This document shows positions 1-64,000 of a DNA stretch of 64,000 nt, in pieces. Origin of the DNA: Bacteroidota bacterium (GTDB taxonomy: Bacteria; Bacteroidota; Bacteroidia; Chitinophagales; Saprospiraceae). The notes beneath the pieces were generated by a model. The model was given only the letters and a program-made list of their open reading frames with translations, made no database searches and was not told the DNA's origin. The position numbers were made by a program, and so were the translations under genes. Within the stretch, counting starts at the first letter, position 1. Each line of letters opens with the position of its first letter. The stretch is from the NCBI GenBank assembly GCA_029567325.1, contig JAKQLF010000055.1, positions 1,581 through 65,580 of the forward strand. Direction: 5' to 3'.

Positions 1-1028
1 TTAAAATTCCATTCATACCTGGTGGCAGTTGTAGACTTATTATCAAAAGTGAGTGTAAGTCCATTACATTCTGTATCTGGTGCTGTGAAATTAGCAACCG
101 GAGGCAGTGCACAAACTCTCACATTGTATTGAAAATCTCTATAAACAGAACCTAGATAAACTCCATTTCTGTATTCTCTTACTTCCACCCCTACCAAAAA
201 TTGACCAACCATATTGGGCGTTCCTGTAATTCTTCCTGTGAGGGAATCAATGCGTAAAGGTTCGCCGCCCAATAAATTATTGAGCCCATAACCTGTCTGA
301 AATTGCACTGGTATAAAATCAGGAACAACAGCAAAAGGTTGAGACAACTGAGGTGCCTCTCTGGTAAGACCCAAAATAGGATTCCACAATCTATAAACTA
401 GAGAATCTCCATCTGCGTCACGGGCGCTATTGTCAAAATCCAATGGTTTATCTTTACAAATATAAATGTCTGGCCAATTTTTAAATACTGGTGAAGAATT
501 TGTTTGAGTTTCAGGCACTCTGTCAATCCTAACACTATAAGTACTACCTGCCTCCAACGGATCTACAATGTTATTCAAAGAGCTGTTTCTACAACACCTT
601 TGGTACACAATGTAATATCCGCGAGTATTGTATGGAAGATAGATCTTTGTTACATATTTTGTCTCATGAACACAAACTTGTGCTCCTTCAAAACCGCAAT
701 CACTTCTGATAAAAGTGTTGAGCGTATCATCTTCACTATAGGCAACTTTGACTTGGCCATTTTTACCTAAGTCAATTCTTACCCTACCAGTTCGACCGTC
801 GTAAATGCTTAATAAAGCTGGATCATCAAACTGCGCTTCTGGGGAACCCAGATTACAATCTCTCCTTATGGTCAATGTTACTTCGAAAGTATCTTTGCCC
901 AGATATTTGTACGTTATATCACCACCTACGATGTGTGTCGCATTGATGTTACTAATGGAAAATATTAAACCAAGAGCAACAAAAAGCAAACGTATTATAT
1001 TGATTTTAATATTCATTTTCTGTTTCAT
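1..1028 (-). CDS. T9SS cargo / gliding-motility-associated C-terminal-domain family surface protein, N-terminal 342 codons; the 3' end lies beyond the window edge
   Basis: Absent from the ORF track because it runs off the edge. Reverse-complement reading from the ATG at 1028-1026 gives MKQKMNIKINIIRLLFVALGLIFSISNINATHIVGGDITYKYLGKDTFEVTLTIRRDCN... and stays open to position 1 (last codons ...YEWNF). A signal peptide is followed by the THIVGG-DITY opening typical of these Bacteroidota surface proteins. It lies directly downstream of the PorP/SprF and OmpA-like genes. Confidence 0.6.
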   Translation of the reverse strand, partial: MKQKMNIKINIIRLLFVALGLIFSISNINATHIVGGDITYKYLGKDTFEVTLTIRRDCNLGSPEAQFDDPALLSIYDGRTGRVRIDLGKNGQVKVAYSEDDTLNTFIRSDCGFEGAQVCVHETKYVTKIYLPYNTRGYYIVYQRCCRNSSLNNIVDPLEAGSTYSVRIDRVPETQTNSSPVFKNWPDIYICKDKPLDFDNSARDADGDSLVYRLWNPILGLTREAPQLSQPFAVVPDFIPVQFQTGYGLNNLLGGEPLRIDSLTGRITGTPNMVGQFLVGVEVREYRNGVYLGSVYRDFQYNVRVCALPPVANFTAPDTECNGLTLTFDNKSTTATRYEWNF

Positions 1029-1034
1029 TAGTGG

Positions 1035-3425
1035 TTATAATTTAGCTTTTACACTTATAACCTCAACTTTACGTTCCTTGGAGGCTTTGATACTATATAT
1101 AGATTCCTTCTCATTTCTGAGCTTGTCATCTACATCTACTGGCGCCAATTCTTCACCAAATGATACTTGATTGATCACCAGGCTGTTGGAATTTAAATAG
1201 GCAGCCAATCTTCCACCTTTGTAACTTTTCATTTCATTGATCACACTCATGATCCTTCTTTGAGCAAGTACAAGGTTATATTTTACGTCAAATCTTGGGG
1301 AAGCAAAACCTTTGATGGTCATCTCAATTTTCTGACCAGAATCCAACGTAACAAGTAAATCCTCCATGAATAAATTGAGCTTATCAACGCCTTCCTTCAT
1401 TTCATTGCCAAAAAAATCGTTTGTAGCTTTAGCATCTCCGTTTCTGGTTATGAATGTCTTTTTTCTAGCATTGTATGCGTTGTAAAGAGAACTATAGTTT
1501 TTATTGGTTTCAGTTGTTTTCTTATCTGGTTCTGGTTGATCGTTGTCAAAGTATAATGACAATGGCACATAGGCAGACAAGCCCAACTTTTTCAAATAAA
1601 GATCTTTCCTGATATTGTTTTCCACTCCTTTGGTATCAATCAATTCAGACACTGTCGTATAACCATCTTTTTTGGCAGTGATCTTGTAAGTTTTTCCCCT
1701 CTCCAGTTGAAAGTGGAAATCATTACTCAATTCATTAAATTTAAAAATTTGGGGTTTAGTGGGATCCGTCAGGTCTTCTATTGTTATCGTAGCACCTGCA
1801 AGGGCTTCTTTGGTATCTGCATCAAAAGTAAATGCATCCAAATTGATGAGATCCGGTTCTAAGAAAAGCTTTTTCACAATTTCGCCAGACTCTTTTATGT
1901 CTGCAGTTGAAAAAGTTATTGAATCAGATTTAAAACCAATTTTTTCTGCTTTTACCATATATTGTTTTCCCCTTTCAATAGGAAAAACATAAACATTGCT
2001 GGTATCATGTGTCATCTGTGCCAAAAGTTCACCTGTTGCTACATCATAAAGGCTCACTTTTGCACCGTGTAAATCTTCACCAGTTCTTTTATTGAATGTA
2101 AGTGCTTTGAGGCTGATCTCCAAAGGTTTGATATCCAAGGCATAGATATCAAAACAACATGATTTCAACATCTCATCTACATAAAGTGCCCCTTCCCTAT
2201 TTGAAGACATGTAACCCTTCGTAAAGTCATCAGATAATGTAAAATAAATATCGTGATAACTGGAGTTGTAGGGCGCATCCATGTGATAGATATCTACAAT
2301 GCTGTCGTTATTGAATGACGCATGGTAAATATCATAACCACCAAAACCTTGTTTACCATCAGAACTGAAGTAAAGGTTTTTGCTTGGAGTATGAAAAAAT
2401 GGTGTAATTTCTTCTTCAGAAGTATTGATCGCTGCCAAATTGATTGGCGCTGATAGACTGTCACCATCGATAAAACTATACCAAATATCCAATTTTCCTT
2501 TTCCGCCTACCCTATCAGAACTAAAAAATAACACCTCTCTATCATCATTCCCAAACTTGCCAATGGCGGGTTGAGTAGTTGTATGTGTGGTATCATTGAT
2601 GGTCGCAGGTAACATTTGAATATTTGTCACCTTGTCATCTGGCCCTAAGTTACCTTTGTATAAATCACATCTCAATTTGTGGGGTTCAATGTATTCACAT
2701 TTGGTAAAATAAATAATCGTTTTGTCGAGATTCATGGCTGTGTTACCCAAAGACATGTCAGTATCGTTCAAATCCTTATCAAAGACATCTATGACTCCAT
2801 CTTTGTCTTGCATGATTTTGGAAATTTGACGGGGAGGATTCAACTTTGATTTTGTCTCTTTAAATCGCATAGATGAAAAAATCAAATTGCTATCTTTTAC
2901 CATGGCTCCAAATTCGGAATCAGGACTATTGACTTCTGTTTCCAATCTTTCCAAAGTCACATTTGGATCAACATCGTTCATTTTGAGGTTTGCCCAATCG
3001 ACCGCAACTTTTTCTACACGAGCCTTTTGAGTAAAATAATCCGTATCATCGCTGTATTGCGATAAGTACATGTTGTAATAATCGCCTGCTTTTCCATAAT
3101 TACCAATCCTTTGGTGCATTTCACCCAGGTAAAAATAAAGCATCTTATCCTCATTGTAATTGAGGGTATCTAAAAGGTATTCGTATCGTTGTATGGCCAG
3201 TTGGTAAGAATTGAACTGACGTGCTGCATCGCCGGATTTTTTTAGTGCATTGATATCATTTGCATCAAAATCCAACACTTCATTGAAGTAGACAAGTGCT
3301 CCATAGTAGTTTTTTTCTACCAGGGCTTTCTCGCCTGCTTCCACATATTGACTTTTGGTCTGTGCCATGGCACAGGTCGCCCAAAGGGTCATTATGTAAA
3401 ACAGTATGTATAGTTTTCTACTCAT
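1035..3425 (-). CDS. OmpA-family outer-membrane-associated protein with N-terminal TPR, PD40/TolB-like repeats and a CarboxypepD_reg-like domain
   Basis: 796-aa ORF with a signal peptide (MTLWATCAMAQ). It has TPR-like helices and PD40-type repeats (LFFSSDRVGGKGKLDIWYS; LYFSSDGKQGFGGYDIYHA). The C-terminal OmpA-like region includes LAQRRIMSV and ERKVEV. Confidence 0.7.
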   Translation of the reverse strand: MSRKLYILFYIMTLWATCAMAQTKSQYVEAGEKALVEKNYYGALVYFNEVLDFDANDINALKKSGDAARQFNSYQLAIQRYEYLLDTLNYNEDKMLYFYLGEMHQRIGNYGKAGDYYNMYLSQYSDDTDYFTQKARVEKVAVDWANLKMNDVDPNVTLERLETEVNSPDSEFGAMVKDSNLIFSSMRFKETKSKLNPPRQISKIMQDKDGVIDVFDKDLNDTDMSLGNTAMNLDKTIIYFTKCEYIEPHKLRCDLYKGNLGPDDKVTNIQMLPATINDTTHTTTQPAIGKFGNDDREVLFFSSDRVGGKGKLDIWYSFIDGDSLSAPINLAAINTSEEEITPFFHTPSKNLYFSSDGKQGFGGYDIYHASFNNDSIVDIYHMDAPYNSSYHDIYFTLSDDFTKGYMSSNREGALYVDEMLKSCCFDIYALDIKPLEISLKALTFNKRTGEDLHGAKVSLYDVATGELLAQMTHDTSNVYVFPIERGKQYMVKAEKIGFKSDSITFSTADIKESGEIVKKLFLEPDLINLDAFTFDADTKEALAGATITIEDLTDPTKPQIFKFNELSNDFHFQLERGKTYKITAKKDGYTTVSELIDTKGVENNIRKDLYLKKLGLSAYVPLSLYFDNDQPEPDKKTTETNKNYSSLYNAYNARKKTFITRNGDAKATNDFFGNEMKEGVDKLNLFMEDLLVTLDSGQKIEMTIKGFASPRFDVKYNLVLAQRRIMSVINEMKSYKGGRLAAYLNSNSLVINQVSFGEELAPVDVDDKLRNEKESIYSIKASKERKVEVISVKAKL

Positions 3426-3440
3426 AAATCGTTCTTGGAA

Positions 3441-4460
3441 TTAGTAGATAGGGCAAGCTTTCCTTTGAGAAAGAGGCCTTACTTTTGAAAAAATATAACG
3501 CACGTGAAATTCGGGACCTCCACGTTTACTGTTTAATGCATTGTTGATGGTCGTATTATCAACGTCATAACTGAATCCTACATACCATTGCCTGAATTGC
3601 AATGCGACGCTTGGAATAAACGAACCAGCAGTTCTGTATCCCAATCCTAGATAAAGTTGTGTTTCTGAACCTCTTTTTTGGTTTAGATAAATTTTTCCTA
3701 TTGCACCAAAAAGAGATTCCCGATAAGTCGTTTGCAATTGTTGCATGACATTGAGCTGCAAATCAAGCGCATTGATGATTTTGAATGAACCCATAGCAGT
3801 CAACGAAAGATGCATTGGTAACCTTTTGTCGTCGGTTGTGTAAAAATCTGTTTTGGGTTGGTAAAGGTGGAAAGCACCTATACCAGCATCAATTTTTGTT
3901 CTGGTATTTTTTTGCCATCGGTAATTGATACCAGCGCCAGTTTCTAAAAAACTTACCGCACTCAGGTCAAAATTTTCACCTGAAGCACCTCCGCTGTTGA
4001 ATTGAATTCCATCCCATTGTTTATCCCATGTGAGCTCAGTAAGGTTAAATCCCCTTCGCGCAAAACCAAGCATGGCTCCGGCGGTTATCAGGTTTTTCTT
4101 ATCAAGCTCCTTGGTAATGGAACCACTCAAATTGAGTCCAGCAAGAACCAATCTGGAATCACCTTGTTTGTCATAATTGAAGTTGATTCCCCAACCATAG
4201 AAATAATCTTTGTTGACGGGTAAAATGTTGCTATCAAAAGCACCACTGAAGGTTGTCCAAGGTACGGGAACAAATCTCCACTGATCTCTGAGGGAAAGAT
4301 TGTACCGTTGACTTCCATTAAAAACACCTGTAAGCGCAGGGTTTAAATTTTGGGGCGAATTATAAAACTGCGAATAGTGCAAATCTTGCCCATGCAGTCC
4401 TATACCGACCCAAATCAATAGGATCGACAAGAAATGAGTTTTAGTGTAGAATTTGTTCAA
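3441..4460 (-). CDS. PorP/SprF family type IX secretion system membrane protein
   Basis: 339-aa ORF with a signal peptide followed by QDLHYSQFYNSPQNLNPALTG, the characteristic PorP/SprF N-terminal motif. The remainder has beta-barrel-like alternating sequence. It heads an operon with the OmpA-like and T9SS cargo genes. Confidence 0.75.
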   Translation of the reverse strand: MNKFYTKTHFLSILLIWVGIGLHGQDLHYSQFYNSPQNLNPALTGVFNGSQRYNLSLRDQWRFVPVPWTTFSGAFDSNILPVNKDYFYGWGINFNYDKQGDSRLVLAGLNLSGSITKELDKKNLITAGAMLGFARRGFNLTELTWDKQWDGIQFNSGGASGENFDLSAVSFLETGAGINYRWQKNTRTKIDAGIGAFHLYQPKTDFYTTDDKRLPMHLSLTAMGSFKIINALDLQLNVMQQLQTTYRESLFGAIGKIYLNQKRGSETQLYLGLGYRTAGSFIPSVALQFRQWYVGFSYDVDNTTINNALNSKRGGPEFHVRYIFSKVRPLSQRKACPIY

Positions 4461-4952
4461 GGTTATAAGTTTACGTTCTACCCAGAAAGTTTTACCCTTT
4501 CTGAATCATTCTTAAATTGAGTTCAATATGTTCATAGTTCTAAGATCAAAAATTGTGCTAATTTTTAATATGAACTAATATTTATGTTTTACAAGCTGAT
4601 TATCAAGCATATGCACTATAACTATTAATTTTTGGTATTGAAAATGCTAGGTCCGTCGTGTGCAAAATCAATCTACCATCTACTAAAAGTATGGTGTAGT
4701 AATCTCATGGAGAGTTGCCTTTTGAATTAGAATTGAATGCTAAAGTAAGCAATAAGACCCAATTGAAAAAAGCTTACTTAAAGAAAATAATATATTATTA
4801 TTTTTAAATATTTACTTTCTCAACATATTATATTTTGCAATAATAGATAATACTTATTATATATTTCTTAAATATGATAGTCGATTTTTGCCATGTTGCA
4901 GTGATAATTAAGAAGATAAGCATTATAAATAATCGTAATTATATTACATTTG

Positions 4953-5498
4953 ATGACTACTAAAATTATACTTATGCGAATTTCAGATATAGGGCAATTG
5001 CCAAAATTTTTTGACAGATATATCACTTTGGTGGAGGATATCGATTTGATGTCTGGCTTGGTAAAATATCAGTCACTTTTCACCAATGATGAATACGAAA
5101 AAGTGGTGGAATTGGGAGATATGGTTTATGCAAAAGGTAAGTGGACCATCAGAGAAATCGTGCAACATCTCATAGACAATGAACGGGTGCAAAGTTATCG
5201 GGCATTGCGTTTTTCGCGCGGTGATATGACTATTTTACCTGGTTATGATGAAGATTTATTGGCGGCGGGTGCGAATGCCAATGATCGGTCTCTGGATGCT
5301 TTATTACAAGAATTTGAAGTCGTGCGTAGATCATCATTACTCCTCTTTTCGTCCATGACTGAAGATCAAATGTTGATAAAGGGCAATGCTAATGCCATTG
5401 AAATATCCTCATTGTCTCTCGGTTTCCAGATAATTGGACATCAAATTCATCACAAAAATGTCATCAATGACCGATATTTTCCTTTATTGGGCCAATAA
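4953..5498 (+). CDS. DinB-family (DinB_2) metal-dependent four-helix-bundle protein
   Basis: The ORF has the helical-bundle pattern with conserved His positions (IVQHLIDNE ... IIGHQIHH). The start is ambiguous: TTG 4950, ATG 4953 or ATG 4974. Confidence 0.6.
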   Translation: MTTKIILMRISDIGQLPKFFDRYITLVEDIDLMSGLVKYQSLFTNDEYEKVVELGDMVYAKGKWTIREIVQHLIDNERVQSYRALRFSRGDMTILPGYDEDLLAAGANANDRSLDALLQEFEVVRRSSLLLFSSMTEDQMLIKGNANAIEISSLSLGFQIIGHQIHHKNVINDRYFPLLGQ

Positions 5499-5546
5499 AA
5501 TAATGAATACCCCTAGACTTCCGTTTATGACAAACAAAGACTATAA

Positions 5547-6164
5547 ATGAAATATCATTTACTTTTTTTCCTGTGCCTTATCACTGAGATTGCGTTTGCA
5601 CAATTCAATTTTATAGGTAATTTTCAATCAAATAATTATTTGGATTGGCATGGTAAAAATCTAGCTAACCCAAGCCCAGAAACACTTGCAGCATTTGATG
5701 GATTAAAAGGTTTGGGGTTGGATGCAGAGTATTTGCTACAACCAGACAGGGAACGCCAATTTTACTATCTGGGCAATATAGGTGCTGATATCACTTTGGG
5801 AAATGCTGATTATCAGAAAATTATATATCCTCATATTGGGCTTGGTATTCTTTTCTATCCTTTCAATATGAATGGCGATTGCGATTGTCCCAGTTTCTAT
5901 CAAGAAGGTACTTTTTTTAGTAGGGGTTTACACTTTGCACTCAAAGCCAATGGCGGTCTTATGAAACTTACAGATCAAAAGGGTCAAATTCAAGGATTGT
6001 TTGAAGCCAATGCGGGTATAAATATACCGATAAGCAAGACGCAATCCCTTGCCCCATTTGTAGGATTTGCAATTGGTACGAGTGTCAAAAATGCATTATT
6101 GGAGGATCAAAATAAATCAACCCTCAACCAGTTAATTTTTGGAGTGAGGTATTCCATTCAGTAA
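5547..6164 (+). CDS. Hypothetical outer-membrane beta-barrel protein
   Basis: 205-aa ORF with a signal peptide (LFFLCLITEIAFAQ), alternating Gly/aromatic beta-strand pattern, and a C-terminal aromatic-rich strand (FGVRYSIQ). Confidence 0.45.
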   Translation: MKYHLLFFLCLITEIAFAQFNFIGNFQSNNYLDWHGKNLANPSPETLAAFDGLKGLGLDAEYLLQPDRERQFYYLGNIGADITLGNADYQKIIYPHIGLGILFYPFNMNGDCDCPSFYQEGTFFSRGLHFALKANGGLMKLTDQKGQIQGLFEANAGINIPISKTQSLAPFVGFAIGTSVKNALLEDQNKSTLNQLIFGVRYSIQ

Positions 6165-6495
6165 ACTTTTGGATTAAGGCTAGAGAAAATCTCCATATCA
6201 GTTTGGAATTGAAAAGCTGAAAAAAAGGTGAAAGAAAACAGGTTTTCTAAGTCTCTTTAGGCATCAAAGAATAGCGTTTATGACAACCGTAGAAATCATT
6301 TACGATCTCCATACAATTCTTTACTAGGCTTTTCATTAAGCTTCTTCTATCATCTGTCTTCTAGAGAAGAATTTAAAAATACAACCGAACCATAGGCTCA
6401 TCATATTTCAAATAAAACTATATTTGCATCAGTATTTGGTTGCAAGATCATTAATAATAACTAATGGATTACTGATTAATCTTATTGGTTTAATA

Positions 6496-6690
6496 AATGG
6501 TGGAGCATTAATAGGGAATACCGAGTGTAAATCCGGAGCAGTCCCCGCTTCTGTAAGTTTCAAATAAAAGCATCTGCAATTATGTCACTTTCTGAAAAGA
6601 AGGGAAGGCTGCAAGGTGTGAGACAAGCCAGAAGACCTGCCAAGTACCATTATTGATTTTTTACCTCGGAGGAAGGTGGAGCAATGAGCC
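6496..6690 (+). promoter_or_regulatory. Cobalamin (B12) riboswitch
   Basis: Matches to the conserved aptamer core are read directly from the sequence. They are GGTGGAGC..AATAGGGAA..CCGAGTGTAAATCCGGAGCAGTCCCCGCTTCTGTAAG, then GTCACT...GAAGGGAAGGC, then the B12 box AGCCAGAAGACCTGCC (about 6626-6641). It lies upstream of the 6813 CDS on the same strand. Confidence 0.8.
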
Positions 6691-6812
6691 TATAATGAGT
6701 AGTGGCATTGTTGTGTGCTACTTTCAACCGCTGTCATCTGATGTGGGGGCTTTTGCTTTGTATTTTGAGAGGTAATGTCGAGCATTATTACAAACAAAAC
6801 AAATCATACAAG

Positions 6813-7784
6813 ATGAAGTACAAATTCACCCTTATCTTCTTTTTTGCAATTAGTCTGCAGTGTTTTACCCAAGACACCATTGATTTTGAATCATTTAATC
6901 TGGTACCTGGAAAATTTCTCAATGGTTCAGATGCTCCTGGATTTTTCCAAGAAACTAATTTGATCCTACCTAATGCTTACAACAAAGATTGGATGGCATG
7001 GTCTGGCTGGTCTATTTCAAGTATGCAAGACACACTCACGGCTGGTTTCACCAATGAATACAGCACAATTGCAGGTGCTGGTGCTGATAATTCTACAACC
7101 TATGCTGTTGCTTATGTTGCTACTGGGCAAAACCTGCTCAAAGTAAATGACGCAGATAACCGTTTTATCAGAGGATTTTATGTAAACAATAGCACGTATG
7201 CCTATTTAAGCATGAAAAATGGAGATGCTTTTGCCAAAAAGTTTGGAGGTGTGACGGGAAATGATCCTGACTTTTTCAAGCTTACTATAAAGTCATATAA
7301 AGGTGGTGTGTTATCTGAAGATTTTGTGGAAGTAATGTTGGCTGATTACAGGAATACCGACAACAGCCAAGATTATATTCTTAAAGATTGGGAATATGTT
7401 GATGTCTCTTCGCTAGGACTAAATGATAGTTTGAGCCTACAACTCACTTCTAGCGACAATGGGGCATTTGGCATGAATACGCCAGCATATTTTTGTATTG
7501 ATAAAGTAGCCCTCGGGTTCACAGTTAGCAATGAAGATTTTGTTATAGACCAACAACCAAAAATGGAGTTTTCACCAAATCCAACCTCAGGTGAGGTAAA
7601 CATCAAAATGAATGGCCAAATTATTGCTGACCAAACATTATTTTTCTATGATCAATCTGGAAAATTAATGGCCAAGAGGCAAGCAATTAATGGAGTTGTG
7701 GACTTGACCAATCTAAATAAAAACGTGTACATCGTAAAGGACTATAATCTAAATAATCACGGTGCTGTTTTAATTAAAATGTGA
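6813..7784 (+). CDS. Secreted DUF4465-like protein with a T9SS C-terminal sorting domain
   Basis: I start the gene at MKYKFTLIFFFAISLQCFTQ (signal peptide), because the track's longer ORF from 6702 overlaps the riboswitch. The central WSGWSISS...TNEYS...GAGADNSTTYAVAYV resembles DUF4465 as I recall it. The last ~75 aa (FSPNPTSGEVNIKM...LFFYDQSGKLMAK...NVYIVK) look like a Por secretion tail. Confidence 0.6.
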   Translation: MKYKFTLIFFFAISLQCFTQDTIDFESFNLVPGKFLNGSDAPGFFQETNLILPNAYNKDWMAWSGWSISSMQDTLTAGFTNEYSTIAGAGADNSTTYAVAYVATGQNLLKVNDADNRFIRGFYVNNSTYAYLSMKNGDAFAKKFGGVTGNDPDFFKLTIKSYKGGVLSEDFVEVMLADYRNTDNSQDYILKDWEYVDVSSLGLNDSLSLQLTSSDNGAFGMNTPAYFCIDKVALGFTVSNEDFVIDQQPKMEFSPNPTSGEVNIKMNGQIIADQTLFFYDQSGKLMAKRQAINGVVDLTNLNKNVYIVKDYNLNNHGAVLIKM

Positions 7785-7977
7785 TTTTTCCTAGATAATT
7801 TTTAAACTTCTTCAAGGAAATAGGAGTAGTAAAAGGCGTTGGATATTCGATAAATTGTTGAAAATCCCACGCTTTTTATTTTGATAAACAGTGCCTAAAT
7901 GGCCCCGTATTTCCCATTTTCATGGAGAATAGTTAGCAAATATCACCCAAAAAGGTGACCCTTTAGAAATTCTGATA

Positions 7978-8412
7978 ATGATATCTTTGGATATTAATCA
8001 TAACCAAAGATCAATGCTTTTAAAGGAGAAAAATTATTCAGTGTCATTCGACACAGTTCATCAAGTAAAGTTGACCAAACTCACGAATCTAGGCATCAAA
8101 AAATATGCTTTACCTGGTTGTAGGCAAAAAGAATGGTGCACTTTAAATGATTTTCTTTTTTGCAAGGCAGAGGGAAATTATTCTATGATCTATTATGCCA
8201 ATGGTAAACACCTCATGATCAGTAAAACAATGAGTGTAGTAGTAGGTATTTTCCCGGAAAAATATTTAGTGAGACCTCACCATGGTTATGTATTGAACAT
8301 CACTCACATCCTATCTCTGGATAATCAAAATATCGTACTAAAAGGCAATACCATCATTCCGATCAGTAGAAGAAAACGCAAAGAAGTTTTGGAACAAATT
8401 GCAAGTTTTTGA
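7978..8412 (+). CDS. Stand-alone LytTR-domain DNA-binding protein
   Basis: The C-terminal half (FCKAEGNYSMIYYANGKHLMISKTMS...FPEKYLVRPHHGYVLNITHI...IPISRRKRKEV) fits the LytTR pattern. No receiver domain is present. The start is uncertain. Confidence 0.6.
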   Translation: MISLDINHNQRSMLLKEKNYSVSFDTVHQVKLTKLTNLGIKKYALPGCRQKEWCTLNDFLFCKAEGNYSMIYYANGKHLMISKTMSVVVGIFPEKYLVRPHHGYVLNITHILSLDNQNIVLKGNTIIPISRRKRKEVLEQIASF

Positions 8413-8434
8413 AGCCAAAAGTTTGATTCAGCTA

Positions 8435-9739
8435 TCACAAAGCCTCTGCGACTATAAAAATACTGCCTCCTACAAAAATTACATCGTCCTTTTTTGCATT
8501 GACTTTAGCACTTACTAATGCTTCATTGACGGTCATAAACACCTCACCTTTCAAATCATAACTAAATGCTTCTTCCTTTAAAATAAAAGGATCAAGTGCT
8601 CTTGGAATACTCGCTTTCGTAAAATAATAATGGGCATTTTTGGGAAGAAAAGGTAAAATTTTACTCCGGTCTTTATCGCTGACAAATCCTATTACAAAAT
8701 GCAATTGACCACTTCCCAGCAATGCCAATTGGTCTAGGACATAATTCATACCGCCCTCATTATGAGCACTATCAACTAATACTAGTGGATTTTTACCAAT
8801 AATTTGCCATCTGCCAATGTACTTTACCTTTTTACTAAAAGAAGCCAAAAAAGCTTTCAATTGGGCAACGTCAAATAGAATTTGATGAGATTGCAACAAT
8901 GAAATAGCCGCAAATGCAGTAGTTAGGTTGTGTTTTTGAAAAGGTCCACTGATGTCGATCTGGAAAAGTTCATTTTCAAAAACGCCTTTGGACCTAAATT
9001 GCATTCCATACAAACTATTTTCAATCACCTCCATTTGAACTAAATCAGATGCATAAAACATTTTACTGGAATTAACTGCTGCTATTTTGTTGAAAACAGG
9101 ATCTGTTTCTGTTTGCTGTTCACCAATTAAAACCGGAACCCCAGGCTTGATAATGCCAGCCTTTTCAGCAGCTATAGCCTCAATGGTATTGCCCAATAAA
9201 TCAGTATGATCAAGTGATATATTGGTGATTATACTCAAAATTGGTTGGACAATGTTGGTGGAGTCCAATCTTCCACCCAAACCTACTTCAATAACAGCAA
9301 AATCTACCTTTTTAGCAGCAAAATGAGCAAATGACATCGCAACTGTAATCTCAAAAAAGCTTGGTTTTATTTCTTCAATGAGTGTTATGTTTTCATTCAT
9401 AAAGTCTATGACAAATCTCTTTGAAGATAGACTGCCATTGATCTTCATCCTTTCACGCAGATCTTTATAATGTGGAGAGGTATGTAAACCAACTGTATAA
9501 CCTTGGCTTTGCAACATACCAGCAACTAAATGACTTACCGTGCCTTTCCCATTGGTACCAGCTACATGGATTATTTTATATTGATTTTGTGGATTCCCAA
9601 TCGCTGAGCAAAGGTTTTCGATGTTTGCCAAACTTGGTTTCAATGCTGCAGCTCCTACCCTGCTAAACATAGGCAATTGCTCCAATAAAAAGGATTCTAC
9701 TTCCGAGTAATTTCTAAAACTACGAGAACGTTTTTGCAT
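8435..9739 (-). CDS. folC: Bifunctional folylpolyglutamate synthase / dihydrofolate synthase
   Basis: Mur-ligase P-loop HVAGTNGKGT, HTSPHY, and the SLDHTDLLG motif. I chose the start at the ATG at 9739 (MQKRS...) rather than the longer track ORF; even so it overlaps the upstream gene's 3' end by 20 nt. Confidence 0.85.
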   Translation of the reverse strand: MQKRSRSFRNYSEVESFLLEQLPMFSRVGAAALKPSLANIENLCSAIGNPQNQYKIIHVAGTNGKGTVSHLVAGMLQSQGYTVGLHTSPHYKDLRERMKINGSLSSKRFVIDFMNENITLIEEIKPSFFEITVAMSFAHFAAKKVDFAVIEVGLGGRLDSTNIVQPILSIITNISLDHTDLLGNTIEAIAAEKAGIIKPGVPVLIGEQQTETDPVFNKIAAVNSSKMFYASDLVQMEVIENSLYGMQFRSKGVFENELFQIDISGPFQKHNLTTAFAAISLLQSHQILFDVAQLKAFLASFSKKVKYIGRWQIIGKNPLVLVDSAHNEGGMNYVLDQLALLGSGQLHFVIGFVSDKDRSKILPFLPKNAHYYFTKASIPRALDPFILKEEAFSYDLKGEVFMTVNEALVSAKVNAKKDDVIFVGGSIFIVAEAL

Positions 9740-10499
9740 CGTCGATGAAATTGATTTCAGACCAATTTTTTTGCATGTCTTCCAACTGATCATTTACCCA
9801 TGCAACTACCCTATCCTTCAATTCTTCGCCATCAGTATCTGTCATTGGTGGACCAAATTTCAACTTTACTTCTGATTTCCATTTTGAAAATTGCGTAGCA
9901 AACTGGACAAAGAAATTTTCATACCTCCACAAATCAGAGTCGTATTTATATTCCATAGCAACAGGCACAACGGTAATGTTATTGCGGGTAGCTTCCAGAA
10001 AAGAGCCAACTTTAAATGGCAAAGTCTGGTGACTCAGACCGATCGTACCTTCAGGATAAACCAAAACGTTGTATCCATTTTTGATGGTATCAACCATCAT
10101 TTCTCTTACAGCATTTCGAGAGTCCTTATTATTCCTTTTGACATATAATACACCAGTGAGTTTTGCTCCCCAATTGATTACTGGATAATTAGCCACTTCT
10201 GCCTTAGCGATCACATATGCATCTAAATAATTGCACAATACCAAAGGGTCGCTGAATGAGCGGTGATTACACACATATAAAGCGCTTCCCGATTGAGGTT
10301 TTCCTTCATGACTCACCTGGATATTCAGAACGGGTAAACCTACGTACTTCAACCAATTTTTCCGTAATGCAAAAGCTCGTTTCGGATTATCGCCGAAGAT
10401 AGGTTTTGTGATGATGTAATAAAATAACCACAAAAGCATTGCACCAATAACGATGATTGCTCTCAAAAAGGCCAAAATATATCCAAATGGCTGTATCAA
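9720..10499 (-). CDS. 1-acyl-sn-glycerol-3-phosphate (lysophospholipid) acyltransferase family protein
   Basis: N-terminal TM helix, HX4D motif (CNHRSFSDP) and a downstream YPEGT motif. Confidence 0.8.
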   Translation of the reverse strand: MIQPFGYILAFLRAIIVIGAMLLWLFYYIITKPIFGDNPKRAFALRKNWLKYVGLPVLNIQVSHEGKPQSGSALYVCNHRSFSDPLVLCNYLDAYVIAKAEVANYPVINWGAKLTGVLYVKRNNKDSRNAVREMMVDTIKNGYNVLVYPEGTIGLSHQTLPFKVGSFLEATRNNITVVPVAMEYKYDSDLWRYENFFVQFATQFSKWKSEVKLKFGPPMTDTDGEELKDRVVAWVNDQLEDMQKNWSEINFIDDAKTFS

Positions 10500-10503
10500 A
10501 TGT

Positions 10504-12021
10504 TTAAGAAGTTTTCTCTGGTTTCATTTGAGGAAAGAACAGAACATCTTGAATAGAATTTTGATTGGTCATGATCATTGCCAATCGATCCATTCCTATA
10601 CCCAATCCAGCAGTCGGTGGCATTCCATACTCCAACGATCTGAGGAAATCTTCATCCAACATCATGGCTTCTTCATCACCCCTTTTGCCCAATTCTAGTT
10701 GTGACTCAAATCTTTCTCTTTGATCGATAGGATCATTGAGCTCAGAAAAAGAATTACAAATTTCTTTGGCATTGCAGATGGCTTCAAATCTTTCGACAAG
10801 ACCAGGTTTAGTTTTATGTTTTTTGGCAAGCGGAGACATTTCTACAGGATAATCAGTAATAAATGTAGGCTGAATGAGTTTGTGCTCTACGTGTTCACCA
10901 AAAATTTCATCAATGATTTTGCCTTTACCCATGGTATTGTCAACATGCACTTTGAGACTAGCTGCAGCATCCCGCAATTGATCTTCGTCCATTTCTGATA
11001 TGTCAACGCCTGTAAATTCTTGAATGGCTTCATACATGGTATATCGCTTCCATGGAGCTTTGAAGTTGAGGACATTTTCGCCGACTTGCACTTCCGTTGT
11101 TCCATGAAGATCTAAGGCCACTTTTTCGACCATTTCTTCCACTAAGCGCATCATCCACGCATAGTCTTTGTAAGCCACATATAATTCTATCTGAGTGAAT
11201 TCAGGATTGTGAAATCTGCTCATACCTTCATTGCGAAAATCCTTGCTAAACTCATAAACGCCATCATAACCACCAACGATCAACCTTTTGAGGTAAAGCT
11301 CATTGGCTATCCTCATATACAAAGTCATATCGAGGGTATTGTGGTGCGTTTTAAATGGTCTGGCCGCTGCACCGCCGTACAAAGGTTGCAAAACAGGAGT
11401 CTCTACTTCCAAATATCCTTTTTCATTTAGATATTCTCTCATAGAGTTGTACATCCTAGTACGTTGTTCGAATACTTTTCTGACATGAGGATTTACGATT
11501 AAGTCCACATAACGCATTCTGTACCTTTGTTCTGGATCAGTAAAAGCATCGTGCACATTGCCATCAGCATCAGTCTTTACTACAGGTAAGGGTCTCAAAG
11601 TCTTTGAGAGCAATTTCATTGAAGAAACATGCACACTGATTTCACCTACTTGTGTAATGAAAACATGACCGGTGATTCCAATAAAATCGCCCAAGTCCAT
11701 CAATTTCTTGAAAACATCGTTGTACAAGGTTTTATCTTCATCGGGACACAACTCATCCCTGTTTAGATAAATTTGGATACGACCTGTGCTATCCATAATT
11801 TCTGCGAATGAAGCTTTACCCATGATGCGTTTGGACATCAATCTTCCCGCAAGGCTTACATTTGCAAATTGCTCATCTCCTTCTTTATATCCTTCCTTGA
11901 TTTTATCTACCTTCATGTTTACCTCAAAAGTATCACTCGGAAAAGGGTCAATGCCCAAGTCCAACAATTTCTGAAGGTTCTCTCTTCTGATGATTTCTTG
12001 TTCGCTCAAATGTTTTTGCAT
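10504..12021 (-). CDS. lysS: Lysine--tRNA ligase (class II)
   Basis: Full-length class II LysS features: OB-fold N-domain, FRNEG motif 2, and GLGIGMDRL motif 3. The ATG at 12021 ([16 protein letters not shown]) gives the usual N-terminus. The track's GTG start at 12078 is less likely. Confidence 0.9.
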
Positions 12022-12152
12022 GCCGCTCAAAGTCTGTTGTTTTTGTAAAAAGTTGTGCAAAAATAATAGCTTAGACACTATGATGAGTCAATGTTGACTT
12101 ATTTTTTGAAAAATAGAGAATGTCAATCAATTATATATTAAATAAAACATAT

Positions 12153-12297
12153 TATAAGTCTGTAGACTTATATTTGAACTTTATAAGTCTGTAGACTTAT
12201 ATTTGCACTTTATAAGTCTGTAGGCTTATAATGATGCTTTATAAGTCTGTAGACTTATATTTGCACTTTATAAGTCTACAGACTTATATTTGTACTT
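12153..12297. repeat. Five exactly phased 29-bp tandem repeats, each with a 20-bp palindrome TATAAGTCT-GT-AGACTTATA
   Basis: Palindromes lie at 12153-12172, 12182-12201, 12211-12230 (one mismatch), 12240-12259 and 12269-12288 (centre flipped to AC). The 9-bp linkers are TTTGAACTT, TTTGCACTT, ATGATGCTT, TTTGCACTT and TTTGTACTT. Positions were counted directly. Confidence 0.95.
12261..12292 (+). promoter_or_regulatory. Candidate Bacteroidota sigma-A promoter for the SatD-like gene (TTG ... TATATTTG), embedded in the repeat array
   Basis: A TATATTTG (TAnnTTTG) box lies at 12285-12292, 28 nt before the ATG at 12320. A TTG at 12261-12263 lies 21 nt upstream of it. Equivalent boxes occur in repeats 1, 2 and 4. 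Confidence 0.4.
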
Positions 12298-12319
12298 TAT
12301 TTGTAAAAACTAAAAAAAC

Positions 12320-12955
12320 ATGATCTTGAAAGCTGTAATTACAGGAGATTTAATATCATCATCAATTTTCAAACCTGAGCAGAGAAAAACAATTCAGATT
12401 CATTTAAAAGATGTGCTTGAAAAAATTTATGCAATTGATGAAACAAAATTCTTTATTTTCAGAGGCGATAGTATACAAGGAATCATAACTAACCCAAAAT
12501 ATGCATTAAGAGATGCCATATTTATTAAAGCTGGATTAAAATCATTGCAATTTGACAAAGGGAAAAGGGCATCAAATGTTGACATCAGATTATCAATCGG
12601 TCTGGGGGAGATATCATTTTATGGAGAATCTATTCAAGAATCTGACGGTCCAGCATTTCATTTTTCAGGAAGAGAGTTGGAAAATTTAAAAAAATCGAAT
12701 CGAAGTTTATCTTTGACAAGTGCAGATGATGGCGAAAACAAAAAATGGCAAGTTATTTTAGGTTTGATGGAAGATGTAATGACAAAATGGACAATATCAT
12801 CAGCAGAAATTGTTTATAATTTATTATTAGTAAATAATGAAGCAGCCATCAGCGAAATTTTAAAAATAAGTCAGCCAGCAGTAAATTTGAGAAAAAAGCA
12901 TGCAGGTTGGGAAGCTATAAAAGCAACCATAGAATATTATGAGCATTCATTTTAA
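12320..12955 (+). CDS. SatD-family protein (nucleotidyl-cyclase-like N-domain plus C-terminal HTH)
   Basis: The N-terminus AVITGDLISS...FIFRGDSIQG resembles the SatD / cyclase-fold pattern. The C-terminal SAEIVYNLLLVNNEAAISEILKISQPAVNLRKK looks like a sigma-70-region-4-type HTH. The family call is from memory. Confidence 0.55.
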   Translation: MILKAVITGDLISSSIFKPEQRKTIQIHLKDVLEKIYAIDETKFFIFRGDSIQGIITNPKYALRDAIFIKAGLKSLQFDKGKRASNVDIRLSIGLGEISFYGESIQESDGPAFHFSGRELENLKKSNRSLSLTSADDGENKKWQVILGLMEDVMTKWTISSAEIVYNLLLVNNEAAISEILKISQPAVNLRKKHAGWEAIKATIEYYEHSF

Positions 12956-12964
12956 AATTGGATA

Positions 12965-13669
12965 ATGATAACCTTATTGAAATTAGTATTGTCTCATTTA
13001 TTGATAAGTTTTTTCATTCTGCCCAAAAAATGGAGTGATGAAAAAGAAGAAAAAGGTTTTAAATCAAAATATTTATACCTGCAGACTGCAATCATTGGAA
13101 TTGGGGCTTTAATTGCCCTTTCAGATATAAAGTATTGGATTATTGTAGTTTTAATTGTTATAAGTCACTTGCTGATTGAAGCCTGTAGAATAAAATTTTT
13201 AAGTGTAAATTTATTATCTTTTCTTTTAGTACAATTTTTACATTTAGTTGTTTTTATTTATTGTGTAACCTATTTAATGGCCGAACCCATTGCGATAAAC
13301 TTTTCTATAAACACTATAAATCTTGCAATAATTGTTGGCTTTCTCTTTATCACTTGCCCTGCTGGTATTATTGTAAATTTAGCAACTAAATCCTGGCAAG
13401 AAGAAATAAATCAAACTAAAGAAGAAAGAGACAGTCTAGAAAATGCAGGAAAATGGATTGGTATTTTCGAGAGAATTTTAATTCTTATTTTTATCCTAAT
13501 AAACGAATCACAGGCGATAGGATTTCTTATAGCGGCTAAATCAATTTTGAGGTTTAGCGATAGAAATCAAGACCGTCAAAGAAAAGAAACTGAATATGTC
13601 TTAATTGGAACACTAATTAGTGTAACAATTGCCATTTGTATAGGAATAGCCTTAAAATCATTGTATTAA
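12965..13669 (+). CDS. DUF3307-family polytopic membrane protein
   Basis: About 6 predicted TM helices. The conserved-looking C-terminal block GKWIGIFERILILIFILINESQAIGFLIAAKSILRF matches my recollection of DUF3307. It starts 9 nt after the SatD-like gene. Confidence 0.55.
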   Translation: MITLLKLVLSHLLISFFILPKKWSDEKEEKGFKSKYLYLQTAIIGIGALIALSDIKYWIIVVLIVISHLLIEACRIKFLSVNLLSFLLVQFLHLVVFIYCVTYLMAEPIAINFSINTINLAIIVGFLFITCPAGIIVNLATKSWQEEINQTKEERDSLENAGKWIGIFERILILIFILINESQAIGFLIAAKSILRFSDRNQDRQRKETEYVLIGTLISVTIAICIGIALKSLY

Positions 13670-13672
13670 TCT

Positions 13673-13945
13673 ATGCTCAAAATAGCATTTCACAACAGCT
13701 ATAAATATGCTTTGCCAGAAGGCCATCGTTTCCCCATGATCAAATATGAACTGATCCCAGAACAATTATTATATGAAGGGACGGTGAATTCAGATAATTT
13801 TTTTATTCCCGATCAGTTGACTTCATCTGAAATTTTATTGACACACTCAGCCGAATATCTCCAAAAACTAGAATCGCAGACGCTATCTGAAAAGGAAATC
13901 AGACGCATTGGTTTTTTCCACTTTAAGAACTTTCAAACTTTATGA
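13673..13945 (+). pseudogene. Histone deacetylase (HDAC/AcuC) family gene remnant: only the first ~81 codons are retained
   Basis: MLKIAFHNSYKYALPEGHRFPMIKYELIPEQLLYEGT...LTHSAEYLQKLE...EIRRIGF is the normal N-terminus of ~300-aa bacterial HDAC-like proteins. The catalytic core is absent. From about 13916 the reading frame is encoded by a tandem repeat (FHFKNFQTL*). Confidence 0.7.
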
Positions 13946-14000
13946 ACTTTCAAACTTTATGAACTTTCCACTTTAAGAGCTTTCAAACTTTATGAACTCT
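13916..14000. repeat. ACTTT-word short tandem repeat (~17-bp units ACTTTCAAACTTTATGA / ACTTTCCACTTTAAGAG)
   Basis: Read directly: TTCCACTTTAAGA ACTTTCAAACTTTATGA ACTTTCAAACTTTATGA ACTTTCCACTTTAAGAG CTTTCAAACTTTATGA ACT. A related copy lies at 48072-48127. Confidence 0.9.
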
Positions 14001-14473
14001 TACCTTTTCTGCTTCAAAGACCAAGAAACCACAAAAGAAGCAACCATTTCTCCCTTTTCATTGATTGCCGTAGAATGCAAATCAAAAGTCCCAGTTCCAG
14101 TTTGCGAAGCCATGATTTTCTTAATTTCATCTTGTACAACAAGGCCATCTTCACAGATAAAACTGATCACTCCAACCGCTTTTTTACTAAAATTAGCTTT
14201 GAAGTCGGTGACTAACATGGACCAATTACCATTACCTTCAATGTGGTGCATGACCAAACCTCCTGTAGAAAGCTCTGCCGAACCACAAAGCGCCGAAAAG
14301 TACATCGATTTAAATGGGTTTTGGTTTGTCCAACCATATTTCGTTTTGACCACACATTTCGCATCATCCAAACTGAATACTTTAACACCCCAAAAAAATA
14401 AACTGGGTAGTTTAGTAAATACAAACCACCGATACTTTAAAGGATTGAGAAGTATGTTACTGATTTTGCTCAT
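14000..14473 (-). CDS. DUF4442-like hotdog-fold (thioesterase-like) protein
   Basis: 157-aa ORF. The N-terminus ...KYRWFVFTKLPSLFFWGVKV... and the central SMYFSALCGSAELSTGGLV fit my recollection of DUF4442. It overlaps the upstream hydrolase gene's 3' end by 17 nt. Confidence 0.5.
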   Translation of the reverse strand: MSKISNILLNPLKYRWFVFTKLPSLFFWGVKVFSLDDAKCVVKTKYGWTNQNPFKSMYFSALCGSAELSTGGLVMHHIEGNGNWSMLVTDFKANFSKKAVGVISFICEDGLVVQDEIKKIMASQTGTGTFDLHSTAINEKGEMVASFVVSWSLKQKR

Positions 14474-15263
14474 TTGTCTTGGGGTTATTTAAATTTTTAA
14501 GGAAAGTTATAGCTATTTCATTAAAAGTTTGTGGTTGCTCAACATTGACCACATGACCACATTGATCAATAACTTTCAAAATCGCTTTTGACTGATTCTT
14601 TACCAAATCACGGATGGGTTCCAAAAACATATAATCTTCACTACCCATGATGAATAGGGTTGGAATTCCGATGTCTTTCGTCCTGTGTATTTTGAGTAAA
14701 TTATTGATGGAAGAAGTCAATTTATACCATCTTACAAATTCTTTTTGTGCCACTTTTCTTGCCTCAAAAACAAACATCGATCTTGCTTCTTTGTGATTCT
14801 TTCTGGGTAAAATGACAAATGCAAACAATTTATACAATAACATGTAGGGAAGAACAGACTTAAACCATTGCCCTAGCTTCATCAAGATTTTGCCTCTAAG
14901 ATTAAACTTCAGGATTGCACCACCTAAAATCATGGAATCGACGCGATCTGGAAAATGTTCGGCTATTTCTCTGATGATGATCGTACCAAGAGATATCCCT
15001 GTAAAATGACTTGATTTTATTTCCAAATGATCCAACACTTCAAGCACTTCCCTACTGATGTCTTTAAAAGTGTAAGAAGATTGAACTTCTCCTTTAGTAG
15101 AGTTGCCGTGTCCTCTCAAATCAATAAGTAGAATTCTATAATGAGCAGAGAATGCCTTGATTTGCTTGAACCAAATAGAAGAACTACCCCCTGCCCCATG
15201 GACAAAAGTAACCCAAGGAGCGTCCTTGTTTTCTTCACCAAATATTTTATAATGTAATAACAT
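14457..15263 (-). CDS. Alpha/beta-fold hydrolase
   Basis: HGAGGSS oxyanion region, DLRGHGNS, nucleophile elbow GISLGT, and a C-terminal CGHV (catalytic His). Confidence 0.8.
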   Translation of the reverse strand: MLLHYKIFGEENKDAPWVTFVHGAGGSSSIWFKQIKAFSAHYRILLIDLRGHGNSTKGEVQSSYTFKDISREVLEVLDHLEIKSSHFTGISLGTIIIREIAEHFPDRVDSMILGGAILKFNLRGKILMKLGQWFKSVLPYMLLYKLFAFVILPRKNHKEARSMFVFEARKVAQKEFVRWYKLTSSINNLLKIHRTKDIGIPTLFIMGSEDYMFLEPIRDLVKNQSKAILKVIDQCGHVVNVEQPQTFNEIAITFLKNLNNPKTNEQNQ

Positions 15264-15344
15264 TTAAAATTCCTAAACAGCTTTTGCCGATAAAAGATCA
15301 AAAATAGCTTATTTCGCCACTTAACAGATACTAAAAAGTCCATT

Positions 15345-16472
15345 TTGGAAATAATCGCAAAAACATTACAAGGATTAGAAGGCATTCTTGCGGGTGAAAT
15401 TGAAGCCTTGGGAGGAACAAATATCACCCCTCTCAAACGAGCTGTGAAGTATGAAGGTGACCTAGAATTACTTTACAAATCAAACTATTTGCTACGTACG
15501 GCTTTGAGAATCATCACTCCTTTCAAAGAGGAAGTAGTAAAAAATGAACATCAACTTTATAAAAAAGTCTATGATTATCCATGGGAAGAATTGTTTTCTG
15601 TCAAAGATTCTTTTTCAATCAATCCGATCGTAAACTCTGAAATTTTCAGGCACTCTCAATATGCTGGTCTAAAAACAAAAGATGCCATTGTGGATCGTTT
15701 TAGGGATAAATTTGGGCGTAGACCCAATGTCAATCCTGTAAATGCTTTGATACAACTAGACCTACACATCAGAGAGGATAAATTGACTTTGTCCTTGGAC
15801 AGCAGTGGCCATTCATTACATATGCGAGGATATAGAATGTACCCTGTAGAAGCCCCGCTCAATGAAGTACTGGCTGCTGGAATTGTAATGCTTTCTGGTT
15901 GGAATGGCACAGATACTTTTGTTGATCCAATGTGTGGTTCTGGCACCATTTTGATCGAAGCAGCGAGAATTGCTGGAAACATTCCGCCACAAAGGAAAGA
16001 TGTTTCCTTTTGCTTTCAGAACTGGACCAATTATGATGTTAAACTTTGGGAGAAAATCATCGCAGAAGCTGATGCAAATATTAAACCTATTGAATGTGAA
16101 ATCCTTGGTTTTGACAAGTCTCTTCAATGTGTCAAAGCATCTGAAACCAATATATTGGAAGCGGGGTTGGAAAACAAAATAAAGGTAAGTCGCAAAGATT
16201 TTTTCTTACAAACCGACCTTCCAAAATGTTTGATCATCACCAATCCTCCTTATGATGAAAGGCTCAAATTGGAAGACGATATGTTGTTCTACAAACAAAT
16301 TGGTGATTTGATGAAAAAACAATTGACGGGGAGCGCCGTTTGGATATTTAGTGGTAACATGGAGGCACTAAAACACGTTGGTTTAAAACCATCCAAAAGA
16401 ATATCTTTGATGAATGGACCCATAGAAGCCGGTTTTTATAAGTTTGAAGTTTATGAAGGTAGTAAAAGATAA
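15345..16472 (+). CDS. THUMP-domain class I SAM-dependent RNA methyltransferase (RlmL/YpsC-like)
   Basis: N-terminal THUMP-like region, DPMCGSGT SAM-binding motif I, and the NPPYDERL catalytic motif. There is no ATG near the N-terminus, so a TTG start at 15345 is assumed. Confidence 0.8.
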   Translation: MEIIAKTLQGLEGILAGEIEALGGTNITPLKRAVKYEGDLELLYKSNYLLRTALRIITPFKEEVVKNEHQLYKKVYDYPWEELFSVKDSFSINPIVNSEIFRHSQYAGLKTKDAIVDRFRDKFGRRPNVNPVNALIQLDLHIREDKLTLSLDSSGHSLHMRGYRMYPVEAPLNEVLAAGIVMLSGWNGTDTFVDPMCGSGTILIEAARIAGNIPPQRKDVSFCFQNWTNYDVKLWEKIIAEADANIKPIECEILGFDKSLQCVKASETNILEAGLENKIKVSRKDFFLQTDLPKCLIITNPPYDERLKLEDDMLFYKQIGDLMKKQLTGSAVWIFSGNMEALKHVGLKPSKRISLMNGPIEAGFYKFEVYEGSKR

Positions 16473-16791
16473 AATATTATTGGTTGCTTTGGTAATGATC
16501 TGCATTTGCGGAAAGAACCTTAGTGCTCAAAGTTTTACTTTTATGAAACCTATATTCCAACTGGAAACACCAGTTTTAATGCCAATCCTATCACCTACTA
16601 GTTTCACTCATTCCGCCGATCGACTATCATTCAAAATAGACCAAAAACTATCCTCAACTAAAAAGGATTATCTAGAAAATCTCCCTCTTTTTTGTAGAAT
16701 GGAGGAGCTGATCTTCAAACAAAGTGGGTTAAACCTAAGGATCAATTTGGGAAGCAATGACCAGGTCAGAAAATTAGAAGGAAAATTTTGA
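16453..16791 (+). CDS. Hypothetical small secreted protein
   Basis: The ATG at 16453 gives MKVVKDKILLVALVMICICGKNLSAQ (signal peptide). It overlaps the previous gene's end by 20 nt. No recognisable domain. Confidence 0.3.
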   Translation: MKVVKDKILLVALVMICICGKNLSAQSFTFMKPIFQLETPVLMPILSPTSFTHSADRLSFKIDQKLSSTKKDYLENLPLFCRMEELIFKQSGLNLRINLGSNDQVRKLEGKF

Positions 16792-16839
16792 AATGGTATT
16801 ATCTTTGTAAACATTAATAAAATTTAAAAATACGTAGAA

Positions 16840-17397
16840 ATGAAAGTTAGAAATTCAATCACATTCTTTGCCATAGCTGCTCTTATCTTTTCTGGATCTG
16901 TTTTTTTTACTTCTTGCTCAGATCCAGTAAAAGGGTGTACAGATCCCAATGCTGAAAATTACAATGCTGATGCTGACGAATCAGACGCAACTCTTTGTAT
17001 ATATTCAAGAGATAAATTCATAGGAGACTATGGTGGAACACTTATTTGCCCAGGTCCTTTGAATGCACAAATAAACAATAGTGTTTATGACTTCAAGATT
17101 CAAGAAAGAGCAGGTGGTACTGTATCAGAAGTTACTGTAGGTGTTTCAGTTTTTGGAGCTCCAGTAAACTTGGCAGCAACTGTTAGTGGTTCGACCATTA
17201 CCATAGACCAAACCATTCCTAATGTTCCATTTACTGCAGCTCCTGGATTAACCATTACAGCAACCATTGTTGCAAAAGGAACAGCAAATTTGGCAGCAGA
17301 TAACAAAACATTAAGTGGTGTACTGAATGTAACAATTACAGCCGCAGCAATAGGTACGATTGCAGACGCATGTCCTATCACAGGTGTAAAAAAATAA
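16840..17397 (+). CDS. Hypothetical lipoprotein
   Basis: Lipobox-like signal (SVFFTSCSDP). The mature region is Thr/Ala/Gly-rich and beta-type. It is followed by a clear terminator. Confidence 0.5.
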   Translation: MKVRNSITFFAIAALIFSGSVFFTSCSDPVKGCTDPNAENYNADADESDATLCIYSRDKFIGDYGGTLICPGPLNAQINNSVYDFKIQERAGGTVSEVTVGVSVFGAPVNLAATVSGSTITIDQTIPNVPFTAAPGLTITATIVAKGTANLAADNKTLSGVLNVTITAAAIGTIADACPITGVKK

Positions 17398-17420
17398 GAT
17401 TTTCATATTTAAATAAAAAA

Positions 17421-17450
17421 GGCATTGGATAATCCGATGCCTTTTTTATT
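17421..17450 (+). terminator. Rho-independent terminator
   Basis: GGCATTGGAT-AAT-CCGATGCC stem (one G-T pair) followed by TTTTTTATTT. Confidence 0.7.
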
Positions 17451-17626
17451 TGTATCCATTTTGTTGAACTTTTATTGATTTGAAAAAAGAAATCTCCGCT
17501 ACAAATGAGATCAAATTTTATGAAATTACATGAAATCAAAAAGAACAATATCGCAATTTTTCAACCACAAACCCAATTTTGCGTTTATGAAGGTAACAAA
17601 TTTAAAAACCGCCTCGTTATCATAAT

Positions 17627-18148
17627 ATGAAGCAATCCATCATATGTTTTTCCTTATCATTAGTGTTTTTCCTGACCTCGTGCTCGAAAGAAAACAACAA
17701 TGTATTTGACTTCAGACTTCAAAGTGTTCTAGAATTACCTGTGGGTTTAAACACAATAGAAACACATTATTTTATATTAAGAGACATCCCAACATTTTAT
17801 GCTGCAAATTTGCAAGCCAGGGGATTGTCTTCAGAAAATGTCAAAATTGTAAACGCTTCCAGAGGTATTTTTACCCCCAGATTTAATGGTTCTGATCTAA
17901 ATTTTATAAGGGCAGTAACGGTAAGCGCAATCAGTAAAAAAGCACCTTATAACAAAATTGAGATGTTTTATCAAGAGGACGTACCATTCAATCAAAATGA
18001 AGAATTGAAAATGTTGACTTCTTTGGGCGATCTTAAAAATTTGATGGCAGAAGAGAAAATAGACTTAGAAATTCGCTTGACTTTCAGGGCTTATCCCCCG
18101 CCTGGATTATCATTGCAACTAGATTATGGCTACTTAGTGCAAATCTAA
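17627..18148 (+). CDS. Hypothetical lipoprotein
   Basis: Signal peptide with lipobox (VFFLTSCSKE). No recognisable domain. Confidence 0.5.
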   Translation: MKQSIICFSLSLVFFLTSCSKENNNVFDFRLQSVLELPVGLNTIETHYFILRDIPTFYAANLQARGLSSENVKIVNASRGIFTPRFNGSDLNFIRAVTVSAISKKAPYNKIEMFYQEDVPFNQNEELKMLTSLGDLKNLMAEEKIDLEIRLTFRAYPPPGLSLQLDYGYLVQI

Positions 18149-18158
18149 ATTAAAAGAT

Positions 18159-18461
18159 ATGATAAAAATCAAATTGTACATGGTGGAATTTGACATTCCA
18201 GAAACCAACCAAGAAGATTGGTTTGACCTCATACCTTTGCAAAGATCCAAAGTGTCCAATTATTTGACAGCAGGTGTCATACTCAATTATGTGCTCAATG
18301 CAGATAGAACCAAATTATGGTTGGTATGCGTAGCAGAAAATGAAAACACTTTACAACATTTGGTAGAAAGTTTACCTCTCACCGCATACTTTTATTACAA
18401 CTACCATGAACTAATGTTGTATGATTCTGTTTCCACCTTCGCGTCTTTCTCCATGAACTAA
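18159..18461 (+). CDS. Hypothetical small cytoplasmic protein
   Basis: 100-aa ORF (alternative start MVEFDIP at 18180), tightly spaced between the lipoprotein gene and the MFS gene. No motif recognised. Confidence 0.4.
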   Translation: MIKIKLYMVEFDIPETNQEDWFDLIPLQRSKVSNYLTAGVILNYVLNADRTKLWLVCVAENENTLQHLVESLPLTAYFYYNYHELMLYDSVSTFASFSMN

Positions 18462-18470
18462 AAGTGCTTT

Positions 18471-19667
18471 ATGCCTATTCGTCAAAAAATGTATGCACTC
18501 TTCGTGTTGAGTGTCATCAATTTCACCCATATTGTAGATTCTATGATCATCATGCCTTTGGGCGATACTTTCATACACGAATTTGACATTACGACTTTTC
18601 AATATTCATTTTTAGTTTCCTCATATGCGATTGCTGCTGCCATTGCCAGTCTGGTCGGCATTTTTTTCATAGACAGATATGATAGAAAAAAAGTGTTGCT
18701 ATTTTGTTACCTAGGTTTTGGCATTGGAACATTGATCTGTGCTTATAGTCCAGGTTATTATCTTTTAACTACTGCCAGGTTCTTTACTGGTCTATTTGGA
18801 GGGCTTATTGGTGCAATCGGATTAAGTATTGTGAGCGACTTATTTACCTTTCAAGAAAGAGGAAAAGCCATGGGATTTCTTTATGCAGCCTTCTCAGCTG
18901 CCTCTGCGTTTGGTGTACCGATTGGCATTTATCTAGCCGCGAAATCAAATTGGCAACTCCCTTTCCTAGTCATTGGAGGTTTAGCAATACTTATTTCTAT
19001 TTTGATTTATTTCACCTTCCCCAACCTTACGGCACACCTGTCTAAAATTCCTAAAAAGGTCAGTTTTAGTTCATTGACAAATATATTAGAGGATAAAAAT
19101 CAGGTCAATGCATTGTTAGCTGGTTTTGTTTTGGTCATGGCACATTTCATGATCATTCCATTTATCTCGCCTTTTATGATTAAAAACATAGGATTTAGTC
19201 CTGAGCAAATTTCACTGCAATTCATGTTGGGCGGCATTGCGACAATGATCACGTCACCTTATATTGGTAGAATGACGGATAAAATAGGTTTCATGAAAGT
19301 ATTCGTCGCCGTAATGACGCTAAGTTTTATCCCAACCATCATCATCACCAATTTGCAACCAGTTCCTGTAGGTATTGCCCTTATTTTTACAACGTTATTT
19401 TTTGTCTTTGGCAGCGGTAGAATGATCTCTCCAAACACCATCATTACGGCGAGCGCCCCAACTGTGACTCGGGGAAGTTTTATGGCTTTGAAATCTTCTT
19501 TACAACAACTTGCCATCGCCTTTACAGGTATAATTTCAGGAAACATCATTGCCATTGGCGCTGACGGGAAGTATGAAAACTACGCATATGTAGGAGCATT
19601 ATCAGTAATTTTGGGAATTGTCACTTTCTATTTTATCGCAAAACTGAAAGTTGCAGAAGGAAATTAA
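18471..19667 (+). CDS. MFS transporter
   Basis: 12-TM pattern with an MFS loop 2-3 motif (FIDRYDRKKV). Confidence 0.8.
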   Translation: MPIRQKMYALFVLSVINFTHIVDSMIIMPLGDTFIHEFDITTFQYSFLVSSYAIAAAIASLVGIFFIDRYDRKKVLLFCYLGFGIGTLICAYSPGYYLLTTARFFTGLFGGLIGAIGLSIVSDLFTFQERGKAMGFLYAAFSAASAFGVPIGIYLAAKSNWQLPFLVIGGLAILISILIYFTFPNLTAHLSKIPKKVSFSSLTNILEDKNQVNALLAGFVLVMAHFMIIPFISPFMIKNIGFSPEQISLQFMLGGIATMITSPYIGRMTDKIGFMKVFVAVMTLSFIPTIIITNLQPVPVGIALIFTTLFFVFGSGRMISPNTIITASAPTVTRGSFMALKSSLQQLAIAFTGIISGNIIAIGADGKYENYAYVGALSVILGIVTFYFIAKLKVAEGN

Positions 19668-19693
19668 TCTTGAACTGCTCTTTTAGTCTTTAT

Positions 19694-19737
19694 AGACGAG
19701 AGCAGAAAGACGAGAGCAGAAAGACGAGAGACGAAAG
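19694..19737. repeat. Purine-rich 14-bp tandem repeat (AGACGAGAGCAGAA x2, plus a degenerate third unit)
   Basis: Units at 19694-19707 and 19708-19721, then AGACGAGAGACGAAAG at 19722-19737. It starts 27 nt after the MFS stop codon. Confidence 0.85.
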
Positions 19738-19958
19738 TTCAATATGTGTCACTAACTTCAACTTTAAAATAATAATTGGCAATAAAAATGAATTAGAAAT
19801 GGCATTATTAGACTATTAAAGACCTAATTATTCTGTACTTATGGCTACAGGTACATGCCTTTTTTCCTTTTTCTCTGATCTTTTTTCTTTCGTCTTTTTT
19901 CTTCCCTACTATTATTTGTAGGATTGTATATATTTACCCTATCTAACCAATACTTGTA

Positions 19959-22900
19959 ATGATGAAACAAATCCAGCTCATAGCCTTGGCCTTGTTATTT
20001 TTTGGCTGTGCTACCGGTCAATCCAAAATAACAGACAGCACAAAAACTCCAAAAGCTGTAGTACCCTCTGAATACATCAGTGGACTCAAATTCCGGGCAA
20101 TAGGCCCCGCAGTTACTTCGGGAAGAATAGCAGATTTCGCAGTGAATCCAAAAAATCACAGTGAATATTATATCGCTGTTGCATCAGGAGGTGTTTGGAA
20201 AACCGTCAATAAGGGAACCACATTTACACCCATTTTTGATGGACAAGGCAGCTATTCCATAGGCTGCGTTGCATTGGATCCCCAACAACCTAACACTGTA
20301 TGGGTAGGAACGGGTGAAAACAATAACCAAAGGTCTGTAGCTTATGGTGATGGGGTCTATAAAAGTGATGACGGAGGCAAGACTTGGCAAAATATGGGTT
20401 TGAAAACCTCTGAACATATTGCAAACATTGCCATTCATCCAAGTAATTCAAATATAGTTTATGTTGCAGCCTATGGCCCTGTTTGGAGTGAAGGAGGGGA
20501 AAGAGGTGTTTATAAAACCATTGACGGAGGTAAGACCTGGACACTTGTAAAATCTGTTAGCAAATATACCGGGTGTAATAATCTATTAATGGACCCGAGT
20601 AATCCAGATATACTTTATGCAGCTTTCCATCAAAGGATGAGAAAAGTATATACTTATATTGGGGGTGGTCCGGAAACAGGCGTTTATAAATCTACAGATG
20701 GAGGAAGCACATGGACAGCCTTGAAAAATGGTTTGCCTAGCGGAGATCTTGGTAGAATAGGTATAGCGGTTAGTTCAGTAGATCCAAATAAAGTATATGC
20801 CGTTGTTGAATCAGATGAAAATGGTGGTATTTATAGGTCTACCAACAAAGGTGCTTCCTGGTCAAAAATGAGCAGTGTCAATACTAGTGGCAATTATTAT
20901 CAAGAAATAGATTGCGACCCACACAATGCAGATAAAATCTACATTACGGATACTTACTATAAAGTCAGTTACGACGGTGGTAAAACGGTAAGTAATCTAG
21001 GAGAAATCAACAAACACATAGACAATCACGCCATCTGGGTGGATCCCAATGACCCACAACATTTAATGGTGGGATGTGACGGTGGCATCTATGAAACTTA
21101 TGATCATGCAGGTACATGGGACTTTAAAAGCAACTTGTCCGTCACCCAGTTCTATAAAGTATCTACGGACAATGAATATCCATTCTACAATGTTCATGGT
21201 GGTACACAAGACAACTTTTCTTTAGGAGGACCATCTAGAACCACTTCTATGAATGGTATAACCAATGCTGACTGGTATGTGACTTCTGCAGGTGATGGTT
21301 TTGAAACCCAAGTTGACCCTACTGACCCAAACATCATTTATGCACAAGCACAATATGGCGCGCTTTCAAGATTTGACCGTAGAAATGGCGAATATTTATT
21401 TATACAACCGATCGAAGGAAAGGGTGAGCCTGCCTTGAGGTGGAACTGGGATGCTCCGCTACAAATCAGTAGCCATGATCACAAAAGGCTTTATTTTGGT
21501 GCAAATAAAGTTTATCGGACAGATGATCAAGGCAATAATTGGAGAGCCATCAGTCCCGATTTATCTAGACAATTGGACAGAAACACTTTTGAAGTAATGG
21601 GTAAAGTTTGGTCTGTTGATGCTATTGCAAAAAATCAAAGTACCGATATTTTTGGGCAGACAACTACCCTTTCAGAATCTACTTTGGATGAAAATATCAT
21701 TTGGGCAGGCACAGATGATGGTTTGATCCACCTGACTCAGGATGGAGGTAAAACCTGGACCAAATTTGATAATATCATGGGAGTGCCAGCAATGACTTAT
21801 GTTCATCAAATCATTGCTTCAGTCCACAATAAGTCTACTGCATATGTCTGTTTCAACCATCATAGATATGGAGATTTCAGCCCTTATGTTTTTAAGACCA
21901 TAGATAGTGGAAAAACATGGCAAAACATCACCGCAGATTTACCCAAAAGAGGCAGTGTTTACTCCATTGCTGAAGATCATCTAGATCCCAGCTTATTATT
22001 TGTAGGAACGGAATTTGGTGTTTTTTTCTCTCACAATGCTGGGGTGAACTGGACGCAACTCAAAGCTGGATTGCCTACTATTGCTGTCAGAGATTTAGAA
22101 ATTCAAAGAAGGGAAAACGACTTGATTTTAGCCACTTTTGGCCGAGGTTTTTATATTTTGGACGACTATTCTCCACTGAGACACATCAACAAAATTTCTA
22201 CTGCTGAGAATGGGCTCATTCTGCCTATCAAAGAGGCGTTGTTGTACATCGAGAGAAAACCATTGGGCTTGCGCGATAAAGGACATTTGGGAAGTAGTTA
22301 TTTTAGCACACCCAACCCACAAGTAGGTAGCGTGATTACTTATTATCTCAAAAATGAACTCAAAAATCGAGCTGATAAAAGGAAAGAAGTCGAGAAAATG
22401 AAGCTTGAAAAAGGTGAAAAAATTAGTTATCCAAGTCCTGATAGTATGCGTGCGGAAGACAATGACATAGATCCTTATTTGTTATTTACCATCACAGACG
22501 CCAATGGGAAGGTGATGAGACAAATCAAACAAAGCCCCAAAAAAGGGCTCAATCGCATGGTTTGGGATTTTAGAATGTCAGATTACAGTCCTGTTGAAGG
22601 CCGTTACACACCTAGACCAGATCAGCTTTTTGGTTCGGGCACCTTGGGTGCTATGGTAACACCTGGTAAATACGGAGTGGTCATGCAACAATACGTTGAT
22701 GGTGAATTAACCACTTTAACGCCTGTAGTAAATTTTGAGTGCAAGGCTCTAAACGTCGCCAGCATTCCTAATCCCAGTCCTCAAGACAACTTACAATTTA
22801 CTGAGCAAGTCATAACACTTTCCAGAAAACTTGATCATAGTGGAACCAAGCTCAGTAAAATTCAAAGCATGTTGAAGTCTATTGACAAGGCCGTTCTAGA

Positions 22901-23225
22901 CATGCCAGCTTTAGGAAATGATATTTTGAAGACGTCATATACACTCGGTAAAGAATTGAATGAACTAAAATTAAAAATGAATGGTGACGCTTCAATGGCA
23001 AGAAGACAATTTGAAACGGCACCAAGTATCAATGGGCGAGTAGGAACAATTTTGGGCGTCGTGGTTACTTCAACTGCCCCAGTTCCAGGAATTTACAAAG
23101 AATCTTACAATACAGCTTTGTCAGAATTTGAAATGGTTGCTCCGAAAGTGGATGCCTTGTATGAAAAAGTAATTGACTTAGTCAAAAAGGTTGATGCTGC
23201 TGGCGGGCCATACATCGATAGATAA
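19959..23225 (+). CDS. BNR/Asp-box repeat (sortilin/VPS10-like) beta-propeller protein, often annotated as a glycosyl hydrolase
   Basis: 1088 aa with a signal/lipoprotein-like N-terminus (LLFFGCATGQ). It has many SxDxGxTW Asp-box motifs: SDDGGKTW, TIDGGKTW, STDGGSTW, SYDGGKT, TQDGGKTW, TIDSGKTW. Confidence 0.8.
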   Translation: MMKQIQLIALALLFFGCATGQSKITDSTKTPKAVVPSEYISGLKFRAIGPAVTSGRIADFAVNPKNHSEYYIAVASGGVWKTVNKGTTFTPIFDGQGSYSIGCVALDPQQPNTVWVGTGENNNQRSVAYGDGVYKSDDGGKTWQNMGLKTSEHIANIAIHPSNSNIVYVAAYGPVWSEGGERGVYKTIDGGKTWTLVKSVSKYTGCNNLLMDPSNPDILYAAFHQRMRKVYTYIGGGPETGVYKSTDGGSTWTALKNGLPSGDLGRIGIAVSSVDPNKVYAVVESDENGGIYRSTNKGASWSKMSSVNTSGNYYQEIDCDPHNADKIYITDTYYKVSYDGGKTVSNLGEINKHIDNHAIWVDPNDPQHLMVGCDGGIYETYDHAGTWDFKSNLSVTQFYKVSTDNEYPFYNVHGGTQDNFSLGGPSRTTSMNGITNADWYVTSAGDGFETQVDPTDPNIIYAQAQYGALSRFDRRNGEYLFIQPIEGKGEPALRWNWDAPLQISSHDHKRLYFGANKVYRTDDQGNNWRAISPDLSRQLDRNTFEVMGKVWSVDAIAKNQSTDIFGQTTTLSESTLDENIIWAGTDDGLIHLTQDGGKTWTKFDNIMGVPAMTYVHQIIASVHNKSTAYVCFNHHRYGDFSPYVFKTIDSGKTWQNITADLPKRGSVYSIAEDHLDPSLLFVGTEFGVFFSHNAGVNWTQLKAGLPTIAVRDLEIQRRENDLILATFGRGFYILDDYSPLRHINKISTAENGLILPIKEALLYIERKPLGLRDKGHLGSSYFSTPNPQVGSVITYYLKNELKNRADKRKEVEKMKLEKGEKISYPSPDSMRAEDNDIDPYLLFTITDANGKVMRQIKQSPKKGLNRMVWDFRMSDYSPVEGRYTPRPDQLFGSGTLGAMVTPGKYGVVMQQYVDGELTTLTPVVNFECKALNVASIPNPSPQDNLQFTEQVITLSRKLDHSGTKLSKIQSMLKSIDKAVLDMPALGNDILKTSYTLGKELNELKLKMNGDASMARRQFETAPSINGRVGTILGVVVTSTAPVPGIYKESYNTALSEFEMVAPKVDALYEKVIDLVKKVDAAGGPYIDR

Positions 23226-23264
23226 TATTGGTTTACATTTTGGATAAAAACTAAAAAATAAGGA

Positions 23265-23786
23265 ATGGCCTCGATCATTGGACATGCAGCGGTTGCTTAT
23301 GCCTTATCAAAGGCCCTTCCTCATTCAGATAAAAAGAATGCAATTGTAACAGTAGGAGTTTTGGCTTCCATGTTACCTGATTTGGACGTTTTGAGTTTCA
23401 AATTTGGAATAGCCTATGAGTCTCCTTTAGGCCACAGAGGATTTACCCATTCTTTGTTATTTGCCATTTTGCTCGGTTTAATTTTGATGTCTGTTTTTAA
23501 AAAATATGGAAAGCAATGGCTACTCTTTCTTTATTTTTTCCTTTGCACGATGTCTCATGGAATCCTAGATGCATGCACAACAGGAGGCAGAGGAGTCGGA
23601 TTCCTTATTCCCTTCAAAAATGAGCGCTATTTCTTTCCTTGGCAAGTAATCAAAGTTTCTCCTTTGGGTGTAGAAAAATTTTTCTCTAGATGGGGTTTGG
23701 AAGTCTTGCTCAGCGAATTGATTTGGATCGGTTTGCCTTGTTTGTTATTTGTTCTAATGATAAGAATACTAACCACTATTAAATGA
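23265..23786 (+). CDS. Membrane-bound metal-dependent hydrolase (YdjM/DUF457 family)
   Basis: MASIIGHAAVAYAL..., LPDLDV, GHRGFTHS, and four TM segments. Confidence 0.7.
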   Translation: MASIIGHAAVAYALSKALPHSDKKNAIVTVGVLASMLPDLDVLSFKFGIAYESPLGHRGFTHSLLFAILLGLILMSVFKKYGKQWLLFLYFFLCTMSHGILDACTTGGRGVGFLIPFKNERYFFPWQVIKVSPLGVEKFFSRWGLEVLLSELIWIGLPCLLFVLMIRILTTIK

Positions 23787-23925
23787 TTAATCGAATTGGG
23801 GCCTGAGATAACCCTCTGCCAATCAAGGTAAAACAAATAGCCGCAAAGCCTTTTATTACTTTATTCCTCAAATTCTCGAAACTCGAAAAAAGCTCGCATC
23901 TCTTGGCTCGGAGCTCGTTGCAAAA

Positions 23926-23982
23926 AAACTGACCGCTGAAAACTGAAAACTGAAAGCTGATCGCCGAAAACTGACAACTCCT
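23926..23982. repeat. CTGA-word short repeat tract (CTGACCG CTGAAAA CTGAAAA CTGAAAG CTGATCGCCGAAAA CTGACAA)
   Basis: Read directly. It is preceded at 23862-23920 by a CTCG-word tract (CTCGAAACTCGAAAAAAGCTCG...GGCTCGGAGCTCG). A related copy in reverse orientation lies at 63956-63990. Confidence 0.7.
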
Positions 23983-24104
23983 CCTTACATATAGCTATTA
24001 TCTTAATATATCCTTCTTAATGCCTTAACATACTGATACACATAGCGTAACATTACCACCTTATCATTGCCAAATAATTTATTGATATTAATTTTTATTT
24101 TAAT

Positions 24105-24965
24105 ATGAGGGATTTGGAAGTAGTGATAATGAGTGATTTACATTTGGGTTCTTATGGTTGTCAGCCCATTCCTATTGCCAATTATCTCAACAGCATAAAC
24201 CCTAAAATGCTCATACTCAATGGAGATATTGTAGATATCTGGCGATTTAGAAAAAATTATTTCCCTGAGACGCATATAGAAATCATCAACATCATTCTCA
24301 AAAAAATAAAAAACGGAACTACTGTCTACTACCTTACTGGCAACCATGATGAAGCTTTACGGAAATTCAGCGATTTCAATTTGGAAAACTTTCATTTGGT
24401 TGATAAATTAAAAATTAAAATCAATGACGAAACCTATTGGATTTTTCATGGCGATGTATTTGATTCATTCAACAAAGGATGGACCAAACTCATTGCAAAA
24501 ACAGGAAGTATAGGCTACGATATGCTCATTTTGCTCAACCGGATTATCAACACCATGTTGGTCAAAATGGGAAAAAGTAGGCGATCTTTTTCAAAAAAAA
24601 TAAAAAATAGTGTCAAATCAGCCATTAAGTGGATCACTGATTTTGAACTTACTGCAGCCGAATTGGCCATTGAAAATGAATTTGACTATGTAATCTGTGG
24701 TCACATCCACGCACCTTGCATAAAAAAAATAGAAAATGAAATCGGGTCTACCATTTATATGAATGCTGGTGATTGGGTAGAAAACCTAACTGCACTAGAG
24801 TATCAACAAAATTCCTGGAAAATATATCGGTATTTGGAGCATCAATCTGAGTTTGAAATTTCTGAAATTCAACCAGAGTTAACACCAAAAGCAGTCAAAA
24901 TATCATTCAAAAAAGACATTGCCAGCTTGGCTGCTCAGCTCAATCTATACACCAAATTTTTCTAA
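24105..24965 (+). CDS. LpxH-like calcineurin-type metallophosphoesterase (UDP-2,3-diacylglucosamine diphosphatase family)
   Basis: Metallophosphoesterase motifs SDLHLG, NGDIVD, GNHD, HGD and GHIH. Confidence 0.75.
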   Translation: MRDLEVVIMSDLHLGSYGCQPIPIANYLNSINPKMLILNGDIVDIWRFRKNYFPETHIEIINIILKKIKNGTTVYYLTGNHDEALRKFSDFNLENFHLVDKLKIKINDETYWIFHGDVFDSFNKGWTKLIAKTGSIGYDMLILLNRIINTMLVKMGKSRRSFSKKIKNSVKSAIKWITDFELTAAELAIENEFDYVICGHIHAPCIKKIENEIGSTIYMNAGDWVENLTALEYQQNSWKIYRYLEHQSEFEISEIQPELTPKAVKISFKKDIASLAAQLNLYTKFF

Positions 24966-24975
24966 AAAGACTATT

Positions 24976-25965
24976 ATGAAAATATTGTACGCGATCCAAG
25001 CTACCGGAAATGGTCACATCAGCAGGGCTCAATATGTCATACCACATTTGGAAAAATATGGCCATGTTGACACCTTGGTCAGTGGAAGTAATGCAACGTT
25101 ACAGCCAAATTTCGCAGTCACCTATAAAAGCTGTGGGATGAGTCTATTTTATAAAAAATGTGGCTCCATTGATAAAACTGCATTGTTCTACAAAAACAAT
25201 TATGCAAAGGCTATCAAAGACGCCATTGACCTACCTGTCAAAAATTACGACCTCATCATCAATGATTTTGATTTTGTAACCGCACTCGCTTGTAAGATTA
25301 GAGGTAAAAGATCCGTGCAATTTGGACATCAAGCAAGCTTCATGAGTGATCACGCACCCAGACCAGCACAAAAAAGCATAGCCGGTGAATTTGTTCTTGC
25401 CAATTATGCTAGAGCTACTCAATATGTGGGACTTCATTTCCAAAAATACGATGACTTCATTTTTCCAGCGGTGATCAAACCTGAAATAATCAATGCCACA
25501 CCCAAAGATCATGGTCACATTACGATCTATTTACCTTCCTACGATGACGATTGTTTTAAATCAGAAATCAAAAAGTTGAAACATTTGAGATTTGAATGGT
25601 TTGACAAAGGAGTTTCTAGACCAAAGGTGGAGGGAAACATTACTTTTTTTCCAATCAGTAATGAATTATTTACCAAAAGTATGATCAATTGCCACGGCAT
25701 CATCACTGGAGGTGGTTTTGAGACACCTGCAGAAGCACTCTATATGAAAAAGCGGATTTTGGCAGTTCCAATAAACGGTCAATATGAGCAACAATGCAAT
25801 GCTGCAGCTTTGGAGAAAATGGGTGTACCAACTATTCTAAACATCGACAATAAAACAATCGGCAAACAAATCAACCAATGGTTGGACATGGCTTGGAATA
25901 TTCCAACCATTGAAAGCAATAAATTGGAAGATACCATTGACTACATTGTAAATGCTCAAATATAA
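24976..25965 (+). CDS. Glycosyltransferase (MJ1255 / GT-B family)
   Basis: I start the gene at MKILYAIQATGNGHISRA (ATG 24976), the typical N-terminus of this GT family. A C-terminal GGGFETPAEAL nucleotide-sugar-binding motif is present. Confidence 0.7.
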   Translation: MKILYAIQATGNGHISRAQYVIPHLEKYGHVDTLVSGSNATLQPNFAVTYKSCGMSLFYKKCGSIDKTALFYKNNYAKAIKDAIDLPVKNYDLIINDFDFVTALACKIRGKRSVQFGHQASFMSDHAPRPAQKSIAGEFVLANYARATQYVGLHFQKYDDFIFPAVIKPEIINATPKDHGHITIYLPSYDDDCFKSEIKKLKHLRFEWFDKGVSRPKVEGNITFFPISNELFTKSMINCHGIITGGGFETPAEALYMKKRILAVPINGQYEQQCNAAALEKMGVPTILNIDNKTIGKQINQWLDMAWNIPTIESNKLEDTIDYIVNAQI

Positions 25966-25983
25966 ATAGCATCCAAAACGTGA

Positions 25984-26607
25984 TTATCTGTCAAAAAAAG
26001 AAAGATGATTTTTTAGGTAACCAACCATGATTTTGAGCCCCATACTATAGTTTTTTGAATTATTGATGATGACATCCACCTCGTCCTTGTGGGGATAAAT
26101 GTATTTTTCATAAGCCGGCAAAACGTGATTTTGGTATCGGTAAAGCACATCTTCCAGTGGATAATTTCTTTCGATTCTATCTCTATGAATACGCCTTATA
26201 ATTTTGTCACTCATTTTTGCATTGATCAATAATTTCAAATCCAATTGGTCAAATATTTCCTTCATATGGAAAACAAAAAGTCCTTCAATGACCACAATCG
26301 GTGCTGGTGGAAAAACAAGCATTCTTGGATCTTTTTCACTGTTATTAAAAGTGTACTCCTGTCTTTTTACTTCTACTCCTGCCTTGATCAACTTGATGTC
26401 TCTTTCAAATTCATCTAAATGAAATGCATCTGGAACATCAAAATTGGTAATCCCATTGTCATCAGTTGCTATTTCACGTCTGTTTCTATAATAATCGTCT
26501 TGGGAAATGACGCAAATCTGATCCTTATCAAATTGCGCACAAAGTTCATTGATGAATGAAGTTTTACCAGATCCACTTCCTCCTGAGATACCTATCAATA
26601 ATGACAT
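25984..26607 (-). CDS. udk: Uridine kinase
   Basis: P-loop GISGGSGSGKTS, and length and layout typical of Udk. Confidence 0.85.
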   Translation of the reverse strand: MSLLIGISGGSGSGKTSFINELCAQFDKDQICVISQDDYYRNRREIATDDNGITNFDVPDAFHLDEFERDIKLIKAGVEVKRQEYTFNNSEKDPRMLVFPPAPIVVIEGLFVFHMKEIFDQLDLKLLINAKMSDKIIRRIHRDRIERNYPLEDVLYRYQNHVLPAYEKYIYPHKDEVDVIINNSKNYSMGLKIMVGYLKNHLSFFDR

Positions 26608-26693
26608 AGTAATGTGTGTTTTATAATGAAGTTACAAAAATTAGAATTATTTCAATATTTTACGGCCTAAATGCAATCATTTCAAAAACTATT

Positions 26694-27998
26694 ATGGAGA
26701 TCATTACAAGTGTTGGTAGAGGAATTTTAGGCCTGTTTGTGTTACTTGGAGCGTGTTACCTGTTGAGTACCAATAGAAAAGCTATATCGTGGAAGCTGGT
26801 AATTATGGGGACTGCCTTGCAATTTATCCTGGCTTTATTGATCTTAAAGATACCTTTTGTTTCAACCATGTTTGACTGGCTTGCTAGTATGTTTGAGAAA
26901 ACGTTACGCTTTGCCCAAACAGGAGCAGAATTTTTATTCTCGGGATTGGTTTCAGACACCAGTACTTTTGGTTACATCTTTGCCTTTCAAGTATTACCAA
27001 CCATAGTTTTTTTCTCTGCTTTATCTTCCATGTTATATTATTTTGGCATACTGCAGAAAATAGTATACGGTATGGCGTGGATAATGGCCAAAACTATGGG
27101 CTTATCTGGGCCAGAAAGTTTGGCCGCTGCTGCTAATATTTTTATTGGTCAAACCGAAGCTCCTTTAGTTGTCAAACCTTATCTAGCAGGGATGACCAGA
27201 TCGGAAATCATGTGTTTGATGTGTGGAGGAATGGCTACAATTGCTGGTGGTGTATTTGCTGCCTATATAGGATTCCTGGGCGGTGAAGATCCAGTAATGC
27301 GGCTCTATTTTGCAAAACACTTATTGACTGCTTCCATTATTTCAGCACCTGCGGCTATCGTGGCGGCTAAAATGTTGGTACCTGAGGAGATAGATAAAAC
27401 GATTGACCAGCAAATGAAAATGGAAAAAACAGATGCCACCAATGTTTTAGACGCAATAGCTACTGGTACAACAGATGGTTTAAAATTGGCAGTCAATGTG
27501 GGTGTCATGCTTTTGGTATTTACAGCTTTGGTTGCATTGGCAAATCAAATGCTCATGAAATTTGTGGGAAGTTGGACAGGGCTCAATGAATATGTAGTTT
27601 CCTCTACGGGGGGACGGTTTGCAGGTTTTGATTTTACCTATGTCCTCGGCATGTTGTTTTCACCCATTGCATGGATCTTAGGCACACCTGCTGCAGATGT
27701 TTTGACGGTAGGTCAGCTACTAGGCCAAAAAACGGTGCTAAACGAATTCATAGCGTATAAAGAACTCAATGATATTCGTACAGCAAATATACCGATTGAT
27801 CCAAAGTCAGTGCTGATCGCCACATATGCCTTGTGCGGATTTTCAAATTTTGCATCTATCGGCATACAAATTGGTGGTATAAGTGCCATTGCTCCCGGCC
27901 AACGAAAAAACCTTACGGAGCTGGGAATCAAAGCATTGATTGGTGGCACTATTGCGTGTTTCCTTACTGCGGTTATTGCAGGAATGTTATTTGGTTAG
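26694..27998 (+). CDS. NupC/NupG-family concentrative nucleoside transporter
   Basis: The polytopic sequence has conserved CNT blocks (ANIFIGQTEAPL, GGMATIAGG, ALCGFSNFASIGIQIGG). The ATG at 26694 was chosen. It is divergent from udk. Confidence 0.85.
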   Translation: MEIITSVGRGILGLFVLLGACYLLSTNRKAISWKLVIMGTALQFILALLILKIPFVSTMFDWLASMFEKTLRFAQTGAEFLFSGLVSDTSTFGYIFAFQVLPTIVFFSALSSMLYYFGILQKIVYGMAWIMAKTMGLSGPESLAAAANIFIGQTEAPLVVKPYLAGMTRSEIMCLMCGGMATIAGGVFAAYIGFLGGEDPVMRLYFAKHLLTASIISAPAAIVAAKMLVPEEIDKTIDQQMKMEKTDATNVLDAIATGTTDGLKLAVNVGVMLLVFTALVALANQMLMKFVGSWTGLNEYVVSSTGGRFAGFDFTYVLGMLFSPIAWILGTPAADVLTVGQLLGQKTVLNEFIAYKELNDIRTANIPIDPKSVLIATYALCGFSNFASIGIQIGGISAIAPGQRKNLTELGIKALIGGTIACFLTAVIAGMLFG

Positions 27999-28084
27999 AT
28001 CTTATTTTAAAAAATAAAGGATAAACGCTAAGCTCAAGGTTATTCGTTCCAACAAATAGAACTAAAATCTTTTGCAAAAAATAG

Positions 28085-28114
28085 TTGCGAAACACATTAA
28101 AACTTTTAGATTTG
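28085..28114 (+). promoter_or_regulatory. Candidate Bacteroidota promoter (TTG, 19 nt, TAGATTTG) for the SAM riboswitch and metX
   Basis: TTG at 28085-28087 and a TAnnTTTG box at 28107-28114, about 50 nt upstream of the riboswitch P1. Confidence 0.35.
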
Positions 28115-28165
28115 TGCCTTCGAAAAAGAGATTCCGACTTCTATAGCTGAAGTATTATTTGTGAT

Positions 28166-28263
28166 CTTTTATAACGATGAGGTGAGAGAACAGGCTCAAT
28201 GACCCTCAGGCAACCTACGATGAGCAAGGTGCCAAATCCTGCCCGATATTGGGAAATATAAAC
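28166..28263 (+). promoter_or_regulatory. SAM-I riboswitch
   Basis: TTATAACGATGAGGTGAGAGAACAGGCTCAATGACCCTCAGGCAACC...AAGGTGCCAAATCCTGCCCGATATTGGGAAATATAA matches the S-box core: the GAGGGA-like element, the GCAACC and AAGGTGCCAA elements, and P1 TTATA/TATAA. It lies upstream of metX. Confidence 0.8.
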
Positions 28264-28377
28264 TGACAATTGAATGAAAAAAACTGGTATTGCCTTCAAC
28301 TATTTTTCCACTGATGTAACATTCGTCATCAAACACTACAGTTCTCTATTTTCCAATTTTTCAAGTGTTTTGTACTA

Positions 28378-29394
28378 ATGGCTGAGCTCAATTATTTAAA
28401 ATTGGACCAAGCGCTTGTGTTGGAATCCGGTCGTGAATTGTCTAATGTAGTCATTGCCTACCATACTTTTGGTAAACTCAACGAAAATAAGTCCAACGTC
28501 ATCTGGATCATCCACGCTTTGACCGCCAATGCCAATCCACTCGAGTGGTGGCCAGGTTTAGTGGGTGAAGGGAGCGTTATTGACCCAGCAGAATATTTTA
28601 TAGTTTGCGCTAATGTGTTAGGTTCTCATTATGGTAGTACTTGTGCACTACATGAAAACCCCCGAACTGGAAAACCGTACTATCACGATTTTCCAATGTT
28701 GACAATCAGAGATTTGATAAAGCCTTATGAGACACTTGCGGACCATTTAGGTTTAGAAAAAATCAAGTTACTCATTGGTGCTTCACTAGGCGGACAACAA
28801 GCAATGGAATGGGCCATTAAAAATCCATTGAAGTTTGAAAAACTAGCTTTGCTTGCAACCAATGCAAACCACTCTCCTTGGGGCATAGCTTTCAACGAAA
28901 GTCAAAGAATGGCCATTGAAGCAGATCAAAGTTGGTACAAAAATTACCCAGATGCTGGAATCGAGGGCCTCAAAGCTGCACGCTCGATTGCATTATTATC
29001 CTACAGAACAATTGACGGATACAACATTACCCAAAAAGAAGAAACACCAAAAGTAGAAAGCTTTAAAGCCAGTAGTTACCAGCGATATCAAGGTCAAAAA
29101 TTAGCGGATAGATTCAATGCCTTTTCCTATCATTTATTTACTAAATGTATGGACAGCCACGATGTCGGAAGAGGACGCACATCCAGAGAAGAAGCATTGT
29201 CTCGTATAAAAGCCAAAACCACCATTATTGGAATTGAATCAGATATTTTATTTCCAGTTTCAGAACAAGCTTATTTACATGAATGCATCAAAGACAGCAA
29301 GTTCTATAAGATTTCCTCAAAATTTGGTCACGATGGTTTTTTAGTAGAGAAAGAACAAGTTGGAAATATCATCAGAGAGACACTCGATAATTGA
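28378..29394 (+). CDS. metX: Homoserine O-acetyltransferase
   Basis: Alpha/beta-hydrolase MetX pattern: HALTANA, GASLGGQQA nucleophile elbow, and C-terminal GHDGFL. Confidence 0.85.
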   Translation: MAELNYLKLDQALVLESGRELSNVVIAYHTFGKLNENKSNVIWIIHALTANANPLEWWPGLVGEGSVIDPAEYFIVCANVLGSHYGSTCALHENPRTGKPYYHDFPMLTIRDLIKPYETLADHLGLEKIKLLIGASLGGQQAMEWAIKNPLKFEKLALLATNANHSPWGIAFNESQRMAIEADQSWYKNYPDAGIEGLKAARSIALLSYRTIDGYNITQKEETPKVESFKASSYQRYQGQKLADRFNAFSYHLFTKCMDSHDVGRGRTSREEALSRIKAKTTIIGIESDILFPVSEQAYLHECIKDSKFYKISSKFGHDGFLVEKEQVGNIIRETLDN

Positions 29395-29596
29395 GTTTGA
29401 TTTAGTAAATCAGGCAAACAAGTGAGCAACTTCAATGCATTCCAGCAAAAAATGACTCCTATATTTAACAAAAAGTATAAAAACCCTACTTTTTCACCCA
29501 AATAGCTGTTAATACGTTGTTAACCACTTTACAGATATTTGGATATAACGATTTTTCATATATTTTTGTACTAAATTTAAAAAAAGAAGAACAGAT

Positions 29597-30112
29597 ATGA
29601 AACAAATGTTATTGATCTTGGCTATTGCATTCACAATAGTTTCTTGCAAAAACGAAAAAACTGTTGATACAGCTGAAGCAACAACTGCAGAAGCATCAAC
29701 AGAAACTACTCCAGTAGAAATGCCAACTGAGGCAACACCAGGTGAAGCTGCCCCTGCAGTTCCAACAGGTCCAACTACTAAAATTGCTTTCTCTGAGACT
29801 GATTTTGATTTCGGTACAGTAAAAGATGGTGAAAAAGTTACGCACAACTTTAAATTTACAAATAACGGAACTGAGCCGTTGATCATCAGCAATGCTCAAG
29901 GTAGCTGTGGTTGTACAGTTCCTGAGTGGCCAAAAGAAGCTATTGCTCCTGGAAAATCTGGTGAAATCAAAGTTGTATTTGATTCAGGTGGAAAAGGAAG
30001 TCCAGAAGGATCTCCACAAGCAAAAAGAGTTACTATTACAGCAAACACTGATCCTGTAGAAACTTACCTTAACATCAAAGGTATCGTTACTAAGCCAGCT
30101 GATGGCAAATAA
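29597..30112 (+). CDS. DUF1573-domain lipoprotein
   Basis: Lipobox (FTIVSCKNE), a Thr/Ala/Glu/Pro-rich linker, then FDFGTVKDGEKVTHNFKFTNNGTEPLIISNAQGSCGCTVPEWPKEAIAPGKSGEIKVVFD, the DUF1573 signature. Confidence 0.75.
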   Translation: MKQMLLILAIAFTIVSCKNEKTVDTAEATTAEASTETTPVEMPTEATPGEAAPAVPTGPTTKIAFSETDFDFGTVKDGEKVTHNFKFTNNGTEPLIISNAQGSCGCTVPEWPKEAIAPGKSGEIKVVFDSGGKGSPEGSPQAKRVTITANTDPVETYLNIKGIVTKPADGK

Positions 30113-30140
30113 GATCTGCGTTTTATAGATTATATTATAT

Positions 30141-30180
30141 ACAGGCGTCTGTGGTAATCAATTCCCAGACGCCTGTTTTA
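30141..30180 (+). terminator. Rho-independent terminator
   Basis: A perfect 11-bp stem ACAGGCGTCTG (30141-30151) / CAGACGCCTGT (30166-30176) with a 14-nt loop, followed by TTTTA. Confidence 0.75.
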
Positions 30181-30243
30181 TATAAATCACAACCAAAACC
30201 CCATTGTTCTGTTGATCCTTTTATCAAAGCAATACATAAATCA

Positions 30244-31107
30244 TTGAAAAACTACCTCAGTCTCATAAAATTCTCTCACACCATTTTTGCTTTGCCATTT
30301 GCTTTGGTCGGCTTTTTTTTGGCTAGTCATCACGTAGATGCTGTTTTTTCATGGCAAAAATTGCTGTTGGTTATTTTATGTATGGTATTTGCAAGGACAG
30401 CAGCGATGGCATTCAACAGATGGCAAGACAGAGACATCGATGCATTAAATCCCAGAACAAAAATCAGAGAAATTCCAGCAGGCATTTTGAGTTCAAATAA
30501 AGTACTCATTTTTGTCATCATCAATTGTTGTCTATTTATAGCCACCACCTATTTCATCAATCCATTGTGTTTTTACCTTAGCCCCATTGCCCTATTGATA
30601 GTTTTGGGATACAGTTTCACAAAGAGATTTACATTTTTGTGTCACCTCATTTTGGGTATGGGATTAGCATTAGCACCAGTTGGAGCATACCTTGCAGTGA
30701 CAGGTAGTTTTGATTTGCTTCCAATCATCTATGGATTTGCCGTATTATTTTGGACGGCTGGTTTTGACATCATTTATGCATTGCAAGACGAAGAATTTGA
30801 TAAAGAAAATCAATTACAATCTATTCCTGTATTATTTGGAAAGGACAAAGCTTTGATGCTGTCCAATATCTTACACCTCATTTCTGGTACTTTAATGATT
30901 GTAGCTGGATTTGTAGCGGCGCGAGATTATATGGCTTTGCACTTTTTACATTTTGTTGGCTTGGCCATATTTATTTCACTTTTGATCTATCAACACACCT
31001 TAGTAAAAGCCAATGACCTTTCTAAAGTCAATTTGGCGTTTTTCACTACCAATGGCCTTGCAAGTTTGGTTTTTGGAAGCCTTTTTATTTTGGATTTTTA
31101 CATTTAA
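30244..31107 (+). CDS. UbiA-family aromatic prenyltransferase (4-hydroxybenzoate polyprenyltransferase / MqnP-like)
   Basis: NRWQDRDID Asp-rich motif and a second YALQDEEFD motif, with about 8 TM helices. There is no in-frame ATG near the N-terminus. The TTG at 30244 gives MKNYLSLIKFSHTIFALPFAL, the usual N-terminus. The track ORF start at 30151 lies inside the terminator hairpin. Confidence 0.7.
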   Translation: MKNYLSLIKFSHTIFALPFALVGFFLASHHVDAVFSWQKLLLVILCMVFARTAAMAFNRWQDRDIDALNPRTKIREIPAGILSSNKVLIFVIINCCLFIATTYFINPLCFYLSPIALLIVLGYSFTKRFTFLCHLILGMGLALAPVGAYLAVTGSFDLLPIIYGFAVLFWTAGFDIIYALQDEEFDKENQLQSIPVLFGKDKALMLSNILHLISGTLMIVAGFVAARDYMALHFLHFVGLAIFISLLIYQHTLVKANDLSKVNLAFFTTNGLASLVFGSLFILDFYI

Positions 31108-31170
31108 TTAATTGTTTGATAAAAACATTTTTCGCTTCACTGCTCTTTAAAGAGTGGCAAAAATAAAGGC

Positions 31171-32766
31171 ATGCAAATAGAAAGAATAAGTTTTGATAAA
31201 ATCCCACAGTTTTCAAATAGAGACAGACAATATCAAACCAATCCGGAAACCTTTTGTGATTTTATAAAATATATGCCGACTGAGGAGGGTTTGATGCAAG
31301 CTGCCAGAGAAAGAAAATCGTTTGCAACCGATCGTAGTTTGCTAGTTTCAGTACTGGAAGAACATTACAAGTCTTTCAAAATTGAAGATCTGCAAAAAGA
31401 AAATCTATTGGCACTTGCAGATGAAAATACCTTTACCATTATTACCGCTCACCAGCCTTGCTTGTTTACCGGACCACTTTATTATGTGACTAAATTGTTT
31501 TCAGCAGTAAATCTTGCTAAAAGGCTCAATAATAATAACGAAGGATTTAAGTTTGTTCCTGTTTTCATCAACGGTAGTGAAGACCATGACTTTGAGGAAG
31601 TTGCTTCTTTAAATATATACAACAAGTCGGTTTCGTGGCATACAGAACAAACCGGTCCAGTTGGAAGAATGGAACTCGATGGTTTGGAAAAGGCTCTTGA
31701 GGATCTGGTAGATGTAATGGGAACCGGAGAAACGGCCACAACCATCAAAGAAAAAATCAAGGCTTGTCTGTATACTTGCAATAACTACAATGACTTTGTA
31801 TTCAAATTTGTCAATGTTTTTTTTGGTTACACTGGAATTCTGGTCTTAACGATGGATGATGCTGCTTTAAAAAAGGCTTTCATTCCCATTATGAAAAAAG
31901 AAATACTCGAGGAGGCAAGTTTGGAATCAGTACAAAATACACAATCAAAAATTGAAGAGTTATTAGGATATAAAGCTCAGGCGTTTGCCCGGCCGATCAA
32001 TCTTTTTTATCTCTCAGATGGCAATAGAGGGCGCATAGAACGTGATGGAGAAGGATTTACAATTACTGATACCAACAAGCGTTTTACCAAAGAAGAATTG
32101 ATGGCAGAATTAGAAGCTCATCCCGAAAGCTTCAGTCCAAATGTGGTACTCAGACCTTTGTTTCAGGAGTTTATTTTACCAAATGTTGCCTACGTTGGCG
32201 GTGGTGGTGAATTGGCATATTGGATGGAAAGAAAACAACAGTTTGAGGATTTTGGCATCTTCTTCCCTACCCTCATTCGCAGAAACTCGTTGATGATTAT
32301 TTCTAAAAGTCAAAATCAAATGCTTGGCAAAGTTGGGTTTAAGGTCGACGAGATTTTTGCACTTGAAGATGATCTGATCAGAACATATTTAGAGCGAAAG
32401 TCACATGGAGAACTTGATTTAAGTGTAGAAAATGAGCAGATTTCCAAAATCATGGACGCCATTTCAGAAAAAGCAGAAGCCATAGATCCCACTTTAAAGA
32501 ATGCGGTTTTGGCGGAAGCAAATAAAATAGGAAAACAGGTTGAGCAGATAGAATCAAGAATCAGAAGAAGTCTCAAACAACAAGAAGAGACACAAGTGAA
32601 TCAAATCAAAACCCTAAAGTCCAAATTATTTGCCGGAAATGGCTTGCAGGAAAGGACTGACAATTTCTTTCAATTTTATCTTTCAATGGGTGAAAAGTTG
32701 ACAGAACAATTTGAATCCTTACTGGATCCATTGGATAAGGAATTTTTGGTTTTGGTGGACGAATAG
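31171..32766 (+). CDS. bshC: Bacillithiol biosynthesis cysteine-adding enzyme
   Basis: 531 aa. The ITAHQPCLFTGPLYYVTK motif, GGGGELAYW, and the C-terminal coiled-coil region are typical of BshC. Confidence 0.8.
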   Translation: MQIERISFDKIPQFSNRDRQYQTNPETFCDFIKYMPTEEGLMQAARERKSFATDRSLLVSVLEEHYKSFKIEDLQKENLLALADENTFTIITAHQPCLFTGPLYYVTKLFSAVNLAKRLNNNNEGFKFVPVFINGSEDHDFEEVASLNIYNKSVSWHTEQTGPVGRMELDGLEKALEDLVDVMGTGETATTIKEKIKACLYTCNNYNDFVFKFVNVFFGYTGILVLTMDDAALKKAFIPIMKKEILEEASLESVQNTQSKIEELLGYKAQAFARPINLFYLSDGNRGRIERDGEGFTITDTNKRFTKEELMAELEAHPESFSPNVVLRPLFQEFILPNVAYVGGGGELAYWMERKQQFEDFGIFFPTLIRRNSLMIISKSQNQMLGKVGFKVDEIFALEDDLIRTYLERKSHGELDLSVENEQISKIMDAISEKAEAIDPTLKNAVLAEANKIGKQVEQIESRIRRSLKQQEETQVNQIKTLKSKLFAGNGLQERTDNFFQFYLSMGEKLTEQFESLLDPLDKEFLVLVDE

Positions 32767-32781
32767 AAAAGGAGAATACTT

Positions 32782-33414
32782 CTACTTTACTATCCTCTTT
32801 CCATGATAAACGCTCGCCCCGATCAATTCATGTATCTCATGCAAATTAATTGAAGTGATTTTCCCAGCTGCAATGATGTCAATATCATCGCCAGCAACAC
32901 TGATCATGTTTTTGATTACTTCTGCCCCTTCAATTGCTGTTGTAGCACCACCAGATGTCAAAATCTCATTAAGATTAGGAATTTCTTTTGCTAAAACAAC
33001 GTCCTCAATAATATTTTCTGAGAGGTCAATGGCTTTGTGCAGACAAACCTTATGAGGAAAAACAAACTCACAAAACGCTTTTACAATATTGAAATCAATT
33101 CTTTGGTTTGAAAGCGCTCCGAAAACAAAATTTTGCACTCCAATTTCCAAAAAAGCCTTTGCTTGCGAAAGCATGGTTTCAAACTCAGCTTGTTGATATT
33201 CAAAATTTCCTGGTCTACATCTGATCATCACCTTTATCAAGGTATTCGACTGTTCTAATAGTTTGTTTACATCTTCAATGGCTGGGGTAAGTCCATCATT
33301 TTCTAGATCGGCACAAAATTCGATTTGATCACAATCATTAAGCTTGGTCAAAGCCAGGCTGACATCATCAGTGCATAGTTCTACTTTGTACAAATTGGGC
33401 GACATATTAATCAA
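32782..33414 (-). CDS. cutC: Copper homeostasis protein CutC family
   Basis: TIM-barrel CutC pattern (VELCTDDV...DQIEFCADLENDGLTPA ... HKAID), somewhat short at 210 aa. Confidence 0.65.
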   Translation of the reverse strand: MINMSPNLYKVELCTDDVSLALTKLNDCDQIEFCADLENDGLTPAIEDVNKLLEQSNTLIKVMIRCRPGNFEYQQAEFETMLSQAKAFLEIGVQNFVFGALSNQRIDFNIVKAFCEFVFPHKVCLHKAIDLSENIIEDVVLAKEIPNLNEILTSGGATTAIEGAEVIKNMISVAGDDIDIIAAGKITSINLHEIHELIGASVYHGKRIVK

Positions 33415-33647
33415 ACTTAAAACTGAAATTTAGTTTAGATATAGCCTTAAAAGTAGGCATTTGAATTTTAAGAATCATTCAAAACAAATAAACCTTTGGA
33501 ATTTAAATTTAAAAAAATGTTCCATTTCACTCCAAAAAAAGATGAAAATGAAGCCCTTAACAAAACAATAATAATAAAAATAGTCGATATTTTTACTGAT
33601 TTTCAACGACTTACAAAGGTAGGTGAAAAATATTTTCTTTAAAATGC

Positions 33648-33678
33648 TTGCAAAATCAGTTTCCAAGACTTACTTTTG
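33648..33678 (+). promoter_or_regulatory. Candidate Bacteroidota promoter (TTG, 20 nt, TACTTTTG) for the rplM-rpsI-rpsB-tsf cluster
   Basis: TTG at 33648-33650 and a TAnnTTTG box at 33671-33678, 50 nt upstream of the rplM start. Confidence 0.35.
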
Positions 33679-33727
33679 CAGCCGTTTTAAAAGATAAGCA
33701 TTTTTTTATTTAAAATCAATACAAGCT

Positions 33728-34171
33728 GTGAATACATTAAGTTATAAAACAGTATCTGCAAAAAAAGAAACCGTAGAGAGATCTTGGTTTGTAGTAGATG
33801 CAGAGGATCTGACAGTAGGAAGGTTATCAAGTAAGATAGCTACTACTTTGATGGGAAAACACAAACCATCATTTACATCTCACGTAGATACTGGTGATTA
33901 TGTCATCGTCATCAATGCAGAGAAAGTAAAATTTACTGGCAACAAATGGGCTGACAAAGAATATCAAAGGTATTCTGGTTACCCTGGTGGTCAAGTAAGA
34001 ACTGCTGCAATTGAAGTTTTGGCAAAAAAACCAACTGCAATCCTCGAAAGATCTGTAAGAGGTATGTTGCCTAAAACAAAATTGGGTGATGCTATGTACA
34101 GAAAATTATTTGTTTATGAAGGTCCAGAGCATCCACACGCTGCTCAACAACCACAACCATTCAAACTCTAA
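33728..34171 (+). CDS. rplM: 50S ribosomal protein L13
   Basis: Unambiguous L13 sequence (TLSYKTVSAKKETVERSWFVVDAEDLTVGRL...) with a GTG start. Confidence 0.95.
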   Translation: MNTLSYKTVSAKKETVERSWFVVDAEDLTVGRLSSKIATTLMGKHKPSFTSHVDTGDYVIVINAEKVKFTGNKWADKEYQRYSGYPGGQVRTAAIEVLAKKPTAILERSVRGMLPKTKLGDAMYRKLFVYEGPEHPHAAQQPQPFKL

Positions 34172-34176
34172 TAAGC

Positions 34177-34563
34177 ATGGAAATGATCAACGCCATAGGC
34201 AGAAGAAAAGCGGCAGTAGCCAGAGTATACCTTAAGAAAGGTGATGGTAAAATAACCATCAACGGTAAGGACTTAAAAGATTACTTCACAGTTGATGCAA
34301 TTAGTTCAAAAGTAATTGAACCAATTGAAATCATCGAAGAAGGCGCTCAATATGATATCAACGTCAATGTAAAGGGTGGTGGATACAAAGGTCAAGCAGA
34401 AGCAATCAGAATGGGAATTTCTAGAGCTTTTGTTGAAATCAATGCAGATTTCAAACCTTTGTTGAAAACTCAAAAACTCCTTACTAGAGATCCAAGAGAA
34501 GTAGAAAGGAAGAAATTTGGTAAACCAAAGGCAAGAAAGAGCTTCCAGTTCTCTAAGCGTTAA
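34177..34563 (+). CDS. rpsI: 30S ribosomal protein S9
   Basis: GRRKAAVARVYL ... GGGYKGQAEAIRMGISRA ... LTRDPREVERKKFG...KRR-type C-terminus. Confidence 0.95.
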   Translation: MEMINAIGRRKAAVARVYLKKGDGKITINGKDLKDYFTVDAISSKVIEPIEIIEEGAQYDINVNVKGGGYKGQAEAIRMGISRAFVEINADFKPLLKTQKLLTRDPREVERKKFGKPKARKSFQFSKR

Positions 34564-34593
34564 TTTATTTTTCATTTATCAAGAAAATTTGTC

Positions 34594-35328
34594 ATGAGCA
34601 CTATAACAAACAAACCTACATTTGAACAAATGCTTGAAGCAGGTGTCCACTATGGTCACATGAAGAGAAAGTGGAATCCTAAAATGCTTCCTTATATCTT
34701 CATGGAAAGAAAAGGTATCCACCTTATCGACTTGAACAGAACTGCAGAAGGTATGGAAAAATCAGCTTACGCATTGAAACAAATTGCGAAGTCTGGTAGA
34801 AAAATCCTTTTTGTAGCAACTAAAAAACAAGCCAAAGCCATCGTTGCGGAAGCAGCTAAAAGCGTAGGTATGCCTTATGTCACCGAGCGTTGGTTGGGTG
34901 GTATGATGACCAACTTTGCTACCATCAGAAGGTCAATCAAGAAAATGCAAAACATCGACAAGATGTTGAATGATACAACGTTGACTTCAATCACTAAGAA
35001 AGAAAGATTGACGTTGGATAGAGAAAGAATCAAGTTGGAAAGAGAATTGGGCGGTATCGCAAACCTCAATAGACTTCCTTCAGCTTTATTCATTGTTGAC
35101 ATCAGTCACGAACACATCGCTCTTGCAGAAGCAAAAAGATTGGGTTTGAAAACTTTTGGAATCGTTGATACCAACTCTGATCCAAACAAAGTTGATTTCG
35201 CAATACCTGCAAATGATGATGCATCAAAATCAATCAAAATCTTGGTTGATTACGTGGTTGCTGCTATCAACGAAGGTCTTGAGGAAAGAAAAACTCAGAC
35301 TACAGAAAATGCTGCAGTAGCAGAATAA
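34594..35328 (+). CDS. rpsB: 30S ribosomal protein S2
   Basis: LEAGVHYGHMKRKWNPKM ... RWLGGMMTNF ... conserved S2 blocks. Confidence 0.95.
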   Translation: MSTITNKPTFEQMLEAGVHYGHMKRKWNPKMLPYIFMERKGIHLIDLNRTAEGMEKSAYALKQIAKSGRKILFVATKKQAKAIVAEAAKSVGMPYVTERWLGGMMTNFATIRRSIKKMQNIDKMLNDTTLTSITKKERLTLDRERIKLERELGGIANLNRLPSALFIVDISHEHIALAEAKRLGLKTFGIVDTNSDPNKVDFAIPANDDASKSIKILVDYVVAAINEGLEERKTQTTENAAVAE

Positions 35329-35363
35329 AATTAATTATTTAATTACTCAAATATATATTCATA

Positions 35364-36203
35364 ATGAGTGAAGTTGTAATTTCAGCATCAGACGTTAAAG
35401 CGTTAAGAGATCAAACTGGTGCTGGTATGATGGATTGTAAAAAAGCACTTACTGAAGCAGGTGGTGATTTTGAAAAAGCAATCGAAGTATTGAGAAAACA
35501 AGGTCAGAAACTTTCTTTGAAAAGAGCTGACAGAGAAGCTAAAGAAGGTGCAGTAATCGCATTGGTATCTGACGACAAAACCAAAGGTGTAGTTGTGAGA
35601 TTGAGTTGTGAAACTGACTTCGTGGCTAAAAATGATGATTTTGTTGCTTTCACTACAAAAATAGCTCAACTAGCATTGGAAAGTTTCCCTGCAGACAGAG
35701 AAGCTCTTGAAAGCGTTGCTTTTGATAGCACTATTTCTATCGGAGATAAAATTCTTGAGCAAGTTGGTGTGATTGGCGAAAAAGTAGAATTGGCGGATTA
35801 CCAAAAATTGGAAGCTGCTTATATTACTTCTTACATTCACATGGGTAATAAAGCTGGTGTGATTGTTGGTTTCAATAAAGCTGATGCATCTTTTGAAGAA
35901 GCAGGAAAAGATGTTGCAATGCAAATCGCAGCAATGAAGCCAGTTTCTGTTGATGAAAAAGGAGTTTCTTCAGACATCATCGAAAAAGAAATTGAAATCG
36001 GAAAGGAACTTGCAAGACAAGAAGGTAAACCTGAAGATATGTTGGAAAAAATTGCTCAAGGCAAGTTGGCCAAATTCTTCAAGGAAATGACCTTACTTCC
36101 ACAAGCTTTCGTAAAAGACAACAAAAAATCTGTTGCTGAGTACCTTAAGACTTTTGATAAGGAACTTACCGTTACGGATTTCAAACACGTAAAGTTAGGA
36201 TAA
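35364..36203 (+). CDS. tsf: Translation elongation factor Ts
   Basis: VKALRDQTGAGMMDCKKAL UBA-like N-terminus, plus ETDFVAKND. Confidence 0.95.
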   Translation: MSEVVISASDVKALRDQTGAGMMDCKKALTEAGGDFEKAIEVLRKQGQKLSLKRADREAKEGAVIALVSDDKTKGVVVRLSCETDFVAKNDDFVAFTTKIAQLALESFPADREALESVAFDSTISIGDKILEQVGVIGEKVELADYQKLEAAYITSYIHMGNKAGVIVGFNKADASFEEAGKDVAMQIAAMKPVSVDEKGVSSDIIEKEIEIGKELARQEGKPEDMLEKIAQGKLAKFFKEMTLLPQAFVKDNKKSVAEYLKTFDKELTVTDFKHVKLG

Positions 36204-36213
36204 AATTATTTTA

Positions 36214-36249
36214 AAGGCGTCTCGTTTAAACGGGACGCCTTTTTTTTGT
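36214..36249 (+). terminator. Rho-independent terminator after tsf
   Basis: AGGCGTCTCG-TTTAAA-CGGGACGCCT stem-loop followed by TTTTTTTT. Confidence 0.8.
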
Positions 36250-36316
36250 CTTTTTATTAATTTTGCCCCAGAATTTGATTAACACAATCCTCATTGATTA
36301 AAAACTTACTGTTTTT

Positions 36317-37030
36317 ATGTCCATAAAATACAAAAGAGTACTTCTGAAACTGAGTGGAGAATCTCTCATGGGAAACAAAGGCTATGGAATTGATTCCGAA
36401 ATGTTGCACCATTATGCTTTACAAATTAAAACACTGTCTGATTTAGGTGTTGAAATTGCTATTGTGATTGGTGGCGGTAATATTTTCAGAGGATTGAGCG
36501 CCGAGAAATCAGGTATCGAAAGAGTACAAGGTGATTATATGGGCATGTTGGCTACGGTGATCAATGGCATGGCTTTGCAAAGTGCTATTGAAAAAACTGG
36601 TTTGTACACTCGTTTGATTTCCGCTATAGAAATGAGACAGATTGCAGAGCCTTACATCAGACGTAGAGCCATCAGACACTTAGAGAAAAAGCGCATTCTT
36701 ATTTTCTCAGCAGGTACAGGAAATCCTTATTTTACAACAGATAGTGCAGCAGCACTGAGAGCCATTGAAATAAACGCAGAAGTGATTTTGAAAGGCACTC
36801 GAGTAGACGGTATCTATTCCGCTGATCCAGAAAAAGACCCAAGCGCTGTCAAGTATGACAAAATATCATTCATTGATGTGATCAGAAAAGGTCTCAATGT
36901 GATGGATATGACGGCATTTACCATGTGTCAGGAAAACAATATACCCATCATTGTATTTGACATTGCCAAACCAGACAATCTACCCAATATCATCCAAGGA
37001 GCGGAAATTGGTACCCTGGTTCAGAGGTAA
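36317..37030 (+). CDS. pyrH: UMP kinase
   Basis: [10 protein letters not shown] ... [10 protein letters not shown] ... [17 protein letters not shown]. Confidence 0.95.
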
Positions 37031-37099
37031 TGTTATAAAAATTGTAAGATTTAGTTCAAATGTGGGAAGTCATAAAACATCCATGACATCACTACAACT

Positions 37100-38176
37100 T
37101 CAGAATGCTTCCTTTACAGTAGCATAAAAGTTGCCACCCTCACTTGTAATAGCATAATCCAACCTCAAGTTGATCAAATCTCTGGTATTGAGTAAAAATC
37201 TCAAACCCAAACCACCTCCTTGTTTAAATCGTCCTGACAATAGGTTTTCAAGCTTACTGTTCAAAGTCCCAATTCCATAGAAAGCTGCGCCGCTCAATCT
37301 TTTATAAATCGGATACCTATATTCAGTTTGGAATAATATCAAATTGTTGTCCTGAAATCTTCTGTCATTAAATCCACGCAATTTGGTGCCGCTACTGAGG
37401 AAATACTGCTGAAAGAATGGAATTTCATTGAATGACAAACCCATATAAATATTACTTGCAATGATGTGTTTTTTTGCAACACTGGTATAGTTTCTGAAGT
37501 CTACCTCCATTTTTTGATACCGATAGGTTGCGCCCGTTATGGCAGAACTTACTTCTGTTTTTATATTTAGAAAATTACCCTTACTTGGATAAATTAGCTG
37601 ATCCCTGCCATCGTACAGTAACTCAGCTCCAATACTACTTACCACTCCCCCACTCGAACCACGCGCTTTGTCAACATTACTACCTGCGACAACATCATTG
37701 ATGTTATAATTGTCGAAGATGTATTGCCCGCCTAAATACCACTTGGAAGAGACTCTTCTCAATGCAGAAACAATCGCCCGTGGGAAATTTGCATTGTAAA
37801 TCTCCAAGTCTTCCTTTTTGCTTTTTACACCCTGTCCATAATAGTTGAAATAATAATTGAAATATCCAATTTCGCCAAAAAGTCGGGTTTTATCTTGATC
37901 AAAATAAACTTCATAAGGTAAAAATATGAGCAGTTGTTTCCTGAGTGTATATACCGCTGCAAACTGTATTTGACTCGGTTTTACTCCCTGCTGGCTCTTG
38001 AGTCTGAAAGAAGCGATTCCTGCTGCTCCAAATCCTAGTTTGGTTTCGGGTAGGTAAAAAACAACTGGGATGGCTGCATATTTGACTTTATTCCCCAAGG
38101 TGTCGCTGGTCGTATCCTGGGAAAATCCTTTAATAAGAAAAATACAAATGAAAAGTGAAAGTAGATAAATCCTCAT
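37100..38176 (-). CDS. Omp85/BamA-family (bacterial surface antigen) outer-membrane beta-barrel protein without POTRA domains
   Basis: Signal peptide, beta-barrel pattern, and a C-terminal ...GLGLRF...LRLDYA...NFYATVKEAF ending in Phe. Confidence 0.7.
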   Translation of the reverse strand: MRIYLLSLFICIFLIKGFSQDTTSDTLGNKVKYAAIPVVFYLPETKLGFGAAGIASFRLKSQQGVKPSQIQFAAVYTLRKQLLIFLPYEVYFDQDKTRLFGEIGYFNYYFNYYGQGVKSKKEDLEIYNANFPRAIVSALRRVSSKWYLGGQYIFDNYNINDVVAGSNVDKARGSSGGVVSSIGAELLYDGRDQLIYPSKGNFLNIKTEVSSAITGATYRYQKMEVDFRNYTSVAKKHIIASNIYMGLSFNEIPFFQQYFLSSGTKLRGFNDRRFQDNNLILFQTEYRYPIYKRLSGAAFYGIGTLNSKLENLLSGRFKQGGGLGLRFLLNTRDLINLRLDYAITSEGGNFYATVKEAF

Positions 38177-38416
38177 GCGATGTTTTGTCGTCGATTGATA
38201 AACGAAATAGGTTTGGTTTTGTTTATAGTGGATACGAAGTTGTGAAATAGTTCATTTCCATTTCAAAGATTATCATTATGAAACCTAATACTCAGGATTT
38301 ATTAGATATCTTTTAACTTTAATAGACAGGTTTTTACTAAATTTAGTTATTTTTATTATAATTGTATTTTATATTATTATAAAAAAAATTAGTTATAGTT
38401 TACTTTAAGAGGCCTA

Positions 38417-38450
38417 GAAAATGATTTTCATTGGTTGAAAATCATTTTTT
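38417..38450 (+). other. 13/14-bp AT-rich hairpin followed by a T-run (terminator-like or operator-like), 63 nt upstream of the island's first gene
   Basis: GAAAATGATTTTCA (38417-38430), a 5-nt loop, then TGAAAATCATTTT (38436-38448) followed by TT. No upstream + strand gene exists for it to terminate. Confidence 0.5.
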
Positions 38451-38512
38451 CAAGATTTTAGATAATAAATACGTAACAATCAAGTTACAAACTTATATTA
38501 TATCTTTACACT

Positions 38513-39166
38513 ATGTTGAATAAATACCTCGAAATTCAATCACTAAGCTTAGTTTTTATAGGTGAGTTCAATCCTATAATTATTACACCATCATGGTTGG
38601 CTTTAAAAAATCTAATTAGGGAGGAAGAATCAACTAATGCTAATGTAGATGTAATCCATAACGATTTAGTTCAATATGATTTAGATTGGGTGAGTCTTCG
38701 AATTACTAGAAAAAGATGCGAATTTAGAACAATAAAAACTCCATATTTTGACACGGTAAAAGATCTAGCCTCTTCTATTTTTCAAATATTAAAAGAGACT
38801 CCCATTCACTCAATTGGAATTAATCATATATTTGAGTTAAGGTTACCAGATGAAAAAATATATTATCAATTTGGTAACCAATTAACAAATCTTGAAATAT
38901 GGAAGGACGATCTTTCTGACGCTCGCCTAATGAATTTAGAAATAATTGAAACATCAAGAAAAGATTCATTACAAGGTAGGTATAGGGTTAGAATATCTTC
39001 TACGGGTGAAAGCAGTAAATATGGGGTAAGAATAGACATAAACGATCACCTAGATTTTGAAGGCGATTCAAGCTCTGCTGTAAAATTTTTATTATCTAAT
39101 TGGGAAAACTCTTTTGAACGATCGAGTAAAACCGTTTCAAATTTTATTGACAAAATGAACTTATGA
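38513..39166 (+). CDS. Hypothetical protein, island gene A (217 aa, no recognisable family)
   Basis: Clean ATG-started ORF, first of three same-strand coupled ORFs in an AT-rich block. Its stop overlaps the next start (ATGA at 39163-39166). Confidence 0.6.
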   Translation: MLNKYLEIQSLSLVFIGEFNPIIITPSWLALKNLIREEESTNANVDVIHNDLVQYDLDWVSLRITRKRCEFRTIKTPYFDTVKDLASSIFQILKETPIHSIGINHIFELRLPDEKIYYQFGNQLTNLEIWKDDLSDARLMNLEIIETSRKDSLQGRYRVRISSTGESSKYGVRIDINDHLDFEGDSSSAVKFLLSNWENSFERSSKTVSNFIDKMNL

Positions 39167-39711
39167 TGATTGAAACAGCTGATTTTCAACACTGGGTATT
39201 AGATAATGACTTAGAAAGCAATGGTTTTGACATCAATCAAGGCTTGGCAATCGAATCTTTTAATAGCCAAATTTTTAATTTATCTCTGTCTAAAAAGAAT
39301 GAAAATTTAAATGAGAACACTTTTGTTTCTATACCTGAAAAGGGGGAGATTAAATACCCATTTCTTTTTAAAGAAAGAAAACTATTGAATTATTATAAAA
39401 AAACTCAACATTGGATTGGAGTAGTAACTAAAATCGATAGTGAAAAGTTTTACGTAAATCTATATGACAAAAGTAATGATGATACATATGAAATTGCGGA
39501 ATTTGATTTTGATGAGGTTTCAAAATCTGATATGAATTTGGTTAAGTTAGGATCAATCTTTTACTATAGTTTAGGTTTCGCTTCTAATAACGGACAAATA
39601 AAAAAAGAGTCATTTCTTAGATTCAAAAGAAGTTATCCATTTAGTGACAATGACTTTGAAACAATTGAAAATAGAGCAGAAAAATTTGACCAAAGTATAA
39701 ATTGGGATTAA
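39163..39711 (+). CDS. Hypothetical protein, island gene B (182 aa, no recognisable family)
   Basis: 4-nt overlap with gene A. The sequence is acidic and Asn-rich. The C-terminal half (HWIGVVTKIDSEKFYVNLYD...IAEFDFDEV) is beta-rich. Confidence 0.6.
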   Translation: MMIETADFQHWVLDNDLESNGFDINQGLAIESFNSQIFNLSLSKKNENLNENTFVSIPEKGEIKYPFLFKERKLLNYYKKTQHWIGVVTKIDSEKFYVNLYDKSNDDTYEIAEFDFDEVSKSDMNLVKLGSIFYYSLGFASNNGQIKKESFLRFKRSYPFSDNDFETIENRAEKFDQSINWD

Positions 39712-40844
39712 ATTTGAGTAAACCTGAAAGCAATATTTTCGAATCGACTCTCTTAGGAACGGGTGGGGGATATGGAGAAAGTCTGGTAATTCATTTAGCG
39801 AATGATAATTGGATAGTTATAGATTCTTGTATAAATCCTACAACAAAAGGATCATTACCCTTAGAGTATTTAGAAAACCTAGGCGTTGATCTTAAGAAAA
39901 ATGTTAAAATGATTGTGTGTACACATTGGCATGATGATCATATTAGAGGGCTGAGTAAACTATTAGAAAAATGTGAATCAGCCATATTTTCAATGGCAAA
40001 AGCCACCGATCGAAAAAAATTTCTACGACTAGTTGGATTAGATGACAGAAAGAGGAAACTTGAAAGTTCCATTTCATCAACAATTGAAATAAATAAATGT
40101 CTTGAAATCATAGAAAGAAGAAAAACAACTATTCGTCAATCAATTGAAGACAGACTTTTACTTACCAGTGATGAAAATGGAATAAAATATGAAGTTTATT
40201 CTCTTTCCCCTTCAGATTATATAATGAACCAGTTTGACATTGAAATTTCATCACTTATTACTGAATATGGAAGCTCAAATAGGAAACTCATTTTGGAAAG
40301 CCCTAATTCAAAAAGTGTAGTAATTTATATTAAGGTTAACGAATTAAGAGTTTTACTTGGGGCTGATTTGGAGGTTGAAAAAGATTCAAATCAAAAAGGT
40401 TGGCTTAGAATTTTAGACTCTAGTCAAGTTTTAGCTGGGAAGGCTTCCCTTTTTAAGGTTTCTCATCATGGTTCAGAAAATGGTAATCATGAAAGGATGT
40501 GGACAGAGTTACTATTAGAGAGACCTATAACTAAGTTAACTCCTTGGAATAAAAATGGTAAATTGCCAACTTTAGATATGCTTAACAAAATTCACAATAA
40601 AAGCGAAATTGCCCTTATTACATCTACATTTAGAAATTTAAAAAATAAACCTAAACAACGAGACAAAGACATAACAAAAATCATAAAAACTATGAAACCT
40701 TCTCTGGAAGAAGTTCAATTTTCTTATGGGCAAGTAAATTGTCGCTCAAACATTTTTAATAAAAATAGCATCTGGTGTATTGATTTATCGGGTTCTTCTA
40801 AATTGATTAATACAGATCTTTTCAAAGAATATCCTGTATCCTAA
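39702..40844 (+). CDS. Metallo-beta-lactamase-fold hydrolase, ComEC/Rec2-like subtype (island gene C)
   Basis: MBL motifs in order: VIDSC (Asp), THWHDDHIRG (HxHxDH), LLGADLE (Asp), KVSHHGSENG (His). Only TTG starts are available: 39702 (10-nt overlap with gene B) or 39714 (2 nt after its stop). Confidence 0.7.
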   Translation: MGLNLSKPESNIFESTLLGTGGGYGESLVIHLANDNWIVIDSCINPTTKGSLPLEYLENLGVDLKKNVKMIVCTHWHDDHIRGLSKLLEKCESAIFSMAKATDRKKFLRLVGLDDRKRKLESSISSTIEINKCLEIIERRKTTIRQSIEDRLLLTSDENGIKYEVYSLSPSDYIMNQFDIEISSLITEYGSSNRKLILESPNSKSVVIYIKVNELRVLLGADLEVEKDSNQKGWLRILDSSQVLAGKASLFKVSHHGSENGNHERMWTELLLERPITKLTPWNKNGKLPTLDMLNKIHNKSEIALITSTFRNLKNKPKQRDKDITKIIKTMKPSLEEVQFSYGQVNCRSNIFNKNSIWCIDLSGSSKLINTDLFKEYPVS

Positions 40845-41248
40845 TATTCCCTAATAATAAATAATATTTGATGAACCCATCATCTCAAAGCAAGCAAATT
40901 ACATTTTGAAATTATAATAATCAATACTCAAACACTGTATTATTTGTCAAATTAAATCGCCGCAAAAGTATATTAAGCAAAACAAAGCTTTTTATTATCT
41001 ATTATTTTACAATCAGATTAAAGAATCTATCTATTCTGCTTGTTTGAAATGGAAACAAAAAAAAAATTCGATCGTTAACAAAAGGCCGCTTATGTGCTCA
41101 TTTTCACTTTCCGCACAGGAGTTAGATTTAAGGGGAAGTAAAGGACCCCATAAAGCCATTACCTAGAGTAAAATCCTATGCTAGAAAACATGAAATAAGC
41201 AAAGGAAGCAAATTATTCAAATCAATTGCTCTAAATTTTGAGTCAATG

Positions 41249-42352
41249 TTAAACAAAACGCATTAATTCCCCAACCAGTTCTTCAATCAACGGAATTGGA
41301 TTTTTAATGGCCTCTTCAATATCAGATTCCTTGTTTACCAATGGAAAAGCAATCACATCAGACGGCAATGAAAAGGCTTCATCTGCCTCAACCGTCCCAC
41401 AAATAACATACAATTGTTTCTGATATTTCTGACACAGAGCGTAAATCCCTCCAACCACTTTATTTTGAAAGGATTGTCCATCTAGCCTACCCTCTCCAGT
41501 TATGACAAAATCTACTGATTTAATGATTTCTTCCAGACCAAATAAATCAATAAAAAATTCAATTCCGCTTTTTATCTCTGCATTCAGAAATGCCATTGGA
41601 AGCGTTGCGACAGCGCCCGCAGCTCCGATTCCGGCAACATGCTGCAGGTCTTTATGAAATTCATTGTACAAAATATGATGCAGGTTTCGCAGACCTTGAT
41701 CCAACAATTCAACCTCATCAGCATTTGCACCTTTTTGAGGCCCATAAACATAAGTAGCTCCATTTTCCCCAAACATGGGATTATTCACGTCCGTAAGGAA
41801 AACCAATTCAACTTTAGGCAGCTCACCAGGATGGATTGCTGCAATCTTTATGAGATTGGAGCCTTGAGGGCTAAGCGCATTTCCATCTTTATCCAAAAAC
41901 TGGAATCCCAGAGCAACCAAGATACCCATACCCCCATCATTGGTGGCACTCCCTCCTACCATGAGACAAATACGCTCCAGACCTCTGTTTATCACATCTT
42001 TTAAAACCAAGCCAGTTCCATAAGTGGAGGTGAATAAAGGGTTTCTTTCGCTTTGATTCAGTAATGTCAGCCCTGAAGTCATGGCTAGTTCTATATACGC
42101 TGTCTGATCTTTTACACCGTACCAGCTTTCTATTGTCCGGCCAAGTGGGTCTACTGTGCTGAGGTATATTTTATCAAATTTGAGTTTATCGGCAAGTATG
42201 GCAAGCGAACCATCACCACCATCAGCCATCGGATAAACTTCCAATTGCCAATCCGCCTTTTTTGACAATATCGTAGATGATATAATTTCGCAAACACCTG
42301 CCGCGTCAATCGAACCTTTGAATTTATCTGGAGCAATCAGGATGCGCTTCAT
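41249..42352 (-). CDS. Glycerate kinase
   Basis: MKRILIAPDKFKGS..., MADGGDGS, GGSATNDGGMG and ITGEGRLD motifs. Confidence 0.85.
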   Translation of the reverse strand: MKRILIAPDKFKGSIDAAGVCEIISSTILSKKADWQLEVYPMADGGDGSLAILADKLKFDKIYLSTVDPLGRTIESWYGVKDQTAYIELAMTSGLTLLNQSERNPLFTSTYGTGLVLKDVINRGLERICLMVGGSATNDGGMGILVALGFQFLDKDGNALSPQGSNLIKIAAIHPGELPKVELVFLTDVNNPMFGENGATYVYGPQKGANADEVELLDQGLRNLHHILYNEFHKDLQHVAGIGAAGAVATLPMAFLNAEIKSGIEFFIDLFGLEEIIKSVDFVITGEGRLDGQSFQNKVVGGIYALCQKYQKQLYVICGTVEADEAFSLPSDVIAFPLVNKESDIEEAIKNPIPLIEELVGELMRFV

Positions 42353-42364
42353 GAAACATTAAAC

Positions 42365-43267
42365 TTAGGTGTTGCCGTAACCAAAACCACCTAAAAGTTT
42401 ATCAGAATTTCTCCAATCCTCCTTAACTGTAACGTGTAATTCTAAGTGAATCTGGCTGTTGAAGAATTTCTCCATTTCCAATCTTGCAGCTGTCCCCAAT
42501 TTTTTGATTTCCAAACCTCCCTTTCCGATGATGATGTTTTTCTGATTTGGTCGCTCCACATAAATGACCGCCATTATCCTGATGATGGGGCCATTCTTTG
42601 ACTCGCCTTCTTTAAATGATTCTACAACAACTTCGCAAGCATATGGAACCTCCTGCTTGTATTGCTGCAATAGTTGTTCGCGAATCATTTCGGTAACAAA
42701 AAAGCGCTCATTTTTATCCGATAGTTGATCCTTGGGATAATATGCAGGACCTTCGGGTACAACGTCGCGGATAGAAACCAAAAGATCCGCAAGACCTATT
42801 TTTTCCATTGCAGAAACTGCAAAAACTTTTTCAAAGGGTATGAGTTCAGTCCAGAATTTCTCGAGTACTCCAACCTTGCCACTTCCAGGCTTCAATTGAT
42901 CAATTTTATTGATAATCAAATACTTAGGACAATTTAATTTTTTAGTAAGTTGAATCAGCTTTTCATCACCTTCATATTTTTCAAACACATCGGTGACAAA
43001 TAACAAAAGATCTGCATCTTCAAAAGCTTCGAAAGCTGACGAATTCATCCTTTTATGCAAAGCATATTTTGGATCATCTATAACACCAGGACTATCTGAA
43101 AATATGATTTGCGTATTTTCATCATTCCAAATACCCAAAATACGGTGTCTGGTGGTTTGTGGCTTGGAAGTGATGATGGATAACTTATCGCCTAAAAGCG
43201 CATTCATCAATGTTGATTTACCTACATTGGGGTTTCCAACTATATTAACATATCCTGATCGGTGCAA
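42365..43267 (-). CDS. era: GTPase Era
   Basis: G1 GNPNVGKST, G3 DSPG, G4 NKID and a C-terminal KH domain. A TTG start is assumed. Confidence 0.9.
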   Translation of the reverse strand: MHRSGYVNIVGNPNVGKSTLMNALLGDKLSIITSKPQTTRHRILGIWNDENTQIIFSDSPGVIDDPKYALHKRMNSSAFEAFEDADLLLFVTDVFEKYEGDEKLIQLTKKLNCPKYLIINKIDQLKPGSGKVGVLEKFWTELIPFEKVFAVSAMEKIGLADLLVSIRDVVPEGPAYYPKDQLSDKNERFFVTEMIREQLLQQYKQEVPYACEVVVESFKEGESKNGPIIRIMAVIYVERPNQKNIIIGKGGLEIKKLGTAARLEMEKFFNSQIHLELHVTVKEDWRNSDKLLGGFGYGNT

Positions 43268-43386
43268 ATTTTTACCTTTTAAAGATTCAACTATAGCACA
43301 AAGCTAAAAAAACCACACTATTTCTATTCTATATGTTAGAGAACTTCGCATTGCTACCTATCTTAGCACCTACAAAAGTTTGAAAA

Positions 43387-44157
43387 GTGGCAAAAACGGT
43401 TGCAGAATTACAAAGTGAGGGAAATACATTTGATATTCTATTTTGGGTAGGATGTGCGGGAAGTTTTGATGCAAGGGCCCAAAGAATTACCAAAGCTATG
43501 TGCGAAATCCTGGATCAAGTAGATATTAAATATGCGATCCTTGGTAATGATGAAAAATGTACAGGTGATCCAGCAAGACGTGCAGGAAATGAATTTGTCT
43601 TCCAAATGCTAGCTATTCAAAATATAGAAACACTCAACATGTACGAAGTCAAAAAAATAGTGACTGCGTGCCCGCACTGTTTCAATACCCTCAAAAATGA
43701 ATACCCTGCCTTAGGTGGAAATTATGAAGTCATTCATCATACACAACTACTTCAAGAATTGATTGCTGAAGGAAAACTTAAAGTATCTGGTGGAAAATTT
43801 GAAGGCAAAAAGATCACTTACCACGACTCATGTTACTTGGGTCGAATCAATGGTGAATATGAAGCGCCCAGAAGTGTGATTGCTGCATTGGACATAGATC
43901 TGTCTGAATTAAAAAGAAGTAGAACGACAGGTCTTTGCTGTGGCGCTGGTGGTGCCCAAATGTTTAAAGAGGATGAGCCAGGATTTAAGCGCATCAATGT
44001 TGAGAGAAGTGAAGAAATTATGGCAAGTGGTGCAAATATTGTGGTCGCAAATTGCCCATTCTGCATCACCATGTTGAGTGATGGAATGAAGGCTCATGAA
44101 AAACAAGATGAAATCATGGTCTATGACTTGAGTGAAATGATTATTCAAGCTCGGTAA
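43387..44157 (+). CDS. (Fe-S)-binding protein with two cysteine-rich CCG domains (heterodisulfide-reductase subunit D-like)
   Basis: WVGCAGSFD, CPHCFNTL, CCGAGG and CPFCITML motifs, with a GTG start. Confidence 0.75.
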   Translation: MAKTVAELQSEGNTFDILFWVGCAGSFDARAQRITKAMCEILDQVDIKYAILGNDEKCTGDPARRAGNEFVFQMLAIQNIETLNMYEVKKIVTACPHCFNTLKNEYPALGGNYEVIHHTQLLQELIAEGKLKVSGGKFEGKKITYHDSCYLGRINGEYEAPRSVIAALDIDLSELKRSRTTGLCCGAGGAQMFKEDEPGFKRINVERSEEIMASGANIVVANCPFCITMLSDGMKAHEKQDEIMVYDLSEMIIQAR

Positions 44158-44210
44158 ACATGATTTCCATATAAGGACATTTAGTCCATAAAACACTAGT
44201 TATCAGCCTT

Positions 44211-44888
44211 TTAAGCTAACAACTTTTGGACGTAAAATTCCAACATGTGCAATAATTCATCACTTTGATCTTTTTGATCTCTTTTGATATCTGTCAAACG
44301 TGGTAGATGTTCTGAAAAATAAAGGGTATTAAATGCGCTTTCAATTATTAAAGATGCTGTGGACCTTGGGTATGGATAATCTGCTTTGATGTCTAAAATT
44401 CCTTTGGCAATACGCTCACTTACAGACTTATATGCCGCAAAAAAGCCATCATTATTTTGTTGATCTACTTCTTTGCTGTGGTAAACTTTAGTACCTTCTA
44501 CTATGACAATTCTGTGCAAGATGTCTTCGTCTACGTAAGGCACTTCCAAATCCTTTTTGGCAGCATCAATCAAAACCATCAACATCACCGTCATTCTTTT
44601 TTTGGGTTCTTTGATGTTAATCGTACTGTTTGACAATCTGAAATCCAACCATTCCCAATACCAATTAAGCAGATAAATCAAAAACTTTTGTTTGTTTTCA
44701 AAATAACGATATACAGAAGCTTCTGTGCTTTCTATTTTAGAGGCAAGTCTGCGAAAAGTAAAATTTTCAAATCCGATTTCATCGATCAGAATTATCCCAT
44801 TTTGAATAATCTTCTGCCCCAATTCACTTGATTGTGGATCCTTGATGTATAACTTTTCGTTGACTGTAATACCTAAAAAATGTCCCAT
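44211..44888 (-). CDS. TetR/AcrR-family transcriptional regulator
   Basis: N-terminal HTH: FENFTFRRLASKIESTEASVYRYFENKQKFL. Confidence 0.75.
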   Translation of the reverse strand: MGHFLGITVNEKLYIKDPQSSELGQKIIQNGIILIDEIGFENFTFRRLASKIESTEASVYRYFENKQKFLIYLLNWYWEWLDFRLSNSTINIKEPKKRMTVMLMVLIDAAKKDLEVPYVDEDILHRIVIVEGTKVYHSKEVDQQNNDGFFAAYKSVSERIAKGILDIKADYPYPRSTASLIIESAFNTLYFSEHLPRLTDIKRDQKDQSDELLHMLEFYVQKLLA

Positions 44889-44890
44889 TT

Positions 44891-45433
44891 CTAATAATTA
44901 TCTTTTAAATCATAACAACTAGATACATTGAAGTTTCTTAAAATACGCCCTTGTAATTGCTTCCTTGCCTGAAACAACCTACTTTTCACCGTTCCAATTG
45001 GCACGTTTAACAAGTCTGCTATTTCTTCATATTTATACCCTTCAATCAACATTTTCATAGGAATACCATATTCATTGGACAAACAATTGATTTCCTTGTT
45101 AATTTCTTCTAAGGTAGTTTTCACTTCCCCCAGATTGCGCTCAGAGTCAGAAAAATATTCCACGTAGTCAAAAGTCGAACCAATTGGCTCCTTCACAATG
45201 TGAAATTTTTTCCTTTTGCGGTACATATTGATGAATAAATTCTTCATAATGGTCGATAACCAACCTTTGATATTGCTACCAGGTAAAAATTTCTCTTGGT
45301 TTTTTAAAGCTCTGTAGAGGGTTTCTTGATAAAGATCAACAGCGTCCTCTCTATTTTTTGTTAAACGGAAAGCAAATCCATGTAAAAATTTGCTCTGATT
45401 CTGGATGTTACTGTCAAAAGATAATGTGTCCAT
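44891..45433 (-). CDS. ECF-type RNA polymerase sigma-70 family factor
   Basis: Region 2 (DAVDLYQETLYRALKN...KGWLSTIMKNLFINMYRKRKK) and region 4 (YEEIADLLNVPIGTVKSRLFQARKQL). Confidence 0.8.
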   Translation of the reverse strand: MDTLSFDSNIQNQSKFLHGFAFRLTKNREDAVDLYQETLYRALKNQEKFLPGSNIKGWLSTIMKNLFINMYRKRKKFHIVKEPIGSTFDYVEYFSDSERNLGEVKTTLEEINKEINCLSNEYGIPMKMLIEGYKYEEIADLLNVPIGTVKSRLFQARKQLQGRILRNFNVSSCYDLKDNY

Positions 45434-45777
45434 CGTTTAGTTTTAATAGTTAGTTGCTCAAATATAATAGTAATACTATCATTAACGATAGTTAATTCAA
45501 ATTTGTTTACATTTTTTTTTAAAATTTTTTATATATGAAAAAAGATTTGCGCTTTGAATGATTATTCCAAACAAAAACTATTTATCTGACTACACTACGA
45601 CCATATTGTGTGCTACAGCTCAAGAGGATTTTAAGACTACTGGTGTTTATAAAGTTGATTGCTTGAATATGGGTAAATTTTTCTTCACAACATTACGGAC
45701 AATCCATATTCCGTTTGGTATATAAATTTATACTTTTACACAACTTATGTTATTTAACCAATGTTTAGACAACGTCT

Positions 45778-46260
45778 ATGATTAGAGAACTTATAGCATT
45801 AGAGCCAACGGCAAAGGTCTGGATTTATGTCTCAGACAGATTTTTTTCTGAAGAAGAAACAGAAGAAATAAGAGCTGACCTGTACCAATTTTTAGAAAGT
45901 TGGACAAGTCATAGTCAGCAATTATTGACGTATGGCAATTTATTCCATCACCGGTTTCTGGTCATTTTTGTAGATGATAAGTATGCAGGAGCATCTGGCT
46001 GCTCGATAGATACATCTGTTCGTTTTCTCACATCACTTGGTCAGAAGTACCACGCAGATTTTTTTGATAGAAGCAAAGTTCATGTCCTCATTGATAATCA
46101 GGTGGTCGAGCATAAATTTAGTGATATAAAAAAATTAGTAACAGCAGGAATTATCAATAAAGATACTTTAGTCTTTGACCATACAGTTGCTGACAAAAAT
46201 GGATTTATTAAAAAATGGATACTTCCCATGGAAGAAACCTGGTTTAAAAAGTTTTTATAA
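45778..46260 (+). CDS. Conserved hypothetical protein (160 aa)
   Basis: Clean ORF ending 3 nt before mrp/apbC. No motif recognised. Confidence 0.5.
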   Translation: MIRELIALEPTAKVWIYVSDRFFSEEETEEIRADLYQFLESWTSHSQQLLTYGNLFHHRFLVIFVDDKYAGASGCSIDTSVRFLTSLGQKYHADFFDRSKVHVLIDNQVVEHKFSDIKKLVTAGIINKDTLVFDHTVADKNGFIKKWILPMEETWFKKFL

Positions 46261-46263
46261 AAG

Positions 46264-47355
46264 ATGATAGATAATAATCAAATTGTCAATGCGCTCAAAT
46301 CTGTAAAAGATCCAAAGTCAGGACAGAACATCATCATGGCGAAGATGGTGGAAGATTTGAGGATTGAAGGCCAACAAGTTTTTTTCTCTATTGTCCTTAA
46401 ATCTACAGATCAATCTTTAAAATCCTCACTGAACTTTGCATGCATTGAGGCAATCAATAATGTTTATCCGGAGGCCAATGTAAATATTCACCTCAAGATA
46501 AAATCAGATGCCTTGGATGAAACACACAGTGTACTTCCTCAAGTGAAAAATGTCATTGCGGTTGCATCTGGAAAAGGCGGTGTAGGCAAAAGTACTGTAT
46601 CTGTAAACTTGGCCGTTTCATTGGCTAAAATGGGCGCAAAGGTTGGCTTATTGGATGCAGATGTATATGGTCCATCAATTCCTACGATGATGGGGGTTGC
46701 AGGCCAAAGACCAAAAATTGAAATTCTTTATGGAAAACATAAAATTGTTCCTGTCGAAGCGCATGGCGTAAGTTTAATGTCAGTTGGATTTGTTGTTGAA
46801 CCAGAACAAGCCATCGTTTTGAGAGGGCCACGATTAGGAGGCATGATCAGACAATTTATTCAAGATTGTTTGTGGCCAGATTTGGATTATTTGATCATAG
46901 ATCTTCCACCAGGTACTGGTGACGTGCAGCTCACGCTTGTACAAACTTTACCGGTGACGGGTGTGGTCATGGTCACAACACCACAAAAGGTCGCTCTGAT
47001 TGATGCTGTGAAAGCAATGAACATGTTTCAACTACCCAATATTGGGGTGCCAATCATCGGAGTCGTAGAAAACATGTCTTGGTTTACTCCTGCAGAATTA
47101 CCTGATAATAAGTATTTTATCTTTGGAGAAGGAGGAGGTAAAACACTTGCCAAACAATCAAACTCCGTTTTGCTGGGCCAGATACCTTTAGTTCAAGGAC
47201 TCAGAGAGTCGGGAGACAACGGGGCTCCCATAGCTACTCTAGACGACCACCCTACCGCCAAAGCTTTTGAGAATGTGGCTAAAAATTTTGTAAGACAAGT
47301 GTATATCAGAAACGAAACCATTGAACCAACCAGACTTGTAAAAATGGCTGAATAA
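46264..47355 (+). CDS. apbC: Mrp/NBP35-family iron-sulfur cluster carrier ATPase (ApbC)
   Basis: N-terminal DUF59-like domain, deviant Walker A SGKGGVGKST, and the DLPPGTGD motif. Confidence 0.9.
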   Translation: MIDNNQIVNALKSVKDPKSGQNIIMAKMVEDLRIEGQQVFFSIVLKSTDQSLKSSLNFACIEAINNVYPEANVNIHLKIKSDALDETHSVLPQVKNVIAVASGKGGVGKSTVSVNLAVSLAKMGAKVGLLDADVYGPSIPTMMGVAGQRPKIEILYGKHKIVPVEAHGVSLMSVGFVVEPEQAIVLRGPRLGGMIRQFIQDCLWPDLDYLIIDLPPGTGDVQLTLVQTLPVTGVVMVTTPQKVALIDAVKAMNMFQLPNIGVPIIGVVENMSWFTPAELPDNKYFIFGEGGGKTLAKQSNSVLLGQIPLVQGLRESGDNGAPIATLDDHPTAKAFENVAKNFVRQVYIRNETIEPTRLVKMAE

Positions 47356-47357
47356 AT

Positions 47358-47945
47358 ATGGATGATAACTTATTCGATAAACTAAAATCGCTTTTCAACA
47401 AATCTCAAAAAATTGCACCTTCTAGACCGACTATTCATGAAGAATGGAAGTTAGAGGAGTTTTTGGTCGATATTGAGAGAAGGGAACTCGACGCTGTAAG
47501 ATCATTTTGCGGTCAAATCTTGGATCAATATAAATTTTGGAAATTGGGATTGTCTGTTAAAGATCAGTTCTATTTTATGAATAATGACAAAATCTCCGCA
47601 ATTGCCTTTGACTGTAAACCCAAAGCTTTTGATCACATCCAAAGCATGAAATTCATTTCTGTTGTGGGCAATAAGATCAAGGAAATGAACTACATCATCA
47701 AATTGGCTGATGTGATGACCAGAAGTCGAGATGAAAACATTGAAACTATTTACAAAATATATCTGAAACCTTCCCACCGTTTGCAAATAGAGGAAAAAGC
47801 CAAGCAACTATATGGAAATCTACAGATTGAATATTTGTTGATCAATAACAAACCAATGAGAATTTCATTGAAGGCTTCTAAATATAGCGATCAAAACTAT
47901 GCAGAGGCTCTGCCTTTCGAACAACTATTAGAAATGCTTTCTTAA
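47358..47945 (+). CDS. Hypothetical protein (195 aa)
   Basis: Starts 2 nt after the apbC stop. No motif recognised. Confidence 0.5.
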   Translation: MDDNLFDKLKSLFNKSQKIAPSRPTIHEEWKLEEFLVDIERRELDAVRSFCGQILDQYKFWKLGLSVKDQFYFMNNDKISAIAFDCKPKAFDHIQSMKFISVVGNKIKEMNYIIKLADVMTRSRDENIETIYKIYLKPSHRLQIEEKAKQLYGNLQIEYLLINNKPMRISLKASKYSDQNYAEALPFEQLLEMLS

Positions 47946-48071
47946 TAACAAGATTTCAAAAATTGAAAAATTTGTACTAGCTAAATATTTTTCGCCCCTT
48001 CTATTTTCATTCAATCTTTATAATCTTTCTCATAAAGATTTGGCACAGGCGAAAAGCCTTTCGCCCCTACA

Positions 48072-48127
48072 TTTTTCACTTTATGAACTTTCAAACTTTA
48101 TGAACTTTATGAACTTCCAAACTCTAT
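48072..48127. repeat. ACTTT-word short tandem repeat, second locus
   Basis: TTTTTCACTTTATGAACTTTCAAACTTTATGAACTTTATGAACTTCCAAACTCTAT shares the 27-nt string CTTTATGAACTTTCAAACTTTATGAAC with the 13916-14000 tract. Confidence 0.85.
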
Positions 48128-48129
48128 AT

Positions 48130-48675
48130 CTACCCTTCTGAAGAATCTTTTTTCTTGATCTCATCAATCGTTTCTAAAGTCTTTTCCCAGAATGTACTGA
48201 AAACTGGTTTTAATTTATTGAGTGCTTGTTGAGAAACCGCTGGCACTTGCACTAAATATGGATAAGTAAAAGAAGAGGCTTTCGTTTGGTCAGAAACCAA
48301 TTTCACTTTATCAACCAAACCTATACTCAATGCTAAGATGGTAGCAAAGAAAAAGCCCTGTAAAGCTGCACCTGCAGATTTGTTTATAATGTTGAGATGG
48401 ACAACCTCCAGTAATTCTTCTAGCTTTTTACCAATAAATCTGATGGTAACCATCACGCCAATGAAAGTAACTGCAATACCCAAAATGAAGGTGATTGCAG
48501 GATTTATTTTCAACAGGTTTTGAAGAAAATCAATAACAATCGGTGAAATTTTGAGTGCTGCTACTATTCCTATGATCAATGAGAGGGTATCAAATATAGT
48601 TTTGATGAGTCCTCTTTTGTATCCAAGGTACAAACCCAAAGAAATGATGATTGCTGATAAAACGTCTATGACCAT
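48130..48675 (-). CDS. cvpA: CvpA-family membrane protein
   Basis: MVIDVLSAIIISLGLYLGYKRGLIK..., four TM helices typical of colicin V production protein homologues. Confidence 0.75.
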   Translation of the reverse strand: MVIDVLSAIIISLGLYLGYKRGLIKTIFDTLSLIIGIVAALKISPIVIDFLQNLLKINPAITFILGIAVTFIGVMVTIRFIGKKLEELLEVVHLNIINKSAGAALQGFFFATILALSIGLVDKVKLVSDQTKASSFTYPYLVQVPAVSQQALNKLKPVFSTFWEKTLETIDEIKKKDSSEG

Positions 48676-48816
48676 TGTGCAAATTCTTTTAAGAAAGCTA
48701 GCGTAAATAATAAAACAAAGATAGTGGTAGCCACAATATCAAGTTAACATTGGGTAATGCGTTCGTCGATTTGTTTCTACAGTTGAGATAATTATTACAT
48801 ATAAAAGGATAAAAAT

Positions 48817-49503
48817 CTAGGCCTTGCGTTTCATGTAGTAGTCGAATACCTTGGTAACTACAGCTTTACCTAGACTTGCCGGATCTTTTCTTAGTTCTTG
48901 TTCTTCATGGCCTACAGCAAGAAAAATAGCGTCGACAGCTCTTTCAGCCATAAAGTCACTGAGTGAAGCATCCACTTTATTTTTAGAGAACATATTGTAG
49001 GTACCCGCAGCCAAGGGCCAATATTTATTTACTTCGCTTTTGTTGAGTTCGAGATTTAATCTTTCACTATATCTTTTTTTGACCACCACCTTCATGTTAT
49101 TTTTGAGCACTTGGGTAGCGGCATCCTTACCACCTGTAACCACTGCTACTGCATCGCCAAAATCTACTTCACTGATTGCATCTTTCATTATGCCCTCACT
49201 TTCAGTAAGCATGATAGAGGCAGATTTAGCAATTACTTCTTTGGACTTTGCAATTTCTGCACTCAAACCAAGACTTGAGAGGCTGTTGAGCACCAGATTC
49301 ACTTCAGGTGGAAGTGTTTGCATCGGATCATCACCTGATAAATTTTTGAGCTGCATCAATGCTTTGAAAGTGCTACTATTTAAAATTTCTCTTAAAGCAG
49401 TGATCGTTTCTAATGCACTTGGCTTCAAAGTAGAATTCATCAAAGTGCTGCAAGACATAAAAGTTACAGCTAAAAAGCATATGAGATATTTTCCTGTGCT
49501 CAT
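48817..49503 (-). CDS. Hypothetical lipoprotein, possibly DUF4197 family
   Basis: Lipobox (VTFMSCST), all-helical, 228 aa. The family assignment is from weak recollection. Confidence 0.45.
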   Translation of the reverse strand: MSTGKYLICFLAVTFMSCSTLMNSTLKPSALETITALREILNSSTFKALMQLKNLSGDDPMQTLPPEVNLVLNSLSSLGLSAEIAKSKEVIAKSASIMLTESEGIMKDAISEVDFGDAVAVVTGGKDAATQVLKNNMKVVVKKRYSERLNLELNKSEVNKYWPLAAGTYNMFSKNKVDASLSDFMAERAVDAIFLAVGHEEQELRKDPASLGKAVVTKVFDYYMKRKA

Positions 49504-49637
49504 TTGGTATTATAATATGTGCCAGAAAATTAAGAATTTTCATTCATTATTTGTTTTAATTTAAAAACTCTGCCATTAAAGAGTCATAAGTTTTGAATAA
49601 ACGCGGCAAAAAAAGAATTTTGCATACTAATAGAAAT

Positions 49638-50324
49638 ATGATGAAACTCATAAATATCCTTTGTATTGAAACCAGCACCGACGTTTGTTCTGTAGCAATC
49701 AGTCAAAATGGGAAACTCTTGTCCTGTGTTGAAAAAGTAAATACACAGAATCATGCTGAAGAAATCACTCTGATGATTGATCAATCTTTGAAGGAAGCAA
49801 AACTCAGTTTAAAGGAATTAAGTGCAGTAGCGGTTTCAGCTGGACCGGGTTCATATACAGGTTTAAGAATAGGTGTTAACACAGCAAAAGGTTTGTGTTT
49901 CGCTTTAGAAATTCCATTAATCGGACTTTCTAGTTTGGCAATTTTAGCTAATAGTATAGAAAATTGTGAAGAAGGTTCGATCATTATTCCTATGATTGAT
50001 GCCAGAAGAATGGAAGTATATACTGCCACATTTGATCATAACTATGAAGAATTAACTCCAACTCAAGCCTTGATCATTGATGAAAACTTTGCCCAATCAC
50101 ATGAAAATGACAGCATTTATCTGTGTGGAAATGGATATCAGAAGGCAATGGAGTATCTAAAATCATTGAAAATACAGTCTGGACATCAACTTGCTTCTGC
50201 CGTATATATGGTGAAAATCTCCCATTCTTATTTCAATGATTCAAAATTCGTTAATTATTTAAATTTTTCTCCATATTATTTTAAAGAGCCCAATATCACC
50301 AAGCCAGCATCAAGAAATACATAG
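49638..50324 (+). CDS. tsaB: tRNA threonylcarbamoyladenosine biosynthesis protein TsaB
   Basis: ILCIETSTDVCSVAIS ... GPGSYTGLRIG motif. The ATG at 49638 was chosen. Confidence 0.8.
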   Translation: MMKLINILCIETSTDVCSVAISQNGKLLSCVEKVNTQNHAEEITLMIDQSLKEAKLSLKELSAVAVSAGPGSYTGLRIGVNTAKGLCFALEIPLIGLSSLAILANSIENCEEGSIIIPMIDARRMEVYTATFDHNYEELTPTQALIIDENFAQSHENDSIYLCGNGYQKAMEYLKSLKIQSGHQLASAVYMVKISHSYFNDSKFVNYLNFSPYYFKEPNITKPASRNT

Positions 50325-50511
50325 AATGTGAACTAAATTTATTCATAATTCGTTCTTTATATATATGAATTTTTTGATACAACAACTATCAAATTAAATA
50401 TTTTTCTAACATGTAATCAATTTTATATCTGATTAATACACAGATCTCAAATATGGCATACTTCTTGAATTACTCATATTATGAATTGCGTGAAACTATA
50501 ATAGTAAATTT

Positions 50512-50850
50512 ATGAGGAACAAAAAGAATGAAACAGTAACTCTTAAAAAGGGTAACAAGGAAGTTCAGCTGGATTACGCCGATTTGAGAAAGGCTGTGCT
50601 GGTACTAAGAGCTGTCAATCACAAGTTGAGGCAGAGAATGATTGATTTATTGGAAGATGGCGATCCGATGACCGTGACGGATATTTATATCAAGTTGCGA
50701 TTGGAACAATCTGTAGCTTCACAGCACCTTGCGATTTTAAGAAGAGCGGGAGTAGTAATTACAGAACGTCAGGGAAAATTCATTTATTACTCAATAAACA
50801 AAGACCGATTGGCACAAATATCTACACTTGTTGAAGACTTAGCTAGCTAG
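50512..50850 (+). CDS. ArsR/SmtB-family winged-helix transcriptional regulator
   Basis: LRAVNHKLRQRMIDLL...MTVTDIYIKLRLEQSVASQHLAILRRAGVV...GKFIYYSI. Confidence 0.7.
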   Translation: MRNKKNETVTLKKGNKEVQLDYADLRKAVLVLRAVNHKLRQRMIDLLEDGDPMTVTDIYIKLRLEQSVASQHLAILRRAGVVITERQGKFIYYSINKDRLAQISTLVEDLAS

Positions 50851-51046
50851 TATACATAAGCCGTAGCTTATATATAAATAAAGCTTGCTGCGTAATTCGC
50901 TCAAAATAAGACAAAACTCAGTAAGACTTAAACCAATGCTTTAAAAGTCTCATATTTAAATAAATTATAAAAAAATGTAATATTTATTTTTGAGATTAAT
51001 TATTTTTCTACATCTTTGTCTCTAGGTCGGAAAAATAAGGAAGCAA

Positions 51047-51352
51047 ATGAAAAGCACTAAGGTCGTTTTCAGTAGCGAAAAGCTAAACTATTCGTGTGAG
51101 CTTATGAGAGCTCTCGCACACCCCTTGCGGTTGCAGATTTTACAACAAATTGATCAGCACGGGGAAATTCATGTCAATCACATCTACAATGAGTTGCAGA
51201 TAGAGCAATCTATCACTTCGCAGCATCTCAAGGTTTTGAGACTTGCTGGTGTCGTAAACCAAGAGAAGGATGGAAAATTCATGAATTATACAATCAATTA
51301 TGACATACTCGAAAAAGCAGAGTATGCTGTAAACAGATTTTTAAGAAAATAA
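51047..51352 (+). CDS. ArsR/SmtB-family winged-helix transcriptional regulator (paralogue of the preceding gene)
   Basis: MRALAHPLRLQILQQI...IHVNHIYNELQIEQSITSQHLKVLRLAGVV...GKFMNYTI. Confidence 0.75.
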   Translation: MKSTKVVFSSEKLNYSCELMRALAHPLRLQILQQIDQHGEIHVNHIYNELQIEQSITSQHLKVLRLAGVVNQEKDGKFMNYTINYDILEKAEYAVNRFLRK

Positions 51353-51356
51353 AAAA

Positions 51357-51396
51357 AGCGATCAACGTTGTCTCAATGTTGATCGCTTTTTTTTTA
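51357..51396 (+). terminator. Rho-independent terminator
   Basis: AGCGATCAACGTTG-TCTC-AATGTTGATCGCT stem-loop followed by TTTTTTTTT. Confidence 0.8.
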
Positions 51397-51467
51397 TTTA
51401 TTTTACTAAATCAGTCACACAAAATTATTTGGCGTGGTAGTTAATCCATTAAATAAAGTCATTTCAG

Positions 51468-52115
51468 ATGAATAGGATACTGAGAATACTCTTCTTGGCT
51501 ATAGTATTCTTTATGGGATACTTATGGTTTGGTCAATTATTTAAGTCTTGCAATAGGCCTAAGTCAGATATCGGTGTCTATTCTAATGAAGATGTTTCAA
51601 CAAATGAGGTCGATCAATTACCAAATAATGACTTTTTTTCTGATGAAGATTCTGTAGATTATTTTCCTGATTCAGAAGGTGAGTCCACAGACCCTATAGA
51701 TTATGAAAAACTGGACAATTTGATTGACACCAAAGGAAAACCACAACCAGAGGCTGTTAAAGAAGAAATCATCAAGGTAGAAGCAGTACAGCCTATCAAA
51801 GAAAATAAACCCAAGGAACAAAAACCAGTATCTACACCGGTAAATAAAGAAAATTCAGTGCCTTCTACTTATGTAAATGATGCAAATGAACCCTTTTTGG
51901 TCATTGCAGGAAGTTACCTGGTGGAGGAAAATGCAGCAGAGATGATTGCAACGCTCAAGAAAATGGGTTACTCTAGTGCTGAAAAAATCGTTTTTGATCT
52001 TTCAAAATTTTATTCTGTATGTGTTGGTAGGTATAAGGATCATGAGACTGCCTCAGAAACCGTCAAGAAATTGAAAGGTAGCGGGATAGAATCTTACGTT
52101 CACCGCAGGAAATAA
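51468..52115 (+). CDS. SPOR-domain (peptidoglycan-binding) membrane protein
   Basis: N-terminal TM anchor, an acidic/Pro/Lys-rich linker, and a C-terminal SPOR-like domain (FLVIAGSYLVEENAAEMIATLKKMGY...YSVCVGRYKDHETASETVKKLK). Confidence 0.7.
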   Translation: MNRILRILFLAIVFFMGYLWFGQLFKSCNRPKSDIGVYSNEDVSTNEVDQLPNNDFFSDEDSVDYFPDSEGESTDPIDYEKLDNLIDTKGKPQPEAVKEEIIKVEAVQPIKENKPKEQKPVSTPVNKENSVPSTYVNDANEPFLVIAGSYLVEENAAEMIATLKKMGYSSAEKIVFDLSKFYSVCVGRYKDHETASETVKKLKGSGIESYVHRRK

Positions 52116-52157
52116 TCACTAATTTTTCACATCTTTACTTTATTAAAAGATGTGTTT

Positions 52158-52859
52158 ATGTGTGGCAGATCCAGTCTTACCAAAACTGAAAAGGAACTTG
52201 AAGAAAGATTCCAGGCAAATTTCTACAGTGAAGATTTAGAGCGGTACAACCCTCTTCCCAATTACAATGTTGCACCTACCCATATGATGCCTGTCATCAC
52301 CAATGAAGATGTCCTACATTTCAATGTATATCGTTGGGGTTTGATTCCTTTTTGGGCAAAAGACGAAAAGATCGGGAGCAAAATGATCAATGCTCGTATT
52401 GAAACGATCATAGAAAAAACAACTTACAAAAATACTTTCCAGAAAAAGAGATGTCTCGTGCCAATGGATGGCTTCTACGAATGGAAAAAAGAAGGAAAGG
52501 ATAAAATACCTCATAGGATTGTTACTACAGATCAAGAAATCTTTTCTGTTGCCGGAATGTGGGAATCTTGGAAAAACCCAACAGGGCACACCATTCATAC
52601 CTTTACAGTGATCACATTGCCTGCTAATGAATGTATGTCTAAACTCCACGACAGAATGCCTGCCATTCTCAAAAAAGAAGAAGAAAAATTGTGGCTCAAC
52701 AATGATTTGACTCGGGATGATGCGCTGAGTTTATTACAACCTTATGAATCCTCTAAAATGGATTTTTACGAAGTTTCCAATAAAGTCAATAAAGTCAGTG
52801 AAAATGATCCCTCTTTGATTGAGAAAGTGCCTGTCATCAGGCAAGGTTCTTTGTTTTAA
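52158..52859 (+). CDS. SOS-response-associated peptidase (SRAP/YedK) abasic-site processing protein
   Basis: The ATG at 52158 gives MCGR, placing the catalytic Cys2. Other matches are YNVAPT, WGLIPFWAKD, NARIET, the PMDGFYEW block and a PANE...HDRMP block. Confidence 0.85.
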   Translation: MCGRSSLTKTEKELEERFQANFYSEDLERYNPLPNYNVAPTHMMPVITNEDVLHFNVYRWGLIPFWAKDEKIGSKMINARIETIIEKTTYKNTFQKKRCLVPMDGFYEWKKEGKDKIPHRIVTTDQEIFSVAGMWESWKNPTGHTIHTFTVITLPANECMSKLHDRMPAILKKEEEKLWLNNDLTRDDALSLLQPYESSKMDFYEVSNKVNKVSENDPSLIEKVPVIRQGSLF

Positions 52860-52861
52860 AT

Positions 52862-52945
52862 CCCATTTCAATTAAGGCAATGGGATTTCAATGGGATTTC
52901 AATGGGATTTCAATGGGATTTCAATAGATTTCAATTGATTTCAAG
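52862..52945. repeat. 11-bp tandem repeat AATGGGATTTC (4 perfect copies plus degenerate flanking copies)
   Basis: Perfect units at 52879-52889, 52890-52900, 52901-52911 and 52912-52922, then AATAGATTTC and AATTGATTTC. A degenerate CCCATTTCAATT precedes them. The tract starts 3 nt after the SRAP stop codon. Confidence 0.9.
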
Positions 52946-53048
52946 AGACCAAAGCGTAAGGGGGTAAAATTTTGCACCTTTTTCAAATTGATGTTCAATA
53001 AAGGTTTGATTTCAATCTCTTGTAAAAGAACGGTTATGTGGTATTTAA

Positions 53049-53085
53049 ACAAAAAAAGGCCTACCTGAAGACAAGTAGACCTTTT
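53049..53085 (-). terminator. Probable rho-independent terminator after gldN
   Basis: The minus-strand reading is AAAGGTCTACTTGTCTTCAGGTAGGCCTTTTTTTG. It forms a 7-bp stem with one mismatch, followed by a T-run. Confidence 0.5.
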
Positions 53086-53110
53086 TAATATAAGTTTTAA
53101 AGAACGAGCA

Positions 53111-54025
53111 TTAATATTCCCACAAATCGTGCTCAAAATTGAACAGCTCTTCTTTTATTTTTTCTGATTGTAAAAGTACATCCATGTTGGCTGTGTCAGA
53201 CTTTGGATCGAAATAATCTTCCACCCTATAGTCTAGGATATTTGATCTTTTGTATATCACACTGCTAAAGAATCTATTGTCTATCAGATCAGACCAAGAC
53301 ATTGGTGCCATATCATTGTCATCACTCATGACTCTCTTTTTAGCCAACAATTCTCTTGCTTCAGGATAATAAATCCAAAATAATGGATATTCCAAAGGTC
53401 TATCAAGTCCTTCTACAACTTCTTCCATGATTGGAGCAATGCCCAAAATCCTATTCTTCAATACGGAAGCTTGCTCATCAAAAAACCAAATTTCTTTGAT
53501 TCTGAATTTCTTGATATTTCTCCAGTCTAAAGTGTTTTTAACCACTTCGATTTTTTCCTGATAAGTATCATAATCAAAACTAGGAATTGTGTCGATTTTA
53601 AACAGTTTTCCTTCTACCTCACTAGCTCCAAGTGGAGTTTTGAATTTTTCATCATCGAAAGCAGTGATGTCACCGTTAGAAATCAAGTCTTTCAATATGT
53701 TGAAAAAAGGCATTTCCTCTGCTCTCCAGGCTAAGTTTATCTTTTCTCTGGTATCAACAATTCTCCAAAATCTCTTTTCCCAAGCAATATCAGCTTCTCT
53801 GATAGGCTCGTAAGGTAAAACCACACTTTCTGTGATCATTCTCCTTGGAACGATATCGTCGATGTAAATATCTTCTGAAGGAACACTTGACTCAGTTATC
53901 TGAGGAGTGGTCGGCGTTGAAGGCGTTGTAGGTGCAGGATTTGTTACTCCTTGAGCTTGAACTGCCATCATACCTCCTAAACAAAGGAAGGATGCAAGAC
54001 CTGTTTTAATTAATTTGTTGTTCAT
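53111..54025 (-). CDS. gldN: Gliding motility / T9SS protein GldN
   Basis: 304-aa secreted protein immediately downstream of gldM, in the canonical gldKLMN order. It has the conserved acidic/aromatic-rich C-terminal region. Confidence 0.85.
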   Translation of the reverse strand: MNNKLIKTGLASFLCLGGMMAVQAQGVTNPAPTTPSTPTTPQITESSVPSEDIYIDDIVPRRMITESVVLPYEPIREADIAWEKRFWRIVDTREKINLAWRAEEMPFFNILKDLISNGDITAFDDEKFKTPLGASEVEGKLFKIDTIPSFDYDTYQEKIEVVKNTLDWRNIKKFRIKEIWFFDEQASVLKNRILGIAPIMEEVVEGLDRPLEYPLFWIYYPEARELLAKKRVMSDDNDMAPMSWSDLIDNRFFSSVIYKRSNILDYRVEDYFDPKSDTANMDVLLQSEKIKEELFNFEHDLWEY

Positions 54026-54088
54026 TTCTTTGATTCTTATTTTTATTTACAAATCCTCAATTGAGAAACGTATAAGAACAGTTTACTA

Positions 54089-55654
54089 TTATCTAATATT
54101 TACAATAACATCACCCAATGGTCTAGATGCTCCATCACCAGGACATCTACCCTTGATATCTCTGAAAAGGTAAGTATCTCCAGTAGTTGCTTTACTAACT
54201 ACACCAGAAGACTTACCATTATACCTTCCACCTTGATTAGGGCTAAACTCTGGATCTTCTCGTCTAGGTTGTCTAATCAATAAGAAATCGGTTATTTCAC
54301 ATCGAGCATCAAAATCAAATTGTTCCAAAACAGCGATCAAACCTTGGTAAGCTTTGAATTGTCCATCTCCCATCGTACCCCCACCTTGAGTAGGTGTAAA
54401 CCTAGGCAGTGGATTTGGAATTCTTTTTACTCTGAACTTTTTGGAAGAATTCATACCCGGAGCAGAAACAGAAACATTGGCTTCAGCGCCTCCGCTTACC
54501 TTTACATTATAAGATCCATCACTATTTCTTGAAATAGATCCGTTGTCAATGCTAACTTTAATCTGGTTACTATTTACACCCGCAGCGGAAACTTCGATTG
54601 GATTATCAACACCCATATAAAACACGTTCATTTTGGTTGCTGATATAGCCACAGATTTTTCACCCACTTCATATTCAAATTCTGATGTGTAAGTTTTTTT
54701 CTCACCTGTCACAGGGTTGGTTACCGTTGCAGATGCAGTATACTTTTTCTGACCTAATCCTGAAGCAGATGCTGAATAAGTAGCAATTCCATCAGAATTC
54801 ACACTTACTGGAGCACCATTTACAGACATAGAAATTCCTGTATTAGTATTTCCAGCAGCAGCTGACAAGAAAACTTCTGTTTCGAAAGTTTCACCCCTAG
54901 TCAAATATGTTTTCTTTGGTGCAGATACCACACGGTATTCATCAAAAACAACTTCAGTAGTAGTTCCAACTTTGCTCGCCAAATAATTTAGTACAGCTGC
55001 CTCAGAACTTTTGAGGTCATTTTGAAATTTAGTGAAAATTGGCAAGGTTGCACCAATTGGCATGTGACCAAAAGTAAAATCTGCCCAATCTTCTTTTTTA
55101 TTCAAAGAGTTTTTCCACTTTTCATTGTCGATTTCTATTGGCAGGGAGAAAGTTTTTCTATCTTCTTCATCTATGAGATCAAGCATTTTCTTTTTGATAT
55201 CCTCCATCTTCACCCTCAATTCCTCTCCTTTTCCATTGATAACCATCAATCTGGTTGTAGCATCATAGTTTCTTTTACCTCGAAGTTCTTTTTCTCCGTT
55301 GTTTAATACTACGTAATCATCATCATCTACTTTACCGTTGATGTTTCCTCCTTCATCAATTAATTTATCGACGATGTCAGCAATAAAAGAAGATCCATCT
55401 TTAGATAAATCTCTGACAACGTCTACACGATCAGCATATTTTTGAAGTTCATCTTTTTTCTTAGCGCCATCTTTGATCACTTTGGGCATTTTTTCGTTTG
55501 CTCCATCAAGCGTTTTATTTGCCGTCTTCAACCCTTCGTTGACCATGTCAAATGCATTGAATATCTCCGCGGAAACGTTTAGAGCTAAAAGCGCGGTCAA
55601 TACCAGATACATGACGTTGATCATCAATTGCCTGGGTTCCTTTGGTATAGACAT
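54089..55654 (-). CDS. gldM: Gliding motility / T9SS protein GldM
   Basis: The N-terminus PRQLMINVMYLVLTALLALNVSAEIFNAF matches the conserved GldM/PorM TM helix motif (RQKMINLMYLV...). Length is 521 aa. Confidence 0.9.
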   Translation of the reverse strand: MSIPKEPRQLMINVMYLVLTALLALNVSAEIFNAFDMVNEGLKTANKTLDGANEKMPKVIKDGAKKKDELQKYADRVDVVRDLSKDGSSFIADIVDKLIDEGGNINGKVDDDDYVVLNNGEKELRGKRNYDATTRLMVINGKGEELRVKMEDIKKKMLDLIDEEDRKTFSLPIEIDNEKWKNSLNKKEDWADFTFGHMPIGATLPIFTKFQNDLKSSEAAVLNYLASKVGTTTEVVFDEYRVVSAPKKTYLTRGETFETEVFLSAAAGNTNTGISMSVNGAPVSVNSDGIATYSASASGLGQKKYTASATVTNPVTGEKKTYTSEFEYEVGEKSVAISATKMNVFYMGVDNPIEVSAAGVNSNQIKVSIDNGSISRNSDGSYNVKVSGGAEANVSVSAPGMNSSKKFRVKRIPNPLPRFTPTQGGGTMGDGQFKAYQGLIAVLEQFDFDARCEITDFLLIRQPRREDPEFSPNQGGRYNGKSSGVVSKATTGDTYLFRDIKGRCPGDGASRPLGDVIVNIR

Positions 55655-55700
55655 ATTTTCTTATTTAATTATTAAGCAATAAATTATAGACTATACCCTA

Positions 55701-56294
55701 TTAGTTCTGTTTTACTGTAAATGCATTGAGTACATTACCATAAACTGAATTAAGAGAAGAAAGATTTTTATTCAGAGAAACCATTTGTTCTTTGTACAAT
55801 TTTGTATCATCAACAGTATCGTTGAGTTGTTTCATAGCTTCGCCCATCTTTGTATAAAAGTTGTGCATAGTTTTGAGTTGCTCAGAAGTTTCAGAAAAAT
55901 CTACTTCTTGCAAAGCTTTTAAAGACGATAAACTCTTGGACATATTTTGTAACTCGCTGAGCATACCAGTAAGGTTAGTTTCTACTACATCGCTATTTAA
56001 TGGCTTTGCACTACTACTTGCTGATAAACCAGATACTGCTGCTCCACCTGAAACAAGGCCATCAGCTTTATCAAGACCTGGATATAATTTCTCCCAGTAA
56101 TAATCTTTGTCTGGTGGTAACAAACCTAACATTAAAAATAAGAAAGCTTCTGTTAATAAGCCGGCAGTAATCGCTGGACCACCCCATGAATAACTGTTAA
56201 TTTTTCCTAATGCACCTATCATAACTACGGCGGCACCCACACCAATAATTAAGTTTTTTAGATATTTAAATTGAGATGTCTTATAAAAGCTCAT
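55701..56294 (-). CDS. gldL: Gliding motility / T9SS protein GldL
   Basis: Two N-terminal TM helices (GVGAAVVMIGALGKI...; GLLTEAFLFLMLGL) resembling GldL/PorL, and a coiled-coil C-terminus. Confidence 0.85.
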   Translation of the reverse strand: MSFYKTSQFKYLKNLIIGVGAAVVMIGALGKINSYSWGGPAITAGLLTEAFLFLMLGLLPPDKDYYWEKLYPGLDKADGLVSGGAAVSGLSASSSAKPLNSDVVETNLTGMLSELQNMSKSLSSLKALQEVDFSETSEQLKTMHNFYTKMGEAMKQLNDTVDDTKLYKEQMVSLNKNLSSLNSVYGNVLNAFTVKQN

Positions 56295-56410
56295 TGTCTT
56301 TCGATTTTAAAAAATTAATAAATTTAGCACACAGTTTTATACAAACGCAGGTACCAACATCGAAAGATGGTCTGCGGTAATATATTTAAGTTAAAAGTTC
56401 AATTAATTGA

Positions 56411-57652
56411 TTAGAAGTCGTTTATAGATCTTCCTAGGAATGTTATAGCACATCTAAATCCAATATAAGATTTAGTAGTGTCTTGATATTCCCAATGTCT
56501 GGTTCCAGTCTGTAAGAAGTAAGAAATATCTTTCCAGCTACCACCTCTGATTACTTTTCTTTTGAGTATTTCAGGGTCAGTTTCTGAAGCATTGTATTTG
56601 TATTCAGGATTTAAATCATGTTCTGAGTTATAAGCATTTTCTGCGTATGCAGAACTTGTCCACTCAGCAACGTTTCCAGCCATACAATACAAACCGTAGT
56701 CATTTGGAAAATATTCATCAGCCTTAACGGTGTATAATCCTCCGTCTTCAGGATAATTACCTCTACCAGGTTTAAAGTTTGCTAATAAACAACCTTTCGC
56801 GTTTCTTGCATAATAACCTCCCCAAGGATATGGAGCTAAATCTCTACCGCCTCTGGCTGCATATTCCCATTCTGCCTCAGAAGGCAATCTAAACTCCTCA
56901 GTTTGAATTTCTTCCTCAGCTTTGTAAGCATTGTATAACTGTGTTCTCCATTTGCAAAAAGCAGTTGCTTGCGCCCAGTTTACACCGACGACAGGATAAT
57001 CGTCAAATGCTGGATGGGAAAAATAATTTCTTGTATAAGGTTCATTATAAGAATATGAGAAATCTCTAATCCAACAAAGTGTATCAGGATAAACTGCTAC
57101 TTCATAACTGTTGATGAGATCTTTTCTATTACCATTTTTGTCATGAGCAGCTTTCAACCAATTGAAATCTTTGTACTTGTACTTCAACTTTGTAGTATTA
57201 AACTCTCTTGAACCGTTGATGGCCATATCACCTTGATAAAACAATTCATCTAATGTTGGATCTGAATAATCTAACTCAAGTTCCCAATCGATGAGGTCAT
57301 TTCCTAAATCATCTTGATAAAAATCTCCCATGACAACGTGAGCGATAGAATCTCTTACCCAATCGACAAATTGTCTGTATTCGTTGTTGGTGATTTCAGT
57401 ATCATCCATGAAAAATCCCTGAATGGAAATTGACTTAGGTTTTTGAAGATAAGTAGAAAAGATGTCTTGATCACTCTGACCGATGTGGACCTGACCAGAA
57501 GGTACATATACCATTCCATAAGGATTCGTTACCTTCCATTGTGGGCGATTTGGCACACCTGTCAGGTTACCATTTTGCTTTGATGAAGATCCACAAGACG
57601 ACGCTACCATAATCCCTATGACAGCGATAAGAAAATACATTGATTTTTTCAT
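56411..57652 (-). CDS. gldK: Gliding motility / T9SS lipoprotein GldK (formylglycine-generating-enzyme fold)
   Basis: Lipobox (MVASSCGSS) and FGE-sulfatase-type blocks (RLPSEAEWEYAARGG, GNVAEWT, RGGSW, IGFRC). It is the first gene of the gldKLMN cluster. Confidence 0.9.
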   Translation of the reverse strand: MKKSMYFLIAVIGIMVASSCGSSSKQNGNLTGVPNRPQWKVTNPYGMVYVPSGQVHIGQSDQDIFSTYLQKPKSISIQGFFMDDTEITNNEYRQFVDWVRDSIAHVVMGDFYQDDLGNDLIDWELELDYSDPTLDELFYQGDMAINGSREFNTTKLKYKYKDFNWLKAAHDKNGNRKDLINSYEVAVYPDTLCWIRDFSYSYNEPYTRNYFSHPAFDDYPVVGVNWAQATAFCKWRTQLYNAYKAEEEIQTEEFRLPSEAEWEYAARGGRDLAPYPWGGYYARNAKGCLLANFKPGRGNYPEDGGLYTVKADEYFPNDYGLYCMAGNVAEWTSSAYAENAYNSEHDLNPEYKYNASETDPEILKRKVIRGGSWKDISYFLQTGTRHWEYQDTTKSYIGFRCAITFLGRSINDF

Positions 57653-57985
57653 CCTCTATTAAACGCAATATTAATTAACACACAAAAACGCTTCAAAATT
57701 ACATCTGTTTTCTGAACAGTCATATAATTTTTTCTAATATTTAAACTTTAACTATAAAAACAACTATTTTATTGTAGTCGTCTTAAAATTAAAGCTTTTA
57801 AAACCTAAATGTCCTTAGAACAATTTTCTAACTCCAGAATTAAAACAAGAATCGCTCCAAAAATCATGATTGTTCCAAAAAAAAATAGAAATCTTTACTC
57901 CCAAACACGAATCAAAAACGCTTTCATCCATATCATATTGTATTTCAGACAAAAATGAATAAAAGTTCTTCACTACAAAATATAT

Positions 57986-60820
57986 TTAAACAACCAAATT
58001 TATCATTCTCCCAGGCACAACGATGACTTTTTTCACCGGTTGATCCAACCATTTTTTAACGGAAGCCTTCTCAAAAACGAGTTTTTCGATTTCTTGTGGA
58101 GCCATATCTTTGGCTACTTCTAATTCATCTCTTTTTTTACCATTGACACAAATTGGATATACAACTGTGTCTTCAATAAGGTATTTTTCTTCTACTTTGG
58201 GAAAAGAAGCGTGGTGAACACTACCCTCTCCACCCAATTGAAGCCACATCTCTTCTGCAATGAAAGGTGCAAAGGGGGCAATGAGTTTTACCAATTCTAC
58301 AATGACTGCTTTTTTATTACAGTTCATCCTTTTGAGCTCATTGACACAAATCATAAAATTACTGATGGTGGTGTTGAGAGAAAAACGCTCAATATCATCT
58401 GTCACTTTTTTGATCGTGGTGTGTAGGAGCTTTAATTCTTGATCATTGGGAGTCTCCTCAGTAAATTGTAGCGTTCCCTCATTATGGATCAAGTTCCAAA
58501 ACTTTCTTAAAAACTTAGAAACACCATCAATGCCCTTTGTGTCCCATGGCTTTGATTGCTCGATCGGCCCCAAAAACATTTCATACATTCTGAAACAATC
58601 TGCTCCATACTTTTCAACCATGTCATCTGGATTGACCACATTGAAGTACCTTTTAGACATTTTGCCTACTTCTGATTTGGTAAGCAACTTGGCTGAACTT
58701 CCGAAATCATTAGCATGAAATATGCCTTCTTTAGTATGAAATGTTGCATTATGAAATTCTGGGCGCCATGCTATAAATTGTTGAATACCATTGGCATTCA
58801 GATGGCTTTCTGGACTTCCATATTTTGATACAAAATCAACGTGAACCGGAATCTTGGCAAAATCAGCAATAGACTGTGGATCAATGAGGTCTTCTGAATA
58901 AAAGTGACTGTCTCCCGATTCGGATTTTTTCAAATAAATCGATTCAATAACCCCTTGTATCATGCCTTGGTTGACCAGTTTCTTAAATGGCTCTTCAGTT
59001 GGGACTAAATTGAGATCAAACAAAAACTTATGCCAAAACCTGCTATACATCAAATGTCCTACGGCATGTTCTGCACCGCCAATATAAAAATCAACTTCTT
59101 GCCAATAATTCAATGCCTCAGGAGAAGCAAAAGCTTGGTCGTTATTTGCATCCATATACCGTAAAAAGTACCATGAACTACCTGCGAAACCAGGCATTGT
59201 ATCTGTCTCTCTAGACATTCCATCTACCTCTACCCAATCTTCCAACCTTGCAAGTGGTGACTTCCCATCTATGGTTGGTTTGAAATCATCCAATGGGGGT
59301 AAAGTAATTGGAAGTTCAGAAACTGGAACAGTGTGTACATTTCCTTCGGCATCATACAGTATTGGAAAAGGTTCTCCCCAATATCTTTGTCTGCTATAAT
59401 TGGCGTCTCGGAGTTTAAAATTTATTTTCTTGGAACCAACGCCTTGTGTTTCCATCTTTTCAAACATCAACTGAATAGCTGCCGGAACTTCCATGCCATT
59501 TAAAAAATCAGAATTGATGATGATGCCTAATTTGTCATGAAGTGTTGCGCCAGGATAATTGGATTTATCTACGACGTCTACAATGGGAAGATTGTATTTT
59601 TTTGCAAAATTCATGTCCCGCTCGTCATCGCTAGGTACTGCCATGATGGCTCCAGTTCCGTATTCTTTCAAAACATAATCACCAATCCAAATAGGAATAC
59701 GCTCTTGGTTGAATGGATTAATGGCGTATGAACCTGTAAATGCACCATTCATCTCTTTGACTTCCGCCATTCTTTCACGCTCCGATTTGTTTTTGACATA
59801 ATTAATACATGCCTCAATTTCTGCTTTTTGATCAAGAGTTGTCAATAAAGGCACTAAATCATGCTCCGGGGCTATGACCATATACGTTGCTCCAAAAATT
59901 GTATCAGGTCTTGTTGTAAAAATCTCTAGTTGTAGATCTTGGCCATCAATGTCAAAGAACATTTGTGCACCTTCTGACCTGCCAATCCAATTTTGCTGCA
60001 TGGCTTTTAAAGGCTCAGGCCAATCTAGCTTATCTAAATTACTCAGAAGTCTTTCTGCATAGGCAGTTATTCTCAACGACCATTGCATCATCGGTCTCCG
60101 TTCTACAGGAAAACCTCCTCTTTCTGAAACACCATCTTTTACTTCATCATTGGCCAAAACAGTACCAAGTGCTTCACACCAATTTACAAAGCCTACCTTT
60201 CTGTAGGCCAATCTGTAATTCATGAGCACTTCTTCTTTGGCTGTCTGGGTCATTACATTCCATTCATCAGCTGTAAAATATTCGCTTTGTGAAGTAGCAG
60301 CCTGGATTTGCGCATTTCCATCAGCTTCAAATTTGGAAATTAGTGCACTTATTGGCATTGCCTTGTCTAAACCAGTGTCATAATAATGGTCAAACAATTG
60401 CAAAAAGATCCATTGGGTCCATTTATAATAAGATGGGTCACAGGTTTTTACTTGTCGACTCCAATCGTAATTAAAACCTAGATTATCAAGTTGTGCTCTA
60501 TAACGTGCTATATTTTCATCGGTACTGATGGCTGGATGTACCCCTGTTGAGATGGCGTATTGCTCTGCTGGCAAGCCAAAAGCATCGTATCCCATAGGGT
60601 GTAGTACGTTATATCCTTGTTGTTTTTTATATCTTGCAATGATATCAGAAGCTATGTAACCCAGAGGATGGCCAACGTGTAAGCCTGCTCCAGAAGGATA
60701 AGGAAACATATCCAGTACATAAAATTTGGGCTTTGAAGTGTCGTTTTCTACCTTATAAAGTTTGGTTTCTGCCCATAGATTGCGCCATTTTGGTTCAACC
60801 TCTTTGTGATTATAATCCAT
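57986..60820 (-). CDS. leuS: Leucine--tRNA ligase
   Basis: 944 aa, with the HIGH motif (PSGAGLHVGHPLGY) and the KMSKS motif (GKMSKR). Confidence 0.95.
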   Translation of the reverse strand: MDYNHKEVEPKWRNLWAETKLYKVENDTSKPKFYVLDMFPYPSGAGLHVGHPLGYIASDIIARYKKQQGYNVLHPMGYDAFGLPAEQYAISTGVHPAISTDENIARYRAQLDNLGFNYDWSRQVKTCDPSYYKWTQWIFLQLFDHYYDTGLDKAMPISALISKFEADGNAQIQAATSQSEYFTADEWNVMTQTAKEEVLMNYRLAYRKVGFVNWCEALGTVLANDEVKDGVSERGGFPVERRPMMQWSLRITAYAERLLSNLDKLDWPEPLKAMQQNWIGRSEGAQMFFDIDGQDLQLEIFTTRPDTIFGATYMVIAPEHDLVPLLTTLDQKAEIEACINYVKNKSERERMAEVKEMNGAFTGSYAINPFNQERIPIWIGDYVLKEYGTGAIMAVPSDDERDMNFAKKYNLPIVDVVDKSNYPGATLHDKLGIIINSDFLNGMEVPAAIQLMFEKMETQGVGSKKINFKLRDANYSRQRYWGEPFPILYDAEGNVHTVPVSELPITLPPLDDFKPTIDGKSPLARLEDWVEVDGMSRETDTMPGFAGSSWYFLRYMDANNDQAFASPEALNYWQEVDFYIGGAEHAVGHLMYSRFWHKFLFDLNLVPTEEPFKKLVNQGMIQGVIESIYLKKSESGDSHFYSEDLIDPQSIADFAKIPVHVDFVSKYGSPESHLNANGIQQFIAWRPEFHNATFHTKEGIFHANDFGSSAKLLTKSEVGKMSKRYFNVVNPDDMVEKYGADCFRMYEMFLGPIEQSKPWDTKGIDGVSKFLRKFWNLIHNEGTLQFTEETPNDQELKLLHTTIKKVTDDIERFSLNTTISNFMICVNELKRMNCNKKAVIVELVKLIAPFAPFIAEEMWLQLGGEGSVHHASFPKVEEKYLIEDTVVYPICVNGKKRDELEVAKDMAPQEIEKLVFEKASVKKWLDQPVKKVIVVPGRMINLVV

Positions 60821-60918
60821 GTGATGAAGTTCATTTTTCTAATGAAGGCGCAAAAGTAGTAATAAAGTTGGAAATATTGGTTTGGTTTTGAAGAGAAGAC
60901 CATCTCAACTTAAGTTGC

Positions 60919-60953
60919 AAAAAAAAGAACCGGCTGTTATAGCCAGTTCTTTT
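60919..60953 (-). terminator. Probable rho-independent terminator after lysC
   Basis: The minus-strand reading is AAAGAACTGGCTATAACAGCCGGTTCTTTTTTTT. It forms a 10-bp stem with one mismatch, followed by a T-run. Confidence 0.6.
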
Positions 60954-61017
60954 CGCTTTGATTGATTTGAACTATATATTTTATCGTGCCTTGCTGCCGT
61001 GCAGTTGCTCCTTACTT

Positions 61018-62349
61018 CTAAACGCTTTCTGCGCTAGCAAACAACTGTTCATGCAATGACTTTAGTGCTAAAGCCTTGTATTCACTACTTACTAAAAGGG
61101 AAATATTGTTATTACTTCCACCGTAGCTCACCATTCTTAATGGCACATCAGAAAGTGCACTGAGTATGTGTGTCGGTGTGCCTACCTCTTCGCCCAATTT
61201 ATCGCCCACTATGCAAATGATGGTTTGTCCATGCTCAGTGGATACTTCACCAAATACATTGATTTCTCGCTCTATGTTTTCCAACTGACTGATTTGATCA
61301 ATCGTGAGCGAGACAGATACTTCAGAAGTTGTAATCATATCAATCGGTGTTTGATATTTTTCAAAAACTTCGAAGACTCTTCTCAAAAATCCGTAAGCAT
61401 TGAGCATACGACCAGATCTAATTTTGATAGCAGTTATATTATCCTTGGCTGCAATTGCGGTAATATTCCTTCCACTCGATTTTGCAGAAATTAATGTACC
61501 AGGCGCGTCTGGTTCGAATGTATTTTTTAAACGTACGGGAACGCTATCCATCTCCGCAGGGATCACACATGTTGGATGCAATATTTTAGCACCAAAATAG
61601 GCTAACTCGGCAGCTTCTCTGTAAGAAAGCTCTCTTACAGGTACAGTGCCTTCTACCACCCTTGGATCATTATTATGTAAACCATCAATATCTGTCCAAA
61701 TTTGAATTTCAGGACTATATAACGCGGCTCCAATAATGGTTGCAGTATAATCCGAACCACCTCTCTGCAAATTGTCTATATTCCCATCAGCATTCAAGCA
61801 AATGTAGCCTTGTGTAATGTAGTAGGTAGCTTTGTCAGATTGATCTATGAGCTTATTTAATGCTTTTCTAATTTGTGGTATATCTGGATCACCTTGCTTA
61901 TTGGTTGACATAAACTCCAATGCTGGCAATAAGGTACAACTTCTACCAATTGCATTCATATAAAGAGTGAAAAGTTGGGTTGAAATCAACTCACCTTGAG
62001 CAAGAATTATTTTTTCCTCTTTTTCACCAGGCTGGTCAGCATCAAATAAATCCGCAATGATGCCAAATTGAGTAGAAATTACCTGTTTACCCTGCTCATT
62101 GTATGTTCGATGAGGTAAAAGTTCATCCACAAAAGGATGATATTCATTGATCAATTGAGAAAGTTGTTGTTTTGCACTTTCTAGATTTCCACTTGTAAGT
62201 GCTTGACCAATTGAAACCAATTTGTTGGTTGTACCGGCAACGGCTGATAAAACTACAACTTTGGGATTGCCATCAGAAATGAGATCTGCCACTTGCTCCA
62301 TCCTTTCTGGACTTCCAACTGAAGTACCTCCAAACTTTTGTATAATCAT
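61018..62349 (-). CDS. lysC: Aspartate kinase (monofunctional, with C-terminal ACT domains)
   Basis: MIIQKFGGTSVG, VVVLSA and GGSDYTA motifs, with a C-terminal ACT pair. Confidence 0.9.
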   Translation of the reverse strand: MIIQKFGGTSVGSPERMEQVADLISDGNPKVVVLSAVAGTTNKLVSIGQALTSGNLESAKQQLSQLINEYHPFVDELLPHRTYNEQGKQVISTQFGIIADLFDADQPGEKEEKIILAQGELISTQLFTLYMNAIGRSCTLLPALEFMSTNKQGDPDIPQIRKALNKLIDQSDKATYYITQGYICLNADGNIDNLQRGGSDYTATIIGAALYSPEIQIWTDIDGLHNNDPRVVEGTVPVRELSYREAAELAYFGAKILHPTCVIPAEMDSVPVRLKNTFEPDAPGTLISAKSSGRNITAIAAKDNITAIKIRSGRMLNAYGFLRRVFEVFEKYQTPIDMITTSEVSVSLTIDQISQLENIEREINVFGEVSTEHGQTIICIVGDKLGEEVGTPTHILSALSDVPLRMVSYGGSNNNISLLVSSEYKALALKSLHEQLFASAESV

Positions 62350-62457
62350 CGTGTGTAATAGCTTTTAAGGAGGCAAAATTAAATAATTGAAAAAAAAATC
62401 GGGTATTAACAAGGTTATTTCCACAACATTTCACATTTTGTGTTAAATTTCACTTTT

Positions 62458-63123
62458 ATGCTAAAAGTTTCAGACATTGTTTACGAGTTGGTAAAGAAGA
62501 CTCCATTTATTGCCGAGGCGCTCAAGGAAGGTTTGGTCAATACTTCTGCGCTAGCAAGATTGTACCAGGATGAGGTAGAAGCTAAGCTTGGAAGGAAGGT
62601 AAAACAGGGTTCAATCATCATGGCAATCAATCGAATGAACATGGGCAGTTTGGACTATGAACGCAAACGTTTAATTGCCTTTTTCTCCAAATTGAGGGAC
62701 ATGTTGGTGAGGACAAGTCTTGTCGATTATACATACAAATATTCTGGTAGTGTGGCCGTATCATTGAGAGATCTATTAAGTATGGTATCTCAAAAACAAG
62801 ATGTGTTTTGCACTTATTGTCAAGGAGTTGCAGAGTGCACGATCATAGTCACAGAAAGCATTGCAGAAGAATTGGAAAAGATTTTCAAGAATGAAACACT
62901 CATCAACAAAGAAACCAATCTTGCAGCATTGACCTTATTATTACCCGCAGAAAATAGAGTGCTTTCAGGGATTTATTATTTCATTCTCAAAGAGCTCGCT
63001 TGGCAAGACATCAACGTGGTTGAGGTAATATCTACTTCAAATGAATTTACCATTGTGGTGAATCAAAAAGATTTGGATAGAACTTTCGCAGCAATCAACA
63101 ATTTGAAAGGAGGAAAAGTATAG
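62458..63123 (+). CDS. Hypothetical protein with an ACT-like C-terminal domain
   Basis: The ATG at 62458 was chosen. The C-terminal AALTLLLP...LSGIYYFILKELAWQDINVVEVISTSNEFTIVVNQKDLDRTFAAI resembles an ACT-type regulatory domain. It is divergent from lysC. Confidence 0.5.
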   Translation: MLKVSDIVYELVKKTPFIAEALKEGLVNTSALARLYQDEVEAKLGRKVKQGSIIMAINRMNMGSLDYERKRLIAFFSKLRDMLVRTSLVDYTYKYSGSVAVSLRDLLSMVSQKQDVFCTYCQGVAECTIIVTESIAEELEKIFKNETLINKETNLAALTLLLPAENRVLSGIYYFILKELAWQDINVVEVISTSNEFTIVVNQKDLDRTFAAINNLKGGKV

Positions 63124-63207
63124 TTACAATCATTTATGATTGTATTTCTTTTTACCAATTTTCCAAATGGTTTTTAATGTAGATCTGACTTATCTCATTG
63201 TGCCTGT

Positions 63208-63870
63208 CTAAATGGGTTCCCCGTTGATATTCGTTGTCAATACCGCGCTCATATAATCAAAGAAAGGTCTCAAAGCTTCAAAGGTTTTCACCACTTCATC
63301 AGCAAAATTGGGTGATAATAGCGCTTTGTCACTAAATTTTCTACTTGCAACAAAAGACTTTTGTTTGATCAAATGAATGGCTGGCAGTTCTTTATCATAA
63401 CCTCTTGGAGGGTTTTTTAAAGCATCTTCTGTGCTAAGTCCCTCAAAATACTTCACAAACAAAGGATCTTCCAATATCTTCGAAATAGTTTGGTGATCGT
63501 ATGCAAACTCGTCTCTGATTCTTTTGAGATCTTCTGGTTCTGGCTGCCAAAATCCTCCGCCAACAAAAGTATCTCCTCCGGGTTGAATGTGAATGTAATA
63601 CCCTCCCCTTCTCATTTTAGATGCCCGCTCAAAATATGCGGCCATGTTTGTTTTATAAGGAAGTTTATCTTTGGAAAATCTCACATCACGATAAATCCTG
63701 AATACTTTGCTCTTTTCCAGGACGTCTGTTTTATTGAGTTTTGCCTCAATGTTTGCCACCAATTCTTTAAAAGTCTCAAGTGCATTTTGGTATTCGTCTT
63801 TGTGCTCTTCAAACCAAGGTCTGTTATTGTTATCTCTGATGCTTTCTAAAAAAGCAAGTACGTTTTTCAT
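63208..63870 (-). CDS. DUF2461 (TIGR02453) family protein
   Basis: NNNRPWFEEHKDEYQ ... VFRIYRDVRFSKDKLPYKT ... signature blocks. Confidence 0.8.
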   Translation of the reverse strand: MKNVLAFLESIRDNNNRPWFEEHKDEYQNALETFKELVANIEAKLNKTDVLEKSKVFRIYRDVRFSKDKLPYKTNMAAYFERASKMRRGGYYIHIQPGGDTFVGGGFWQPEPEDLKRIRDEFAYDHQTISKILEDPLFVKYFEGLSTEDALKNPPRGYDKELPAIHLIKQKSFVASRKFSDKALLSPNFADEVVKTFEALRPFFDYMSAVLTTNINGEPI

Positions 63871-63955
63871 TTATGCATGTTTTTTGAAGTTCCGAAGATA
63901 TCAATTTTTTGTTAAGACGTTTATTGAAGTATTGGCAAAAAGAAAAGTGATTGTT

Positions 63956-63990
63956 GAGTTTTCAGTGATCAGTTATCAGCTTTCAGCATT
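63956..63990. repeat. CTGA-word repeat, reverse orientation
   Basis: The reverse complement AATGCTGAAAGCTGATAACTGATCACTGAAAACTC uses the same CTGAAAG/CTGAT/CTGAAAA words as 23926-23982. It is near the window edge and may continue beyond it. Confidence 0.6.
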
Positions 63991-64000
63991 AAAAGGGGAT

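Follow-up and report, generated by a model that had tools for sequence, protein, structure and literature searches.

An array of evenly spaced palindromes before a satD-like gene: a candidate multi-site operator that recurs at SatD loci

The satD locus

The window analysed here is the whole 64,000-nucleotide stretch of a Saprospiraceae contig. It carries a satD-like gene at 12320..12955 (+), recognised by Pfam (PF16264), an AF2 model and Foldseek, whose product is the candidate binder of the array described below. A DUF3307 gene (SatC-like; Pfam PF11750) follows at 12965..13669 (+) as the second gene of a conserved pair. Its product is hydrophobic and, judging by its sequence, probably a membrane protein.

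On the other side of the array, a lysS-like gene of the class II tRNA synthetase D/K/N family (Pfam) is read divergently (10504..12021, -). Its likely ATG is at 12021, and it has its own TATTTTTG box at 12058-12065 (-). The first-pass annotation had placed the array in a divergent region between lysS and a SatD-like gene. This arrangement was confirmed: a class II synthetase, consistent with lysS, lies on the minus strand and a Pfam SatD match on the plus strand. The lysS-like gene is outside the conserved module, and other loci have other neighbours.

Both SatD and DUF3307 are named but uncharacterised families. NCBIfam holds no model for either, and no protease, toxin or cNMP-binding domain was recognised in DUF3307 with Pfam, NCBIfam or PADLOC. 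Nor did PADLOC match either protein or the two open reading frames that follow, and a known defence system was rejected on this ground.

Anatomy of the array

Read directly, the array consists of five 29-bp units at 12153-12297. Tandem Repeats Finder reports it at 12152-12300, with a period of 29, 5.1 copies and a score of 226. The units start at 12153, 12182, 12211, 12240 and 12269, the same starts and period as originally described. Each unit contains a 9+2+9 inverted repeat, TATAAGTCT-NN-AGACTTATA. The earlier term "20-bp perfect palindrome" is right for the 9-bp arms and wrong for the 2-bp centre, since neither GT nor AC is self-complementary.

Units 1, 2 and 4 carry the 20-mer TATAAGTCTGTAGACTTATA without change. 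Operator site 1 (12153..12172) conforms to the consensus of the operator family, TATAAG.CT..AG.CTTATA, and site 2 (12182..12201) is an identical copy of it. Site 3 (12211..12230) differs by an A to G change at 12224, which is position 14 of the site, a position that is free to vary across the family. The spacer after site 3 lacks TTTG, as does the corresponding unit of the closest relative, locus L003. Site 4 lies at 12240..12259. Site 5 (12269..12288) has the centre AC instead of GT. The single arm mismatch of copy 3 and the inverted centre of copy 5 had both been noted before. None of the sites is assigned a strand.

No further copy of the 20-mer is found in the 64-kb window when up to three mismatches are allowed, and shuffled sequences are expected to give zero. 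A CRISPR array was considered and rejected: the whole period is 29 bp, the 8-9-nt spacer is semi-conserved, and no cas genes are nearby.

Recurrence at other SatD loci

Metagenomes were scanned by DNA pattern alone, as two such palindromes with a free gap of 0-30 nt (spacings of 20-50 bp allowed). The scan returned 27 loci, with a spacing of 29 bp in 26 and of 28 bp in one. A SatD-family gene begins directly downstream of the array in 24 of them. Two of the three arrays without such a gene are at a contig end, where satD may be cut off. The array at L045 has no satD nearby, and at L040 a second array precedes a homogentisate-dioxygenase-like gene. The relation between array and satD is thus not strictly one-to-one. 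The first-pass annotation had proposed searching the genome and its relatives for the 20-mer; palindrome pairs do recur, mostly before SatD genes.

Genomes were scanned with an exact pattern of 18 bases in 596 Gb, for which we estimate roughly 9 sites by chance. In a related Saprospiraceae genome, the satD locus is the sole match. Single matches in unrelated taxa (L002, L008, L012, L015, L018-L020 and L027) are at about chance level and were set aside. Many matches in Flammeovirga belong to a separate composite four-hairpin element. A dispersed repeat of the REP or MITE kind was also rejected, given the lack of other copies in the window and the single match in the related genome.

A second sample consisted of SatD loci picked by protein alone, 11 of which had DNA available. 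Arrays of other palindromes are present at nine, all with a period of 28 or 29 bp. Their classes include TATTCC-N8-GGAATA, GGTTGAT-N8-ATCAACC and TATAACC-N6-GGTTATA, as well as TATAAGG-N6-CCTTATA, TTTAAG..CTTAAA and TATAATGAT-AA-ATCATTATA. At a tenth, L059, there is a pair of direct repeats spaced by 29 bp. No clear array was seen at L056 (Thermoflavifilum). Several arrays at distant loci were missed by the repeat finder and were revealed by counting half-site positions directly.

The same 28-29-bp-spaced design therefore recurs before the SatD gene family in many other bacteria. The link first drawn between a multi-site operator and the SatD-like gene is upheld by the metagenome loci and by the shared period in other SatD subfamilies. 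DUF3307 lies directly downstream of satD in the window, in 12 of 12 look-ups and at most metagenome loci. The flanking genes vary from locus to locus, and only satD and DUF3307 are constant. Period and core stay constant though the proteins are just 35-50% identical, which would not be expected of neutral repeats.

Conservation of the sites

Conservation was assessed on 88 units from 25 arrays, and base pairing was counted on the 82 distinct units. Almost no variation is seen at positions 1-6, 8-9, 12-13 and 15-20. The bases at 7/14 and 10/11 vary and are not kept complementary: they form Watson-Crick pairs in 24/82 and 16/82 distinct units, respectively. No compensatory double changes were found among the units of the 25 arrays. 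The spacer sequence, 8-9 nt long, is not conserved. Judged by these alignments, the pattern is that of a protein-binding site. Because sequence is conserved and base pairing is not, the element is read as a site in DNA and not as an RNA hairpin.

Predicted promoter

A Bacteroidota sigma-A promoter has a TTG or TTTG about 19-21 nt upstream of its -7 box. Start-site maps in Flavobacterium place the box at -12..-5 (PMC9723704). In the window, the proximal TATATTTG (12285..12292, +) contains a -7 box of the form TAnnTTTG, whose TATA is provided by the right arm of site 5. The TTTG at 12260-12263, 21 nt upstream, is a candidate -33 element. The sequence of the proximal box thus agrees with the Bacteroidota sigma-A pattern (TAnnTTTG at -12..-5, TTG/TTTG about 19-21 nt upstream), and it is a predicted promoter with a start site at about 12297. 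Relative to this start, site 4 would lie at -57..-38, adjoining the -33 element, and site 5 at -28..-9. The predicted promoter is therefore overlapped by palindromic sites of its own array, to which relatives add a site at +1..+20. A scan for sigma-70-type promoters is uninformative for Bacteroidota.

Three further TATATTTG boxes are present at 12169-12176, 12198-12205 and 12256-12263 (+; together spanning 12169..12263), the first two of them lineage-specific. It had been claimed that four palindromes are fused to this box, and TATATTTG does begin at 12169, 12198, 12256 and 12285 on the plus strand, in units 1, 2, 4 and 5. The reported spacing of 21 nt from the TTTG of one unit to the TA of the next is also correct. 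Matches to TAnnTTTG number 107 in the window, against 89 +/- 10 expected, which is a weak signal by itself; it is only as part of the repeat that the four boxes gain significance.

Across the 25 non-identical arrays of the window's type, four fused boxes are found in one array (that of the window), two in three, one in 11 and none in 10. The right arm is thus fused to a TAnnTTTG box in 15 of 25, and such fusion also occurs in two other operator types. Six of the 25 have no exact TAnnTTTG box inside or immediately past the array. In L003, units 4 and 5 alone have the box, and units 1 and 2 are without it. The first-pass description of a chain of overlapping consensus promoters finds no support: the window array alone has four fused boxes, and L003 keeps two. 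By this comparison of sequences, such a chain is specific to the window's lineage.

All 15 arrays with a fused box have a predicted site at -28..-9, and nine of them have a further site at +1..+20. Four arrays (L007, L046, L047 and L049) stop, at their last site, about 20 nt before the predicted start and leave the -7 box uncovered.

The SatD-like protein

The SatD-like protein of the window matches Pfam SatD (PF16264) over residues 7-196 with 29.1 bits, where the cut-off is 29. The same family is matched by 36 of 45 aligned SatD homologues, with a best E of 1.6e-15. At E <= 1e-10, a SatD profile recovers 2,731 protein clusters, counted at the 50% identity level.

In an AF2 model (pLDDT 95.9), SatD is modelled as an N-terminal cyclase/GGDEF-fold domain followed by a C-terminal helix-turn-helix (HTH) like that of sigma-70 region 4. 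Foldseek matches the N-terminal domain to class III cyclases and GGDEF domains with probability 1.0 and E from 1.5e-5 to 4e-4; the structures matched include 5mbg, 4zmm, 4wp9 and 7r65. A PDB profile search gave a match to Ma1120 (E 0.006). The catalytic set of such enzymes comprises two metal-binding Asp, base-specifying residues and the transition-state Asn/Arg. Of these, the metal-binding pair was assigned in SatD, where D10 and D50 are invariant and align with the metal-binding positions. HTH families are matched in up to 18 of the 45 homologues.

The recognition helix differs between operator classes, with the forms AV[NH]xR, A[VS][RH]KR, QDAISKR and SAQNISKL. At the level of sequence, the class of palindrome goes together with the recognition helix. 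This match also follows phylogeny and so is not independent proof. Together with the linkage, it makes the HTH-bearing SatD, the binder first suggested, the best candidate.

Literature searches, whose results were dominated by satellite-DNA papers, returned no SatD operator, regulon, biochemical function, binding, footprint or start-site data. In Tn-seq data from S. pyogenes, satD is an "essential accessory gene" (PMC11323703), as expected for the repressor of a harmful partner.

Proposed mechanism

Our preferred explanation, which we consider probable with considerable room for doubt, is that SatD binds the five palindromes cooperatively, as a multi-site operator, and thereby represses its own promoter. 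The comparison shows the anatomy of the array, its strict period, its linkage to satD and DUF3307, the different palindromes of different SatD subfamilies and the SatD fold; SatD as the binder is inferred, as are one dimer per site, cooperativity, the direction of regulation and a ligand. SatD would be a small one-component regulator, with a nucleotidyl-cyclase/GGDEF-fold domain followed by a sigma-70-region-4-type HTH. Each 20-bp palindrome would take one SatD dimer, with TATAAGnCT as the half-site, and adjacent dimers would touch one another. Such contact would explain why the centre-to-centre distance is fixed at 28-29 bp despite a freely drifting 8-9-bp spacer. The 29-bp period corresponds to about 2.75 helical turns. 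Neighbouring dimers would thus not share a face of the DNA, an unusual arrangement for cooperativity of a simple side-by-side kind.

The array would itself contain the promoter of the satD-DUF3307 operon: its -7 box would consist of site 5's right arm and the TTTG that follows, and the TTTG after site 4 would take the expected -33 position. Occupied sites would cover -57..-38 and -28..-9, and in many relatives +1..+20 as well. With sites over the promoter occupied, the operon would be shut off (autorepression). DNA binding would be altered by a nucleotide-like ligand, presumably one that the cyclase-fold domain senses or turns over.

A more far-reaching and rather doubtful proposal is that SatD and DUF3307 represent a hitherto undescribed kind of self-contained two-gene module that is widespread. 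SatD might then polymerise along the helically phased array (four sites make about 11 turns) and so hold a membrane-protein partner tightly off. Through its palm domain, SatD would let go of the DNA in response to a nucleotide signal that it either senses or makes. In the extreme form of this proposal the module would be toxin- or defence-like and loss of the repressor lethal, at which the status of satD in S. pyogenes hints.

Alternative explanations

SatD could bind the array as an activator or dual switch, with distal sites recruiting or stabilising RNA polymerase. The four arrays whose last site stops about 20 nt short of the predicted start can suit an activator, and the SatD HTH resembles sigma-70 region 4. 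Yet 15 of the 25 arrays have the -7 box overlapped by a site and nine have +1..+20 covered, both classic repressor positions, and the S. pyogenes gene behaves in a way that fits a repressor better (PMC11323703). We regard activation as unlikely. Less likely again is that some unlinked transcription factor binds the palindromes and that SatD is merely a regulated gene. A small trans-acting regulon could yield both the array without satD at L045 and the second array at L040. Such a factor would have to co-evolve with SatD, since the palindrome class changes together with SatD subfamily and recognition helix. The exact pattern, moreover, occurs only at satD in the related Saprospiraceae genome and nowhere else in the window, and SatD is the only DNA-binding protein that constantly accompanies the array.

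The repeats might instead multiply -33 and -7 elements to raise or tune satD transcription, the palindromes being secondary. This would suit the four in-phase TATATTTG boxes of the window, each with its TTTG 21 nt before the next unit's TA. It is improbable, however: what is conserved is the palindrome and its period and not the box, one array of 25 has four boxes, and L003 lacks the two distal ones. Two other readings can be given very little credence. In one, the array acts in RNA, as a row of transcribed hairpins in, for example, a leader, attenuator or small RNA. The region does fold far better than shuffles (z = -11.5), but such a score is trivial for any palindrome array. The arms are held in sequence without compensatory changes, and the non-complementary 7/14 pair (51 of 82 distinct units) would break the 9-bp A/U-rich stem. 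A search of the region against Rfam gave no family at or near gathering score, and if transcription begins at the proximal promoter, the sites precede the predicted start. An iteron-like replication or partition array, a neutral minisatellite or a dispersed repeat, equally remote, would account for tandem, phased, AT-rich, intergenic units that are more alike within an array. The iteron alternative, already raised in the first-pass annotation, does not stand: the units are palindromes and not direct repeats, Pfam annotation places no rep or par gene near the array, there is no origin feature nearby and no GC-skew turn at 12.2 kb, and the array lies 5' of satD in unrelated chromosomal contexts.

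Relation to known systems

Similar arrangements are found in several well-known systems. The lambda operators OR1-OR3 and OL1-OL3 are 17-bp sites spaced 23-24 bp apart, three per region, that serve the lysogeny switch of the phage. There too, adjacent palindromes in a divergent region are interleaved with the promoter of the repressor itself, and repressor dimers bind cooperatively, as is proposed for SatD. The satD array differs in having up to five sites, a 29-bp period, another protein fold and a setting in a chromosomal two-gene module. The repeats of plasmid iterons, about 17-22 bp long, are direct and not palindromic, and Rep monomers bind them at an origin with DnaA boxes and an unwinding element. 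They resemble the array as phased, tandem, AT-rich intergenic repeats beside the gene of their binder (here a candidate), with autorepression (proposed here). In contrast, no rep gene, origin features or direct repeats were found at the satD array.

BlaI/BlaR1 and type II antitoxin modules likewise combine a small autorepressor (proposed here), a membrane or harmful partner and palindromic operators over the promoter, but they have no homology to SatD or DUF3307. Pycsar and CBASS-like pairs place a class III cyclase-fold protein beside a multi-pass membrane protein, and the matches that Foldseek gave for SatD include 7r65, a bacterial cUMP synthase. Unlike these pairs, SatD has an HTH and an operator array, its cyclase activity is putative, and PADLOC finds no match.

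NrdR binds two 16-bp boxes joined by a 15-16-bp linker (PMC13584703, PMC12051234, PMC9110341). As described there, these are also tandem partial palindromes at a strongly conserved distance that overlap the promoter, an overlap that is predicted here. Nucleotides control the DNA binding of NrdR, a repressor that oligomerises, and SatD may be likened to it in this respect. NrdR is built from a Zn-ribbon and an ATP-cone, whereas SatD has a cyclase fold and an HTH. The two NrdR boxes are about 31-32 bp apart, which is three turns and on the same face, whereas SatD arrays have two to five 20-bp sites at 28-29 bp. NrdR regulates nrd operons; the proposed target of SatD is its own two-gene operon.

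The comparison yields a testable model. It assigns a binding motif to every subfamily, sets the spacing strictly at 28-29 bp, predicts a geometry for autorepression and names the cyclase-fold domain as a candidate sensor. If true, it would bring to light one-component regulators of a new family, set apart by an unusual spacing rule, and would also account for an accessory gene such as satD being essential. In genome annotation, satD promoters of Bacteroidota can be reliably recognised by the array.

Turnover of the repeat units

Between the window and L003, divergence is greater over the full array than in the lysS-proximal half of the spacer, which counts against the operator reading. The distal boxes of the window look like a by-product of homogenisation between units. 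Units of one array are more alike than units from different arrays, which shows turnover by duplication or conversion.

Anatomy of the array

As the first-pass annotation had proposed, the region 12153-12297 is built from five head-to-tail units of 29 bp, and Tandem Repeats Finder reports the same structure (12152-12300, period 29, 5.1 copies, score 226). Each unit starts with an inverted repeat, TATAAGTCT-NN-AGACTTATA. Its arms are 9 bp long and its central 2 bp are not self-complementary, so the layout is 9+2+9 rather than the perfect 20-bp palindrome originally described. Units 1, 2 and 4 carry the inverted repeat without change; in unit 3 one arm base is altered (G at 12224), and unit 5 has the centre AC, not GT. 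Four right arms run into a promoter box, as had also been claimed: TATATTTG follows the arm in units 1, 2, 4 and 5, on the forward strand at 12169, 12198, 12256 and 12285. The motif TAnnTTTG alone is barely enriched in the AT-rich window (107 matches, against 89 +/- 10 expected). Units 2 and 4 share the same spacer, from which the spacer of unit 1 departs at a single base.

A divergent spacer of about 300 bp contains the array. On the reverse strand is a gene of the class II tRNA synthetase (D, K and N) family (likely ATG at 12021), which is consistent with lysS and is preceded by a TATTTTTG box of its own (12058-12065, reverse strand). The forward strand carries a gene of the SatD family (PF16264) at 12320-12955 and, after it, a DUF3307 gene (12965-13669) whose product is very hydrophobic. 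Both family matches agree with the flanking genes named earlier, lysS and a SatD-like gene.

Linkage to satD

Similar arrays can be found in other genomes. A scan with the exact pattern, using one genome per species, found L003, a related Saprospiraceae genome with five units in the same 29-bp phase within the lysS/satD spacer, and L007, a Roseivirgaceae contig in which four units, again at 29 bp, immediately precede a SatD gene. Metagenomes were scanned without regard to genes, for pairs of the palindrome TATAAGNCTNNAGNCTTATA with 0-30 nt between them (20-50 bp from site to site). The resulting 27 loci have a site-to-site distance of 29 bp in 26 cases and 28 bp in one. In 24 of these 27 loci, a profile search of all ORFs finds a SatD gene whose start lies shortly downstream of the array, with DUF3307 next to satD, downstream, wherever the contig extends that far. 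Two of the other three (L038 and L052) have their arrays at a contig end; only the array of L045 truly has no satD nearby. This two-site array (2909-2957, 29-bp spacing) is flanked by ORFs without a Pfam match, and its 5-kb contig carries no SatD or DUF3307 gene.

Metagenome locus L040 carries a second array of three sites with a period of 29 bp (4245-4322). It comes after the DUF3307 gene and about 130 bp before a homogentisate-1,2-dioxygenase-like gene (4451-5644), which may be an additional member of the regulon. L010 (JBLHWH010000079.1), a contig assigned to a Halioglobus (Gammaproteobacteria) MAG, has two operator sites 44 bp apart with a decayed site in between. Its SatD gene is 52% identical to that of the window; a homologue of equal identity (P0003) is named Saprospiraceae by NCBI, which suggests that the contig was mis-binned.

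Probable operator classes across the SatD family

Twelve SatD homologues were also picked by protein search alone, with DNA available for eleven. DUF3307 is the next gene in all twelve. The remaining neighbours differ each time (RmuC, glycerate kinase, 4HBT, aminotransferase, arginase, 7TMR-HD, radical SAM, GntR and others).

Tandem palindromes are present immediately upstream of satD in nine of the eleven loci, with half-site positions counted directly. Sites of the form TATTCC-N8-GGAATA occur three times at 28 bp in both L055 (Pontimicrobium) and L058 (Bizionia), and GGTTGAT-N8-ATCAACC three times at 28 bp in L057. The other arrays have a period of 29 bp: TATAACC-N6-GGTTATA in L060 and L062 (three sites each) and L063 (2 + 2 sites), TATAAGG-N6-CCTTATA in L061 (four sites), TTTAAG.CC..AGGCTTAAA in L064 (two sites), and a TATAATGAT-AA-ATCATTATA-like site in L065 (four sites). 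Two direct repeats, 29 bp apart, are present in L059, and L056 shows no clear array upstream of satD. The spacing rule is both unusually strict and unusual, and is common to at least six operator classes.

The predicted recognition helix of SatD changes with the operator class. In the window protein it spans residues 183-194 (ISQPAVNLRKKH). Helices of the form AV[NH]xR accompany TATAAG-type sites, A[VS][RH]KR accompanies TATAACC, QDAISKR accompanies TATTCC, and SAQNISKL accompanies GGTTGAT. This tracking fits SatD as the likely reader of the sites; it is support without proof, because it also correlates with phylogeny. The earlier suggestion of an operator bound by SatD gains comparative support from the linkage of array to satD and from the subfamily-specific palindromes.

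A DNA site or something else

Conservation within the unit was analysed in 88 units from 25 non-identical arrays. Positions 1-6 (TATAAG), 8-9 (CT), 12-13 (AG) and 15-20 (CTTATA) are nearly invariant, and positions 7, 10, 11 and 14 vary freely without complementarity. Watson-Crick pairing is seen for 7/14 in 24 of 82 distinct units and for 10/11 in 16 of 82, and compensatory double changes are absent from every pair. Spacers have a fixed length of 9 nt and a T-rich start, the remainder being unconserved. This pattern is that of double-stranded DNA recognised by a symmetric protein and differs from the pattern of an RNA hairpin.

A structured RNA might seem to be favoured by the very negative folding z-score of the array region; palindromes produce such a score automatically. 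The conservation of arms and positions without compensatory change argues strongly against a hairpin, and no Rfam family comes near threshold. Iterons, offered as an alternative in the first-pass annotation, and CRISPR arrays each have a defining feature that was tested for and is lacking here. A dispersed repeat would recur elsewhere: the 20-mer has no copy outside the array in the 64-kb window at up to 3 mismatches (shuffled sequences also give 0).

Predicted promoter geometry

Flavobacterium has the sigma-A -7 box TAnnTTTG at -12 to -5 (PMC9723704). If the proximal box (12285-12292) is placed in the same way, transcription would begin near 12297, giving a 5' leader of about 23 nt. A TTTG (12260-12263) stands 21 nt upstream of the proximal box, where the -33 element is expected. 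Relative to the predicted start, site 5 covers -28 to -9 and site 4 covers -57 to -38.

At least one right arm forms a box together with a following TTTG in 15 of the 25 arrays of TATAAG type (one box in 11, two in 3, and four in the window only). All 15 have a site across -28 to -9 of the predicted start, and 9 have a following site at +1 to +20. Four arrays outside these 15 (L007, L046, L047 and L049) have a separate TATATTTG after the last site, which then lies at about -41 to -20. TATTCC and TATAACC arrays likewise have the right arm fused to TATATTTG. Positions over the -7 box, the -33 region and the predicted start site are those of a repressor.

The idea of a chain of promoters does not extend beyond one lineage: L003, a close relative, lacks the distal boxes, retaining TTTG only in units 4 and 5 and having unrelated spacers in units 1 and 2. 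Units are more alike within an array than corresponding units are between species (window 12153-12297 compared with L003 4103-4247), so the arrays turn over by conversion or duplication while unit number and phase are kept. L049 has four identical spacers, and similar homogeneity is seen within other arrays. Since L003 is without the distal boxes and the window spacers are nearly identical, these boxes are best explained by recent copying between units, through conversion or duplication; they are probably neither ancestral nor selected.

SatD and DUF3307

SatD belongs to a large family of uniform length (4,424 clusters at E <= 1e-3, 2,731 at E <= 1e-10). The window's SatD has an exact match in public data, where entries in its 90% cluster carry the name Saprospiraceae bacterium. 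An alignment of 45 homologues has the motifs VITGDI..S, FRGDSFQ, D.R.AIGIG and ESDG.AF..SG, with T8, D10, S14, G49, D50, Q53, G94, G96, G110, S116 and G117 invariant. The AlphaFold2 model is confident (pLDDT 95.9, pTM 0.92). According to Foldseek, the first ~150 residues resemble class III adenylyl/guanylyl cyclases, GGDEF domains and a bacterial cUMP synthase (probability 1.0, E 1.5e-5 to 4e-4), and in a PDB profile search D10 and D50 line up with the metal-binding aspartates of the cyclase Ma1120. The final ~55 residues form an HTH; the Sigma70_r4_2, Sigma70_r4, HTH_24 and GerE models each match 5-18 of the 45 homologues. NCBIfam and PADLOC contain no model that matches SatD or DUF3307, and no solved-structure relative of DUF3307 was found.

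A meta-analysis of Tn-seq data from S. pyogenes found satD to be the sole accessory gene (71% of genomes) scored essential (PMC11323703), and this fits a role in repressing a harmful partner. The satCDE-ffh cluster of S. mutans is responsive to fructose stress (PMC12077213). Elsewhere in the searchable literature SatD appears by name only.

Proposed mechanism

The array is best read as a genuine regulatory element of a known general kind, in which tandem palindromes serve as operators for an HTH protein that controls its own gene. It belongs to the SatD family of probable regulators, for which no operator, regulon or function has been described. The anatomy, linkage, period, subfamily-specific palindromes and protein fold are observed features; on the model proposed here, in which binder, stoichiometry, cooperativity, direction of regulation and ligand are inferred, a SatD dimer would occupy each palindrome and adjacent dimers would touch. 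Such contact would hold the period at 28-29 bp and leave the spacer sequence free to drift. A filled array would cover the embedded promoter, and the satD-DUF3307 operon would be autorepressed. The palm domain could serve as the signal input, via a nucleotide ligand or its own catalysis.

The closest functional analogue is NrdR, a nucleotide-sensing, oligomerising repressor. It uses two 16-bp boxes, each partly palindromic, and a linker whose length is strictly conserved at 15-16 bp (PMC13584703, PMC12051234 and PMC9110341). NrdR and SatD are unlike in fold, in number of sites and in period: the 31-32 bp of NrdR places sites on one face of the DNA, whereas the 28-29 bp of SatD arrays does not. 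Lambda-type tandem operators follow a logic like that of the array, interleaving several palindromes with the promoter of the repressor gene.

Other repeats

In Flammeovirga spp. (L001, L004-L006, L009, L011, L013, L014, L016, L017, L021-L026), the array 20-mer with centre GA lies inside a dispersed element of about 170 bp with several copies per genome. The element has no Rfam match and contains four hairpins, GCGCAAGTG..CACTTGTGC, TATAAGTCTGAAGACTTATA, AAAAGTCTACAGACTTTT and GGTCCAAGTC..GACTTGAACC.

Within the window, about five tandem copies of the 17-mer ACTTTATGAACTTTCAA (13920-14003) are found where a 90-aa ORF (13673-13945) breaks off; this ORF matches only the first ~60 positions of a histone-deacetylase domain (E 0.004). 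Further tandem copies of the 17-mer lie at 48078-48120 (9 matches against 1.0 expected), and it looks like a dispersed tandem-repeat element at a gene truncation. Two short tandem arrays are also present, CAATGGGATTT at 52878-52944 (6.3 copies, 94% matches) and AGACGAGAGCAGAA at 19694-19730 (2.6 copies, 100% matches).
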